Part shown: positions 1 to 64,000 of the stretch, piece after piece | Numbering within the stretch: position 1 is the first letter of the stretch | How the letters are laid out: the number at the start of each line of letters is the position of its first letter | Assembly: GCA_047601765.1 (NCBI GenBank) | Contig: JASGIQ010000005.1 | Location: 8,792-72,791, forward strand | Reading direction: 5' to 3' | Source of the DNA: Aquabacterium sp. | Lineage (GTDB): Bacteria; Pseudomonadota; Gammaproteobacteria; Burkholderiales; Burkholderiaceae_C | Length of the DNA: 64,000 nucleotides | The notes under the pieces: model-generated | The model's input: only the letters and a program-made list of their open reading frames with translations | Databases searched by the model: none | Told to the model about the DNA's origin: nothing | Made by a program: the position numbers and the translations under genes

Positions 1-2
1 CA

Positions 3-1073
3 CCCCTGGTCACGCTGGTGGGCCAGTCGATACAGACCAACGGCGCCGGCCTGCAGGTGCTGGGTGACGGCGACGGGCTGACGCTGGGCAGCCGCCCCGA
101 TCCCGCCAACCCGAATGCGACGCCGCCGCTGTCGCAGGCCGACATCGTGATCGGCGCCAGTGCCGACGCGGGGGCCCAGGCCCTCGTGCTGGGCAGCAAG
201 GCGCCGGTCTTCAACACCGCAGGGCGCATCAACATCGCACCGATGGGGCTGGAGATCAACGATGCCCGTCAGGCCTACCGCAACAACGCCCAGGCCATCC
301 GCATCGGAGCCAGCAATGGCAGCACCAATTTCAACATCGATCCGCGCTGGATCGCACGCACGCCGGCTGGCGGCACCGCACCGGCGGCTGGGTATGTGAT
401 CGGATCGAGCAGCCACCGCGGCCAGATCACGGTGGCCGATGGTGCGTTGGACAATGCTGGCAAGGTGTCGCTGCAGAACCAGGGCAGCACGGAGGGCGCG
501 CCCCGCTCGCAAGGCATTGTGCTGGGCGCCCAGTCGGGCATCCGCCAGCTCAATCTGCTGACCACGGGTGACATCAGCCAGACCGGCCCGCTCCAGGTCG
601 GCACCTTGAACATCAAGATGTCGCCGCAATCGCAGGTGGCGCTCAACAGCCCGGGCAACAGCATCCAGACCTTGAACTTCGATGGCGCCCCCACGGCACC
701 CAATGTCACGCCGGCGGCCACCACCAACAGCGGGGATGCGCAGATCGCAGGCTTCAACACCGCGCAATCGGCGTTCGAGAACCTGCGCATCGCCGCTGTG
801 GCGACCAACGATGACCGCGGCATCCGTCACGATGACATCGACCGCAGCTTCGAAGGCACGGACCTGATCAACGAGCTGCGCACCGATGTGTACGTGCACG
901 GCCAGTTGAGCCGGCCGCAGTTGTGCACACCGGCGAACGCGACGGGCCATGCCTCCGGCTTGCGTGATCAGGCGGCCGATGCGCTGGTGCTGGAGTGGGC
1001 GAAGGTCCGCCGTGGGCCGCAACTCACCAGTTGTGCCGGCATGCGGGCGGACAACAGCTGCGCGGCGTTCTGA
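3..1073 (+). CDS. C-terminal part of a large filamentous-haemagglutinin-like exoprotein (5' truncated by the window edge)
   Basis: Frame is open from the window edge to TGA at 1071-1073. The Gly/Ala/Asn/Thr-rich beta-helix-like sequence (ITVADGALDNAGKVSL, LNLLTTGDISQTGPLQVGTLNI) and Cys-containing C-tail resemble two-partner-secretion passenger tails. The N-terminus is not visible. Confidence 0.5.
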   Translation, partial: PLVTLVGQSIQTNGAGLQVLGDGDGLTLGSRPDPANPNATPPLSQADIVIGASADAGAQALVLGSKAPVFNTAGRINIAPMGLEINDARQAYRNNAQAIRIGASNGSTNFNIDPRWIARTPAGGTAPAAGYVIGSSSHRGQITVADGALDNAGKVSLQNQGSTEGAPRSQGIVLGAQSGIRQLNLLTTGDISQTGPLQVGTLNIKMSPQSQVALNSPGNSIQTLNFDGAPTAPNVTPAATTNSGDAQIAGFNTAQSAFENLRIAAVATNDDRGIRHDDIDRSFEGTDLINELRTDVYVHGQLSRPQLCTPANATGHASGLRDQAADALVLEWAKVRRGPQLTSCAGMRADNSCAAF

Positions 1074-1102
1074 GTCCCACCCTTCCTTTCTCCCTCCCTC
1101 GA

Positions 1103-1134
1103 AAGCCCCGAAGCAGTCGCTTCGGGGCTTTTTT
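1103..1134 (+). terminator. Rho-independent terminator
   Basis: AAGCCCCGAAGC-agtc-GCTTCGGGGCTT stem followed by a T-run, 30 nt after the stop at 1073. Confidence 0.85.
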
Positions 1135-1142
1135 ACTTGGCG

Positions 1143-1164
1143 ACCCCCCTTGTTTGAGGGGGGT
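1143..1164. other. Second GC hairpin upstream of the RHS gene
   Basis: ACCCCCCT-tgtttg-AGGGGGGT perfect inverted repeat; function unknown. Confidence 0.5.
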
Positions 1165-1333
1165 GTGGAAGCTAAACATTTTTTCAGATCTCAGGAAATA
1201 GCTATTTGAAACCTGCGCGTCAAAGGCGCAAGGCACATGACAGGTGGGGGCGTTTTGCGCCACGGCAGCGGAGACAGCTGTCTTGCGCAAATCGGCTGTT
1301 TGCCAGGCAAAGCTCAAAGAGATAGGAAAGAAG

Positions 1334-4300
1334 ATGACTGCAATCGTTGCTGGACAAGGACTGGGGCTGTTCAACACGTCGGCCAATGTGCTGGGAGGCC
1401 AGGGCGGCATTGGGGTGGCATCGCAGGGGCGCAGTGGGGAGCAGGTGGTGGTCAACGCCACGACGGGCAACCTGGTGGTGCAGCAGCAAGATGAGTGGCT
1501 GGTGGGTGTGGGCCCGGATGTGGGTGCCAAGCGCACGTACAACAGCCTGGGTGGCGCGGACGGGGACAACAACGACAAGTGGCGTCTGGGGTTGAACCGC
1601 AAGATCACGGGGTTTGTGAGCGGCTCCAAGGTGGTGCGCGTTGGCGAGGACGGGCAGGAGCAGACGTACGACTGGAATGCGACGCTGGGTCTGTATGTGA
1701 ACAAGGACGGCGCGGGCAGCTTCGATACGCTCAAGCTGGAGTCGACGGTGTGGACGTGGACGGACGGGGACACGCGCACGGTCGAGACGTACGAGATCAC
1801 GAACGCGACGACCAAGGACGCGCGGCTGCAAAAGATCACGGATGCGGACGCCAAGGTGGTGACGCTGGGGTATGACGCAACGAGCGGGATGCTCAAGACG
1901 GCCAAGACCTCGAATGGGGAGACGCTGGAGTTCACGTACGAGAACTCGTCGGTGACGGGGCAGCCCACGCGCATCAAGTCGGTGCTGCTCAAGAACGCGG
2001 GCAACGCGACGTACTTCAAGCGCGTGACGTATGACTACGACAGCTCGGACCGGCTGTGGAAGGTGACGGTGGACCTCAGTCCTGAGGACCAGAGCACGGC
2101 CGATGCCAAGACGTATGTGACGGAGTACCTGTACTACGACGGCACCAAGCAGTTGCGCTATTTGCGCCAGCAAGATGGCAGCGAGCTGGAGTTCAAGTAC
2201 GACGCGGGCGGCAAGGTCGAGTGGATCAAGGAGCTGGTCACGCCGGGGGCGACGCCGGAGGTGCGCCAGACGAGCTTCAGCTACAACGGCAACGTCACGC
2301 GGGTGACGGATGCGTCCGGGCAGGTCACGGAGCTGACGTACCGCAACACGGCGGGGGTGGCATACGGGCAGCTCGAGCGCATCAGCCGCCCGCTGGTGGG
2401 TGGCAGCGCGCCGGTGATCCGCTTCGACTATGACGCGGACGGCAACGTCAAGACGGTGACCGATGAGCGCGGCTACGTCACGCAGTACCGCTACGATGCC
2501 AGCGGCAACCGGATTTTTGAAGAAGACGCACAAGGCAATGTGGTCGAGCGCACCTTCAGCGCCGCCAACCAGTTGCTGAGCGAGACGGTCTACAGCGGGC
2601 GCGATACGGATGCGGACGGGGGCGCCAGCGGTGCGCAGACGACGTACTACGTGTACGACACGGCCAAGCCGACGCAGCTGCGCTATGTGGTCAGCGCCGA
2701 CGGGCGTGTCACGCGCTACGACTATGACGCGGGCACGGGCCAGCGCACGGCCAAGTTCCAGTATCTGAACAACACGTTGTCGAGCTGGAGGCAGGACTTC
2801 AGCCAGGACACGACCGGCTTGAGCACGGTGGCTGGTTTTGCGTGGAGCGCGACAAGCCGGCGCCTGGAGTACGTGGCCACGACGACGGCGTCGTCGGCGA
2901 GCACGTCCAGCAGCGCGACAGCGGCCCTGGGCAGCCTCTGGAGCATGGAGGTGAGCACGCCGGCTGGCGGCATTGGCCAGGATCTGCTGTTTGCGGGGCT
3001 GGAGTCGGGCACGGCGGCCACGGCCAGCTTCCGCCGCCTGCGTCTGCGCCTGAGCAACGGCCAGTTCTACACCGAGCAGCAAAGCGGCACCTCGGCCAAT
3101 GCGGCGGTGCTGCTGGGCGCAGCCGGTGCGGGCAAGACCTATGTGGTGGAGTTCGACACCCGGGCTGACGGCAGCATGGTGTTGTACGTGTACGAGAAGG
3201 GCAAGCCGCGCAGCGCCGGTCTGCAAAAGACGTTTGCGGCCGATGCGGGCTGGACGGCGCCCAAGCTGTACATCCAGGGCAACTCCGGGGCATCGGCCAT
3301 TGCCGGCACGGTGGCGGTGGACAACATCGCAGCGCAACTGCGCCCGACGCTGGGCGAGCTCAACACCTGGGTAGGCCAGACCGACAAGACGGCGTGGGTG
3401 CGCACGGCCTATGGCTACGACGAGCGCGGCCAGGTCAGCAGCGAGATCACGTATGGCCGCACGGATGCGGCCGGCAACGGCGAAGAAACGCCGTGGGATC
3501 AGGAGAGCTGGTCGGATGAGTACACGCAGTACGTGTATGACCAGTCGGGCAACCTCAAGCAGAAGATCGACCTGACCAAGGTGTGGGCGATGACGGCGAG
3601 CAACAACAGCTCGTCGATGGAGCAGCGCCGGCTGTGGGGCGTGGTGTACGGCGCCAACGATCCCAATGGCGTGCAGGGCGAGCCCAAGAAGGTGGAGCAC
3701 CTGACGGCGCAGGATCTGGCGCTGCTCGAAGCCAAGGCGACGTACAAGACCGAGTACGTGTACGACGGACTCAACCGCATCACCAGCGAGACGGACGGCC
3801 TGGGCAACCTCACCAAGACGACGTACCTGGATGCCAGCCGTGGGCTGCAGGTGGACATGGCCAACGGCCTGACGCGCGTGAGCACGTACGACCGTGCTGG
3901 CCGTCTGATCTACCAGAGCCAGTACGCGGCCAGCGCGCCGGCGACCTCGCTGGGTGCCAAGGAGTACACGTACGACAAGATGGGCCGTCTGACCTCGACC
4001 AAGGAGGTCTCCACGGGAGAGCGCAGCTACATCCTGTATGACGCGCTGGGCCGCAAGGTGGCCGATATTGATGCCGAAGGCGCGCTCACGGAGTACCGCT
4101 ACAACGATGCGGGGCAGCTGACGGGCACCATTGGCTACACGCTGAAGGTCTCCTCGGCGGTGCTGGCGGCGCTGGCGGCCGACCCGTCGCAGGCGGGCCT
4201 GTCGGCGAGCATGCTGACGGCCAACCTGTCGCTGTGGACGCAGCCGGTGAGCCATGCGGCCATCACGTCGGGCATCAACACGCCCACTAACGCGACGGCC

Positions 4301-7300
4301 AACAAGGCGCTGCTGGCGGGCGACTACACGCGCTGGCTCAAGCAGACGGGCGCGGACACGGGCCTGAGCTCCTATATCCAGAGCGAAGCGGTGGCGTTGC
4401 CCGCAACGGGCAGCCGGCGCCTGGAAGTCTCGGCCTACGTGGGGGTGGTCAATGCCTCGGCCAGCATCGAGGTGCAGTTCTTCAACACCACGACGGTGAC
4501 GTCGACCACCGTGCCGGCATCGACCGTGGTGACCGGCGCGAGCACCTCGGCTGCACCGAAGGCAGGCGGCGTGGCCTTTGGTGACTACGAGAAGCTGCAA
4601 GCTTATGTGGACATTCCGGCAGGGGCTGTGATGGCGCGCCTGGTGGTGCGCAAGTCCGGCTCAAGCGCGGCCGAGTCGTACATGTACGTCACGCACCCTG
4701 TGCTCGCGCAGGCGGCAGCCCCGACGGCAACGATGAGCAAGTCGTTTGCGCTGCTGGACGTGCGTCCGCCTCTGGCGGCGGGCGACCGCATGAGCTGGAA
4801 CGTCTACGACAAGGCCGGCCGTCTGGCGATGGTGCTGAGCAGCCGTGGCAATGGTGCCAATGGTCTGGACGAATACCTGAGCGTCAAGGAGATGCGCTAT
4901 GACGGCGCCGGGCGCCTGACGGACACCATCGAATACGCCAATCCGCTCTACAGCACCAGCGCCAAGGCGCTGCGCCGAGGCGGCGTGGAGGTGCAAGTGC
5001 CGGCCAATGGGCAGATCAGCATCGATGGCACGCTGACCGTGCTGACCCCGGACAGCGCATACGACCGGCGCACGCGCAACTACTACAGCGCCGAGGGCCT
5101 GCTCATCGGTCAGCTCGACGCCGAGAACTACTACACCCAGTACGCCTACAACGGCGCGGGGCTGCTGCAGACGCTCACGCGCTATGCCAAGGCCGTGGCC
5201 GAGCCGATCCCCGAGGACGGCGCGCCCCCGAAGGTCTCGCCCAGCTACTTCGTGTTCAATCTGAACGATCTGGCTGCCGGTGTGGACCGCACCACGCGCT
5301 ACTACTACAACGGGCGCAAACAGCTCATTGGCGAGGTGGATGCCGAAGGGTATTACACCGCCTACCAATACGATGCCACGGGCAACAAGTCGCACCAGAC
5401 GCGTTACGCCAACACGGTGAGCAACCTGATCACCAACAGCACCCCGCCGCTGGTGCTGAGCGCAGCGCCGGCGGGCTCTGCCGCGTTCGTGCTGACCAGC
5501 AGCGAAGACCAGACGACGCAGTATTTCTACGATGCAGACAACCGGCTGGCGCGCTCGCTGGAAAAGCCCGCCAATGTGGTGAGCACCTTCGAGTACGACA
5601 AGGCGGGCAATCTGGTGCGTGCCGTGCGTGCTCTGGGCACGGACGACGAGCGCACGGCGCTCAAGCGCTATGACGCAGCCGGGCGCCTCGTGGGCGAGCT
5701 CAGCGCAGAAGGTGCCAAGGCGCTGGTGGGCAAGACCCTGCAGGCCGACATCGACCTGGTGTGGAAGAACTACGGCACTGAGCACCGCTACGATGCGGCC
5801 GGGCGGCGGGTGGCGACCATCGAGCCCGATGGCTCGGCCAACAGCGCGGGCAACAAGACACTGTTCTACTACGACAAGGTCGGGCGCCTGACGCACAGCA
5901 TCAATGCGCTGGGCGAGGTCACGCAGTACACCTACAACGCGTTCGGCAACCAAAGCGAAGTGCGCCAGGTGGGCACACGCCTGAGTGGTGCCGTGCTGGG
6001 CACGCTCAATGGCGGCCTGAACACGGCCCTGGGCACCAATGTGAGCAGCTTGCTCAACAGCTCGCTGGATGCCTATGTCGCGCGGCTGTACAACCGCGCC
6101 GGCCAGGAGCGTTACAGCAGCGACCAGATGCGCAACGTTACTTACAGTAACTACGGCGTCTTCGGTGACCTTGAAAGCCTGCAAAGGCCCGATACCGGTG
6201 TCCATACCGAATGGATGGGCTATGAGTACGACCGACGCGGTCGGCTCATGGCTGCTCACCAGGTGACCGAGGACGGCATCCTGCGCAGCAACCTGACGCA
6301 GTACAACGCGTTTGGCCAGCTGATGAAGGCCACGGATGCGCGCGGCAATGTCACGCTGTACCTCAATGACCGCCTGGGCCGCACGTACGCTGTCACCAAC
6401 CCGAACTCGCAGATGTTCGGTGTCACGACCACGTACGATGCCTTCAACCGCGTCGTCATCCAGCGTGATCGCAACGGCCAGGAGACCACCTACGCCTACG
6501 ACAGCGCCAACCGCACGGTCAAGATCACCACGCCTGAAGGGGCGGCAGCCAGCGTCACCTACCAGAGCACGCAGGTGATGAACCGCCACGGGCAGACCGT
6601 CAGCGTCACCGATGGCCGTGGCACCTACACGCAGTACACGTACGACGCGGATGGCCAACTGACCAACACCACGGTCAAGAAGAGCGCCACCGGCATTGCG
6701 CTGTCCAACGACAGCCTCACGTACGACAAGGCCGGCCGTGTGAGCACGCGCAGCAGCACCACTGGCATGCTCACCAGCTACGAGTACGACAAGGCCAACC
6801 GCGTGCTCAAGCAGACGCAGACGGACACGTGGTCGGGCCAGAGCTATACGAGCGAATACCGCTATGACGCGCTGGGCCGCGCCGTCTGGAAGAAGGACCA
6901 GGCCGGCGTGTGGACGCAGACCGAGTTCGATCTGACTGGCCGCGTCACGGCGGTGGTGGTCAACCCGGCGAGCATTCCCAGCAGCCAGCAAGCCACCAAC
7001 GAGCTCAACATCACCCTGGTGGCCAACCCGGACACCGGCAGCGATGTGGGCCTGCGCACCACCTTCGACTACGACGAGCGCGGCCAGCTGCGCTTCATCA
7101 CCGAAGGTGCGGGCTCGAGCCAGCCCAAGAAGACGGAGTACCGCTACGACGCGGCAGGCCGGCGCGAATACGAGATCGTCGATCCGGACAACCTGCAGCT
7201 GACCACGCAGTACGTCTACGACGGCAACGACAACGTGGTCGCCCGCATTGCCAAGGGGGCCACAGCCGCCCTGGACCGCACCACCCGCTACGTCTACGAT

Positions 7301-10300
7301 GCCAGCAACCGCGTGGCCTTCGAGGTCGATGCCACCGGCGCGGTCACGCAGACCGAGTACGACCCGCAAGGCAACGTCAGCCGCGTGACGGCGTACGCCA
7401 AGCGCATTGACCTGAGCGGCGTGCTCCTGGGGCTGCTGACGGCAGCTGACATCACCAGCCGCACCGGTGCGCCCAGCGCCAGCGTCGACCAGGTGACCCG
7501 TTATGTGTACGATGCCAACAATCGCCTGCAGCTGAGCGTGGATGCACTGGGCTATGGCACGCGCTACGAGTACGACCAGGCGGGCAACGTCGTGGTCAAG
7601 ACCCGCTATGCGACCAAGGCGCCGGCATTGACCGAAGCGAGCGATGAAGGCACGTTGCGCTACACGGTGGACATGGCCGCGCTCAAGGCCATCGGCAACG
7701 ACAGCATCGACCAGGTCGACCAGTACACGTATGACGGCCTGGGCCGCGTGACCGGCCATGTGGATGCCGAAGGCGGCTACACCGAGACCTACTACAACCC
7801 GTACAACGCCCGGGAAATCCGCACCACGCGCTATGCCAACGCGCTGGTGTACCCCAGCACGGTGACAGAGCCGGCCGTCAAGAACCGCCTGCTGCCCAAC
7901 AAGGCGCCGCTCAAGACGACGAGCGTGCCCAATGCGGCCACCATCCTGGAGCCGACGCTGCAGACCAGCGGCGGCACCGCGGGCAAGGACGTCACCACCT
8001 ACACCTGGACGGACGGCCTGGGCCGCACGACGGCCACGCGCGACGGCGAGGGCTACCAGGTGCACTACGTGCTCGATGCGCTGGGCCGCGTGATCAAGCG
8101 CTTTGACGAGGCGGGCAACACCACGCGCAACGTCTACGACAGCGCGGGGCGTCTGGTGATCAGCGGCGATGCCCGCGGCACGCTGACCAAGAACACCTAT
8201 GACGCAGCCGGCCGCCTGACCCAGAGCAGCCAGCACGACAACGCGCAAGGCGCGCTGGACATGGGCGTCAACCTGGGCGCAGATGGCGCGCTTGCGCGCA
8301 ACCTGGGCAGCTTCAACGCAGGCGACCAGGTCACTGTCACGGTCTGGGTCAAGGCCGATGACAACATGATCGGCAAGATGACGCTGGGCAACCAGGCCGG
8401 CACCTTGCAGGATGTCAAGGAGGCCTGGGGCACGCGGGACATGGATGACGGCTGGCAGATGGTCACGCTGAGCTTCACGCCCACGGCCACCATGGACGTG
8501 TGGCTCACGCTCAAGGGCGATCCCAGCACGGCTGGCAAGGACCGCTTCGTGATGTACGACGACATCACGGCCAGCGTCAAGCGCAACGGCACCAACACCA
8601 CGACGCAGCTGTTCATCGACAGCTTCTACAACAGCAACATCAATGCGGCGCTGAGCAACTACACCGCCACGGGCAGCGTCAGCCGCATCGAGTACCTCTA
8701 CAACGTCGGCGACGACGCCTCGTACGAGTTCATGGCCGCCACGACGGCAGCCAGCCGCCTGAGCACGTACACGTACGACACGGCAGGCCGCCTGCTCGAA
8801 CAGACGCAGGCCAAGGGCAAGGCCGAGGAGGCCACCACCCGCTACGTGCTCAACGCCTTCGGACAGCAGGAAAAGATCATCGATCCGCGCGGCATCGCAG
8901 CGGCCACGGCCACGACCGACTGGGCCATCGATGAGCGCGCCCGCATCCTGGGGCGTGACCGCTCGCTGTGCCTGAGCGCACCGGTCAAGGACAGCGCCGA
9001 CTACAACGCGATCCTGGCGGCCTACACCACCACCAACGTCTTCGACAACGAAGGCCGCGTCACCGAAAGCCGCGACCCCCTGGGCGGCACCACCAGGACG
9101 AACTACGACGCCTTTGGCAACGCCATCCGCATCCAGGACCCCAACGGCAACTACGGCTACTTCGTCTTCGATCAGCTCAACCAGGCCACCTGGCAGATCG
9201 ACCCCATGGGCTATGCCACCCAGACCCAGTACAACGGGTTGGGCCAGGTCGAACAGATCGTCAAGTACGACAGCGCAGTCGTCAACCAGCACAACATCTG
9301 GAGCGACACCACCAAGACCGTGCAAGCACCGTTGACCGACAACACGTCGGCCAGCCTGCCCTACCTCGTCAAGAACGCCACCAAGGACGCCACCACTTCC
9401 ATTGCCCATGACCGCGCAGGCCGCCAGACCAAGATCACCGACGCCGAAGGCTACTTCGAGTCGATGAGCTATGACGCGCTGGGCAACAAGAAGACCTACA
9501 CAGCCAAGTCCAACACGGCCACCAAGGTCGCCGGCGGCCTCTACAGCTACGAGTACGACCGCCGTGGCCAGCTCAAGCAGGAAACCCTGCCTGTCAAGGT
9601 CAAGCAATACGACGCCACGACCGGCGCCGAAACCAGCAGCGGCAACGCCGTCATCAACAAGTACGAGTACGACGCACGCGGCAACCGCACCAAGTCCATC
9701 GAAGCCGCAGGCTTGCAGGAGCAGCGCACCACCACCTACAAGTTCGACTTGCTCAACCGCCAGACCGAACAGACCGGCCAGGAGATGGATGTCTTCACGG
9801 CTGACGGTGTGGGCGAGCGCAAAGCCACGCCTACCGAGTCGCGCAAGTACGACGCCAGTGGCAACCTCATCGAAGTCAAAGCCGCCGATGGTGCGCGCAC
9901 GCTGATGTACTACGACGCGCTGGGGCGCAAGGTCAGCGAGGTGGGGCCGACCGGCATGATGACGGCCTACACCTACGACGCCGCCGGCAATGTGGTTGTG
10001 CAACGCGTCTATGGCGATGCCGTGGCCTTGCCAGCGTCCGTTGGCAGCACCGCGCCGACACCCGTCAACGCCAGCAATTACCGCGAAACCCGCTTCACCT
10101 TCAACGCCAATGGCCTGCAGACCTCGCAGACCATTGTGGGCAACAACAAGCTCCAAGTTGGCGAGATCAATCCGAAGACGGGCAACTTCGAGTTGCGCAG
10201 CCAGGATCTGGTGTCTCGCAAGACATACGATGCCAGCGGCAACACAGTGAGCGAAACCGATGCCCGCGGCAACACGATCTGGCGCTACTACAACAAGGCC

Positions 10301-13300
10301 GGCCAGATGGTGGCCCAGGTCGATGCAGAGCGCTATCTGAGCGTCTACAACTACGATGCCGGTGGCCATGTCACTGGCGAGACGCGGTACGGCAGCAAGA
10401 TCAAGGACAGCTTCGTGCTCAAGGCCGGCTACAGCGTGACCGAGCTGACCGCCGCCTTGCTGGCGACGGACAACCGCAAGACCGATTGGGCCTTCGACAA
10501 GCTCGGGCGCCTGACGACGCACACGGTCTATGGGGTGGAGTCCGCAACGGTCAACAGCACCAACGGCGCCCTCACGGTCAACACCACGGCCAATGCCGTG
10601 ACAAGCTACGAGTACAACGGTCTGGGTCAGGTCGTGCGCAAGACCGAGGCCACGACCGACGTGCTCGACTGGATCTTCGATGAACTGGGACGCGAGACCA
10701 GCAAGCTGGGCGCCAAGTTCACGGACTTCGAAGGCAAGACCGATGCGCGGCAGGTGACAAAAACCGAGTACAACGCACTCGGCCAGCTCAAGCTGCAGAC
10801 GCGTGCGGGCAAGGTCACGGCGGACGACCGCCATACCTGGTACTTCTATGGCGCCAACGGCGTGCTGCTGCGCGAAGAGCAAGATACCTCCGCGACGCAG
10901 CGCATTGCCACCCGCTACCAATACGACCTGGGCGGGCGCGTCGCCAGCAAGGCCATGGATCGCACCAATGCGGCAGGCACCGTCAGCACCGACATCACGA
11001 CGTACCTGTATGACCAGCGCGGCGCGCAACTCAAGCAGACCACCTACAACCTGACGGGCGCCGGTGCCAAGCTGCTCAACAACACGACCTACACGGCATT
11101 GCAGACGGTCGAGGCGCGTTACAGCGTCTACGGCGAAGTGATCAATCGCCGTACTTACGCCAGCACGGCCCCGGCCGCCGACAGCTGGCAGGAGTTTGCC
11201 GAGTTCGACGTGGCCGGCCGCATGATCAAGGGCAACGCCGGCGACGGCGTGACCAAGGTCTACGTCTACGACGCCAACGGCAACGCCACGGCCACCATCA
11301 CCAACAAAACCACCAATCTGGCCACGGTCTCCGTGAGCGATGCCGTCAAGGCAGCGGATGCCATCCGCACCTTCCAGGTCTTCGATCGCCGAAATTCCGT
11401 GGTCGAAACCATTGAAAGTGCCGCCTCCACCACGCCGGCGGCCACACCTGTCAGCAGCACCGATCCTGCATGGCAGGCAGGGTCCAATCTGCAGGTCACA
11501 CTGGGGGCGACGCCCGTCAGCGCCAATACGGAAGTCAATCCGCTACAGCAAGGCAGCATGGGGGCACTTGCAGGCGTGGTCCAAGTCGGCACCACATTCC
11601 GCGGAGATTATCCTCGTTGGTACTACCAATGCAGCGTCAACGTTCCCGATAACTCGGCAATGGGCAACGGCAAGCTGCGCGTCGTGGTTCAACTGGTCGA
11701 TATGAGGTACTCCACGCCGGAAGCACCTGTCTATGGGTACTTTGTTTACTATGTGGACGGTTTGGTAAATGGTGGGACATGGAGCGGTCCAGAAGAGTGG
11801 ATCGGCATCTTGCAAATCTTCAGCGGGGGGGCGGTTAACGTCGTATATCAATACGTGCCGAGAGAGGTATACATCGAGAAGGAAGGCCCCAACGGATACT
11901 CGAGATTGGCCACCGTCTCCGCGTATTTTGATGACGGTATCAATAACGGTGAGGACTATTTCAAGCAAGGGACTATCAACCATGCTGAACTCTTTGAGAC
12001 CCTCTCTGTCACGGGGCAACCTCAAGGTACCAAGAAGGTTGTGGCCAACTATCGGAAGTCTCTGAGCAATGATGCGTGGAAGCGGATCGAAATGCCGTAC
12101 GACGCGGCTTCAAGCGGCTACAGCGTATGGCTCACCGACTATTTCGGCGACGGTCAATATGACATCGTTTACTCGGCTCTTGATGAGGCCGGGAATGTGT
12201 TGAATCAGCAATCCGCTTCACTCAATGTGGCGGGGTTGTCTTCAACCACCTTCCAAGAGTTGAAGGCGAATTACAAAGCCACGGCGGTGCAACAGCCAAG
12301 TGATGGCAACCCGAAAATCTCTGCACTGTACGAAAATGACGGGATCACGACGGGCATTTTGACCATGGGTCTGAAGGGGCAACCTCCTTCGGCAACGGTC
12401 AAATTCCGCAAGAAGGGCACCACAACTTGGTCGCAAGACTTCAATTTGAGTCCCGTCACCATTGGCGCGAGCGCGGCCGCGGGCATGTTCCGCTTCGTGC
12501 CTACGGACGCGGTGTATGGCCTGACCGATACGGCCGCGCAGTACGAATACGTCCTGAGTACCAAGACGTCCGGTGGAGCAACCATTGAGCGCGTCTTGGG
12601 CGAGTTCAAGCTCAATGATCCCAACTCGGTCAAGACGAACCCTTCGTATCTCAACGAACTGGCCACGACCGTCCATTTCCAGAATCTGCCAAAGGACGCC
12701 GCATCGGTTCGTGTGCTGTACAGGACCACGGGTACCCAGAACGCCTGGACGTCTCAGACGCTGGACCGTCGCGAATCTGGCTCCTTTGACTGGATCACGT
12801 TCGAGACCGTGGTGCAAAATGGTTCTTCGACGTATCCGCTCGACTACGAAGTCCAGGCCTTTGACGCCAGCGGCAGGTTGATCCACGACTCCACCGGCAA
12901 GGTGAAAGTCGGCGCGGTCAATGAAATGGTCGCATCGTCCACAGCGAATGCCATGCCGGCCGCTGGTACGGTGGCCTTCAAGCCTCCTGTGGCCGCAGGG
13001 GCCACCCCCGTCACTCTCAAGCTGTACTACCGCAGTGCGGGCAGCACCGGCGCCTTCAGTGTCACGCCCTTGACGGCGTCGGTGGGGACCAACGGCGTCT
13101 TCTCCGTCAATGTCAGCTCCTTGCTGCCGAGCACTTCGCAAAGCGGTCAGTGGGAGTACTACTACGAGGTCTTTGATGGCGTGCCGACCAAACTCAGCGA
13201 CAGCGCCCAGCCCACATCCGCCGCTCCTGCCCGATTGGATCTGAGCAGCACGACCGCGGGTGCCACACCCCAGGCCTATCTGCTGGGCATCGGCAGCGCC

Positions 13301-19825: not shown

Positions 19826-21904
19826 ATGGACGCACGCCATTTTGCGCGTGGGCGGCTCTTGTCGCTCGCCGGTATGATCGCCGGCTTCACACTCTCGGCC
19901 ACTGCATATGCAGGCTCGCTGACTTTGCCCGTCACGGCGAGTGCTCAAGCCGATGCAGCCGTCACCGGCGCGCTGGAAAAAATCAAGAAGGAAAAGACCA
20001 CCAAGAGCGCACGCCTCGTCAAGCTGAACCTGGACGCGCTGCGTGATCCTTCGGTGGAGATGGATCTCCGTGCCGACGTGCATGCGAACACCACCACGCG
20101 CAAGCTTGTTGAGCGCGCTCCGAACAGCTACAGCTGGTTCGGCAAGCTCAATGGCGTTGAAGGTGACGCGATCATCGTGGTCGAAGGTGACGCCGTCGAG
20201 GGCACCGTCCGTCATGGCACCAGCCTGTACTCGGTTCGTTCGGTCGGTGCCGGCATGCACGCCATCATCGAAGTCGACCAGACGAAGTTCCCTGCGGACC
20301 ATCCCCCGTTCCTGAAATCGACCAGCCTCAAGCCGATCAACATGCTGGCTGACGCTGCAGCCAGCGGCACCACGGCGATCGCGGCAGACGGTATGGTTGC
20401 GGCCCGCCCGACGGTGATGGACGTCCTGGTGGCGTATACCCCCGCGGTGGTCGCAGCCAAGGGCAGTGTCTCCGCCGTCAACGCCATGATCCAGCTGGCG
20501 ATTGATGAGACGAATGCCGGCTATGCCAACAGCAAGGTCAATGCGCAGGTTCGTCTGGCCCGCAGCTATCAGGTCAATTACAACGAGTCTGGCCGCAGCT
20601 ATGAAACGGTGATGAACCATTTCGTGGGCAAGACCGATGGCTTCATGGATGACATCCATGCACAACGCGACGGCGCTGCGGCGGACCTCGGCGTGCTGCT
20701 GTTCAACAACCCTGCATACTGCGGCCTGGCTTCCGGCATCGGCTCGAATGAAGCCAGCGCCTTTGCGCTGGTGCATTACAGCTGCGCAACCGGTTACTAC
20801 TCGTTTGGTCACGAAATTGGTCACCTGCTGAGCGCCCGTCATGACCCGGACATGGATCCGAGCACGACGCCCTACGCACATGGCCATGGGTTCCAGAACG
20901 GCACTCAGTGGCGTACGGTGATGGCGTACAACTGCAACAAGAACACGGTGAGTTGCCCCCGCCTGCCCTATTGGTCCAACCCTTGGGTCAGCTACCAGAA
21001 TGTGGCCACCGGCACCGTGGACAAGAACGACAACGCGCGCGTGTTGAACACGACGATTCCGTTCGCCGCCACCTTCCGCAATCCAAATTCGGAAGTGCTC
21101 CGCTACAACGGGTCGCCCAACAGCTGGACCTTGCTGGACACGGATCCCATGGATGTCAACGTCGTGGCGGGTACGTCTGCCATGTTCGTGATGACCAATG
21201 ACGGCAGCGTCTGGCGCTATACCAATACCTGGGACGTGTTGGACAACAACGCCAAGACCATCTCGATCACTGCTGGCGATACGGTCTATCAACTGCGCAG
21301 TGATGGCGTGATCCTGCGCTCGACCGGCGTTGCCTGCAGCGGCAGCACGTGCACGGGCTGGCAGCAGATCGACAGCAACCTGGCGAACAAGGCCATCGTT
21401 GCGGGCGGCGCGGTCCTTTACAAGCAGGTGCAGGACGGCTCGACGTACCGTTATATCAACGGGGCCTGGCAGGTGATCGACGAGGATTCCACCGTCAACG
21501 CGATGGTGGCGACCCCGACGGCCATGTACGAACAGACCCGTGATGGTGGTGTCTGGAAGTTCACGGGTACGCCCTATGGTTGGCAATTGCTGGGTACCGA
21601 TACCTTGACGAAGCACATGGCTGCCGCAGGCAACTCGCTCTACATCATCCGCACGGATGGCGTGATCAAGAAGTACAACGGTACTGCCGGCAGCTGGACG
21701 ATGCTGGACAACAACCCCAAGGGCACTTCGATCGTCGCTGAAGGCAGCAATCTGTATCAGCTGCACAGCGATGGCGCAGTCTGGAAGTACACCGGCACAC
21801 CATGCACCAATGGTTCGTGCCCTGGTTGGCAGTTGATCGACAGCAACCCTGCCACCCAAGCACTCGAAGCCGGCAATGGCTCGCTCTATCAAGTGCGTCG
21901 TTGA
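19826..21904 (+). CDS. Secreted zinc metalloprotease (M12B/reprolysin-like) with C-terminal tectonin/tachylectin-like beta-propeller (692 aa)
   Basis: GGAGG RBS, Sec signal peptide (..SATAYA), prodomain, HEIGHLLSARHD zinc motif, TVMAY Met-turn, then about 7 W-x-x-(L/I)-D repeats. Confidence 0.85.
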   Translation: MDARHFARGRLLSLAGMIAGFTLSATAYAGSLTLPVTASAQADAAVTGALEKIKKEKTTKSARLVKLNLDALRDPSVEMDLRADVHANTTTRKLVERAPNSYSWFGKLNGVEGDAIIVVEGDAVEGTVRHGTSLYSVRSVGAGMHAIIEVDQTKFPADHPPFLKSTSLKPINMLADAAASGTTAIAADGMVAARPTVMDVLVAYTPAVVAAKGSVSAVNAMIQLAIDETNAGYANSKVNAQVRLARSYQVNYNESGRSYETVMNHFVGKTDGFMDDIHAQRDGAAADLGVLLFNNPAYCGLASGIGSNEASAFALVHYSCATGYYSFGHEIGHLLSARHDPDMDPSTTPYAHGHGFQNGTQWRTVMAYNCNKNTVSCPRLPYWSNPWVSYQNVATGTVDKNDNARVLNTTIPFAATFRNPNSEVLRYNGSPNSWTLLDTDPMDVNVVAGTSAMFVMTNDGSVWRYTNTWDVLDNNAKTISITAGDTVYQLRSDGVILRSTGVACSGSTCTGWQQIDSNLANKAIVAGGAVLYKQVQDGSTYRYINGAWQVIDEDSTVNAMVATPTAMYEQTRDGGVWKFTGTPYGWQLLGTDTLTKHMAAAGNSLYIIRTDGVIKKYNGTAGSWTMLDNNPKGTSIVAEGSNLYQLHSDGAVWKYTGTPCTNGSCPGWQLIDSNPATQALEAGNGSLYQVRR

Positions 21905-21912
21905 TGTCTGAA

Positions 21913-21975
21913 GGACGGCGTCACGCCGTCCGGGCAGAAGGAGGGGTCAGGCCATGTGTCTGGCCCTTTTTGTTT
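21913..21975. terminator. Two hairpins between convergent genes; probable terminator
   Basis: GGACGGCG-tca-CGCCGTCC (21913-21931) and GGGTCAG..CTGGCCC followed by TTTTTGTTTT (21944-21975). Confidence 0.7.
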
Positions 21976-21977
21976 TC

Positions 21978-22433
21978 TTATTCAGGCCGATCGAGCTTGG
22001 TTGACAGCATCACCGTCGAGAACGTGTCCAGCACACCCTGCACATTGCGGATGCGGTCGATCACCGCATCGAGCTCCTGTGTGGAATCCGTCAATAGCAT
22101 GGCGCACAGGTCGTAGCGCCCGCTCACCGAGTACAGCTTGGTGATTTCATGCCGCTTGGCCAGCTCGCGCACCACCGACGCCTCATGCCGTGATTCGATG
22201 GAGATCAGCACCATCGCGCGGATCACGTGCGGCCCGCGCGTGCTGCTCACGCTGACCGTGTAGCCGGTGATCACGCCCGCATCCTCCAGGGCCTTGAGCC
22301 GCAGTTGCGCCGTGCTGCGCGCAATGCCCAGCGCCTTGGCGATGTTGACCAGCGGCAGCCGCGCGTTCACCTTGAGCAGCTCGATGAGCTGGTGATCCAG
22401 TGCATCCAGGGGTTTGACAGGAGCTTTGGCCAT
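21978..22433 (-). CDS. Lrp/AsnC-family transcriptional regulator (151 aa)
   Basis: LDALDHQLIELLKVNARLPLVNIAKALGIARSTAQLRLKALEDAGVITGY HTH plus a RAM domain (SGRYDL). Divergent from the lysine operon. Confidence 0.95.
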   Translation of the reverse strand: MAKAPVKPLDALDHQLIELLKVNARLPLVNIAKALGIARSTAQLRLKALEDAGVITGYTVSVSSTRGPHVIRAMVLISIESRHEASVVRELAKRHEITKLYSVSGRYDLCAMLLTDSTQELDAVIDRIRNVQGVLDTFSTVMLSTKLDRPE

Positions 22434-22625
22434 AAGGCCATTATGTCGATCACCTTGACCGATGCAAAGTGCAGATTTCAGTCACTTTGACCGTTTTCTT
22501 CGGCAGCACGGCTTGCCGATACTGAAGACATGACCGGCGGCGAGCCCGTCGCACAGCGTCACCCGGCAGCCTCCTGCCACGCAGATCCCGGACGGGCCCG
22601 GCCGCAGCGGCGCAGGAGACCCGTC

Positions 22626-23879
22626 ATGCTGCAGATCCTTCTCGAAGAAGACACCCGCCAGGCCGCCCCGACTCCTGGGTCAAGCGGCGCCCCTGCACAG
22701 GGCAGCACCTGCGCCCCCTCATCCCCCAAGAAGCTGTTGAGCTGGGACGCCTTGCAAGCCTACGATCCTGCCGCCGAGCCCTGGCAGAAACAGTTCGCGC
22801 GTCGCTACACGCACCACCGTGAGCTGATGGGCGTGTTGCACAAGGTGGAGGATGTGGACCAGACGGTGTATGACAAGTTCGCCATCTCGGTGACGCCGTA
22901 CATGGCGCAGTTGATGGACCGGGACGATCCCAACTGCCCCATCCGCCTGCAGTACCTGCCATCCTTCCATGAACAGACCCAAGCAGGTTTTCACACCATG
23001 CTGGACGAGCTGGGTGAAGAGAAGGACACCATCCCCGGTACCAGCGTGGTCCACCGCTATCCGCGTCGGGTGCTCTTCCTGGTCAGCAACACGTGTGCGG
23101 CGCTGTGCCGCTTCTGCACACGCAAGCGCATGGTCTCGCAGCCTTCGGGCTCGGTGCACAAGGACGAGATCGAGGCCTCCATCGACTACATCGCCGGCAA
23201 CAAGCACATCGAAGACGTGCTGCTGTCCGGCGGCGATCCGCTGACCTTCACCGACGAACGGCTGGATGAGATCCTGGGCGCCATCCGCAGCCGCGCGCCG
23301 CACGTGCGCTTCCTGCGCATCGGCTCGCGCATGGTGGTGCAGCTGCCCACGCGCATCACGCCGGAGCTGTGTGCCGTGCTGGAAAAGCACCGCGTGCAGA
23401 TGCTCAACATCCACATCAACCACCACAAGGAGATCACGCCGCTGCTGCGCGAACGCGTGAAGATGGTGCAGAAGGCCGGTGTGATGATGGGCCTGCAGAC
23501 GGTGTGCCTCAATGGCGTGAACGACAGCGTGGAGGTGCTGCGCGAGCTGTTCATGCAGGCCGTGGAAATGGGCGTGCGCCCGTACTACGTGTATTCGACC
23601 GACATGGTCGAAGGCGCACATCACTTCGTGGTGCCGTATCGCCGCATGCTGGAGCTGTACGAAGGCCTGCGCGGCTGGATCAGCGGGCCGGCGGTGCCCA
23701 CCTTCATCGTCGATGGCCTGGGTGGGCTGGGCAAGCTGCCCATCATCCCGACGTATGTGCGCGAAGAGGCCCTGCCCGATGGCAGTGGCACCACCATCCA
23801 GTGCCGCAACTACGCAGGCAAGACCGTGGAGATGCCCGGGCTGGGCCAGCACTTCAGCCTGCCTTCACAGAGCAACTGA
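22626..23879 (+). CDS. kamA: Lysine 2,3-aminomutase (radical SAM, PLP) (417 aa)
   Basis: AGGAGA RBS, CAALCRFCTRK cluster motif, HRYPRRVLF, VLLSGGDPL, GLGKLP PLP-lysine region. Operon context supports lysine as the substrate. Confidence 0.9.
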   Translation: MLQILLEEDTRQAAPTPGSSGAPAQGSTCAPSSPKKLLSWDALQAYDPAAEPWQKQFARRYTHHRELMGVLHKVEDVDQTVYDKFAISVTPYMAQLMDRDDPNCPIRLQYLPSFHEQTQAGFHTMLDELGEEKDTIPGTSVVHRYPRRVLFLVSNTCAALCRFCTRKRMVSQPSGSVHKDEIEASIDYIAGNKHIEDVLLSGGDPLTFTDERLDEILGAIRSRAPHVRFLRIGSRMVVQLPTRITPELCAVLEKHRVQMLNIHINHHKEITPLLRERVKMVQKAGVMMGLQTVCLNGVNDSVEVLRELFMQAVEMGVRPYYVYSTDMVEGAHHFVVPYRRMLELYEGLRGWISGPAVPTFIVDGLGGLGKLPIIPTYVREEALPDGSGTTIQCRNYAGKTVEMPGLGQHFSLPSQSN

Positions 23880-23902
23880 TCTTTGACAGACAAGGGCGCA
23901 TC

Positions 23903-25027
23903 ATGGAAACGCTTGCACCATCCCGGACGGCATCCCCAGGCGCATCACGCCGCATGGCAGAACAGGCCATGGCACCGGCGCAGCATGGCTCACGTCATGG
24001 CTCACCTTACGGCACGCACCGCGTCATCGAACCCCCAGGTGTGCTGCCGCAACCCGCCTGGCGCGTGGACAACACCTCGCCCCTGCGCGACAACGAAATC
24101 CTGATCGACGTGCAGGCGCTCAATGTCGATGCGGCCAGCTTCACGCAGATCCGTAGCGAGGTGGGCGATGATGTGAACCGCATTGCGGCGCGCATCACCG
24201 AGATCGTCGGCCAGCGCGGCAAGCTGCACAACCCGGTGACGGGTTCAGGCGGCATGTTGATCGGGCGCGTGGCGCGCATTGGCGAAGCCCTGCGGGGCCG
24301 CATCGATCTGAAGGTGGGCGACCGCATCGCCACGATGATCTCGCTGTCGCTCACGCCCTTGCGTATCGATCGCATTCAGGCGGTTCATTTGCATCAGGAC
24401 CAGGTGGAGATCGAAGGCCAGGCCATCCTGTTCGAAAGCGGCCTGTATGCGAAGCTGCCCAATGACATCCCCGAGAAGGTGGCCCTGGCCATTCTGGATG
24501 TGGCCGGTGCACCTGCGCAAACGGCCCGGCTGGTGCAGCCGGGCGACACGGTGGTGGTGGTCGGTGGCGGCGGCAAGTCGGGCACCTTGTGCGTGTTCGA
24601 AGCGCGTCGGCGCGCGGGGCCGCAGGGCAGGGTGATCGGCGTCTCGCCTTTTGAGAACGACGTGCAGCGCATGCGTGACCTCGGCTGGGTGGATGCGGCC
24701 TTGCAGGTCGATGCCACGGATGCGGTGGGCATGATGCAGGCGATCGAACGCGTGACCCTGGGCCGCATGGCCGATGTGGTGATCAACTGCGTTAACCTGC
24801 CGCATACCGAGATGGGCAGCATCCTGTCATGCCGGGATCGCGGCAAGGTGTACTTCTTCTCGATGGCCACGAGCTTCACGGCTGCATCGCTGGGCGCGGA
24901 AGGCGTGGGCAAGGATGTGGATCTGCTGATGGGCAATGGCTACGCCAAAGGCAATGCCGAGCATGCGCTCGACATGCTGCGCACCTCGCCTGAGCTGCGG
25001 CGGCTGTTCGAGCGGCTGTATAGCTGA
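23903..25027 (+). CDS. kdd: L-erythro-3,5-diaminohexanoate dehydrogenase (374 aa)
   Basis: YGTHRVIEPPGVLPQPA N-terminus, HNPVTGSGGML, ALAILDVAGAPAQ, GGGGKSG nucleotide loop, FFSMATSF..GAEGVGKDV. Confidence 0.92.
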   Translation: METLAPSRTASPGASRRMAEQAMAPAQHGSRHGSPYGTHRVIEPPGVLPQPAWRVDNTSPLRDNEILIDVQALNVDAASFTQIRSEVGDDVNRIAARITEIVGQRGKLHNPVTGSGGMLIGRVARIGEALRGRIDLKVGDRIATMISLSLTPLRIDRIQAVHLHQDQVEIEGQAILFESGLYAKLPNDIPEKVALAILDVAGAPAQTARLVQPGDTVVVVGGGGKSGTLCVFEARRRAGPQGRVIGVSPFENDVQRMRDLGWVDAALQVDATDAVGMMQAIERVTLGRMADVVINCVNLPHTEMGSILSCRDRGKVYFFSMATSFTAASLGAEGVGKDVDLLMGNGYAKGNAEHALDMLRTSPELRRLFERLYS

Positions 25028-25039
25028 GGTGCGCACGCC

Positions 25040-26221
25040 ATGTCCACCTGCCTGCCTCACCTTGCCAACCCGCTGAAGGATGCGGCCTGCAGCACGCTGT
25101 GGCAGCGCCTGCAGGCCTGGCAGGTGAGGACGCTGGCCGTGGTCGGCATGACGAAGAACACCGGCAAGACGGTCTGCCTCAACCACCTGCTGCAACAGGC
25201 CAGGCTGGCGCATGTGCCCGTGGGTTTGACGTCCATCGGGCGCGATGGTGAAGCGCGCGACCAGGTCTTTCAATTTGCCAAGCCGCCGGTGTGCGTCACG
25301 GCCGGTAGCCTGATCGCCACGGCGCGCGGCACCTTGCCCCGGTCCAAGGTTCGCGCCCGTGCGATCGATGGCACCGGCATCGACAGCCCGATGGGCGAGA
25401 TCCTCGTGGTGAAGGCTTTGGACGATGGTGAGATGGAAGTGGCCGGAGCCTCGCGCAGCTGCGACCAGCAGCAGGTGCTGGCCCGCCTGCGCCAGTGCGG
25501 CGCGGATGTGGTGCTGCTCGATGGTGCGCTGGGCCGCAGCCACCACGCCTCACCGGCCATGGCCGATGCAGTGGTGCTGGCCACCGGCGCGGCCATCGGT
25601 GGCGGCATGGACGATGTCCTGCGCAAGACGCGGGACCGGCTGGCCATTCTGGGCATCCAACAAGTGGATGACGCCACCCATGCGCGTGTGTCGCCGCTTT
25701 TCGAGCAAGGCGGCATCGCCGCCTGGCAGGCCCATGGCGCCTGCGTGTTCAAGGAAGCCATTCCCACCCTCAATGCCGCCGAGGTGATGAGGGCATGGCG
25801 GCACGACGATCTGGCCATGGTGGCCGTGACGGGGGCCGTGGGCCGGCAGCTGTGGCGCGCGGTCCATGACCTGCTGCGTGTGCACCCCGGGCTGACGCTG
25901 GTGGTGGGCGATGGCACGCGCCTCTTCATCGATGCATCGGATGTCAAGGCCTTCGAACAAGCCGGTGGCCGCTTGCTGGCCTTGCAGGGCATCCACCTGC
26001 TGGGCATCACGCTCAACCCCTTCTCGCCGTTTGGCGGCAGCTTTGATCCCGAGCGCTTTCTGGCGCATGCCCGTCGTGCGTGGCCGCATCACCTGGTCAC
26101 GGACGTGATGCTGCAGCAGGCCGCCATGGGCTTGCCTCAACCGGTGCCACCAGCAACCCCTGCGATGCCGCCTGCCCCGGATCACCACACCGTGTCGACA
26201 TCCCACAAGGAGGCCCCATGA
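25040..26221 (+). CDS. kamB: Lysine 5,6-aminomutase reactivase subunit KamB-like (393 aa)
   Basis: VVGMTKNTGKT P-loop-like motif, LTSIGRDGE, LLDGALGRS, GITLNPFSP. Its stop overlaps the kamD start (ATGA). Confidence 0.8.
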   Translation: MSTCLPHLANPLKDAACSTLWQRLQAWQVRTLAVVGMTKNTGKTVCLNHLLQQARLAHVPVGLTSIGRDGEARDQVFQFAKPPVCVTAGSLIATARGTLPRSKVRARAIDGTGIDSPMGEILVVKALDDGEMEVAGASRSCDQQQVLARLRQCGADVVLLDGALGRSHHASPAMADAVVLATGAAIGGGMDDVLRKTRDRLAILGIQQVDDATHARVSPLFEQGGIAAWQAHGACVFKEAIPTLNAAEVMRAWRHDDLAMVAVTGAVGRQLWRAVHDLLRVHPGLTLVVGDGTRLFIDASDVKAFEQAGGRLLALQGIHLLGITLNPFSPFGGSFDPERFLAHARRAWPHHLVTDVMLQQAAMGLPQPVPPATPAMPPAPDHHTVSTSHKEAP

Positions 26222-27795
26222 GCCACCTCTCGCTCGATGCCACCCAGATCGACCAGGCCCGCGATGCCGCACGCCACATCGCCCACCAGGTCTGGCAGGA
26301 CATGCGCCGCTTCACCACCACCTCGGTGGAGCGCGCCACCTTGCGGCTGATGGGCCTGGATGGCGTCGATGAAGACCAAGTGCCATTGCCCAATCGCGTG
26401 GTCGAGCACCTGCGGTCTCAAGGCCTGCTCCAGCACGGCGCTGCGTTGACCGTGGCCACTGCCATGGCCGAACACGATTTGGACATCCAGCAACTCGGCC
26501 AAGCCGTGGCGCAAGGCCGCATCACACTGCGCGCACCTCGCAACGCAAACGAGCGAGCAGCCGCACAAGGCCTGGCCATGCAAATGGCCCAACGCACCTG
26601 CACCCACATCGCCCGCCATCGCCGACATCGCGCCGACACCATCGCGCAGCACGGCGACGCCCCCACTCCCTGGCTCTACCTCATCGTCGCCACCGGCAAC
26701 ATCCACGAAGACATCGTGCAGGCCCGCGCTGCGGCAGAGCAGGGCGCCGACGTGATCGCGGTGATCCGCTCCACCGGCCAGAGCCTGCTGGATTACGTGC
26801 CCTACGGCGCCACCACCGAAGGCTTCGGCGGCACCTACGCCACGCAGGAGAACTTCCGCCTCATGCGTGCGGCGCTGGACGACATCGGCCACAGCCTCAA
26901 GCGCTACATCCGCCTGACCAACTATTGCTCCGGCTTGTGCATGCCCGAGATCGCCGCCATGGGCGCCATGGAGCGGCTGGACATGATGCTCAACGACTCG
27001 ATGTACGGCATCATCTTCCGCGACATCAACATGCAGCGCACCTTTGTCGACCAGTTCTTCTCGCGCATGGTCAATGGCTACGCCGGCATCATCATCAACA
27101 CGGGTGAAGACAACTACCTCACCACCGCTGATGCGTACGAGGCCGCTCACACCGTGCTGGCCTCGCAGCTGATCAACGAGCAGTTCGCCTGCCTCAGCGG
27201 CTTGAAGCCCGATCAGATGGGTCTGGGCCATGCCTTCGAGATCAACCCGATGATGGACAACGGCTTCCTGTGGGAGCTGGCCCATGCGCAGCTGATCCGC
27301 CAGGTCTTCCCCGATGCGTGCCTGAAGTACATGCCGCCCACCAAGCACATGACGGGCAACATCTTCCGCGGCCACATCCAGGATGCCTTGTTCAACGTGG
27401 CCAGCGTGCTCACGCAGCAGCACATCCACCTGCTGGGCATGATGACCGAGGCCATCCACACCCCGCTGATTCAGGACCGCTTCCTCGCCATCCAGAACGC
27501 GCGCTACGTGTTCAACAACCTGCGCGATCTGCATGAAGAGGTGCAGTTCACACCGGGTGGCCGCATCGAACAACGTGCCCAGCAGGTGCTGCACGAGACG
27601 CTGCAACTGCTGCAGCACATCCAGCACACCGGCCTGCCTGCTGCGATTGCCACCGGCACCTTCGCCGACATCCCCCGCACGCCGACCGGTGGCAAGGGCC
27701 TGGATGGCGTGATCGACAAGGCTGAGGATTACTTCAACCCCTTCCCCGCCCTCATGTTGCCGCCCGAACTGGCAGCGGATCTGCAGCAGGACTGA
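26218..27795 (+). CDS. kamD: D-lysine/beta-lysine 5,6-aminomutase alpha subunit (525 aa)
   Basis: AAGGAGG RBS, TTTSVERATLRLMG, YLIVATGNIHEDIVQA, AVIRSTGQSLLDYVPYG, GGTYATQENF, LNDSMYGI, NTGEDNYLTT, KYMPPTK. Confidence 0.95.
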   Translation: MSHLSLDATQIDQARDAARHIAHQVWQDMRRFTTTSVERATLRLMGLDGVDEDQVPLPNRVVEHLRSQGLLQHGAALTVATAMAEHDLDIQQLGQAVAQGRITLRAPRNANERAAAQGLAMQMAQRTCTHIARHRRHRADTIAQHGDAPTPWLYLIVATGNIHEDIVQARAAAEQGADVIAVIRSTGQSLLDYVPYGATTEGFGGTYATQENFRLMRAALDDIGHSLKRYIRLTNYCSGLCMPEIAAMGAMERLDMMLNDSMYGIIFRDINMQRTFVDQFFSRMVNGYAGIIINTGEDNYLTTADAYEAAHTVLASQLINEQFACLSGLKPDQMGLGHAFEINPMMDNGFLWELAHAQLIRQVFPDACLKYMPPTKHMTGNIFRGHIQDALFNVASVLTQQHIHLLGMMTEAIHTPLIQDRFLAIQNARYVFNNLRDLHEEVQFTPGGRIEQRAQQVLHETLQLLQHIQHTGLPAAIATGTFADIPRTPTGGKGLDGVIDKAEDYFNPFPALMLPPELAADLQQD

Positions 27796-27814
27796 CATGC
27801 ACGAAGGAGCCGCG

Positions 27815-28579
27815 ATGACCGCCCCCACCGACATGCAAGCCGCCCCCCAATGGGTCAAGGCCTATGGCGACACCATCGACGATGGCCGCATGCAGCTCTC
27901 GTTCACGTTGCCCATCCCGCTGGACGACAACGCCAAGGAGGCGGCCCGCCAGCTCGCACTCCAGATGGGCCTGGACGACCCCACCGTCGTGCACAGCGAA
28001 GACATGGGCCAGCGCTTCTCCTTTTTTGTGCTGTATGGCCAGTGCCGCCACAAGGTCGACATGCGCCACATCCATGTGGCCAAGCCCGAATTCGCAGTCC
28101 TCGACAAGGACGCCATCAACGAGAAGATCGAACGCCTGATGGGCCGACGCATGGTGGTCATCGGTGCCTGCATCGAGACGGATGCGCACACCGTCGGCAT
28201 CGACGCCATCATGAACATGAAGGGCTTCAACGGCCACAAGGGCCTGGAGAGCTACCACCAGATCCGCGCCATCAACCTCGGCGCCCAGGTCGACAGCGAA
28301 GACCTCGTCTCGCGTGCCATCGATGAACACGCCGATGTGATCCTGGTCTCGCAAGTGGTCACGCAGAAGAACATTCACCTCGACAACCTCACGCGCCTGG
28401 CCGACATCCTCGAAGCCGAAGGCCTGCGCGAGAAGGTGATCCTCGTGGTGGGCGGCCCGCGCATCAGCCATGAACTGGCCAAGGAGCTGGGTTATGACGC
28501 CGGCTTTGGCCCCGGCTGTTATGCCGAGAACGTCGCCTCGTTCGTGATCGAGGAGTGGGCGCGGCGGCAGGCGTGCTGA
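27815..28579 (+). CDS. kamE: Lysine 5,6-aminomutase beta subunit, cobalamin-binding (254 aa)
   Basis: AAGGAG RBS before ATG 27815 (alternative start 27797). VKAYGDTIDDGRMQLSFTLP, DAHTVGIDAIMNMKG (DxHxxG B12 motif plus PLP lysine), GGPRI, GYDAGFGPG. Confidence 0.95.
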   Translation: MTAPTDMQAAPQWVKAYGDTIDDGRMQLSFTLPIPLDDNAKEAARQLALQMGLDDPTVVHSEDMGQRFSFFVLYGQCRHKVDMRHIHVAKPEFAVLDKDAINEKIERLMGRRMVVIGACIETDAHTVGIDAIMNMKGFNGHKGLESYHQIRAINLGAQVDSEDLVSRAIDEHADVILVSQVVTQKNIHLDNLTRLADILEAEGLREKVILVVGGPRISHELAKELGYDAGFGPGCYAENVASFVIEEWARRQAC

Positions 28580-28621
28580 GCGCCGAGGCGTCGCTGCCAT
28601 CCACCTGCATCAGGAGTGCCC

Positions 28622-29086
28622 ATGAACATCGACCCAAGCGCCATCCAGCCCGCACAGGCACCCGACACCGGGGCCGCGGCCCACATCACCAGCCTCATCC
28701 GCCTGCGCATGAGCGCCCACGACGCGCACTACGCCGGCAACCTGGTGGATGGCGCGCGCATGCTGCAGCTCTTCGGTGATGTGGCCACCGAACTGCTCAT
28801 CCGCAGCGATGGCGACGAAGGTCTGTTCGTGGCCTACGACAGCGTCGAGTTCCTCGCCCCCGTGCGCAGCGGCGATTACATCGAGGCCGAAGGCCGCATC
28901 GTGCACATGGGCCACACCTCGCGCAAGATGGTGTTCGAGGCGCGCAAGGTGATCAGCGCGGCCGATGTCGATGGACAGCCCACGGCATGCGATGTGCTGC
29001 CCCAGCCCATCGTCGTCTGCCGTGCATCGGGCACATGCATGGTGCCTGCGGCCTGCCAGCGCGGCCCGCAACGCACGGCCACGTGA
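28622..29086 (+). CDS. kal: 3-aminobutyryl-CoA ammonia-lyase, hotdog fold (154 aa)
   Basis: [58 protein letters not shown]. Confidence 0.92.
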
Positions 29087-29138
29087 ACCGGATCGGCCAC
29101 CGCCAACCGCGCCGCGATCACATTGAAGGAGCCGCCTC

Positions 29139-29957
29139 ATGGACAAGCTCATCATCACCGCCGCGTTGACGGGCGCCGAAGTCACCCGCGAGCAGCAACC
29201 CGCGCTGCCCATCACCCCGCAGGAGATTGGCATCGCCGCGGCCGAATGCGCCGAAGCCGGCGCCAGCATCGTGCACCTGCATGCCCGCCTGCCCGATGGC
29301 ACAGCCACGCAGGACAAGGCCGTCTACGCGCAGATCATCGAAGAGGTGCGCAAGCGCAGCGACGTCATCGTGCAGCTGTCTACCGGCGGCGCCGTGGGCA
29401 TGACGGCCGAAGAACGCCTGAGCCCCGTCTCGCTCAAACCCGAGATGGCCACGCTGTCCATGGGCTCGGTCAACTTTGGCGGCGACGTCTTCCTCAACCA
29501 CCCGGCCGACATCGAAACCTTCGCCCTGGAGATGGCCGCGCAAGGTGTCAAACCGGAACTCGAGGTTTTTGACTCAGGGATGCTGACCACAGCGAAACGT
29601 TGGCTGGCCAAGGGCTTGCTGCAAAGCCCCGCCCACATCGACCTGGTGCTGGGGGTGCCCGGCGGCATGGCCGGCACGCCCAAGGCCTTGATGTACTTGC
29701 TGTCGGAGCTGCCTGAAGGCGCCACGTGGAGCGTGGCCGGCATCGGCGCCGCGCAACTGCCATTGGCGACGCTGGCCATCGTGCTGGGCGGCCACGTGCG
29801 CGTCGGCTTTGAAGACAACGTCTACTACCGCAGGGGCGAGCTGGCCCGCAGCAATGCGCAACTGGTGGCCCGCATCGCGCGGTTGGCGCACGAGCTGGAT
29901 CGGCCGGTGGCCAGCCCCGCAGAGGCGCGCCAGATCCTGGGTTTGCCAACGATCTGA
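29139..29957 (+). CDS. kce: 3-keto-5-aminohexanoate cleavage enzyme (BKACE/DUF849) (272 aa)
   Basis: MDKLIITAALTGAEVT, VHLHAR metal motif, QLSTGGAVG, GSVNFG, GGHVRVGFEDN. Operon context. Confidence 0.93.
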   Translation: MDKLIITAALTGAEVTREQQPALPITPQEIGIAAAECAEAGASIVHLHARLPDGTATQDKAVYAQIIEEVRKRSDVIVQLSTGGAVGMTAEERLSPVSLKPEMATLSMGSVNFGGDVFLNHPADIETFALEMAAQGVKPELEVFDSGMLTTAKRWLAKGLLQSPAHIDLVLGVPGGMAGTPKALMYLLSELPEGATWSVAGIGAAQLPLATLAIVLGGHVRVGFEDNVYYRRGELARSNAQLVARIARLAHELDRPVASPAEARQILGLPTI

Positions 29958-30114
29958 GCGCTGCGTGCCAGCGCCCACGGGTACGTAACACCTCGTTTCC
30001 TTGCGACCCTGCCGCCTCCCCCAAAGGTGCGGGGGCGCACCCGGGCCACAAACCTAGAATGGCGCCTGCCCCTCGATGGGCCGCATCCATAAACAGTCAG
30101 GTGAGTTCCCCAAC

Positions 30115-33100
30115 ATGCAAGTCCAGCTGCCCGGCGTGCCGACGGGCATGAGCGGCCTGTCCGGCCTGGGCATCGAGCTTGTCTCGCGCCTCAAGGCTGC
30201 GCTGTCCATCGGCCAGGCCACCCGCCTCATCCAGCTCGACACGCCCCTGCCGGCCGGCACCCTGGTGGTCGAACGCTTCACCCTGCACGAGGCCGTCCAC
30301 GCCGACGAGCCCCTGTGGGCCGAGATCGATGCCCTGAGCACCAACGCCCACCTCGAACTCAAGGCGCTGATGGGCGAGCAGCTCACCCTGCGCCTCATGC
30401 AGGCCGATGGCAGCTGGCGCACCTGGCACGGCTACGTGGTCGAAGCCGGCCACACCGGCAGCGACGGCGGCCTGGGCGCCTACCGCCTCGTGCTGGCGGC
30501 CTTCACCCATTGGCTGAAGCAACGCCGGGACACCCGCATCTTCCAGGACGCCACCAGCGCCGACATCCTCAACCAGGTGCTGGCCGCCTACCCGCAGGCC
30601 CACTTCCGCATCGACGTGGCCGACCCTGGCCCCATCCACGAGATCACCACCCAGTTCAGAGAAACCGACTGGGCCTTTGCGACCCGCCTGATGGCCCGCG
30701 AAGGCTGGAGCTGGCGCGTGGACCACGAAGCCGATCAGCCCCACGGTTCGGCCGATGCCGGCACAAACGCAGACGACAACGCCGATGCCAACGCGCATGC
30801 CGGCGCCCGCGCCGCCCGCCACACGCTGGTGATCTTCGACCAGCATGCCCAGCGCCCCGACCTGGGCCCCTTGCGCTTCAGCCGCCCCGACCTGCGTGCC
30901 GCAGAAGGCGGTGGCCTGCTGGCCGCCATGCTGCAAGCCTTCAACCTGCGCACCGGCACTGCCCAGGACACACTGACCGCGTGGGCCCCGGGCCAGCAGG
31001 TGGGCCCCAACGCCGTCACACTGGCCGCCTGGGACGAGCGCCAACTCGCCGGCGTGAGCGCCAGCACGAGTGCCGACATCCCCCTGGGCCACGCGCCCAC
31101 GCTGGAGCACTACCTCGGCCAGGGCGAACGCCGCTTTGCCGATGGCCGCGTCGGCACCGCCCAGCCCGCCAGCCGCACCGTGGCCGAGGCCCGCGCGCAG
31201 GCCCTGATGGCCGCCCACCAATTGCAGCAAGTGCACGATCGGCCCAAAGCGCCGTGCGCGGCCTGCGCCCCGGCGCCAACTTCCAGATCACCGCCCACCA
31301 CCTGTACGAAGGCCCAGGCGCCGACAACGCCTTCTGCGCCCTGCACATCACCCACGAGGCCGCCAACAACCTGGGCCACCAGGCCGCGCAGATCCTGCAG
31401 CGCACCGAGATCGAACAAGGCAGCTACCGCAACGAATTCCAGGCAGCCCCGGCTTCCCTGCGCCTGGCGCCCCTGCCGGCACAACGCCCACGGCCCCGGG
31501 CCCGCAGATAGCCGTTGTCATGGCCGCAACCGGCGAGCCATTGACCACCGAACGCAACGGCCGCATCCGCATCCAGTTTAGCTGGCAACGCGGCGCGGCG
31601 CCCCTGCCCGGCGCCCTGAACGCCCCGCAGACCCTGCCCGGCGGCGACACCGGCCATGCCCCTGGCGACGACCGCAGCGGCACCTGGGTGCGCGTGGCCC
31701 AGGGCGTGGCCGGCCCCAACTGGGGCGCCGTGTTCACCCCCCGCGCCGGCACCGAAGTGCTGGTCGACTTCATCGATGGCGACATCGACCGCCCCATCGT
31801 CATCGGCCAGCTGCACAACGGCCAGCACGACCTGCCCTGGCCCGCCGGCGTGGACGCCGGCGCCAACCACCCGGGCACGATCTCTGGCTGGCACCACACC
31901 CACCTGGACGGCCAGGGCGCCAACCAATGGCTGATCGACGACGCCACCGGCCAGCTGCGCATGCGCCTGCTCACGCACAGCCCGGCCACCGGCCACAGCG
32001 AACTGACGCTGGGCCACATCGTCCAGCAAAGCGCGCAGGGCGGCTCAGGCCAGGCCCAACGCGGCCCATGGCTGGGCGAAGGCTTCTACGGCTACACCGA
32101 TGGCTGGGCCGTGCTGCGCGCCGGCGAAGGCCTGCTGCTGAGCACCACCCCGCGCCCCGCGATGGGCGCCAGCGTGCACAGCACCCAGATGGACGCCGCC
32201 GAAGCCGTGGGCCAGCTCAAGGCCAGCCGCCAACTGGGCGACGCCCTGAGCCAAAGCGCCCGCCAGCAAGGCGCCCTGGGCCTGGCCAGCCACGACGCCA
32301 GCCAGGCCCTGCAGCAACACACCGAAGCCATGGACCCGGCCGCTCGCGGCAAATACGAAGGCCCGGTGGGCGGCCAGGAAGCCCGCAAGGCCCAGGCCCA
32401 CAGCCGCACCCTGGCCGACCCGGTGGAACGCTTCGCCCAGCCCCTGCTGCACCTGAACACACCCACCACCGCCGCCTGGGTGACCCCGGCCAGCATCAGC
32501 CTCTTTAGCGGCCAGGACACCAGCCTCACCACCCAGGGCGACCTGCACCTGACCAGCGCCCACTCCGTGAGCTGCGTCAGCGGCCAGACCACCAGCCTCT
32601 ACACCCACGCCGGCGGCATCAAGGCCATCACCGCCAACGCTGACCTGAGCCTGCGCGCCCACACGGATGCCATGCAGATCTGGGCCGACCAGGACGTGAC
32701 CATCCAGAGCACCACCGACGAGATCCGCATCCAGGCCAAGGACAGCATCGCGATCAACGCAGGGCAAAGCCAGGTGCTGATCCAGGGTGGGGACGTGACG
32801 TTCACCTGCCCGGGGACGTGGACGGTGAAGGCGGCGACGCATGATTGGTTGGGGGGTGGGAGCCAAGCAGCGGCTTTTCCAGCCTTACCAAGTTCTCTTG
32901 TCGCGCTCTATTCGGCCAAGATGAGGCTGCTGGATGAGCAGACTGGTGAGCCCTTGGGTGAGATGCCTTATTTCATCCGGCTGGAGGGCGGAGTCGTGAC
33001 GCATGGCGTCACCGACGCAGATGGCTACACAGACATTGCAACTGGCGATGCGGCTGAACGCGGCAAGGTTTACATCGGCCATGAAGCCATGAAGTTGATC

Positions 33101-33121
33101 GCCAAGCTGGGGGCTCGGTAA
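30115..33121 (+). pseudogene. vgrG: Orphan VgrG with DUF2345 and C-terminal extension, split by two -1 frameshifts (real pseudogene or assembly error)
   Basis: VgrG motifs run through three frames: QFRETDWAFATRLMAREG (frame of 30076), SAVRGLRPGANF..YRNEFQAAP (after about 31238), then GRIRIQFSWQRG..WVRVAQGVAGPNWG..PRAGTEVLVDFIDGDIDRP (after about 31488). Confidence 0.85.
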
Positions 33122-33972
33122 TGGTTTCACCTTTCCAAATTCTGCTGTCGGAACAACCGGCTCCGGTTGTGCAAAAAATCGAGATGCCGCTGACGTCTGG
33201 GCGTTATAGGGTGGGCGAACCAAAGCGGCCCGCCATCGTCCACGACAACGGCTTTCTGGATCGATACCCTCGGCGCGAACCCACTGGTGAGGACAGAAGA
33301 AGTTTTGCAACCTGGGTTGCCATATTGGAAGGCTCTGAAGCTGTATGCAATGCTCAAACCGGCGATATGGTGGGGCCCTGTGGCGGGAACCTCGTGGATG
33401 CCAATGCGGCCTATCGGCACTTCCTCTTCGGTAAAGGAGCCGATCGCCACTTGGATTACGAGCGCTTCATCGAAGGCGACCCGACCGGCAGGCGGCTGCT
33501 TGAAAGCCTGATTGCGGATTTCAAGACGCATGGGACTGTGCTGTCCAAAAACAGGAAGAAGGTCTCGATCACCAGTGATCCGTACCAGGTTGGCGGCGAA
33601 AAAGGCTTTGTTGGCTACCCGGAAACGGCAAATTGGCAAAAGGCTTTAGGTGCACACGTGCTGTGGGTGAGCGGGACGATTGAAGTCTCTGTTTCCAAGG
33701 ACCACAAGCTCATGTACAGAGCAGAGATGGTTGCGCATGTCGAGGATCGCTACAATTTCAATCCCGGAAATGCCGACGTTAAAACCGGCATCAAGGATGA
33801 AGAAAATGGTCAATTCGAGTTGTGCGGGTTGGCTCAGCAGTACACAAATTTCGGCGAGTTGCGCCGCACGCTTGAATGGCACGAAGGCGACACGTACGCA
33901 GTGCAGACCAATGAGCGTTCCGGGCGTACAAGAATGCCAAATGACAACCGAAGATTGAGGAACAGACTGTGA
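33121..33972 (+). CDS. Hypothetical protein, candidate VgrG-delivered effector (283 aa)
   Basis: Start overlaps the vgrG stop (TAATG), composition is AT-richer, and a lipoprotein gene follows. No catalytic motif recognised. Confidence 0.6.
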   Translation: MVSPFQILLSEQPAPVVQKIEMPLTSGRYRVGEPKRPAIVHDNGFLDRYPRREPTGEDRRSFATWVAILEGSEAVCNAQTGDMVGPCGGNLVDANAAYRHFLFGKGADRHLDYERFIEGDPTGRRLLESLIADFKTHGTVLSKNRKKVSITSDPYQVGGEKGFVGYPETANWQKALGAHVLWVSGTIEVSVSKDHKLMYRAEMVAHVEDRYNFNPGNADVKTGIKDEENGQFELCGLAQQYTNFGELRRTLEWHEGDTYAVQTNERSGRTRMPNDNRRLRNRL

Positions 33973-34445
33973 GACAGCTTTGGAAAATCATGCTCACAGC
34001 GTTGTTCCTTGCGGGGTGTGGAATGAATAGCTCATCAGCTATGAAAAGTGACGTGACAGAGCTTCGCTCGATCATTCACATTGATGCTGCGATCTCGTCG
34101 GCGAGATGGGAAATGTTTTCTACGCCAGAGTCCTCAGAAGGCGGAGGGCCAACGGATTTTGTGAGTCTCGTAGCAGAAATCCGACCGCCGATTAATTCAA
34201 CTGCTGCAGTGCACGGGCCTGCAGAAACAGACGCCATATTCGTCGTGCCGGGGGCCGCTCGCGCATGGTTGAGTCCTGCGAGCTACAGCGTGATCAGCAA
34301 GATGCGCAATAGCCCTGTAATCACTGGAGACTGGCCCGGTTGCCGTCGCGTGGACGTCAAGGGGGCAAAGTCAGGTCGGACCTTGAAGGCCTTCGCGTGT
34401 CATCAAGGTGATCTATCCTTGATTTACGTAAATCTGTTGCCTTGA
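33969..34445 (+). CDS. Lipoprotein, candidate immunity protein (about 158 aa)
   Basis: Signal peptide with lipobox FLAG-C. GTG start overlaps the upstream stop (GTGA); alternative ATG at 33990. Confidence 0.7.
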   Translation: MRQLWKIMLTALFLAGCGMNSSSAMKSDVTELRSIIHIDAAISSARWEMFSTPESSEGGGPTDFVSLVAEIRPPINSTAAVHGPAETDAIFVVPGAARAWLSPASYSVISKMRNSPVITGDWPGCRRVDVKGAKSGRTLKAFACHQGDLSLIYVNLLP

Positions 34446-34583
34446 GGCCGTGCCGATCGTCTGTTGAATATCTGCTAAGCAGCGGTTGCGGCTCGTAGCT
34501 TCAAGCGGTTCGACTCACGCTTCCCGGCAAGAAGCGGAAATTGGGCTTGGCAAACTGTATTGACCCAGCGGTTTCTGCACAGG

Positions 34584-35405
34584 TCAGGCTGCTAAAGCAT
34601 AAGCCTCAGCAGGTGTCTTCATGCCCAACGCCTGGTGAGGGCGTCGGTGGTTGTAAAAGCCGATCCAGTCTGCGATCACGCGGCTGGCGTGCTGCAGGGT
34701 TTCGAATCGGTGGCGGTGCACGCACTGGTCTTTGAGTGTCCTGATCACGCGCTCGACCATGCCGTTTTGCTCCGGGCTGTACGGTGTGATGAACTCCTGC
34801 TGCAGGCCATAGCTTTTGACCAGGGCCGTATAGCTACGGCTGGTGAACACCAGTCCGTTGTCTGACCTCAGCAAGAACGGATGGCGGACTCTGCCCAGAC
34901 AGCCGTAACGGGCAATCAGCGCTTGTTCCAGTGCCGCCTCAGCGGTCTTGGATCGGCCGCTGCGGCTGAGGTGCCAGCCCAGCAGTTCGCGGCTGTAGCA
35001 ATCGATCACCAGGGCCAGCGAAGCCCAGCCGTCACGCCCGGTCCACACGCGGCACAAATCTGTGGACCAGCGCTCGTCTGGCGCCTTGGCCACTGAAGGC
35101 AACGCCTGGATGCGAGGCCTGAAGCCCACCGGGCGCTTGCGCACCTGCCAGCCCTTGAGCTGGAAGATGCGCTGCACGGTGTTCTTGTTGAAGCCGAGCA
35201 GGTGCGCCACGGTGCGGTAACCGAAGGACGGGTTCTCTTCAATCATCGCCTTAATGGGCTTGACGAGGTGCTCCTGAACCTTCGGCGCGGCCTTGGTGCT
35301 GCGGTAGTACACCGTGCGCCGAGGCATCTCGAACCACTGGCACAGCTTGACCAGGCTGACCTTCAATCCTTCTTCAGCCAGTCCCTGCTGAAGGCCGAGG
35401 ATCAT
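34584..35405 (-). CDS. IS3 OrfB DDE transposase (integrase core)
   Basis: WSTDL, VIDCYSRELLGW, LRSDNGLVF, PEQNGMVERVIRTLK, YNHRRPHQALG. Confidence 0.95.
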   Translation of the reverse strand: MILGLQQGLAEEGLKVSLVKLCQWFEMPRRTVYYRSTKAAPKVQEHLVKPIKAMIEENPSFGYRTVAHLLGFNKNTVQRIFQLKGWQVRKRPVGFRPRIQALPSVAKAPDERWSTDLCRVWTGRDGWASLALVIDCYSRELLGWHLSRSGRSKTAEAALEQALIARYGCLGRVRHPFLLRSDNGLVFTSRSYTALVKSYGLQQEFITPYSPEQNGMVERVIRTLKDQCVHRHRFETLQHASRVIADWIGFYNHRRPHQALGMKTPAEAYALAA

Positions 35406-35719
35406 TTCTCGTCCTCGTTGCCCAGCAGGGACGCCAGCTTTTTTCTGGCACGCAGCTCCAGCATGGCTTCGCCATAGGCCTCCTGCAGTTCGCGCAGTTG
35501 CTTCTCGTACTGCTCTTTGACTTCCAGGGGCTTGGTGCGCAGGGCGTTCTCCATGCCGCGCTTGCCTTCATCGACCCACTGCTCCACCTCGGACGGGTTG
35601 AGATCGAAGGCCCGGCTGGCCTCCGAGATCGTGGTCTTGCCTTGGATGATGTCCAGGACCAGGGCCGTCTTACGCTTGGCCGTCCAGCGCTTGATGTCGT
35701 CTTCCATCAGGGTGCTCAT
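35402..35719 (-). CDS. IS3 OrfA HTH protein (DUF1153-like)
   Basis: KRWTAKRKTALVLDIIQGKTTISEASRAFDL. ATGA overlap with orfB, and an in-phase A-AAA-AAG slippery site at 35438-35444. Confidence 0.9.
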   Translation of the reverse strand: MSTLMEDDIKRWTAKRKTALVLDIIQGKTTISEASRAFDLNPSEVEQWVDEGKRGMENALRTKPLEVKEQYEKQLRELQEAYGEAMLELRARKKLASLLGNEDEK

Positions 35720-35963
35720 CGTCGTTTCCTTCAACGTTAACACCTGAGCAGGAATTCACTGGGTCAATACAAAACGGTAAGAGCGTGAAAGTCCGATGTG
35801 CAAGGTCAAGCGGTCGTACGACCTGTTGCGGCTGGGCAATTTCTCAATGGCTACTGCTTTGCGGCGCAAACCGGAAGTACCAAACAAACCAACAAGGACC
35901 CCACATGGGGCCTTGTTTCCATCCGGGTCCACCAAGCCGCCCAGCCCGCAGAGCGACGCCGGT

Positions 35964-38900
35964 TCAACCGTCCCCGAACTCTGCCCCTTCGGGTTCCTTC
36001 GGCAAGTCATAAAGCAGCACCGGAGTTTTGGTCACAAAGAGCGTAACTAGCCGCACCGGCCGCTCTTCAGGAGCCTTCTTTGCCCACATGGCCCCTTCCT
36101 GAGCAGCCCTGGCCAAGAATCGGAACTGAGCCTTAATCTCGGCATCCTGGTGGCGAGTCAGCGGGGAATAAGGTGGCCGCCAGTCTGGCTCAAGCAGAAC
36201 CTGGAAGACCTCGAGCATCTCGCGCAGCGTCTCCGGCGCAGAGTCCTTGTGCCGCATCACACCTTCCATTAGGTGCCGCACCACCTCGCCCAGCGCCATC
36301 AGTCTCATGCCTCGCATGGCGGCCAGCGCGACGAAGGACTTCACGATTCCGTAGGTGCTCTCAAAGTGCACTGTCGGCTTGGCCAAGTAAGCCTTGAGTC
36401 GCACAACGCCAAAACGCACCCAAGGAGTGCTCTGCTGGAATAAGACCCAGAGGTCCTCCGGAGTCAGCGGCACGAAGGAGCGGTTGGAGAACAGCAGCCG
36501 TAGGGCGCTCAGCGAATACCGATGACGGGTCAGGAACCCTTGCTCTGTGGCATGCTGCAGCAGCACCTGAGGCCAGACACCTCTCACTTGAACCTGATCG
36601 GCCATCTGGCGAAGCCGCAGATCGGTCGTGATTAGGCAGAGACTTCGCTCGAGTGCGGCGTCAAGCACCGAAAACTCTTCGGGCGAGAGGATGCGCCCAA
36701 CTCGGCTCAAGAACTTCGGCCTGTGCTCAGGGCCATAGGCAGGAACGACCTTGCAATAACGCTCTAATGCGTCGATGGCCGACTGGGCTTGCCGTCGGGC
36801 GTGTTCTCTGGCCTGCTCGGTGATCTCTACAAAGCGCATCTGCCCGTTGTCGTCGAGCAGTTGACCTTCTGGCCCCTTCTCTCTGAGCTCTTCGAGCTTG
36901 TGACGCAGAACGCCCTCGGTCTCGGTGGTGGCGTATACCTCCCCGATCGCAGCCAGGGCATCAGTTGCGTCAAGCAATACCAACTCTGTGATCGTAGGGG
37001 CGTCGATGAGGTAAGCGTTGTCCTTGTCAGCCAACACAGCTCGGGCGCGCTCGAGCTCCTCGGCGTTGCCGTCGTTCACGTACAGCGGCCCATCGTCAAG
37101 GCCTGTCATCCAGCCGTTGACAATGTCCACCGCGTTGTTGCCCATCAAGCGGCCTAAGCCGCCGAGCGTGAACGGCAGTTCTTGATAGCTTTTGAGGGCC
37201 TCGCGGATCCGCTCGCTCTGGCGCTTGAGCGTCTGGTGGACCTCTGAGAAGTCGGGGTCACCGCCCGGCTCCTTGCGCACCTTGACCATCCACAGGTTTG
37301 GCACCGGCTCGACGCTAGACTCGACCTGGACCTGGGCGAGCTTCAGCTGGCGTGCATACGCAGAATCAAGCGACAGCACGCGGTACACCCGCAGGCCGCC
37401 AAACCCCGTGTCGATGCGGACTTCGTCCCCGACCGCTCTTCCCAAGAACTCCTGCACTGCCGTGTCGCCGGCCGACTTGAACTCGGTATCCTGCGGAAGG
37501 CCAGGAAGCTCCTTGGGGTCAACCGTGACATGGACGGTGCCCGACGGCCCTTCCAGCGTGACGTGCACGCCAGGCGTGACGACATTCGGGAACTCGTGGA
37601 GACCAGCAATCGGCTCGTTGTAGGCAAGGTACGCCATTATCAGAGCCGACGCCGACTCGATCTTGGCCGCGTTCAGGCGCCTCATCTGGTAGAGACGCTG
37701 CATAGCCTTGCCCTGCAAGCCTAGGCGCAGCTCCAGCAATGCGAGCTGCGAGACCTGCTGGATAGGCCCGATCAGCCCCAACGGCGCTCTGCCAATGAAT
37801 TCCTTCAGCTCCGCCGCAGGCAGCTCTCGGCTGCCCACCATGTACTTGAAGAGCCAACTGCCAATGTCGTCTGGTTTGCGGGCGAACTGGGCGTCGGCAA
37901 GACGAGTCAGCAGTGGCCAGTCGCCTGCCTCGCGGGCGATCTCGATTGCCAGGGAGCGCAGTTCCTCGTTGTTTTGCCAGCCATCGGGCAGGCGTTCGAG
38001 TACCTCCTTGGCCTTTCGGCGACCGCCTGAGCGCAGCAGGCTGTGGAGAAGCCGCGCGTGCAGCTCCCCCGCCCCTTCTGAGGGCAGCACCGACTCGTAG
38101 AACTTGGCCGCTCTCTTGAAGTCCCTGAGGTCGGAGTAGAGGTCGGCCAGGAGCAACCGGACTTCCGCGGGCGGCTTCTTGCCAGCGAGCTGTCGAACAC
38201 GCAGGAGCGCTGCTTCGCTCTTGTGTTTGTCGCTCGGCCGAGCCAGCCGGGTAACAGCGGCGAGCAGCGCGATGCTGTTGGACTCCTCGATCACGAGGCC
38301 TTGCAGCTCCTGAGCAACTTCCCCTCGCTGCTTGGCGTTCCACATCGCCAGCCATTTGGTGGCGCGAAGGAGCTCCTTGACGTCGGACTCAATGTCTTCT
38401 CGAGCGAGCGTCCGCTCGTAGATCTGCTGGGCAACCCCAACTTCGCCGCGATTGGCCGCAACCTGCGCCAAAGCAACCAGCCCACCGTCTTGCAGGTAGG
38501 AAAGGTTCTCTAAACCAAGCGCGAACATTGCCTCGACCTGGCCGGTGTCGTGAAGGGCTTCGAGTTCGACGCGAATCAGCTCAGACCGAGACCGCTGATT
38601 GACTCGCGCTTCCTTGGCAACTTCGAGGGCCTCGCCCGGGTTGCCTTGCAGCAGGTAAACCGCCGCCAAGTTGGAAGCAACCACCGACACCGCCTCGTCG
38701 GCCTGAATGGCCCAGACCCGCTCGGCGCGGGGCTCCAGGGAGTCGCTCACTGCCTTCAGCATCCGCTTGTGCTCGGCGGTGAGCACACGCAGGGCGGTGT
38801 GGACGTTGTTCTGGGCGACAAGGTCCAGGACGTGTGCGAGAGCCGCCGCCCGAACGTAGAAGCCCGGCTTGTCGGCAGTCAGCGAGCGCAGGGAGACGTC

Positions 38901-40370
38901 GGCTGCCTCTTGGAGACGCCCGACCTTGTGCAGGCCGGCGGCGATGAGCTGCAAGGCGTCTGCGCCATTGCGGTGCGCCTCAGGAATGCTGCTCTCTTCG
39001 GGCACCAGCCCATTGATGATCTCGGCATTAGCATTGGCAGTCCAAACGAAGATGGACTCAGGGAAGCGCTCACGGGCAAGGCGGCCAGCTTCAAGTGCTT
39101 CTGGGAGCTTGTTTGCAAGCAGAAGGCCGCGGACCTTGGCTGCTGCATTGCGCTCGTCGTCCGGGAACGCTTCCTCGGCTTTGAGGAAGTCTCGTGCTGC
39201 GGCCGCTGTGGAGCCTCTGTGCCAATGGCAGGTTGCCTGCAAAAGGTACCAGCGAGACTTCTGGTAGTCGTCGAAATTAGCGAGATACGCTTCCAGACTC
39301 GCAAGTCGATTCTGGGCGTCTTGGTAGCGGAACGCCTTGATGAGGTCGTTGACGCCTTCGAGCTCCGTGGTTGCCCAGCGGTTGGCCGAGTCTTGTCGCG
39401 CGTCACCGACTGCCGCGCTGTCCATGAGCGGTGTGCTGGCAGCACCTACGGCAGCTTTGAAGGCAAAGCTGTCATCAAGAAGCTCGCGGTCCGTCGCGGC
39501 TACGACGGGTTGGACCTCGACGACCTCACCGCCAGCTTGGCTGGCCCGGTGTCGTTCAAAGTCGGCAACAAGCTGCGCAGAGTCTAGCTGGCTGCGCAAG
39601 GTGAGTCGGGTGACAGTGGCGGCCTGCTCGTTGAGCCGCTGGCAAATCGTGACCAGGGTGTTCCAGACGTTGGCCGGCCCCCCGTGGCGGTGTTTACCTA
39701 GCGCCCAGCCGATCTCCTTGATGAGGTTGTTGACGTCGGCCGAGTCATTCGTCGCAAGCCGGTGTTCCAAGAACCAGAGGTGCCGACAAAAGCCATACAG
39801 GTCGTCGTCCGAGAGGGCAGTCTCGGTCTCTTGCTCAACGACTTTGCGGATCGCTGCGAGGGCATCGCGCTGGTCGCTCGAGCTGTAGCCCTCCGACAGG
39901 GCTGCCCTCAGGAAGTCGGCAGAGTTGGCGGCAGCCCGTGCCTTCGAGCAGACCTGGGATGCCGCGTGAACGGTGCCAGTCCCCGAGTCGCGGGAATAGA
40001 CGATGACGATGCGGTCAACGTCTCGCTTGAACTGCGCGCCTGCGTCGTAGTCGTGCCAGGCGTCGGTGATCGAGTCCTTGAAGGGGGTGTCTGAGACACG
40101 AGCCTTCAAGGTGAGCTTGACTTGCATGGCAACCTTGAAGGTACTGCCGTCGTCGCGCTCCACCGTGCAGATGAGGTCGTCGGTGTTAAAGCCGTGGATC
40201 CGGCCCTGAAACCTCATCTCCGTGATCTGGCTGTGCGCAAGGAAGCGCGAGTCGTCACCGCTCAGCAGGGCGAGCAAGTAGCTCGCCTGCACGCGCGACT
40301 CGAAGTGGCCTCCCTCCCCGGAGGTGGACGCCGGGCTCGAGAGCTTTTTGGGGCCTTTTTTATTTGCCAT
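35964..40370 (-). CDS. Candidate defence/conflict protein: REase-like nuclease - TPR - GreA/B-C-terminal - PIN (1,468 aa)
   Basis: N-terminal GGHFE..TDDL..QVK nuclease-like motif; long helical TPR region; GVHVTL..EFLGRAVGDEVRI..YRVLSL (GreA/B C-terminal fold-like, about 37370-37580); YLIDAPT..EE..LITTDLRLR (PIN-like, about 36480-37020). Confidence 0.75.
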   Translation of the reverse strand: MANKKGPKKLSSPASTSGEGGHFESRVQASYLLALLSGDDSRFLAHSQITEMRFQGRIHGFNTDDLICTVERDDGSTFKVAMQVKLTLKARVSDTPFKDSITDAWHDYDAGAQFKRDVDRIVIVYSRDSGTGTVHAASQVCSKARAAANSADFLRAALSEGYSSSDQRDALAAIRKVVEQETETALSDDDLYGFCRHLWFLEHRLATNDSADVNNLIKEIGWALGKHRHGGPANVWNTLVTICQRLNEQAATVTRLTLRSQLDSAQLVADFERHRASQAGGEVVEVQPVVAATDRELLDDSFAFKAAVGAASTPLMDSAAVGDARQDSANRWATTELEGVNDLIKAFRYQDAQNRLASLEAYLANFDDYQKSRWYLLQATCHWHRGSTAAAARDFLKAEEAFPDDERNAAAKVRGLLLANKLPEALEAGRLARERFPESIFVWTANANAEIINGLVPEESSIPEAHRNGADALQLIAAGLHKVGRLQEAADVSLRSLTADKPGFYVRAAALAHVLDLVAQNNVHTALRVLTAEHKRMLKAVSDSLEPRAERVWAIQADEAVSVVASNLAAVYLLQGNPGEALEVAKEARVNQRSRSELIRVELEALHDTGQVEAMFALGLENLSYLQDGGLVALAQVAANRGEVGVAQQIYERTLAREDIESDVKELLRATKWLAMWNAKQRGEVAQELQGLVIEESNSIALLAAVTRLARPSDKHKSEAALLRVRQLAGKKPPAEVRLLLADLYSDLRDFKRAAKFYESVLPSEGAGELHARLLHSLLRSGGRRKAKEVLERLPDGWQNNEELRSLAIEIAREAGDWPLLTRLADAQFARKPDDIGSWLFKYMVGSRELPAAELKEFIGRAPLGLIGPIQQVSQLALLELRLGLQGKAMQRLYQMRRLNAAKIESASALIMAYLAYNEPIAGLHEFPNVVTPGVHVTLEGPSGTVHVTVDPKELPGLPQDTEFKSAGDTAVQEFLGRAVGDEVRIDTGFGGLRVYRVLSLDSAYARQLKLAQVQVESSVEPVPNLWMVKVRKEPGGDPDFSEVHQTLKRQSERIREALKSYQELPFTLGGLGRLMGNNAVDIVNGWMTGLDDGPLYVNDGNAEELERARAVLADKDNAYLIDAPTITELVLLDATDALAAIGEVYATTETEGVLRHKLEELREKGPEGQLLDDNGQMRFVEITEQAREHARRQAQSAIDALERYCKVVPAYGPEHRPKFLSRVGRILSPEEFSVLDAALERSLCLITTDLRLRQMADQVQVRGVWPQVLLQHATEQGFLTRHRYSLSALRLLFSNRSFVPLTPEDLWVLFQQSTPWVRFGVVRLKAYLAKPTVHFESTYGIVKSFVALAAMRGMRLMALGEVVRHLMEGVMRHKDSAPETLREMLEVFQVLLEPDWRPPYSPLTRHQDAEIKAQFRFLARAAQEGAMWAKKAPEERPVRLVTLFVTKTPVLLYDLPKEPEGAEFGDG

Positions 40371-40624
40371 CCTGCAGCTGAGCATTATCTTGCAAGCCGC
40401 AGCCACCCCAGGCAGTTATCCGGGCACTTTGAGATCCAGCCGAGTGTCAACCTTCGGGTTCGCTACTGGCGTTCAGCGGTCGCTGATGGCGGGCGCCGTC
40501 GAATGGCCGGGTCCGGACGGCGGCGGCTCTCTCTTGCGGAACGAGTGACCGGCCCTAGCCTAAAGCAGCAGCACAAGACCCAAAGGGCAATGCACGGACT
40601 TGGCCAATCGCTACGAGACCTACC

Positions 40625-41047
40625 TCACCCCTCCTTCCCATCCCCCGCCCCCTCCTCCATCCAAATCGCCCCCCACAAGTGCCCATCCGGATCCGCCAGA
40701 TCCCGGCCATACATGAACCCCAACTCCTGCACCGGGTTCACATCCGCCTGGCCACCATGCGCTGCGGCTGCCACGTTCATCGCGTCCACCGCCTCGCGGC
40801 TCTCCAGGGTGAGTGAGAGCATCACGTTCGCGGCCCCTTTGGGCGGCAGGGGCAGGTCAGTGAAGGTGCGCCACTTGGCGTGCGTCAGCAGCATCACGTA
40901 GATCGCCTCGCTCCACACCATGCAGGCGGCAGAGCTCTCGTCGCTGTACTGCGGGTTCAGCTCAAACCCCAGCGCCTGGTAGAAGGCCACCGAGGCCTGG
41001 AGGTCGGCAACGGGGAGGCTCACGAAAATCATCTTCTGGGTGCTCAT
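40625..41047 (-). CDS. VOC/glyoxalase-family protein (140 aa)
   Basis: MIFVSLPVADLQASVAFYQALGF..MYGRDLADPDGHLW. Confidence 0.92.
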   Translation of the reverse strand: MSTQKMIFVSLPVADLQASVAFYQALGFELNPQYSDESSAACMVWSEAIYVMLLTHAKWRTFTDLPLPPKGAANVMLSLTLESREAVDAMNVAAAAHGGQADVNPVQELGFMYGRDLADPDGHLWGAIWMEEGAGDGKEG

Positions 41048-41220
41048 GGCGTTTCCTTGCTTGATCAGTCAATCGTCAGTCAGTGATGGGTGGTGACGTT
41101 TGCGGCCCCCTGAATGCAGCCGCCTCACCCACACAACGAGCCAGCACCTCCCAAATCGACACAAAGAAGCACGACGCCGCCCCCGCCCACCCAACCTCGC
41201 GCACCACCTCAGCGTTGCCA

Positions 41221-41322
41221 GACTGGCGCGACGGGTGGCCAACGCAGCGAAGTAAAGGAGGAGGGTCCGGCGCAGCCGGAGCCGGGGGACATGAGCGAAG
41301 TTGGCCACCCGTCGCGACAGTC
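41221..41322. repeat. Palindromic intergenic element: 23-bp inverted repeat arms with an internal hairpin
   Basis: GACTGGCGCGACGGGTGGCCAAC (41221-41243) matches the reverse complement of 41300-41322 at 22/23. Internal TCCGG-cgcag-CCGGA at 41266-41280. Confidence 0.8.
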
Positions 41323-41429
41323 CCGCTCCACCGCACAAACGCCACAAATCCACCCCCCTAACTTGACAGTCCCACACCAACCCACATGACTTTTGACAGG
41401 TGTGACCGTGTACCCTCAAACCTACAGTC

Positions 41430-41445
41430 CGTGACATCCATCACA
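41430..41445. promoter_or_regulatory. Possible CRP/Vfr/Clp-family binding site upstream of tssA
   Basis: CGTGA-catcca-TCACA matches TGTGA-N6-TCACA at 9/10, 52 nt before the tssA ATG, in a lower-GC intergenic region. Confidence 0.35.
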
Positions 41446-41497
41446 CCTTCTGGGTGAAGATAGTTGGCTTGAGCATTACCCCCCATCGGACCACCCC

Positions 41498-42538
41498 ATG
41501 TCTCTGATCGACGTCGACTCCCTCCTGGCCCCGCTTGGCGACAGCCAGCCCTGCGGCCCGGATCTGGAATACGACAGCGCCTTCCTCGCCCTTGAGGAAG
41601 CGGCGCGCGGCAAGCCCGAGCAACAGTTCGGCGACACGATCATCCCCGGTGAAGACCCTGACTGGCGCAAAGTGCAAACGCTCTCCCAGGAGCTGATGGG
41701 ACGCACCCGCGATCTGCGCGTCGCTACGCACCTTCTGCGTGCATCCACCCGCCTGCAAGGCCTGGGCGCCGCCGCCGACGGCCTGCGCCTGATCCAGGGC
41801 CTGCTCTCCCAGCACTGGGATCACGTCCATCCCATGCTGGATGCCGACGACAACAACGACCCCACCATGCGCCTGAACGCGCTGGCCCCCCTGGTCGATC
41901 CCCAATCCTTCCTGCTCGATCTGCGCAAGGCCACCCTGGCCGGCGGCCGCAGCAGCGTCACCGGCCGCGAGGTTGAAATCGCCTCTGGCAAGGCCCAGGC
42001 GCACGAAGGCGAAGCCACGATGCCCATGCCCGGCGTCATCCAGGCCCTGCAGGATGCCGAGGCGCAGCAGCCCGGCCTGCTCACCGCCTTGTCCGGCATG
42101 TCCGACACGGTGGCCGCCATCGATGCCGTCATCTCCGAGCGCGCCAGCATCTCCGGCCCCGAGTTTCGCCCCCTGCGCGTCTTGACGCAGATCATCAGCG
42201 ATGCGGCCCGCCAGGCGGCGGGTGCGGCAGCGGGCACAGAATCGAATGCGGCGGCAGCGGATGTGGGTGGCGGCGACCTGTCTGGCGCAGGTCCCGCCGC
42301 CCACGGCGCTGCGCTGGCTCAACCGGGTGTGCTGCGCACGCGCGATGACGCCATCCAGGCGCTGGAAAAGGTGTGCGCGTGGCTGGAAACCCACGAGCCC
42401 TCCAACCCCGCGCCCTTGCTGATCCGTCGCGCGCAACGCCTCATGAGCAAGAACTTCGTCGACATCATCAAGGACCTCGTGCCCGACAGCATCGATCAGA
42501 TCGGCAAGCTGGCGGGTGTGAAGTTCGACGAGTACTGA
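41498..42538 (+). CDS. tssA: T6SS TssA (ImpA N-terminal domain) (346 aa)
   Basis: GPDLEYDSAFLALE..DWRKV..RTRDLRV at the N-terminus; TRDDAIQALEKVCAWLETHEPSNPAPLLIRRA at the C-terminus. Confidence 0.93.
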   Translation: MSLIDVDSLLAPLGDSQPCGPDLEYDSAFLALEEAARGKPEQQFGDTIIPGEDPDWRKVQTLSQELMGRTRDLRVATHLLRASTRLQGLGAAADGLRLIQGLLSQHWDHVHPMLDADDNNDPTMRLNALAPLVDPQSFLLDLRKATLAGGRSSVTGREVEIASGKAQAHEGEATMPMPGVIQALQDAEAQQPGLLTALSGMSDTVAAIDAVISERASISGPEFRPLRVLTQIISDAARQAAGAAAGTESNAAAADVGGGDLSGAGPAAHGAALAQPGVLRTRDDAIQALEKVCAWLETHEPSNPAPLLIRRAQRLMSKNFVDIIKDLVPDSIDQIGKLAGVKFDEY

Positions 42539-42612
42539 TCGATGCCATCGGATCTGCCGACGTTTTATCCAGCCCCGTATCTCAACGCCATTGACCATCC
42601 CAGGAGCGAAGC

Positions 42613-43116
42613 ATGGCCACCAGCAGTCAAAAGTTCATTGCCCGCAACCGCGCCCCGCGCGTGCAGATCGAGTACGACGTCGAGCTCTACGGCGCTGAAA
42701 AGAAGGTGCAGCTGCCCTTCGTGATGGGCGTGCTCTCCGACCTGTCGGGCAAGCCCACCGAGCCGCTGGCCCCCGTGGCCGATCGAAAGTTCCTGGACTT
42801 CGACGTCGACAACTTCGACGCCCGCATGAAGTCCATGAAGCCCCGCGTGGCCTTCCAGGTGCCCAACACGCTGACCGGCGAGGGCAACCTGGCCATCGAC
42901 CTGACGTTCGAGAGCATGGACGACTTCTCGCCCGCGGCCATCGCGGCCAAGGTGGATGGCCTCAAGCAACTGCTGGAAGCCCGTCAGCAACTGGCCAACC
43001 TGGTGACCTACATGGACGGCAAGACCGGCGCCGAAGAGCTGCTGGCCAAGGTGCTCAAGGACGATGCCCTGCTGAAGTCCCTGGCCTCGGCCAAGAAGCC
43101 GGCCGAAGGCCAGTAA
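42613..43116 (+). CDS. tssB: T6SS contractile sheath small subunit (167 aa)
   Basis: SSQKFIARNRAPRVQIEYDVE..ELPFVMGV-like, DRKFLDFDVDNFD, LLEARQQLANL. Confidence 0.97.
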   Translation: MATSSQKFIARNRAPRVQIEYDVELYGAEKKVQLPFVMGVLSDLSGKPTEPLAPVADRKFLDFDVDNFDARMKSMKPRVAFQVPNTLTGEGNLAIDLTFESMDDFSPAAIAAKVDGLKQLLEARQQLANLVTYMDGKTGAEELLAKVLKDDALLKSLASAKKPAEGQ

Positions 43117-43155
43117 GCCGCACCCGCAACGCCGCAAGAAGGAGAACGATTCATC

Positions 43156-44649
43156 ATGTCTGAAGCACAAGTCCAGAGCAGCGCACTGCAGGGTGTCGAG
43201 TACGAAGGCGGTGATTTCGCCGCGCTGCTGAACAAGGAATTCCGCCCGCAGAACGATAACGCCAAGTCGGCCGTCGAGCAGGCGGTGCTGACCCTGGCCC
43301 AGCAGGCCCTGTCGCAGACCAAGCTGATCAGCAGCGACGTCATCGCCTCGATCGAGGCCATGATCGCCGCGCTCGACCAGAAGATGTCCGAGCAGGTCAA
43401 CAAGATCCTGCACCACCCCGAGTTTCAGCAGCTCGAAAGCGCCTGGCGCGGCCTGAGCTACCTGGTCAACAACACCGAAACCGATGAAATGCTGAAGATC
43501 CGTGTCTTCAACATTTCCAAGGCCGACGTGGGCAAGACCTTGAAGAAGTTCAAGGGCACCGCCTGGGATCAGAGCCCGCTGTTCAAGAAGGTGTACGAAG
43601 AGGAATACGGCCAGTTCGGTGGCGAGCCCTTCGGCTGCCTGGTGGGCGACTACTTCTTCGACCACACGCCGCCAGATGTCGAGTGGCTGGGTGAAATGGC
43701 CAAGGTCTGTGCCGCTGCGCACACGCCCTTCATCGCTGCGCCTGGCCCCGGCCTGATGGGCATGGAGTCGTGGCAGGAGTTGGCCAACCCGCGTGATCTG
43801 ACCAAGATCTTCACCACGCCCGAGTACGCCGCCTGGCGCTCGCTGCGTGAGTCGGACGATGCGCGCTACATCGGTTTGGCCATGCCGCGCTTCCTGGGCC
43901 GCCAGCCCTACGGCGCCAAGACCAACCCCGTGGAAGCCTTCGATTTCGAAGAGGACACGGCCGGTGCCGATCACACCAAGTACACCTGGGTGAACTCGGC
44001 CTACGCCATGGCCGTGAACATCAACCGCTCGTTCAAGATGTACGGCTGGTGCTCGCGCATCCGCGGCATCGAATCGGGTGGTGCGGTCGAGGGTCTGCCC
44101 ACGCACACCTTCCCGACGGATGACGGCGGTGTCGACATGAAGTGCCCGACGGAAATCGCCATCAGCGACCGTCGCGAGGCCGAACTGGCCAAGAACGGCT
44201 TCATGCCGCTGGTGCACAAGAAGAACTCGGACTTCGCGGCCTTCATCGGTGCCCAGTCGCTGCAAAAGCCTGCCGAGTACGACGATCCGGATGCCACGGC
44301 CAACGCCAACCTGGCGGCCCGCCTGCCGTATCTGTTCGCCACCTGCCGCTTCGCGCACTACCTCAAGTGCATCGTGCGCGACAAGATCGGCTCGTTCAAG
44401 GAACGTGGCGAAGTCCAGCGCTGGCTGCAGGACTGGATCATGAACTACGTGGATGGGGATCCCGCCCACTCCTCGGAAGAAACCAAGGCCCGTCGCCCTC
44501 TGGCGGCGGCCGAGGTGGTGGTGGAAGAAGTGGAAGGCAACCCGGGGTACTACACCTCGAAGTTCTTCCTGCGTCCGCACTATCAGCTCGAAGGCCTCAC
44601 GGTCTCGCTGCGCCTGGTGTCCAAGCTGCCTTCGCTCAAGGCAGCCTGA
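43156..44649 (+). CDS. tssC: T6SS contractile sheath large subunit (497 aa)
   Basis: ILHHPEFQQLESAWRGL, YEEEYGQFGGEPFG, GGAVEGLP, TEIAISDRREAELAKNGF, FLRPHYQLEG. Confidence 0.98.
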   Translation: MSEAQVQSSALQGVEYEGGDFAALLNKEFRPQNDNAKSAVEQAVLTLAQQALSQTKLISSDVIASIEAMIAALDQKMSEQVNKILHHPEFQQLESAWRGLSYLVNNTETDEMLKIRVFNISKADVGKTLKKFKGTAWDQSPLFKKVYEEEYGQFGGEPFGCLVGDYFFDHTPPDVEWLGEMAKVCAAAHTPFIAAPGPGLMGMESWQELANPRDLTKIFTTPEYAAWRSLRESDDARYIGLAMPRFLGRQPYGAKTNPVEAFDFEEDTAGADHTKYTWVNSAYAMAVNINRSFKMYGWCSRIRGIESGGAVEGLPTHTFPTDDGGVDMKCPTEIAISDRREAELAKNGFMPLVHKKNSDFAAFIGAQSLQKPAEYDDPDATANANLAARLPYLFATCRFAHYLKCIVRDKIGSFKERGEVQRWLQDWIMNYVDGDPAHSSEETKARRPLAAAEVVVEEVEGNPGYYTSKFFLRPHYQLEGLTVSLRLVSKLPSLKAA

Positions 44650-44855
44650 TCGCCACAGCGCAACGCTGAGGACGTCTCGTCAAGAAGACAAGCGAAACAA
44701 GACCGGGCCGACCGCCTCGTTGAAAGACGGCGGCCTCCTTTACCAACGCCGGCGGCGCGAGGGACTGACCCCAGCCTCGCGCCGGATGGAACACGCCTGT
44801 GTGCCATGGCCGGTCTCAACTTTCTGCGGGTTGCTCAACAGGATGGAGAAGCATC

Positions 44856-45341
44856 ATGGCAGTGGACATGTTCATCAAGATCGGTGACATCAAGGGTGAA
44901 TCGAAGGACGGCTCGCACGGCGACGAAATCGACGTGCTGGCCTGGAGTTGGGGCCTGAGCCAATCGGGTACCGCTCACACGGGCACGGGCTCCGGCGCCG
45001 GCAAGGTCAACGTGCAGGATCTTTCGCTCACGAAGTGGGTGGATTCTTCGTCGACCGCGCTGATGATGGCCTCGTGCAAGGGCACGCACATCAAGGAAGC
45101 CAAGCTGACGGTCCGCAAGGCCGGCGACAAGCCCCTTGAGTACATCAAGATCACCCTGACCGACGTGATCGTGTCGTCGGTGCAGACCGGTGGTTCGGGT
45201 GGTGAAGACCGTCTGACCGAGAACGTCGTGCTGAACTTCGGCAAGTTCAAGGTCGAGTACACCATCCAGGCCAAGGAAGGCGGCGCCGGTGCCACCTCCA
45301 CCGTGGCCTGGGACATCCCCGCCAACAAGCCGCAAGGCTGA
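44856..45341 (+). CDS. hcp: T6SS tube protein Hcp (161 aa)
   Basis: MAVDMFIKIGDIKGESKDGSHGDEIDVLAWSWG..LEYIKITLTDVIVSSV..ENVVLNFGKFKVEY. Confidence 0.97.
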   Translation: MAVDMFIKIGDIKGESKDGSHGDEIDVLAWSWGLSQSGTAHTGTGSGAGKVNVQDLSLTKWVDSSSTALMMASCKGTHIKEAKLTVRKAGDKPLEYIKITLTDVIVSSVQTGGSGGEDRLTENVVLNFGKFKVEYTIQAKEGGAGATSTVAWDIPANKPQG

Positions 45342-45362
45342 TTCACCGCGTAGGAGAGCGCC

Positions 45363-45853
45363 ATGTCCCTGGGAGATATGTTCCTCAAGATCGAAGGCAC
45401 CCGTCAGGGTCCGATCAAGGGCGAATGCGTCGAAGACCGGCCACGTCGACGAGATCGCCGTGCTGGGCTGGAACTGGGGCATGGACGTCTCCGCGGCCTC
45501 GTTCGGTTCGACCGCGGCGCGCACGACCATGCAGGAGCTGGTGGTGCGCAAGCGGGTCGACCGGGCTTCGACGGCCCTGATGTCGGCCTTGCGGGCCAAC
45601 GAGCCGCTCAAGAAGGTGATCCTCACGGCCCGCAAGGTCGGGGGCGGATGCCCCCGTGGATTACCTGAAGATCACCATCGAGAAGGCGCGCATCATGTCG
45701 CACCGCATCGGCTCGGTCAGCGATGACTCGCCGGAGGTGCACGAAGAACTCCGCATCGCCTTCTTCAAGATCAACGTGCAGTACCAGCCGCAGACCGGAA
45801 CCGGTGGCGGTGGTGGTGCCACGACGTTTGAAACCGAAATCGTGCCGGCCTGA
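45363..45853 (+). pseudogene. hcp: Second, divergent Hcp broken by two +1 frameshifts
   Basis: MSLGDMFLKIEGTRQGPIKGE, then GHVDEIAVLGWNWG..RKV in the next frame (extra C near 45438), then DAPVDYLKITIEKARI..EELRIAFFKINVQY in the third frame (extra G near 45645). Removing 2 nt restores a 162-aa Hcp. Confidence 0.85.
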
Positions 45854-45901
45854 TGGGCGCGTGATGCGCAGACAGGCAGGTGCTGGAAAGAGCCTTGGAC
45901 C

Positions 45902-46747
45902 ATGAACACGGTGGAAGCGGCTGAACAGGCCTTGAAGTAGGGTGATCTGACCCTGGCGCTGCAATACCTGCAGGACGGCGTGCGCTCGCAGCCCGCCAAT
46001 GCGAAGCTGCGCATCTTCCTGTTCCAGCTGCTGGCCGTGGACGGCCAGTGGACGCGCGCGATGACGCAGCTCAAGGTGTGCGGCGAACTCGATGCGAGCA
46101 CGCTGGCCATGGTCAACACCTACCGCGAGGCCCTGCAGTGCGAGGCCTTGCGCGATGCCGTCTTCAACGGCCAGACCACGCCCATGGTGTTCGGCCAGCC
46201 GCAAACCTGGGTGGCCCATCTGGTGGAGGCCCTGCAGGCCGATGCCCGTGGCGATCACGCCCTGGCCAAGCACCTGCGCGAGCAGGCGATGGAGGCCGCG
46301 CCCACCACCGGTGGCACCCTCAATGGCGAGCGCTTCGAGTGGATCGCCGATGCGGATTCGCGCCTGGGCCCCGTGCTGGAGGTGATCATCAACGGCCGCT
46401 ATGGCTGGATGCCGTTTGCCTCGGTGGCCAAGATCACCTTCGAGGCGCCCAGCGATCTGCGCGACATGGTGTGGATGCCGGCCACGCTGGAGTTGCCCAA
46501 TGGCGGCGGCACGGTGGCCCTGGTGCCCACGCGCTATGCGCCGATGCCGGAAGCGGCCGACAACCTCACGCGCCTGTCGCGCCGCACGGACTGGGTCGAG
46601 ATCTCGCCCGAGCAGTACCGCGGCGTGGGCCAGCGGCTGATCACCACCGATCAAGCCGAGTTGGGCTTGCTGGATGTGCGCACGATCACGCTGGATGCCG
46701 CCGACGGCGAAGGCAATGCGTCGGCTTCTGGCCAGGCAGCGGCTTGA
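45902..46747 (+). pseudogene. tagJ: TagJ/ImpE (SciE) with an in-frame amber stop at codon 13
   Basis: ATG 45902 reads MNTVEAAEQALK-TAG(45938-45940)-GDLTLALQYLQDGVRSQP.. in frame with LRIFLFQLL..WIADADSRLGPVLE..DLRDMVW..PTRY. Confidence 0.8.
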
Positions 46748-46792
46748 CGCGCCAGGGCCGCGCTCACCGCATTCATCGGGGCAGTAACGACC

Positions 46793-47320
46793 ATGGCGAC
46801 CACCGATCTGCGTGACCGTCTCCAGCCGGCGCTGCTCGATCGCCTGACGGACGAGAACCCGGACGTCACGCGCGATGCCGACGACCGCCGCGTGCTCAAC
46901 AAGCAGCAGTTGCGCCTGGCCGTATTGCGGGATCTGAGTTGGTTGCTCAATGCGGTTCAGCCGCTGGGCAAGCAGGGCGACGATGCGCCGTATGCGGCCG
47001 ATTCGGTGCTGAACTACGGCCTGCCGCCGATGTCGGGCCAGCTGGCCTCGAAGATCGACATGCCGGATCTGGAGCAGTCCATCCGCCAGGCCATCCTGCG
47101 CTTCGAGCCGCGCATCCTGGAGCACTCCTTGCGTGTGAAGGCCATTGACGGGGGCGCCATGCTGGACGCCCACAACATCATCGAATTCGAGATCCGCGGC
47201 TTCTTGTGGGCGCAGCCCATCCCGCTGGAGCTCTTGCTGCGCACGCAGTTGGATCTGGAGGCCGGCCAGGTCAGGGTGCGCGATGGCACGCCGGGCACGG
47301 CACGCGAGGGGATGCGCTGA
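46793..47320 (+). CDS. tssE: T6SS baseplate TssE (175 aa)
   Basis: LQPALLDRLTD..VLRDLSWLLN..SVLNYGLP..AILRFEPRI. Confidence 0.95.
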   Translation: MATTDLRDRLQPALLDRLTDENPDVTRDADDRRVLNKQQLRLAVLRDLSWLLNAVQPLGKQGDDAPYAADSVLNYGLPPMSGQLASKIDMPDLEQSIRQAILRFEPRILEHSLRVKAIDGGAMLDAHNIIEFEIRGFLWAQPIPLELLLRTQLDLEAGQVRVRDGTPGTAREGMR

Positions 47321-49212
47321 TGGATCCCGGCCTGCTCAAGCTCTACAACCAGGAGCTCGCGCACCTGCGCGAGATGGGGGCGGAGTTCGCGCGCGAATTC
47401 CCCAAGATCGCTTCGCGGCTGACGATGGACGGCCTGGAGGTGGCCGATCCGTATGTCGAGCGGCTGATGGAGGGCTTTGCCTTCATGGCTGCCCGCACGC
47501 AGCTCAAGCTGGAGGCCGAGTATCCCCGCTTCATCCAGCACATGCTGGAGACGGTCTACCCGAACTTCCTGTCGCCCGTGCCGTCGATGATGATCGCGCG
47601 CTTGCAGCCCGATCTGGCCGACCCGGCGCTGGCCAGGGGGTTCAAGCTGCCCCGCCAGTCCAGTGTGATCAGCCAGGTGGCGCGCGGGCAGAACACGCGC
47701 TGTGAGTTCCGCACCGCCCATGAGGTGACGGTGTGGCCGCTGGAACTGGCAGGCGTGCAGTACTTCAGCCACGCCCCGGATCTGCCGCTGGCGCAACTGC
47801 CGATGGCGCGGCAGGTGCGCGGCGGCCTGCGCTTGAAGATGCGCGTGCATGGCGGGCTCAAGGCCGATCAGCTGCCGATCGATCAGCTTGCGTTCTACAT
47901 CAGCGCCCCCGATGAAACGGCGCTGCGCCTGCATGAGCTGCTGACCACTGCCACGCTGGGCACCTGGTTGCCGGTGACGGCGGCCAACGCCCAGGCGCAA
48001 TGGGCGCATGCCGACAGCCTGCAGCAGCAAGGTTTTGCCGATGAGCAGGCGCTGCTGCCCGAGACCCTGCGCGGCTTCTCCGGCCACCGGGTGCTGCAGG
48101 AGTTCGCGGCCATGCCGCAGCGCCTGATGTTCTTCGAGCTGGGCCAGTTGCGGCACCGTGTCGAGCGCATCAAGGGCAACGAGTTCGAGATCGTCATCCT
48201 GCTCTCGCGGGGGGATGCGTCGCTGGAATCGCTGGTCGATGAGACCAGCCTGTCGCTGTACTGCACGCCGGCCATCAACCTGTTCCCCAAGCGCCTGGAC
48301 CGCATCGCGCTCAGCGGCTATCAGCCCGAACACCATGTGGTGCCAGATCGCAGCCGGCCCATGGACTTCGAGGTCTACAGCATCGAAGCGATCACGGGTT
48401 ACGGCACGGGCCGCGTGGCCGAACAGGGCTTTCATCCGCTCTACACCACCTTCCATACCGAAGGCGGCGATCACCCGGCCTACTACACGGTGCGGCGCGA
48501 GCCGCGGGTGCTGTCACAGCGTCAGCGCGAGCAGGGCGCGCGTTCGTCCTACATCGGCAGCGAGGTGTTCATCTCGCTGGTCGACCCGCGCAATGCGCCG
48601 TATCCCGAAGAGTTGCGCCAGTTGGCCGTCACAGCCATGGTGAGCAACCGGGATCTGCCCATGCTGCTGCCCGGCGCCAGCCAGCGCGATGGCGGCGGCG
48701 GCACGCCGGCGTGGATGCTGGATGCGACCGGGCCGATCAAGGGCGTGCAGTGCCTGCGCGGGCCGACGCCGGTGGTGCAGCGCCTGGTGCGCGGCGACAT
48801 CGGCTGGTCGCTCATCAGCCAGTTGACGCTCAACTACCTGTCCATTGCCGGTGAAGACCCGACCAAGGCAGCCGCGGCCCTGCGCAGCCTCCTGAGCCTG
48901 CACGGGCCCGAGGCCGACGCCAGTTGGCGCAAGCAGATCGACAGCATCCGAACGGTGCGCGCGCAGCAGGTGGCGCGGCGCCTGCCGGGGGCTGGGCGCC
49001 TGGCCTTTGGCTCGGGCGTGCAGATCGACGTCGAGGTGGACGACATGGGGCTGCAGCAGGGCAGCAGCGCGGTGTTGCTGGGCAGCGTGCTGGAGCACTT
49101 CTTCGCACGCCATGCGGCCATCAACAGCTTCACGGAGACGCGGCTGCGGTCGGCTTCGCGCGGGCTCATCATGCAGTGGCCGCCCCGCATGGGCCAGGCC
49201 CCCATCATCTGA
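47320..49212 (+). CDS. tssF: T6SS baseplate TssF (630 aa)
   Basis: LYNQELAHLREMGAEFAREFPKIA..DPYVERLMEGFAF..YCTPAINLF..LISQLTLNY..INSF. Start overlaps the tssE stop. Confidence 0.96.
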   Translation: MDPGLLKLYNQELAHLREMGAEFAREFPKIASRLTMDGLEVADPYVERLMEGFAFMAARTQLKLEAEYPRFIQHMLETVYPNFLSPVPSMMIARLQPDLADPALARGFKLPRQSSVISQVARGQNTRCEFRTAHEVTVWPLELAGVQYFSHAPDLPLAQLPMARQVRGGLRLKMRVHGGLKADQLPIDQLAFYISAPDETALRLHELLTTATLGTWLPVTAANAQAQWAHADSLQQQGFADEQALLPETLRGFSGHRVLQEFAAMPQRLMFFELGQLRHRVERIKGNEFEIVILLSRGDASLESLVDETSLSLYCTPAINLFPKRLDRIALSGYQPEHHVVPDRSRPMDFEVYSIEAITGYGTGRVAEQGFHPLYTTFHTEGGDHPAYYTVRREPRVLSQRQREQGARSSYIGSEVFISLVDPRNAPYPEELRQLAVTAMVSNRDLPMLLPGASQRDGGGGTPAWMLDATGPIKGVQCLRGPTPVVQRLVRGDIGWSLISQLTLNYLSIAGEDPTKAAAALRSLLSLHGPEADASWRKQIDSIRTVRAQQVARRLPGAGRLAFGSGVQIDVEVDDMGLQQGSSAVLLGSVLEHFFARHAAINSFTETRLRSASRGLIMQWPPRMGQAPII

Positions 49213-49221
49213 CCGGGGGGC

Positions 49222-50364
49222 ATGAGGATGGACGCCACAGGCCTGCCCGACGATGATCTGGCACCCCCTTCGGTGATGCTGCCGCCGCGCGCGCCCACCG
49301 CGCCGAGCAGCCGCGACCAGCAGGCGCTGCAACACCTGTGGGATGAATTGGCGCGGGCGCCATACGCCCACGATGTGTTCCAGGTGCTGCGCACCGTTCA
49401 GGCGCACAGCCCCAATGTGCCGCGCCTGGGTGAAGGCTTGCGTCCGCGCGATGAAGGCGTTCGCATCGGCCAGGATCCGGAGCTGGACTTTGCTCCGGCC
49501 AATCTGCGCTCGTTCACGCCCTCCGAGACGGGCCAGCCGCCCCGCATCGGCCAGCGGGCGTTCGGCTTGTTCGGGCCCATGGGGCCGATGCCGCTGCACC
49601 TGACGGAATACGTGCGCGAGCGCGCCCGCAGCCATGGCGACCCCACGCTCATGCGCTTTGCCGATGTGTTCCACCACCGCGCGATGCTGCTGTTCTATCG
49701 CGCCTGGGCGCAGTCGCGGCCCGTGGTGCACCGCGACCGGCCGTGGGACGACGATTTCGCGCGCTGGATCAGCGCCTTGTTCGGCCAGTCACCCAAGCCG
49801 TTCCAACAGCGCGATGCCCTGTCTGACGATGCCAAGCGCCTGAACGCGGCGGCCCTGGCGCGCGGCCCGCGCAATGCCGAAGGGCTGATCAAGATCCTCA
49901 AGGCCTACTTCGGCATCGAGGTGCACATCGATCCGGCGGTGGGCCACTGGCTGACGCTGCAGGAAGACGATCGCACGCGCCTGTTGCCCAGCACGGCACC
50001 GAGGCGGAACACGGCGCTGGGCCAGCGCGCGGTGCTGGGCAGGCAGGTGTGGGATCGCCAGTCGCACTTCCGCCTGCGCCTGGGGCCGCTGAGTTACGAG
50101 CAGTATCAGCGCTTCCTGCCTGGCCAGCCGGCCCGAACGGCCCTGCGGGACTGGGTCAGGCAGTACCTGGGCCTGGGCATGTCGTGCGAGACGCGGCTGG
50201 TGCTGCAGGGCAGCGACGTGCCCAAGCTGCAATTGCAGCCACGCAAGAAGGCCGGCGCCGGCACACATCTCGCAAGGCTGGGTCTCAATGCCTGGCTGGG
50301 CCGCCAGGGCCCGCACCCCGATCGTGCAGACATGCGCGTGCGCCTGGAGAGCGCCGCGCATTGA
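49222..50364 (+). CDS. tssG: T6SS baseplate TssG (380 aa)
   Basis: VRIGQDPELDFAP, FGLFGPMGPMPLHLTE, FADVFHHR, LGRQVWDRQSHFRLRLGPL. Confidence 0.95.
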   Translation: MRMDATGLPDDDLAPPSVMLPPRAPTAPSSRDQQALQHLWDELARAPYAHDVFQVLRTVQAHSPNVPRLGEGLRPRDEGVRIGQDPELDFAPANLRSFTPSETGQPPRIGQRAFGLFGPMGPMPLHLTEYVRERARSHGDPTLMRFADVFHHRAMLLFYRAWAQSRPVVHRDRPWDDDFARWISALFGQSPKPFQQRDALSDDAKRLNAAALARGPRNAEGLIKILKAYFGIEVHIDPAVGHWLTLQEDDRTRLLPSTAPRRNTALGQRAVLGRQVWDRQSHFRLRLGPLSYEQYQRFLPGQPARTALRDWVRQYLGLGMSCETRLVLQGSDVPKLQLQPRKKAGAGTHLARLGLNAWLGRQGPHPDRADMRVRLESAAH

Positions 50365-50412
50365 CGGCATGCCCGAACCCCATCGAATCAACACGAACCC
50401 TAGGAGAAGCAC

Positions 50413-53132
50413 ATGGCCGAGATCAGCCGCACCGCCTTGTTTGGCAAGCTCAATCCGCTGGCCTACAAGGCCATCGAAGGCGCCACCGTGTTCTGCAAGC
50501 TGCGGGGCAATCCGTATGTGGAGCTGCAACACTGGTTCCAGCAGATCCTCCACACGCACCCGATTCGGATCTGCACCGCATCGTCAAGCAGTACGACATC
50601 GACCCGGCCGTGCTGGTGGCCGATCTGACGGCCTCGCTGGACCGCCTGCCGCGCGGCGCCACCGCCATCACCGATCTGTCGCCCATCATCGAGAACGCCG
50701 TGGAACGTGGTTGGGTGTATGGCTCGCTGATGTTCGGTGATCGCCAGGTGCGCACGGGCTACCTGCTGGTGGGCATGCTCAAGACGCCGACGCTGCGCAG
50801 CGCGCTGATGTCGATCTCCAAGCAGTTCGAGCGCGTCAAGCTCGATGACCTGACGGAGAAGTTCGCCTCGCTGCTGGCGCAATCGCCGGAAGCGGCGCAG
50901 GGCGCATCCGAAACCGGCGGTGCACCCGGTGAGGCCAGCGATGCCATCGCCCCGGCCGCCATGGGCAAGCAGGAGGCGCTCAAGCGCTTCACCACCGATC
51001 TGACCGAGCAGGCCCGCAGCGGCAAGATGGACCCCATCGTCGGCCGCGACGACGAGATCCGCCAGGTGGTCGACATCCTGATGCGCCGCCGCCAGAACAA
51101 CCCCATCCTGATCGGCGAGGCCGGCGTGGGCAAGACGGCGGTGGTCGAAGGCTTTGCACAGCGCATCGCGCGGGGTGACGTGCCGCCTTCGCTCAAGGAC
51201 GTGGAACTGCGTGCACTCGACGTGGGCCTGCTGCAGGCCGGCGCCAGCATGAAGGGCGAGTTCGAACAGCGCCTGCGCTCGGTGATCGACGAGGTGCAGG
51301 CCAGCCCCAAGCCCATCATCCTGTTCATCGATGAAACGCACACGCTGGTGGGCGCAGGCGGCGCGGCCGGCACGGGCGATGCGGCCAACCTGCTCAAGCC
51401 CGCGCTGGCCCGCGGCCAGTTGCGCACCATCGGCGCCACCACCTTCGCCGAATACAAGAAGCACATCGAGAAGGACCCGGCGCTCACACGCCGCTTCCAG
51501 AGCATCACCGTGGATGAGCCGGACGAGCCCAAGGCCCTGCTGATGATGCGCGGCGTGGCCTCCACCATGGAACACCACCACAAGGTGCAGATCCTGGACG
51601 AGGCCCTGGAAGCCGCCGTCAAGCTCTCGCACCGCTACATCCCGGCGCGCCAGTTGCCCGACAAATCCGTGAGCCTGCTGGACACCGCATCGGCCCGTGT
51701 GGCCGTGAGCCTGCACGCCACGCCTGCCGAAGTCGACGATTGCCGCCGCCGCATAGAGGCGCTGGAAACCGAGCTGGGCATCATCGGCCGTGAAGCCGCC
51801 ATCGGTGTCGACACTGCCGCCCGCGAGGCCCATGCCAATGAACTGCTGGCCAAGGAGCGCGAACGCCTGGCCGCACTCGACAAGCGCTGGCAGGACGAGA
51901 AGGGGCTGGTGGATCGCCTGCTGGCCCTGCGCGCCAAGCTGCGCGGCGCCATCGAGGCCGTGGAAGGCACGAACAGCTCGCTCGAAGCCAAGGGCAGCGA
52001 AGCCGCCGCGGCCGAGAGGCTGCCCAAGCTGACGGATCAGGAGCGCGCCGATGCCCTGGCCGAACTCAAGCAGGTGCAGCAGGAGTTGACCACACTACAA
52101 GGCGAGACGCCGCTGATCCTGCCCACCGTCGATTACCAGGCCGTGGCCAGCGTGGTGGGCGACTGGACGGGCATCCCCGTGGGCCGCATGGCCGCCAACG
52201 AGGTCGAGACCATCCTCAACCTGCCCAAGCTGCTGGCACAGCGCGTCGTCGGCCAGGACCATGCGATGGAGATGATCTCCAAGCGCATCCAGACCTCGCG
52301 CGCCGGCCTGGACAACCCCAACAAGCCGGTGGGCGTGTTCATGCTGGCCGGCACCTCCGGCGTCGGCAAGACCGAAACTGCGCTGGCCCTGGCCGAAGCC
52401 CTGTATGGCGGCGAGCAGAACCTCATCACCATCAACATGAGCGAGTACCAGGAGGCCCACACGGTGTCCACGCTCAAGGGCGCGCCTCCGGGGTACGTGG
52501 GCTATGGCGAAGGCGGCGTGCTGACCGAAGCCGTGCGCCGTCGCCCGTACAGCGTGGTGCTGCTCGATGAGGTCGAGAAGGCCCACCACGATGTGCACGA
52601 GATCTTCTTCCAGGTCTTCGACAAGGGGTGGATGGAAGACGGCGAAGGCCGCGTGATCGATTTCAAGAACACGCTGATCCTGCTGACCACCAACGCCGGC
52701 ACCGACACCATCGCCAGCCTGTGCGCCGACCCGGAGCTGATGCCCGATCCCGAAGGCATGGCCAAGGCCCTGCGCGAGCCGCTGCTCAAGATCTTCCCGC
52801 CCGCGCTGCTCGGCCGCCTGGTGACGATTCCCTACTACCCGCTGAGCGACGACGTCCTGGCGATGATCGTCAAGCTGCAACTCGGCCGCATCCAAAAGCG
52901 CGTGCAAGAGCGCTACAAGGTGCCCTTCACCTACACCGACGAGGTCATCAAGCTGGTCGTCTCGCGCTGCACCGAGAGCGAATCCGGTGGCCGCATGATC
53001 GACGCGATCCTGACCAACACGATGCTGCCGGACATCAGCCGCGCCTTCCTGCATCGCATGCTGGACGGGCATCCGATCACCAAGGTCACTGTTTCCGTCG
53101 GCGAAGGCCAATTCCAATACGGCTTCGACTGA
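50413..53132 (+). pseudogene. clpV: T6SS ATPase ClpV (TssH) with one frameshift near codon 47
   Basis: MAEISRTALFGKLN..YVELQHWFQQILHT, then PDSDLHRI.. continues in another frame (lesion in CACACGCACC, 50551-50560). Two AAA+ modules follow (GEAGVGKT, LFIDE, GTSGVGKT, LLDEVEKA). Confidence 0.88.
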
Positions 53133-53180
53133 AGACCCAGACCCTTTGTCACCCCTGGCCACACACTCAAGGAGATCGAC

Positions 53181-53750
53181 ATGCAACTCAAGCGCAGCGC
53201 CACCGGCCACATTGATCCGGAACAGGCATGGCACGTCAAGAGCGTGGACGGTGAGACCGTCTACATCAAGATGGGCGGCGGCAGCAACAGCTTTGCCCAC
53301 AAGCACCTGATGTCGCCCAGCAAGCAGGACGGCGTCACCGATGACACGAAGGCCCTGCGGCGCCTGTGGCACCGCGTGGACAAGGGCGGCACGCACGGTG
53401 ACAACCCCGATCCGGGCGGCAAGAAGTCGGGCGCCGGCGTCATGTCGCGGGGCAACAAGTATGGCGACGCCCTGTCGATGAAGACCCGTAAGGGCGTGGT
53501 CAAGCCGGCCAGCGAGGTCAAGAACTCGGTGATCTGCCTGAGTCTGCACGACCTGGACTCCGTGCTGGTGGACATGGCCAAGGCCCTGACGGGCTGGGAT
53601 GGCAGCACCACCAAGATCCCCGTCAAGTTCGCCAAGGCCTGCGTCAAGACGGTGGACCTGGCCGGGCACGTGACCGGGCCGATCGATTCGGTGGAGATCG
53701 AAGCGCACAAGATCACCAACGGCTACGAAGTCACCCACCTGTTTGCCTGA
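53181..53750 (+). CDS. Hypothetical protein (189 aa)
   Basis: Strong AAGGAGA RBS and host-like codon usage. No family confidently recognised. Confidence 0.75.
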   Translation: MQLKRSATGHIDPEQAWHVKSVDGETVYIKMGGGSNSFAHKHLMSPSKQDGVTDDTKALRRLWHRVDKGGTHGDNPDPGGKKSGAGVMSRGNKYGDALSMKTRKGVVKPASEVKNSVICLSLHDLDSVLVDMAKALTGWDGSTTKIPVKFAKACVKTVDLAGHVTGPIDSVEIEAHKITNGYEVTHLFA

Positions 53751-53769
53751 GGATGATGAGACATCCGTC

Positions 53770-55125
53770 ATGACGATTGCCAACGAAGCCCATACGCCCC
53801 TGCCCGAGCCGCCGGCCGGCGAACTGACCATCGACGACGCCCTGCGCTACGCGATGCAACTGCACCAGGCCGACGCCCTGGAGGCCGCCGCCACCATCTA
53901 CGGCCGCATCCTGGAGGTCGTGCCCGATCACCCCGATGCGCTGCACCTGCTGGGCATGGTGCGCCACCGCATGGGCCAGTCCGACGAGGGCGTGGCCATG
54001 ATCGAGAAGGCCATCGCGCAGCAGCCGGACTTCGTGGGCTTTCACAACAACATCGGCAACATCTACACCAGCCGGGGCGAGGTGGACAAGGCGCTGTCCG
54101 CGTATGAACGTGCCTCGGCGCTGGCTCCCGAGCACCCTGATCTGCACAACAACCTGGGCGCGCTGTACAAGGCCCAGCGCCGCTTCGAAGAGGCCAAGGC
54201 GGCTTATGAGCGTGCGCTGGCGCTCAACGCCCAGCACATCAACGCGCTCAACAACCTGGGCCTGCTGTATGCCGAACTGGGTGACCGCTCCAACGCCATC
54301 AGCTATTACGTCAAGGCGCTGGAGTTGCTGCCGGGCGATGCCTCGGCGCGCAAGCTGCTGGGCACCACCTACTACGCCATGGGCCGCATCGATGACGCGG
54401 CCGAGGTCTACCGCCAGTGGCTGAGCAAGGAGCCCGATCACCCCACCGCGCGCCACATGTACGCGGCCTGCACCGGCCAGGGCGTGCCCGACCGTGCGGC
54501 CGATGACTATGTCGAACACGCCTTCGATCAGTTCGCGGCCAGCTTCGAGTCCGTGCTCAATGAGCGCCTGAACTACCAGGCCCCGCAGCTGTGCGCGGAC
54601 ATGATGGCGCGTCACTTGCCCCCCGCGCAGCGCCAGTACGTGATGCTGGATGCCGGCTGCGGCACCGGCCTGTGCGGCCCGCTGATGAAGCCCTGGGCGC
54701 AGGTGCTTGCGGGTGTCGATCTCTCCAAGGGCATGCTGGACCAGGCCCAGACCAAGGGCGCGTACGACGACTTGTACAAGGCCGAGCTGACCGAGTTCCT
54801 CACCCTCTCGCCGCGCCAGTGGGATGTGGTGGTGTCGGCCGATACCCTGTGCTATTTCGGCGATCTGCGCCAGGTGGTGGCGGCCGCCTCGGGCTCGCTC
54901 AAGCCGGGCGGCCTGCTGGTCTTCACGGTGGAGGCACTGCCGGAGGACAGCCCGGCGGCGCACCAGATCCAGCCCCATGGCCGTTACGCCCACAGCGCCG
55001 GCCACATCGTCGAAGTGCTCAGCCTGGCGGGCCTGAACCTGCTCGAGCGTGCCGGCGTCATCCTGCGGGAAGAGGGCGGCAAGCCGGTGCACGGCTGGCT
55101 GGTGGCCGCCCGGCAGCTGGCGTGA
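53770..55125 (+). CDS. TPR-repeat plus class I SAM-dependent methyltransferase (about 451 aa)
   Basis: Multiple TPRs (HPDALHLLG, FHNNIGNIY, LHNNLGALY, ALNNLGLLY), then FDQFAASFE..MLDAGCGTG..GVDLSKGML..ADTLCYFGDL. Confidence 0.9.
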   Translation: MTIANEAHTPLPEPPAGELTIDDALRYAMQLHQADALEAAATIYGRILEVVPDHPDALHLLGMVRHRMGQSDEGVAMIEKAIAQQPDFVGFHNNIGNIYTSRGEVDKALSAYERASALAPEHPDLHNNLGALYKAQRRFEEAKAAYERALALNAQHINALNNLGLLYAELGDRSNAISYYVKALELLPGDASARKLLGTTYYAMGRIDDAAEVYRQWLSKEPDHPTARHMYAACTGQGVPDRAADDYVEHAFDQFAASFESVLNERLNYQAPQLCADMMARHLPPAQRQYVMLDAGCGTGLCGPLMKPWAQVLAGVDLSKGMLDQAQTKGAYDDLYKAELTEFLTLSPRQWDVVVSADTLCYFGDLRQVVAAASGSLKPGGLLVFTVEALPEDSPAAHQIQPHGRYAHSAGHIVEVLSLAGLNLLERAGVILREEGGKPVHGWLVAARQLA

Positions 55126-55246
55126 GGAGCGCCCCAGCTTGCCCGGCCTTGACCGGTGTCAGGGACGCCATCGGCTAGATTCGTGATCCTGGCACCCATG
55201 ACTTTCGTCGCTTTGCCCCACTGACGGACTGCGTTCCACTCCTGCC

Positions 55247-57502
55247 ATGCCTGCACCGATCACGCTGAGTTCACCGCTGCCCGCCTCGGACCTGTTCCTC
55301 GAATCGATGAACTTGGCCGAAGGCCTGAGCCAGCTTGGCGGCATGACGCTCAACCTGCTGAGCGAAAAGCCCGATCTCGCGCCCAAGGACCTGCTGGGCA
55401 AGCCGGTGACGGTGAGCATGGCCCTGGCCGACGGCAAGCGCCATTTCCACGGTTACGTCACCCGGTTCGGCATCGGCACGCCCAAGGGACGCTATTTCTC
55501 CTATCAGGCGGAGGTGCGGCCCTGGTTGTGGTTCCTCACCCGCACCAGCGATTGCCGCATCTTCCAGGAGATGTCGGTGCCCGACATCGTCAAGAAGGTG
55601 TTCGACGACCACGCCGGCATCGCCCAGGTCAAGCTCAAGCTGTTTCGCAGCTACCGCCCTTGGACGTATTGCGTGCAGTACCGCGAAAGCGATTTCCAGT
55701 TCGTCACCCGGCTGCTCGAGCGCGAAGGCATCTACTGGTACTTCGAACACAGCGATGGCAAGCATGAACTGGTGCTGGTCGACTCCCTGAGCGCGCATGA
55801 CCCGATCGAAGGCGAGAGCAGCATCCGCTACATCGAGGACCCGAGCCACGCACCGCCGGACGAGGAATACATCAGCCAGTGGCAGTCCTTCCAGCAGGTC
55901 AAGACCGGCAAAGCGGTGCTGACCAGCTATGACTTCGAGCGCCCGTCCACTTCGCTGGAGGTGGACGCCTCGCTCACGCGCCCGCATGACCAGGCCGAGG
56001 CCGAGTGCTTCGACTTCCAGGGCGACTACATCCAGTCGGGTGACGGCAAGCAGTTCGCCGGCGACTGGCTGGACGAGATGCAGTGCCGTCACCACCGCCT
56101 GCGCGGGCAGGGCAATGCCATGGCGCTGGCCGCCGGCCGCCGCTTCACGCTGGCCAAACACCCGCGCGACGATCAGAACGCCGACTACCTGCTGACCCGG
56201 GTCGACATCCAGGCCAGCGTGCAGCTGTTCGATGCGCTGGGTGGCGGCAGCGAGTTCCTGTGCAGCTTCGAGGCCATCCCCTCGGATCAACAGTTCCGCC
56301 CTGCACGCATCACGCCCAAGCCCTTCATGCAGGGGCCGCAGACGGCGGTGGTGGTGGGCCCCTCGGGCGAGGAAATCTTCACCGACAAATATGGCCGCGT
56401 GAAGGTGCAGTTCCACTGGGACCGCTACGGCAAGAAGGACGACAAGAGTTCGTGCTGGGTGCGCGTGTCGCAGCCCTGGGCCGGGCAGAACTTCGGCTTC
56501 GTGCACATCCCGCGCATCGGCCAGGAGGTGGTCGTTTCCTTCCTTGAAGGGGATCCCGATCAGCCCTTGATCACCGGCCGCGTCTACAACGCGCAGCAGA
56601 TGCCGCCCTGGGATCTGCCGGCCAACGCCACACAGTCGGGGGTGCTCACGCGTTCGTCCAAAGGTGGCGCGTATGCCAACGCCAACGCCATCCGCTTCGA
56701 GGACAAGAAGGGCGACGAGCAGCTGTGGATCCACGCCGAGAAGAACCAGGACATCGAGGTCGAGAACGACGAGACGCACTGGGTCGGGCACGATCGCACC
56801 AAGACCATCGACAACGACGAGACCGTGCACGTCAAGCACGATCGCACCGAGACCGTCGACAACAACGAGACCATCACCATCGGGGTCGACCGCACCGAGA
56901 AGGTCGGCAACAACGAGAAGATCACCATCGGCGTGAACCGCACCGAATCGGTCGGGGCCAACGAAGACATCACCATCGGGGCCAACCGCACCGAAAACGT
57001 GGGCGCCAACGAGTCGATCACGATCGGCGCGAACCGCAGCATCAACGTGGGGGCCAGCGAGACGGCCACCGTGGCCATGCAGCGCACGCACACCGTGGGC
57101 GTCAACGAAACGATCGCCATCGGTGCCGCACAGGAAGTGGCCATTGGCGCGGCTCAGACCGTGGCCGTGGGCGCGGCTCAGTCGATCACGGTGGGCGCCA
57201 ACCGCTCGGTGGACGTGGGCTCCGCACTGTCGACCAATGTGGGCAAAGGCGAGAGCCGCAACGTGGCCGACGGCCGCACCACCAGCATCGGCAAGGACGA
57301 TGCGCTCACCGTCGGCAAGAACCTGGTCATCGATGCAGGTGATTCGATCACCATCAAGACGGGCAGCGCCAGCATCACGATGAAGAAGGACGGCACGATC
57401 ACCATCAAGGGCAAGGACATCACGATCGAAGGCAGCGGCAAGATCAACGCCAAGGCCAGCAGCGACATCGTGATGAAGGGCTCGAAGATCCTGCAGAACT
57501 GA
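55247..57502 (+). CDS. vgrG: T6SS spike VgrG with long gp5-type C-terminal repeats (751 aa)
   Basis: CVQYRESDFQFVTRLLEREG, GPQTAVVVG, DKYGRVKVQFHWDR, WVRVSQPWAG, PRIGQEVVVSFLEGDPDQP, and tandem E-x-I-T-I-G-x-N-R repeats at about 56760-57300. Confidence 0.97.
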   Translation: MPAPITLSSPLPASDLFLESMNLAEGLSQLGGMTLNLLSEKPDLAPKDLLGKPVTVSMALADGKRHFHGYVTRFGIGTPKGRYFSYQAEVRPWLWFLTRTSDCRIFQEMSVPDIVKKVFDDHAGIAQVKLKLFRSYRPWTYCVQYRESDFQFVTRLLEREGIYWYFEHSDGKHELVLVDSLSAHDPIEGESSIRYIEDPSHAPPDEEYISQWQSFQQVKTGKAVLTSYDFERPSTSLEVDASLTRPHDQAEAECFDFQGDYIQSGDGKQFAGDWLDEMQCRHHRLRGQGNAMALAAGRRFTLAKHPRDDQNADYLLTRVDIQASVQLFDALGGGSEFLCSFEAIPSDQQFRPARITPKPFMQGPQTAVVVGPSGEEIFTDKYGRVKVQFHWDRYGKKDDKSSCWVRVSQPWAGQNFGFVHIPRIGQEVVVSFLEGDPDQPLITGRVYNAQQMPPWDLPANATQSGVLTRSSKGGAYANANAIRFEDKKGDEQLWIHAEKNQDIEVENDETHWVGHDRTKTIDNDETVHVKHDRTETVDNNETITIGVDRTEKVGNNEKITIGVNRTESVGANEDITIGANRTENVGANESITIGANRSINVGASETATVAMQRTHTVGVNETIAIGAAQEVAIGAAQTVAVGAAQSITVGANRSVDVGSALSTNVGKGESRNVADGRTTSIGKDDALTVGKNLVIDAGDSITIKTGSASITMKKDGTITIKGKDITIEGSGKINAKASSDIVMKGSKILQN

Positions 57503-57504
57503 AC

Positions 57505-58080
57505 ATGAAGGCATTGAACATGGATCCCCAGGATCTGCCGGCGCCCGGCCTGTCACTGGAGGCAGCGGCTGCCGACGCGGTCAGCGTGCTGTCGCCCTTG
57601 CTCGATGGGCGTGCGGCCGCGTCATTGAGCCAGCCGGCGGCAGCACCCGCCCAGGTGCATGGCGTGGTGGTGGGCACCTTGCTGGCGGTGACGGACAACG
57701 GGCTGACACCGTTGGTCGCCTATCCCGGCCAGCCCGGCACGGCGGCGATCCCGGCACGCAGCACGGTGGATCTCTGCGGGCCTCACATCGGGCGCGATGT
57801 GGTGCTGATGTTCGAGGGCGGCGATCCGTGCAGGCCCATCGTCATGGGAGTGATGCAGGGCGCCACAGGCTGGCCGCTGGCCGAGCAACCAGCCACCGTG
57901 GACGTGGATGCCGATGGCCAGCGCATGATCGTGAGCGCTTCCGAGGAGCTGGTCCTGCGCTGCGGCAAGGCCAGCATCACGCTGACGAAGGCGGGCAAGG
58001 TGCTGATCGATGGCACCTATGTGTCGAGCCGATCCAGCGGCGTCAACCGGGTCAAGGGTGGCTCGGTGCAATTGAACTGA
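57505..58080 (+). CDS. DUF6484-like protein of the vgrG cassette (about 191 aa)
   Basis: IGRDVVLMFEGGDPCRPIVMG (gp5 OB-fold-like) and ASEELVLRCGKASITLTKAGKVLIDGTYVSSRSSGVNRVKGGSVQLN. Confidence 0.75.
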   Translation: MKALNMDPQDLPAPGLSLEAAAADAVSVLSPLLDGRAAASLSQPAAAPAQVHGVVVGTLLAVTDNGLTPLVAYPGQPGTAAIPARSTVDLCGPHIGRDVVLMFEGGDPCRPIVMGVMQGATGWPLAEQPATVDVDADGQRMIVSASEELVLRCGKASITLTKAGKVLIDGTYVSSRSSGVNRVKGGSVQLN

Positions 58081-58095
58081 AAGCCGGTTGCCAGG

Positions 58096-59178
58096 ATGGA
58101 ACTGATCAATGGCACACGCATGGTGGCCGGCTACAACCTGGGCCTGGAGCCCAGTGGTCGGGAATTGCTGGTCGTGGTGATCAAGGGCACGTTCGTGCTC
58201 CCCAAACCCGGGCAGGCGCTGCATCTGCACGAGGCGCAGTTGCCGCTGGTGATGGCCGACACCTTCACCGGTGAACCCGGCCTCAGTGCGCCACTTCAGG
58301 AGATCGATTTCGCGCCGCGCAAGCACCGATGCGACGTGCTGCTGACCGGCAGCGCGCACGCACCGGGCGGAAGGCCGGTCACGCGACTGCAATCGATGCT
58401 GGCCGTGGGGGGGCTGCGCAAGACCATCGAGGTGGTCGGCCCTCGCGTCTGGCAGGCCGGGCTGACGGGCATCCGCGCATCGGACCCTCAGCCCTTCGTG
58501 CAACAGCCGCTGTCTTACGACGTGGCCTTCGGCGGGGTGGACCAGGCTTCGGACGATCCTCAGGAGCACGATGCCTATGGCCTCAACCCGGTGGGCTGTG
58601 GTTTCCACAGGCAGCTGAAGAACGAATGGGTGGACGGCCGACCCTTGCCGCTGACGGAAGCTCCCGGGGAGCCCGTGACCTGGCCGAATGGCAGCTACCA
58701 GCCCATGGCGCTGGGGCCGCTGGGGCGGGGCTGGCAACAGCGAGCCTGTCTGGCCGGCACCTATGACCAGCAATGGCTGGACCATGACTTCCCGTTCCTG
58801 CCGCGCGACTTTGACGAGCGGTATTACCAGGCCGCTCCCGTGGACCAGCAACTGCCCCTGCCCGCACAGCCGCTGGACATCAACCTGATCAACTTCACCG
58901 CCGATGGCCTGCGGCAGTTCACGCTGCCCAACTTCGAGGCGCCGGTGCATGTGTTTCCGCGGCGAGGGCCCCGGGAGGATCATCTGGCGCAACTGGACAC
59001 CATCGTCTTCGAGCCGGATGAGGAGCGCCTCTCATTGACGTGGCGTGTCACGCGGCCCTTGAAGAACAGCCTTCACGAGATTGCGCAGGTGCTGGTGGGC
59101 AAACGCTCGAAGACCTGGTGGCGTGCCATGCATCCTTACGAGAGCCAGCCGGAGATGGCGGCCTTTCTGCCAAGCTGA
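58096..59178 (+). CDS. DUF2169 T6SS accessory/adaptor protein (360 aa)
   Basis: LVVVIKGTF, DFAPRKHRCDVLLTGSAHAP, YDVAFGG, GPLGRGWQQR..AGTYD..W..FPFLP..YYQAAP, LDTIVFEPD. Confidence 0.92.
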   Translation: MELINGTRMVAGYNLGLEPSGRELLVVVIKGTFVLPKPGQALHLHEAQLPLVMADTFTGEPGLSAPLQEIDFAPRKHRCDVLLTGSAHAPGGRPVTRLQSMLAVGGLRKTIEVVGPRVWQAGLTGIRASDPQPFVQQPLSYDVAFGGVDQASDDPQEHDAYGLNPVGCGFHRQLKNEWVDGRPLPLTEAPGEPVTWPNGSYQPMALGPLGRGWQQRACLAGTYDQQWLDHDFPFLPRDFDERYYQAAPVDQQLPLPAQPLDINLINFTADGLRQFTLPNFEAPVHVFPRRGPREDHLAQLDTIVFEPDEERLSLTWRVTRPLKNSLHEIAQVLVGKRSKTWWRAMHPYESQPEMAAFLPS

Positions 59179-59186
59179 GGATCGCC

Positions 59187-60218
59187 ATGGCGCATTTTCC
59201 GATCCTCATCGAACAACTGGGCCTGGTCACCTCCGTGGGCCTGGACGCCGATGCCGCCTGCGCGGCCTTTCGTGCCCGCATCTCCAATCCCTGCGAGACG
59301 CGCTTCAAGGATCCTGCGACCGGGCAATGGATCATGGCGCATGCCGTGCCGCTCGCGGGCGATCGGCAGGGGATCGCCCGTCTGGCCGTCATGGCGGCGG
59401 CGGCCATCCGGCAGGCACTTCGGGATCTGCCGCAGGCGCAATGGGGCCGCCTGCCCCTTCTGCTCTGCGTGGCCGAATCGGAGCGCCCGGGCCGCCTGGC
59501 GGGTCTGGATCAGGAACTCTTCTATGCCATCCAACGTGAGTTGAACCTCACGTTTGCAGATCACTCCATGGTGATCACCCGTGGCCGTGTCGGCGTGGCC
59601 GTGGCCTTGGCGCAAGCCCGGGCCTTGATGGCGCAGAAGAAGTGTGCGCAGGTGCTGGTGGCCGCCACCGACAGCCTGCTCACTGGCGCCACCTTGCAGC
59701 ACCATGGCCGTCAGGGGCGCTTGCTGGGCGGCATCAATCCCAATGGCTTCATGCCGGGCGAAGGGGCCGGGGCCTTGCTGGTCGGCACGCCCCGTCAAGC
59801 GGCCGGTGAACTCACCTTGACTGGCCTGGGATTCGGAGTGGAGCCAGCGCCCCTGAACAGTGGGGAGCCGCTGCGCGCAGAGGGTCTGTCGCAGGCCATC
59901 AAGGCCGCGCTCGCCGATGCGCAGATGCAGATGCACGAGCTGGACTACCGCATCACCGATCTGTCGGGCGAACAGTATTACTTCAAGGAGGCTGCGCTGG
60001 CGCTGTCGCGCACCCTGCGTGTCCTCAAGGATGAATTCGACGTCTGGCATCCGGCGGAATGCATGGGTGAGACCGGTGCAGCCGTTGGCACGGCCATGCT
60101 GGCCTGGGCGCAGGCGGCGGGGCGCAAGGGCTACGGCAAGGGTTCCAGCATCCTGGCGCACATGTCCAACGATGCGGGGCCGCGCGCTGCCATCACCTTG
60201 CGGTACCAGGAGGCTTGA
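59187..60218 (+). CDS. Thiolase/ketoacyl-synthase-fold T6SS accessory protein (PRK06147-like) (343 aa)
   Basis: LGLVTSVGLDA, VAATDSLL, GFMPGEGAGALL, DLSGEQYYFKE, HPAECMGETGAA. Sits between the DUF2169 and DUF4150 genes. Confidence 0.85.
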   Translation: MAHFPILIEQLGLVTSVGLDADAACAAFRARISNPCETRFKDPATGQWIMAHAVPLAGDRQGIARLAVMAAAAIRQALRDLPQAQWGRLPLLLCVAESERPGRLAGLDQELFYAIQRELNLTFADHSMVITRGRVGVAVALAQARALMAQKKCAQVLVAATDSLLTGATLQHHGRQGRLLGGINPNGFMPGEGAGALLVGTPRQAAGELTLTGLGFGVEPAPLNSGEPLRAEGLSQAIKAALADAQMQMHELDYRITDLSGEQYYFKEAALALSRTLRVLKDEFDVWHPAECMGETGAAVGTAMLAWAQAAGRKGYGKGSSILAHMSNDAGPRAAITLRYQEA

Positions 60219-60219
60219 G

Positions 60220-61302
60220 ATGGCCAACGAGGTCTATGCCAACAACATGGAGGTGTCGTGCAAGGCGGCGGCGGGCAAGTCCATCTGCGCTTTCCCGGAC
60301 GTGTGCATGACACCGCCTCAGACACCGGCCACACCGCCCGGGGTGCCCATCCCTTACCCCAACACCGGCATGGCCTCGGACACCACCAGCGGGTCGACCA
60401 GCGTCAAGGTCTCCAACCAGGAGGTCATGCTCAAGAACAAGAGCTATTTCAGCAAGAGCACCGGAGACGAAGCCGGCTCGGCGCCCATGAAGGGCGTGGT
60501 CACGCACAAGAACATGGGCAAGGTGTATTTCAATGCCTGGTCCATGGACGTGAAGGTCGAAGGCGAGAACGTGGTCCGCATGATGGACCTCACCACGCAC
60601 AACCACGGATCGGCGCCTGGCAACAGCCCGACCTGGCCCTACATCGACGCCGTGGCCGTGGCGCTGGACACCTCCCATCCGTGCCATGAGGTGGTCAAGG
60701 GGCTGGCAGACAACAATTGCCAGAAGCACGTCAAGGCCAACACGTATTCGACCGGAGCCGTCAACCGCGCGGGCGCCTCGGCGGACCTGTGTGGCGACCC
60801 GAAGTGCAAAAAGGCCATGGAATGCGTGCTGACCCCTTACAGCCCCTCCAATTGCTGCGATGGGCAGACGCCTCACCACGTGGTGCCCAAGTCCCAGTTC
60901 AAGGAGCGCGGTGCGGGCGGCAAACCCCTGCTCACCAACTCCGCGGGCGACAACCTGTACGACCCGGACAAGGCACCCTGCATTTGCGAGGACGGGCACA
61001 GCCACTCCACCGGCACCCATGGCGACATCCATGAGGAGACCAATCTGCTGACCGTCAACCATCCGACGGTGGCGCCGCACGTCACGGGCAAGACCATCGA
61101 CAAGGATGCGCGCTGGACGGTGGGCGAGGCGGAAGCCGTCGGTGCCGAGGCCTCCGAAAAGGGCGGTGCAAAATGCAAGGAGGGCTGCACGCAGAGCCAG
61201 GTACGGGCGGGCCATCAGCAGATGGGCATCAAGGAATCGGACAAGATCCGGCCCTCGACGGCAGGCCATGTGCCCGACCCGATGGACACCACTGCGCTGT
61301 AA
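60220..61302 (+). CDS. PAAR-like DUF4150 domain fused to a GHH-type (Tox-GHH2-like) HNH nuclease toxin (360 aa)
   Basis: AFPDVCMTP..PIPYPNTG..STGDEAG..DVKVEGENVVR..TTHN, then GQTPHHVVP..APCICEDG..GTHGDIH. Confidence 0.85.
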   Translation: MANEVYANNMEVSCKAAAGKSICAFPDVCMTPPQTPATPPGVPIPYPNTGMASDTTSGSTSVKVSNQEVMLKNKSYFSKSTGDEAGSAPMKGVVTHKNMGKVYFNAWSMDVKVEGENVVRMMDLTTHNHGSAPGNSPTWPYIDAVAVALDTSHPCHEVVKGLADNNCQKHVKANTYSTGAVNRAGASADLCGDPKCKKAMECVLTPYSPSNCCDGQTPHHVVPKSQFKERGAGGKPLLTNSAGDNLYDPDKAPCICEDGHSHSTGTHGDIHEETNLLTVNHPTVAPHVTGKTIDKDARWTVGEAEAVGAEASEKGGAKCKEGCTQSQVRAGHQQMGIKESDKIRPSTAGHVPDPMDTTAL

Positions 61303-61341
61303 GCGTCACCCATTCCGTTGACAGACAAGAGGAAACACACC

Positions 61342-62238
61342 ATGAGCGCCAATCCCTTGAAGGGGCTGATCATGCGCACGGCCGTCGTCCGTGCGCCCGG
61401 GCTGGGCTACATCTATGCGGCCGACCCCAAGAAGGAAGCCGATGAGGTGCCCCATGCGATCACCTTCCGCTTCAAGGATCAGGCCTTCACGCAAGGCCAG
61501 GCGAACTTCGACGCTCATTCGATCACGGTGATCGCCAAGCCGGAGGTCGGGCTCATCGCGGTGTCGGGAGCCGGGTATTACTCGGCCATTCTGGGCAGTG
61601 GCAGCACGGCAGGCGACATCTTCGACCACAGCGCGCCACCCCCTGCCAACAAGCGCACGGGCGGCATCCGCTCCGTGGCCACCATCGACGGGGCGGCCTA
61701 CGCCATCGGTCTGCGTGGGGCTGTCTACCGCTTCGACAAGCCCAAGCAGTGGGCGCGCATCGACGACGGGCTGCCCGAGACCTTCGACGGCCAGGCCCTG
61801 GACGGCTTCTCCGCGAAGGACATCTATGCCGTGGGCCGTCAAGGGCAGCTGTGGCAGTTCAACGGCAGCGCCTGGGTGCAGCGCGATCTGCCCACCTCCG
61901 TGAACCTCACGTCCGTGAAGTGCGCGGGCAATGGGCGTGTCTACATTGCCGGCCATCATGGCGTCCTGATCGAGGGCCGTGACGATGCATGGCGCGTCAT
62001 TGATCATGGCGCCACGGAGGACAACATCTGGGACCTGGAATGGTTTGGCGACCGTCTGTATGTGTCGACCATGAAAGAGCTGTATCAGCTTGACGATGGT
62101 GCCCTGGTGCCGGTCGATTTCGGAGCAGATCGTCCCAAGTCCTTCTACCAGCTCAGTGCCACACCCGAGGTCATGTGGTCGAACGGCGAGTTCGATCTGA
62201 TGTCCTTTGACGGCAAGAGCTGGTCGCGCATCGTCTGA
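61342..62238 (+). CDS. Beta-propeller-like hypothetical protein, candidate immunity (298 aa)
   Basis: Directly after the toxin gene. Repeated (Y/F)AVG.xG.(L/V)..(F/Y)(D/N)G..W blades; no signal peptide. Confidence 0.55.
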   Translation: MSANPLKGLIMRTAVVRAPGLGYIYAADPKKEADEVPHAITFRFKDQAFTQGQANFDAHSITVIAKPEVGLIAVSGAGYYSAILGSGSTAGDIFDHSAPPPANKRTGGIRSVATIDGAAYAIGLRGAVYRFDKPKQWARIDDGLPETFDGQALDGFSAKDIYAVGRQGQLWQFNGSAWVQRDLPTSVNLTSVKCAGNGRVYIAGHHGVLIEGRDDAWRVIDHGATEDNIWDLEWFGDRLYVSTMKELYQLDDGALVPVDFGADRPKSFYQLSATPEVMWSNGEFDLMSFDGKSWSRIV

Positions 62239-62265
62239 TCCCGCGGCCAGCCCCTTCGACCCGCC

Positions 62266-63546
62266 ATGGCCATCATCGAGAACGTGATCCGGCAGCACCT
62301 CGACGAAGCGGAGGTGCTGCGGCATGTCCGCACTTCGCTGGTGCGCGCCCCTCACGTCGAGCTGCACCGGCTGCAGCGGCTGGACGAACGGATGGCCGCA
62401 CACCTCGACGGCCTGTTCGTGGCAGGCGATGCCGCCGCGCCGATGGTGACGGCGGCCCTGGCTTCGCCAACGGTCGGGCTGGTCTTCGTGGGCACGGTGC
62501 TGGCCTTGCAATCCCGACACGCAGAGCGCCTGCACGCACTGGCTGCCATCGCAGAAGCGGTGCCCGAACTGGAGGCCGGCTTCCTGTCCGGGCTCGGCTG
62601 GGTCTCCGCGCCAGATCTGCAAGGGGCCGTACGGGCCTTGCTCGGCAGCCAGACACCCCGGCATCGTGCCTGGGGCCTGCAAGCGTGTGCCATGCACCGC
62701 GTCGACCCGGGCCCGACGCTGAACCGCGCTCTGGAGGATGCGGACGATCAGGTGCGGGCGGTGGCCTGGCGTGTGGCGGGCCAGATGGGCCGCGACGATC
62801 TGAAGGCTGCGGCGGCCACTGCGGTGCGTGCGGGGTCGATCGATGCTGCCCGGGCCCTGACCCTGTGGGGAGGGGTGGATGACGTGGCGCGCGAGGTGCT
62901 GTTGCGGGTGGATGAAGGCCAGACGCTGCCGCGTCTTGCGACGCACCGTCTGCTCACCCTGGCCTCTTCACTGGACTGGGGACGGGAGCAGGTCCGCACG
63001 CTGGTGACCCAGGCAGAGGGCAGCGCAAAGCACAAACGCCGGATGCTGCAGATGGCAGGTTGGCTGGGTGACGCGCAGGTGGTGCCGTGGCTGATTCAGA
63101 ACATGGCCGATGATGTCTGGGCCAGGGCGGCGGGCGAGGCATGGAGCCTGATGACCGGCGCCGATCTCGCGGCACTGGGGCTGGAGCGGCCTCCGCCTGA
63201 AAGGGTCGCAGCCGGCCCCAGCGATGCGCCCGAGGACGAGGATGTGGCGATGGACGAAGACGATGGCCTGCCTTGGCCGGACGTCGGCAAGGTCCAGGCC
63301 TGGTGGCGTTCGCATGCGGGCCAGTTCGTGGCGGGACATCGGTTCTTTGCGGGCGCCACGCCCACCCCTGCGCACTGTTGGCAGCGTCTGCGCAGCGCCG
63401 GGCAACGTCAGCGGATCATGGCAGCCGAGCATCTCTGCCTGCTGCAACGCGGGGGGCAGTTGTTTCCCGTGGCGGCGCCCGCATGGCGCCAGAGCCGCTG
63501 GCTTGCAGCCATGTCCTCGGCTCCTTCTGGAGTGGGCTCGCCATGA
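62266..63546 (+). CDS. TIGR02270-family HEAT-repeat-like protein (426 aa)
   Basis: IRQHLDEA..LDERMAAHLDGL at the N-terminus; GWLGDAQVVPWLI..AGEAWSLMTG..DEDDGLPWPD. Typical neighbour of DUF2169 cassettes. Confidence 0.8.
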   Translation: MAIIENVIRQHLDEAEVLRHVRTSLVRAPHVELHRLQRLDERMAAHLDGLFVAGDAAAPMVTAALASPTVGLVFVGTVLALQSRHAERLHALAAIAEAVPELEAGFLSGLGWVSAPDLQGAVRALLGSQTPRHRAWGLQACAMHRVDPGPTLNRALEDADDQVRAVAWRVAGQMGRDDLKAAAATAVRAGSIDAARALTLWGGVDDVAREVLLRVDEGQTLPRLATHRLLTLASSLDWGREQVRTLVTQAEGSAKHKRRMLQMAGWLGDAQVVPWLIQNMADDVWARAAGEAWSLMTGADLAALGLERPPPERVAAGPSDAPEDEDVAMDEDDGLPWPDVGKVQAWWRSHAGQFVAGHRFFAGATPTPAHCWQRLRSAGQRQRIMAAEHLCLLQRGGQLFPVAAPAWRQSRWLAAMSSAPSGVGSP

Positions 63547-63713
63547 CCCTCGATCCCAAATGGGTGCTGGCCATCGTCGGCGCCATCATGCTGGCCCTGG
63601 CCCTCAAGGACCTGGCCCGCGAGCGCCGCATCACCCCGGCCGTCAAGACGCGGCTCATCGTCGCCTTCATCTTTGCCGCCGTCCTGGTGTGGCTTTCGAT
63701 GCATCAGAAGTGA
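63543..63713 (+). CDS. Small two-helix membrane protein (56 aa)
   Basis: ATGA overlap with the previous stop. Two hydrophobic segments separated by RERRITPAVKTR. Confidence 0.6.
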   Translation: MTLDPKWVLAIVGAIMLALALKDLARERRITPAVKTRLIVAFIFAAVLVWLSMHQK

Positions 63714-63824
63714 CACGGGCATGACTTTCGTTGATTGACCAGGGTCAGCCACCCCGAGAGGATCGGGGGTATCGTCTCGTCATCGTCCCCTTTCTCACCC
63801 CGGGATCCAGGAGCCCGCCCCATC

Positions 63825-64000
63825 ATGCATTTGCTCATCCGTGCCGTCAGCCTGGCTGGACAGCCCTTGACGCAGGCGATCTCCGCCTACTTCGATGAGC
63901 GGGGCGGCACCATTGGCCGCTCGGACACCAACACCCTGGCCTTGCCGGATCCTGAAAGACGCATCTCCCGCCTGCAGGCCGAAGTCAGCCTCATCCCCGA
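63825..64000 (+). CDS. tagH: T6SS FHA-domain protein TagH, N-terminus (runs off the window)
   Basis: AGGAG RBS region. GGTIGRSDTNTLALPDPERRISRLQA carries the FHA GR and SR motifs. Confidence 0.85.
   Translation, partial: MHLLIRAVSLAGQPLTQAISAYFDERGGTIGRSDTNTLALPDPERRISRLQAEVSLIP

What the first reader, a model, noticed from the sequence alone, without database searches (positions are those of the whole stretch)
35964..40370. Stand-alone 1,468-aa nuclease-TPR-GreA/B-C-PIN protein: candidate single-gene anti-phage system
Seen: four parts in one ORF. These are an N-terminal GGHFE..TDDL..QVK motif (40117-40370 area), about 800 aa of TPR-like helices, a segment resembling the GreA/GreB C-terminal domain (37370-37580), and a C-terminal PIN-like domain (36480-37020). 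It lies in an accessory island beside an IS3, with no partner gene. Established: this (P)D-(D/E/Q)xK type N-terminus resembles Cap4/Avs-type effector nucleases; PIN domains are RNases; the GreA/B C-domain binds RNA polymerase; and TPR-GreAB-C-PIN architectures have been computationally predicted as conflict systems. Inference: a sensor with two effectors that watches RNA polymerase or a phage protein and then cuts DNA and/or RNA (abortive infection). I know of no experimental characterisation.
Basis: partly seen in the sequence, partly recalled or inferred. Interest (0 to 1): 0.82.

Follow-up and report, generated by a model that had tools for sequence, protein, structure and literature searches.

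The report
Single-gene nuclease-TPR-GreA/B-C-PIN defence candidate
This is an intact 1,468-residue gene of the computationally predicted 'TPR-GreA/B-C-PIN' bacterial immunity family, carrying a built-in DNA-cutting head domain. It travels as a small mobile cassette and is a good but not unprecedented candidate for a one-gene anti-phage system.

Summary
Window 35964-40370 (-) is a real, intact gene of 1,468 aa, under purifying selection (dN/dS 0.18 against a 94% relative).

All four parts were confirmed:
- An N-terminal restriction-endonuclease-fold domain. AF2 pLDDT is 89, and the best PDB matches are Lamassu LmuA and a Hachiman entry. E24, D64/D65 and Q83-x-K85 are invariant.
- A TPR-like helical region of about 590 aa, not about 800.
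- A GreA/B C-terminal domain. Foldseek probability is 1.0, and a profile hits Gfh1 at 2.4e-4.
- A PIN domain of Pfam PF20698 (E = 1e-18). A conserved helical tail follows it.

The architecture is not new. Kaur et al. (eLife 2021) predicted TPR-GreA/B-C-PIN systems with swappable N-terminal effectors, including REases. One member, E. coli Bab/Agp, has since been shown to abort T5 infection.

New here:
- The N-terminal module has no Pfam model.
- The same module heads Avs4 proteins.
- Sibling proteins carry an Mrr-like nuclease in its place.
- The gene sits in a ~4.9 kb cassette found with the same ends in three unrelated contexts. Here it lies inside a T6SS cluster, with a later IS3 insertion.

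No partner gene is conserved. Function remains untested. Verdict: new member of a known, mostly uncharacterised kind.

The parts
35964..40370 (-). Whole gene: 1,468 aa plus stop codon. Order of parts: REase-like nuclease, linker, TPR, GreA/B-C, PIN, C-terminal helical domain.
   Evidence: ORF and translation. There are 23 full-length homologue clusters at 33-94% identity. dN/dS is 0.18 against the 94% relative, and GC3 is 0.76 against GC2 0.43.
39531..40319 (-). N-terminal effector module, aa ~18-280. The PD-(D/E)xK / REase-fold core is aa 20-126 (39993-40313), followed by a helical bundle (aa 132-279). Putative catalytic residues: E24 (40299-40301), D64/D65 (40176-40181), Q83 (40122-40124), K85 (40116-40118).
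   Evidence: AF2 gives pLDDT 89 and pTM 0.86 with alpha-beta-beta-beta-alpha-beta topology. Foldseek finds LmuA 9hr5_C at E = 1.4e-4, probability 1.0, TM 0.46, and the Hachiman entry 8zue_A at 1.5e-3. Residues are invariant. No Pfam, PDB-sequence or PADLOC match. 1,179 cluster representatives carry the module, including Avs4 proteins.
39366..39530 (-). Poorly conserved, length-variable linker (aa ~281-335).
   Evidence: The alignment has gaps and low conservation in columns 355-440. pLDDT is below 50 from aa 282.
37596..39365 (-). TPR-like helical array (aa ~336-925); presumed sensor or oligomerisation scaffold.
   Evidence: Pfam TPR_7 scores 29.7 bits against a 27.9 cut-off at aa 740-762. TPR_12, TPR_2, TPR_16, TPR_8 and TPR_1 are sub-threshold at aa 342-405, 561-588 and 735-762. 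Conserved W/A/L/P positions run throughout. This region was not modelled structurally.
37359..37580 (-). GreA/GreB C-terminal-type domain (aa ~931-1004). It lacks the Gre N-terminal coiled-coil finger.
   Evidence: Foldseek finds 2pn0 (E = 2.8e-3), Gfh1 3aoi, Rnk 3bmb and GreB 2p4v, all with probability 1.0. Profile A6 hits Gfh1 at E = 2.4e-4 and GreB at 7e-3 over residues 81-154. PF01272 is weak at E = 0.14. The model shows TPR-type helices, not a long coiled coil, before the domain.
36561..37025 (-). PIN domain of the PF20698 type (aa ~1116-1270) with a beta-hairpin insert (aa 1169-1182). D1123 and D1250 (in a T-T-D motif), C1206 and Q1268 are invariant.
   Evidence: PF20698 E = 1e-18 / 4e-20, above its cut-off. 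Foldseek finds PAE2754 (TMt 0.64), VapC4 and HARP with probability 1.0. Profile A5 hits HARP at E = 2.3e-3 and TTHA0540 at 7.9e-3, with D1250 aligned to their conserved Asp. Invariants come from 38 sequences.
35967..36560 (-). Conserved C-terminal helical domain (aa ~1271-1460) of unknown role. It is conserved across all aligned homologues and so belongs to the constant core.
   Evidence: The AF2 blocks here have pLDDT 88-98 and are all-helical, with two short terminal strands. It is conserved in all homologues. No Pfam hit. dN/dS is 0.14.
34471..40568 (-). Mobile 'cassette': the gene plus ~200 bp of 5' flank and ~270 bp of 3' flank, interrupted here by IS3. The same end points occur in three unrelated genomic contexts.
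   Evidence: blastn gives window 35772-40568 plus 34479-34553 contiguous at 94% in L062-L065. In L001 the matches are 35785-40566 plus 34471-34555 at 82% and 79%.
34556..35771 (-). IS3-family element (orfA 35402-35743, orfB 34584-35405), inserted 189 bp downstream of the stop codon. It is not part of the system.
   Evidence: Pfam HTH_Tnp_1 and rve. The 20-bp terminal inverted repeats are at 34556-34575 and 35752-35771. The 4-bp direct repeat AAAC flanks it, and uninterrupted relatives lack it.
35897..35912 (-). Terminator-like hairpin 52 bp after the stop codon.
   Evidence: Consensus scan only, with 6 sites found against 4.6 expected, so this is weak.

Best explanation
The gene encodes a self-contained member of the TPR-GreA/B-C-PIN ('TGP') family of predicted anti-phage / anti-mobile-element immune proteins, with an N-terminal LmuA/Cap4-like PD-(D/E)xK DNase as its effector.

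Most likely mechanism:
1. The constant core is the TPR array, the GreA/B-C domain, the PIN domain and the C-terminal helical domain. It acts as the sensor.
2. The GreA/B-C domain docks on the rim of the RNA polymerase secondary channel, as it does in GreA, GreB and Gfh1. It has no Gre coiled-coil finger, so it cannot stimulate intrinsic transcript cleavage.
3. When a phage takes over or modifies RNA polymerase, or a phage protein binds the TPRs, the protein changes state and self-associates.
4. Self-association brings the N-terminal nuclease domains together and switches them on. This is how LmuA is activated in Lamassu and, by established knowledge, how the nuclease heads of Avs proteins are activated.
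5. DNA is degraded and the infection aborts.
6. The PIN domain may cut nascent or extruded transcripts as a first line, or it may be a regulatory or structural part of the sensor.

Shown here: domain folds, conserved catalytic-type residues, purifying selection on every domain, effector swapping, sharing of the head domain with Avs4, mobility, and absence of a conserved partner.

Inferred: RNAP binding, the trigger, oligomerisation, both nuclease activities, and anti-phage function itself.
For: Family membership:
- PF20698 is above its cut-off.
- GreA/B-C is supported by fold and profile evidence.
- The published family definition, with REase among 13 alternative N-terminal effectors, is in PMC8195603.

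Effector nature of the N-terminus:
- A confident REase-fold model resembles LmuA and a Hachiman entry.
- E24, D64/D65 and Q83xK85 are invariant.
- The same module heads Avs4 proteins, with the PADLOC Avs4 model matching at 1e-159 to 2e-246 from residue ~270 onward, and other STAND/NACHT NTPases.
- 26 of 50 genome loci match the query only from residue ~274-348 onward. Twelve of their N-termini were read; they share one ~150-aa pattern, and two of the three scanned match Pfam Mrr models, one of them above its cut-off.

Functionality: dN/dS is 0.10-0.23 in every domain.

Defence or mobile context:
- A plasmid type I R-M island.
- GmrSD, ScoMcrA and SNase neighbours.
- Tn7-like cargo.
- A position directly after HsdR.
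- A neighbouring Cap4_nuclease + 611-aa pair.
- Gabija, HerA and ResIII among immediate neighbours.
- HsdR + HD + DUF4145.
- Burkholderia plasmids.

Rarity: 50 loci in 185,579 species genomes.

Mobility: the same 4.9 kb cassette occurs in three contexts.

Experimental precedent: Bab/Agp gives abortive infection against T5 and needs the GreA/B-C domain. Infection triggers Agp-dependent assembly of its N-terminal motif.

Activation by oligomerisation for LmuA: PMC12663957.
Against: - No member with a nuclease head has been tested.
- In Bab/Agp no activity of the TGP core alone was seen. The PIN mutant D762N merely destabilised the protein, so a catalytic role for PIN is unproven.
- Across the wider family only two acidic PIN residues (D1123, D1250) are invariant; E1129 is not.
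- The N-terminal domain matches LmuA only at fold level (TM ~0.46, 12-14% identity). It matches no Pfam or PADLOC nuclease model.
- Some homologue loci have purely housekeeping or metal-resistance neighbours, so the defence-island signal is moderate and I could not compute an enrichment statistic.
- PADLOC v2 does not recognise the protein.
Confidence: 0.7

Rival explanations
1. Same family, but a different division of labour. The PIN RNase is the main effector, cutting transcripts or tRNA/rRNA once recruited to RNA polymerase. The N-terminal REase-fold domain is a catalytically silent nucleic-acid sensor or an oligomerisation adaptor.
For: The PIN is the family's defining constant domain. D1123 and D1250 are invariant, D1250 lies in a T-T-D motif, and it aligns to the conserved Asp of the PIN-like HARP RNase P and TTHA0540. 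PIN dN/dS is 0.17. Kaur et al. propose PIN as the first line of defence.
Against: The N-terminal position is where the family swaps known killing domains such as TIR, SIR2, HNH and proteases. The module keeps a full E...D...QxK set across more than 1,000 representatives and serves at the effector position of Avs4. In Bab/Agp the core alone gave no protection.
Confidence: 0.15
2. A selfish or competition module rather than phage defence. It could be an addiction or stabilisation gene of the cassette or plasmid, or an anti-plasmid / anti-conjugation system. In this view it would be triggered by disturbance of transcription rather than specifically by phages.
For: It is found on plasmids and Tn7-like elements and moves as a minimal cassette. 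Nothing in the sequence specifies a phage trigger.
Against: No antitoxin-like partner or conserved small ORF lies in the cassette. The only tested relative is anti-phage. Its neighbours are largely anti-phage systems.
Confidence: 0.08
3. A type VI secretion accessory or effector, because the gene sits between the vgrG-effector-immunity module and tssA.
For: The location is between vgrG (30076-33121) with a putative effector/immunity pair and tssA/B/C.
Against: - It runs in the opposite orientation to the T6SS genes.
- No PAAR, MIX, Rhs or adaptor domains were found.
- The same cassette at 94% and 82% identity lies in non-T6SS contexts.
- Cassette ends fall cleanly in the intergenic space.
- The nearby vgrG itself is frameshifted.
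Confidence: 0.02
4. A housekeeping transcription or RNA-quality-control factor: a Gre-like RNAP secondary-channel protein with an attached RNase.
For: It has a GreA/B-C domain and a PIN RNase fold.
Against: - It occurs in only about 50 of 185,579 species genomes, with patchy taxonomy.
- Neighbourhoods are variable.
- It is carried on plasmids and transposons.
- The N-terminal effectors are swappable.
- Several homologue reading frames end early in other genomes.
Confidence: 0.02

Closest known systems
TPR-GreA/B-C-PIN ('TGP') conflict systems predicted by Kaur, Iyer, Burroughs and Aravind, eLife 2021 (PMC8195603); Pfam PF20698
   Same: It has the same constant core in the same order (TPR, GreA/B-C, PF20698-type PIN). 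It has a variable N-terminal effector, for which REase is explicitly listed. It is a mostly stand-alone gene with few conserved neighbours.
   Different: Nothing architectural differs; this is a member. The specific ~260-aa LmuA-like head has no Pfam model. I could not check whether it is one of the REase versions in that paper's supplementary data.
Bab/Agp amyloid-signalling abortive-infection system of E. coli ECOR25 (bioRxiv 10.1101/2024.11.07.622273)
   Same: Agp has the same TPR-GreA/B-C-PIN core. Its N-terminus is the output end. It is located in defence islands.
   Different: Agp (1,094 aa) carries a ~25-aa BASS11 amyloid motif and needs a separate pore-forming partner, Bab. The window protein carries a folded nuclease domain in cis and has no partner gene.
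Lamassu LmuA / CBASS Cap4-type PD-(D/E)xK effector nucleases
   Same: It shares the REase core plus a helical extension. LmuA entries are the best structural matches (9hr5, 9nxx). The catalytic-type motif is D...(E/Q)xK. LmuA is switched on by oligomerisation.
   Different: There is no detectable sequence similarity: PF14130 gives no hit and identity is 12-14%. TM-score is only ~0.46. The domain is fused to a TGP sensor rather than an SMC-like LmuB or a SAVED domain.
Avs4 (AVAST type 4) STAND NTPase defence proteins
   Same: The same N-terminal module (25-31% identity over ~250 aa) sits at the effector position of proteins whose remainder matches the PADLOC Avs4 model.
   Different: The window protein has no STAND NTPase. 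The sensor part is TPR-GreA/B-C-PIN instead.
GreA/GreB/Gfh1/Rnk RNA polymerase secondary-channel factors
   Same: It has the C-terminal globular domain, which in those proteins anchors them to the beta' rim helices.
   Different: It has no N-terminal coiled-coil finger with an acidic tip, so it cannot reach the active site. The domain is embedded in a 1,468-aa multidomain protein.

Membership tests
TPR-GreA/B-C-PIN (TGP) conflict system (PF20698 family) | C-terminal PIN domain of the PF20698 type | tested here: met
   PF20698 scores E = 1.1e-18 and 68 bits against a 27.8 cut-off at aa 1122-1258, and 4e-20 on the excised segment. The PIN fold is confirmed.
TPR-GreA/B-C-PIN (TGP) conflict system (PF20698 family) | GreA/B C-terminal domain immediately upstream of the PIN | tested here: met
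   Foldseek finds GreA/GreB, Gfh1, Rnk and GreB with probability 1.0. Profile A6 hits Gfh1 at E = 2.4e-4. Pfam PF01272 is only E = 0.14.
TPR-GreA/B-C-PIN (TGP) conflict system (PF20698 family) | TPR array upstream of GreA/B-C | tested here: met
   TPR_7 is above its cut-off and five other TPR models are sub-threshold. The region was not modelled structurally, so its extent (~590 aa) is approximate.
TPR-GreA/B-C-PIN (TGP) conflict system (PF20698 family) | Variable N-terminal effector or effector-associated domain on a constant core | tested here: met
   Among 50 genome loci, 24 match from the LmuA-like head onward. 26 match only from residue ~274-348 onward; the N-termini read from 12 of these share an Mrr-like pattern. 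The core aligns throughout.
TPR-GreA/B-C-PIN (TGP) conflict system (PF20698 family) | Stand-alone gene, sporadic distribution, conflict-system neighbourhoods | tested here: met
   152 different Pfam families occur among 147 immediate neighbours, and none is conserved. Defence or mobile neighbours appear. No formal enrichment test was done.
TPR-GreA/B-C-PIN (TGP) conflict system (PF20698 family) | Anti-phage activity; binding to RNA polymerase | not testable with these tools
   Needs experiments. The only precedent is Bab/Agp.
Bab/Agp amyloid-signalling system | N-terminal BASS11 amyloid motif on the TGP protein | tested here: not met
   The N-terminus is a ~260-aa folded REase-like domain with pLDDT 89.
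Bab/Agp amyloid-signalling system | Adjacent Bell-domain (Bab) partner gene | tested here: not met
   There is no conserved neighbour and no conserved small ORF in the cassette flanks.
Cap4 / LmuA-type nuclease (Pfam PF14130 Cap4_nuclease) | Sequence match to PF14130 | tested here: not met
   No Pfam hit at E <= 10 for aa 1-300, nor for 20 members of the module at E <= 1.
Cap4 / LmuA-type nuclease (Pfam PF14130 Cap4_nuclease) | REase alpha-beta-beta-beta-alpha-beta core with acidic and (E/Q)xK residues; structural similarity to LmuA | tested here: met
   E24, D64/D65, Q83 and K85 are invariant. LmuA 9hr5_C scores E = 1.4e-4, probability 1.0, TM 0.46.
Cap4 / LmuA-type nuclease (Pfam PF14130 Cap4_nuclease) | Metal-dependent DNase activity switched on by oligomerisation | not testable with these tools
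   Inference from LmuA (PMC12663957).
Avs / STAND NTPase defence proteins | Central STAND P-loop NTPase | tested here: not met
   The window protein has no NTPase, AAA or STAND Pfam hit and no PADLOC hit. Only the head domain is shared with Avs4.
GreA/GreB transcript-cleavage factors | N-terminal coiled-coil finger carrying the catalytic acidic tip | tested here: not met
   The residues preceding the Gre-C domain are short TPR-type helices in the model. Profile and fold matches cover only residues ~81-154 of Gfh1 and GreB.
VapBC-type PIN toxin-antitoxin | Small PIN toxin with an adjacent antitoxin gene | tested here: not met
   The PIN is an internal domain of a 1,468-aa protein, and the cassette has no partner ORF.
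Type VI secretion effectors | PAAR/MIX/Rhs/adaptor-binding marker, or conserved linkage to vgrG | tested here: not met
   No such Pfam domains were found. The same cassette lies outside T6SS loci elsewhere.

The most novel reading that the evidence does not exclude
The protein is a one-chain 'transcription guard'. Its GreA/B-C domain keeps it parked on host RNA polymerase. Phage-induced modification or hijacking of the polymerase is the signal that makes it oligomerise and fire an LmuA-like DNase, with the PIN cutting the phage transcripts in the secondary channel. That would be the first immune receptor shown to monitor the integrity of RNA polymerase directly. It would also be a minimal model for the whole TPR-GreA/B-C-PIN family, in which sensing, first-line RNase and suicide DNase can be separated by point mutations in a single gene.
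Probability: 0.3. Interest if true: 0.75.

Novelty: new member of a known kind. Interest (0 to 1): 0.42.

Why it matters
How TPR-GreA/B-C-PIN proteins sense infection is unknown. It is also unknown whether the Gre-like domain really reads out RNA polymerase takeover. The only tested member needs a second protein and an amyloid relay.

A member with its killing domain in cis would be a simpler system for three experiments. It has clear candidate catalytic residues in two nuclease domains and a compact 4.9 kb native cassette.
- Mapping the trigger through phage escape mutants.
- Testing RNAP binding.
- Asking whether the PIN has any catalytic role.

The work also flags a widespread effector head domain that no Pfam model covers. 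It has about 1,200 cluster representatives and is shared by TGP, Avs4 and unclassified ~1,180-aa proteins. Defence-annotation pipelines could use it. PADLOC v2.0.0 and NCBIfam both miss this gene.

Tried and rejected
- PADLOC and NCBIfam on the whole protein gave no hits.
- PDB sequence searches with the N-terminal 300 aa, the C-terminal 569 aa and the N-terminal profile found nothing meaningful. Only fold comparison worked.
- Pfam on the N-terminal module of 20 members found no shared family.
- A word-indexed search with the N-terminal domain alone, and later with the PIN profile, returned almost nothing. The exhaustive representative search was needed.
- tblastn of the Gre-PIN half against 50,697 phage genomes gave no match.
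- Rfam on 33000-42000 gave nothing at E <= 0.1.
- A search for a conserved small partner ORF in the cassette flanks found only frames conserved because the DNA is conserved.
- An exact-sequence look-up of the neighbouring TssB, meant to find an 'empty site' genome, returned only a 1.2 kb contig. I therefore could not show the insertion site without the cassette.
- I looked for att-like repeats at the cassette ends by eye and with the repeat finder. Nothing convincing emerged beyond a short GCTGCTT(T)AG similarity in the window, so no mobilisation mechanism is claimed.
- I could not retrieve the Agp sequence to align it directly.
- The T6SS-effector and housekeeping readings were considered and rejected (see the rival explanations).

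Full report
**1. The observation**

The minus strand of window 35964-40406 carries the longest ORF in the region. The ATG at 40370 gives a 1,468-aa product beginning MANKKGPKK, which is the start shared by homologues.

The ORF is not a high-GC artefact:
- GC3 is 0.76 against GC2 0.43.
- 23 clusters of full-length homologues exist at 33-94% identity.
- dN/dS against the 94%-identical relative is 0.18 overall and 0.10-0.23 in every domain.

The gene is intact and under purifying selection along its whole length.

**2.

(i) N-terminus.
- Pfam, NCBIfam, PADLOC and PDB sequence searches find nothing.
- An AlphaFold2 model built on 20 diverse sequences is confident (pLDDT 89, pTM 0.86).
- It shows helix 20-37, strands 47-54, 66-72 and 77-85, helix 95-109 and strand 120-126. 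That is the restriction-endonuclease core. A helical bundle follows to residue ~279.
E24 is on the first helix. D64/D65 are just before the second strand. Q83-x-K85 is at the end of the third.
- These residues are invariant in full-length homologues and nearly invariant in distant carriers.
- Foldseek against the PDB returns Lamassu LmuA nucleases first (9hr5_C, E = 1.4e-4, probability 1.0, TM 0.46; 9nxx). An E. coli Hachiman entry (8zue_A, E = 1.5e-3) comes next.

(ii) TPR.
- TPR_7 is just above its cut-off, and several TPR models are sub-threshold between aa 342 and 762.
- The helical stretch is about 590 aa, not 800. I did not model it.

(iii) GreA/B-C.
- The model of aa 880-1468 (pLDDT 89.8) matches GreA/GreB (2pn0), Gfh1, Rnk and GreB, all with probability 1.0.
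- A profile of 38 family sequences hits Gfh1 at E = 2.4e-4 and GreB at 7e-3 over their entire C-terminal domain.
- No Gre coiled-coil finger precedes it.

(iv) PIN.
- Pfam PF20698 ('PIN domain associated with the TPR-GreAB-C-PIN system') matches at E = 1e-18, above its cut-off.
- The fold matches PAE2754, VapC4 and HARP.
- Across 38 sequences D1123 and D1250 are invariant. D1250 lies in a T-T-D motif in the window protein. It aligns with the conserved Asp of HARP and TTHA0540.

(v) C-terminal helical domain.

**3. What the family is**

The architecture is published. Kaur, Iyer, Burroughs and Aravind (eLife 2021, PMC8195603) described a conflict system with a constant but fast-evolving TPR-GreA/B-C-PIN core.
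- Its N-terminal EAD10 domain is replaced in other members by one of 13 effectors, including REase and HNH DNases.
- The systems mostly occur as stand-alone genes.
- The authors proposed that the Gre domain engages hijacked RNA polymerase, that the PIN cuts the transcript, and that the N-terminal effector is a back-up suicide arm.

One member has since been tested: Agp of E. coli ECOR25.
- Together with the adjacent pore-former Bab, it confers abortive-infection resistance to T5.
- The GreA/B-C mutations S628L and L634P abolish resistance.
- T5 infection triggers Agp-dependent assembly of its N-terminal amyloid motif.
- No Bab-independent activity was seen.
- The PIN mutant D762N was unstable.

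**4. The N-terminal head is a shared effector module**

An exhaustive search finds 1,179 cluster representatives carrying it at E <= 1e-3, nearly always at the extreme N-terminus. The proteins fall into several length classes:
- ~1,450-1,510 aa (TGP).
- ~1,680-1,720 aa.
- ~1,170-1,190 aa.
- ~700 aa.
- ~300-330 aa, stand-alone.

The 1,700-aa class has STAND NTPase hits. It matches the PADLOC Avs4 model at E = 1e-159 to 2e-246 from residue ~270 onward. The head therefore occupies the Avs4 effector position.

Within the TGP family itself, 24 of 50 genome loci match the query from the LmuA-like head onward. The other 26 match only from residue ~274-348 onward.
- I read the N-termini of 12 of the 26. 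They share one ~150-aa pattern: FE...G-x-D-[VI]-F...IQCK.
- Two of the three scanned match Pfam Mrr_cat or Mrr_cat_2, and one of them (L044, Mrr_cat_2, 26.8 bits against a 22 cut-off) is above its cut-off.

Swapping one nuclease for another on a constant core is the signature of an effector position.

**5. Genomic context**

In the window the gene lies between a T6SS vgrG-effector-immunity module and tssA/B/C, in the opposite orientation. blastn defines the shared unit.
- The unit is window 35772-40568 plus 34479-34553.
- It is contiguous at 94% in four metagenomic contigs, L062-L065.
- In a plasmid-like contig of Pseudaquabacterium (Rubrivivax) pictum the two pieces match at 82% and 79%.

The unit is thus a ~4.9 kb cassette: the gene, ~200 bp upstream and ~270 bp downstream. 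The IS3 element (34556-35771) has 20-bp inverted repeats and a 4-bp AAAC duplication. It is a later insertion into the cassette's 3' flank.

The three hosts of the same cassette are unrelated in context:
- A T6SS cluster here.
- A Cap4_nuclease + 611-aa gene pair.
- A plasmid island with an SbcCD-like pair and a type I R-M system.

More distant homologues sit in these places:
- Beside GmrSD, ScoMcrA and SNase genes.
- Inside a Tn7-like transposon.
- Directly after hsdR.
- After HsdR + HD + DUF4145.
- On Burkholderia plasmids.
- In an arsenic-resistance island.

Among 147 immediate neighbours from 39 genome loci there are 152 different Pfam families and none is conserved. Gabija, HerA and ResIII proteins recur, alongside many ordinary metabolic genes. 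The pattern-based scan found 50 loci in 185,579 species genomes, mainly Burkholderiales and Pseudomonas.

The picture is a sporadic, mobile, partner-less gene with moderate defence-island association. I could not compute a formal enrichment.

**6. Mechanism**

Shown:
- The domain folds and the conserved catalytic-type residues.
- Selection on all domains.
- Effector swapping.
- Sharing of the head with Avs4.

Inferred:
- The constant core senses infection, most plausibly through the Gre domain's contact with RNA polymerase and/or TPR-ligand binding.
- Sensing drives self-association.
- Self-association activates the head DNase.

The inference rests on three points.
- Agp's N-terminal motif assembles on infection.
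- LmuA is activated by oligomerisation (PMC12663957).
- By established knowledge, STAND/Avs proteins activate N-terminal nucleases by tetramerisation.

Whether the PIN is catalytically active is open. Only two acidic residues are invariant across the wider family, and the Agp PIN mutant was uninformative.

**7. Rivals**

- A PIN-centred version of the same system is the main alternative (0.15).
- An addiction or anti-plasmid role cannot be excluded (0.08).
- T6SS-effector and housekeeping readings are contradicted by the cassette's other locations, the lack of T6SS markers, its rarity and its mobility (about 0.02 each).

**8. Verdict**

- The thing is a new member of a known, computationally defined family with one experimentally studied relative.
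- It differs from that relative in having the killing domain in cis.
- It is a sensible experimental target but not a surprise to a specialist.

Noticed in passing
window 30076-33121 (+): The T6SS spike gene vgrG is split over three reading frames. The gp27-like part runs in the frame of 30076 up to ~31240. The middle part (GANFQITAHH...YRNEFQAAP) is in the frame of ORF 30315-31511. The gp5/DUF2345 part runs from ~31490 in the frame of 31520. That means two frameshifts, so it is either a pseudogene or an assembly indel error.
   Followed up: partly
window 34556-35771: This is an intact IS3-family element of 1,216 bp. orfA is 35402-35743 and orfB is 34584-35405. It has 20-bp imperfect terminal inverted repeats and a 4-bp AAAC target duplication. 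Relatives of the cassette at 94% and 82% identity lack it, so the insertion is probably recent.
   Followed up: yes
window 34471-40568; L062 3770-8646; L001 9763-14646: The defence gene travels as a ~4.9 kb cassette whose homology starts and stops at nearly the same bases in three unrelated contexts. It carries no recombinase of its own and has no clear terminal repeats. How it moves is unexplained.
   Followed up: partly
window 33121-33972 and 33969-34445 (+): Two overlapping ORFs lie directly after vgrG in a low-GC stretch (0.56) and have no Pfam hit. The second begins with a lipoprotein-type signal (LFLAGC). They look like a T6SS effector/immunity pair of unknown family.
   Followed up: no
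proteins P0077, P0084 and about 50 others of 1,150-1,220 aa: A large class of ~1,180-aa proteins carries the same N-terminal nuclease module. The remaining ~900 aa have no Pfam or PADLOC match. This may be an undescribed defence architecture.
   Followed up: partly
L062 413-3534 / L063 348-3469: The closest relative of the window gene lies next to a Cap4_nuclease (PF14130) protein of 429 aa and an overlapping 611-aa gene with no Pfam hit. The pair resembles DUF4297-HerA-type systems, but this was not verified.
   Followed up: no
L010, L040, L052: In three genomes (a Curvibacter MAG, a beta-proteobacterial MAG and Neopusillimonas aromaticivorans) the tblastn match spans nearly the whole protein. 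The reading frame nevertheless ends after 1,004, 314 or 300 codons. These are likely frameshifted copies or assembly errors.
   Followed up: no
L001 14703-22674; L060 2568-5648; L053 3292-9270: TGP genes sit beside type I restriction-modification genes in several loci. In L060 the gene starts at the last bases of hsdR. The arrangement recalls the way PrrC-type nucleases are embedded in type I R-M operons. It occurs in only 3 of ~48 loci, so it may be no more than defence-island clustering.
   Followed up: partly
window 40625-41047 (-): A glyoxalase/bleomycin-resistance (VOC) family gene ends 57 bp before the cassette's upstream end, on the same strand. It is not part of the shared cassette. 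Read-through transcription into the defence gene is possible.
   Followed up: no
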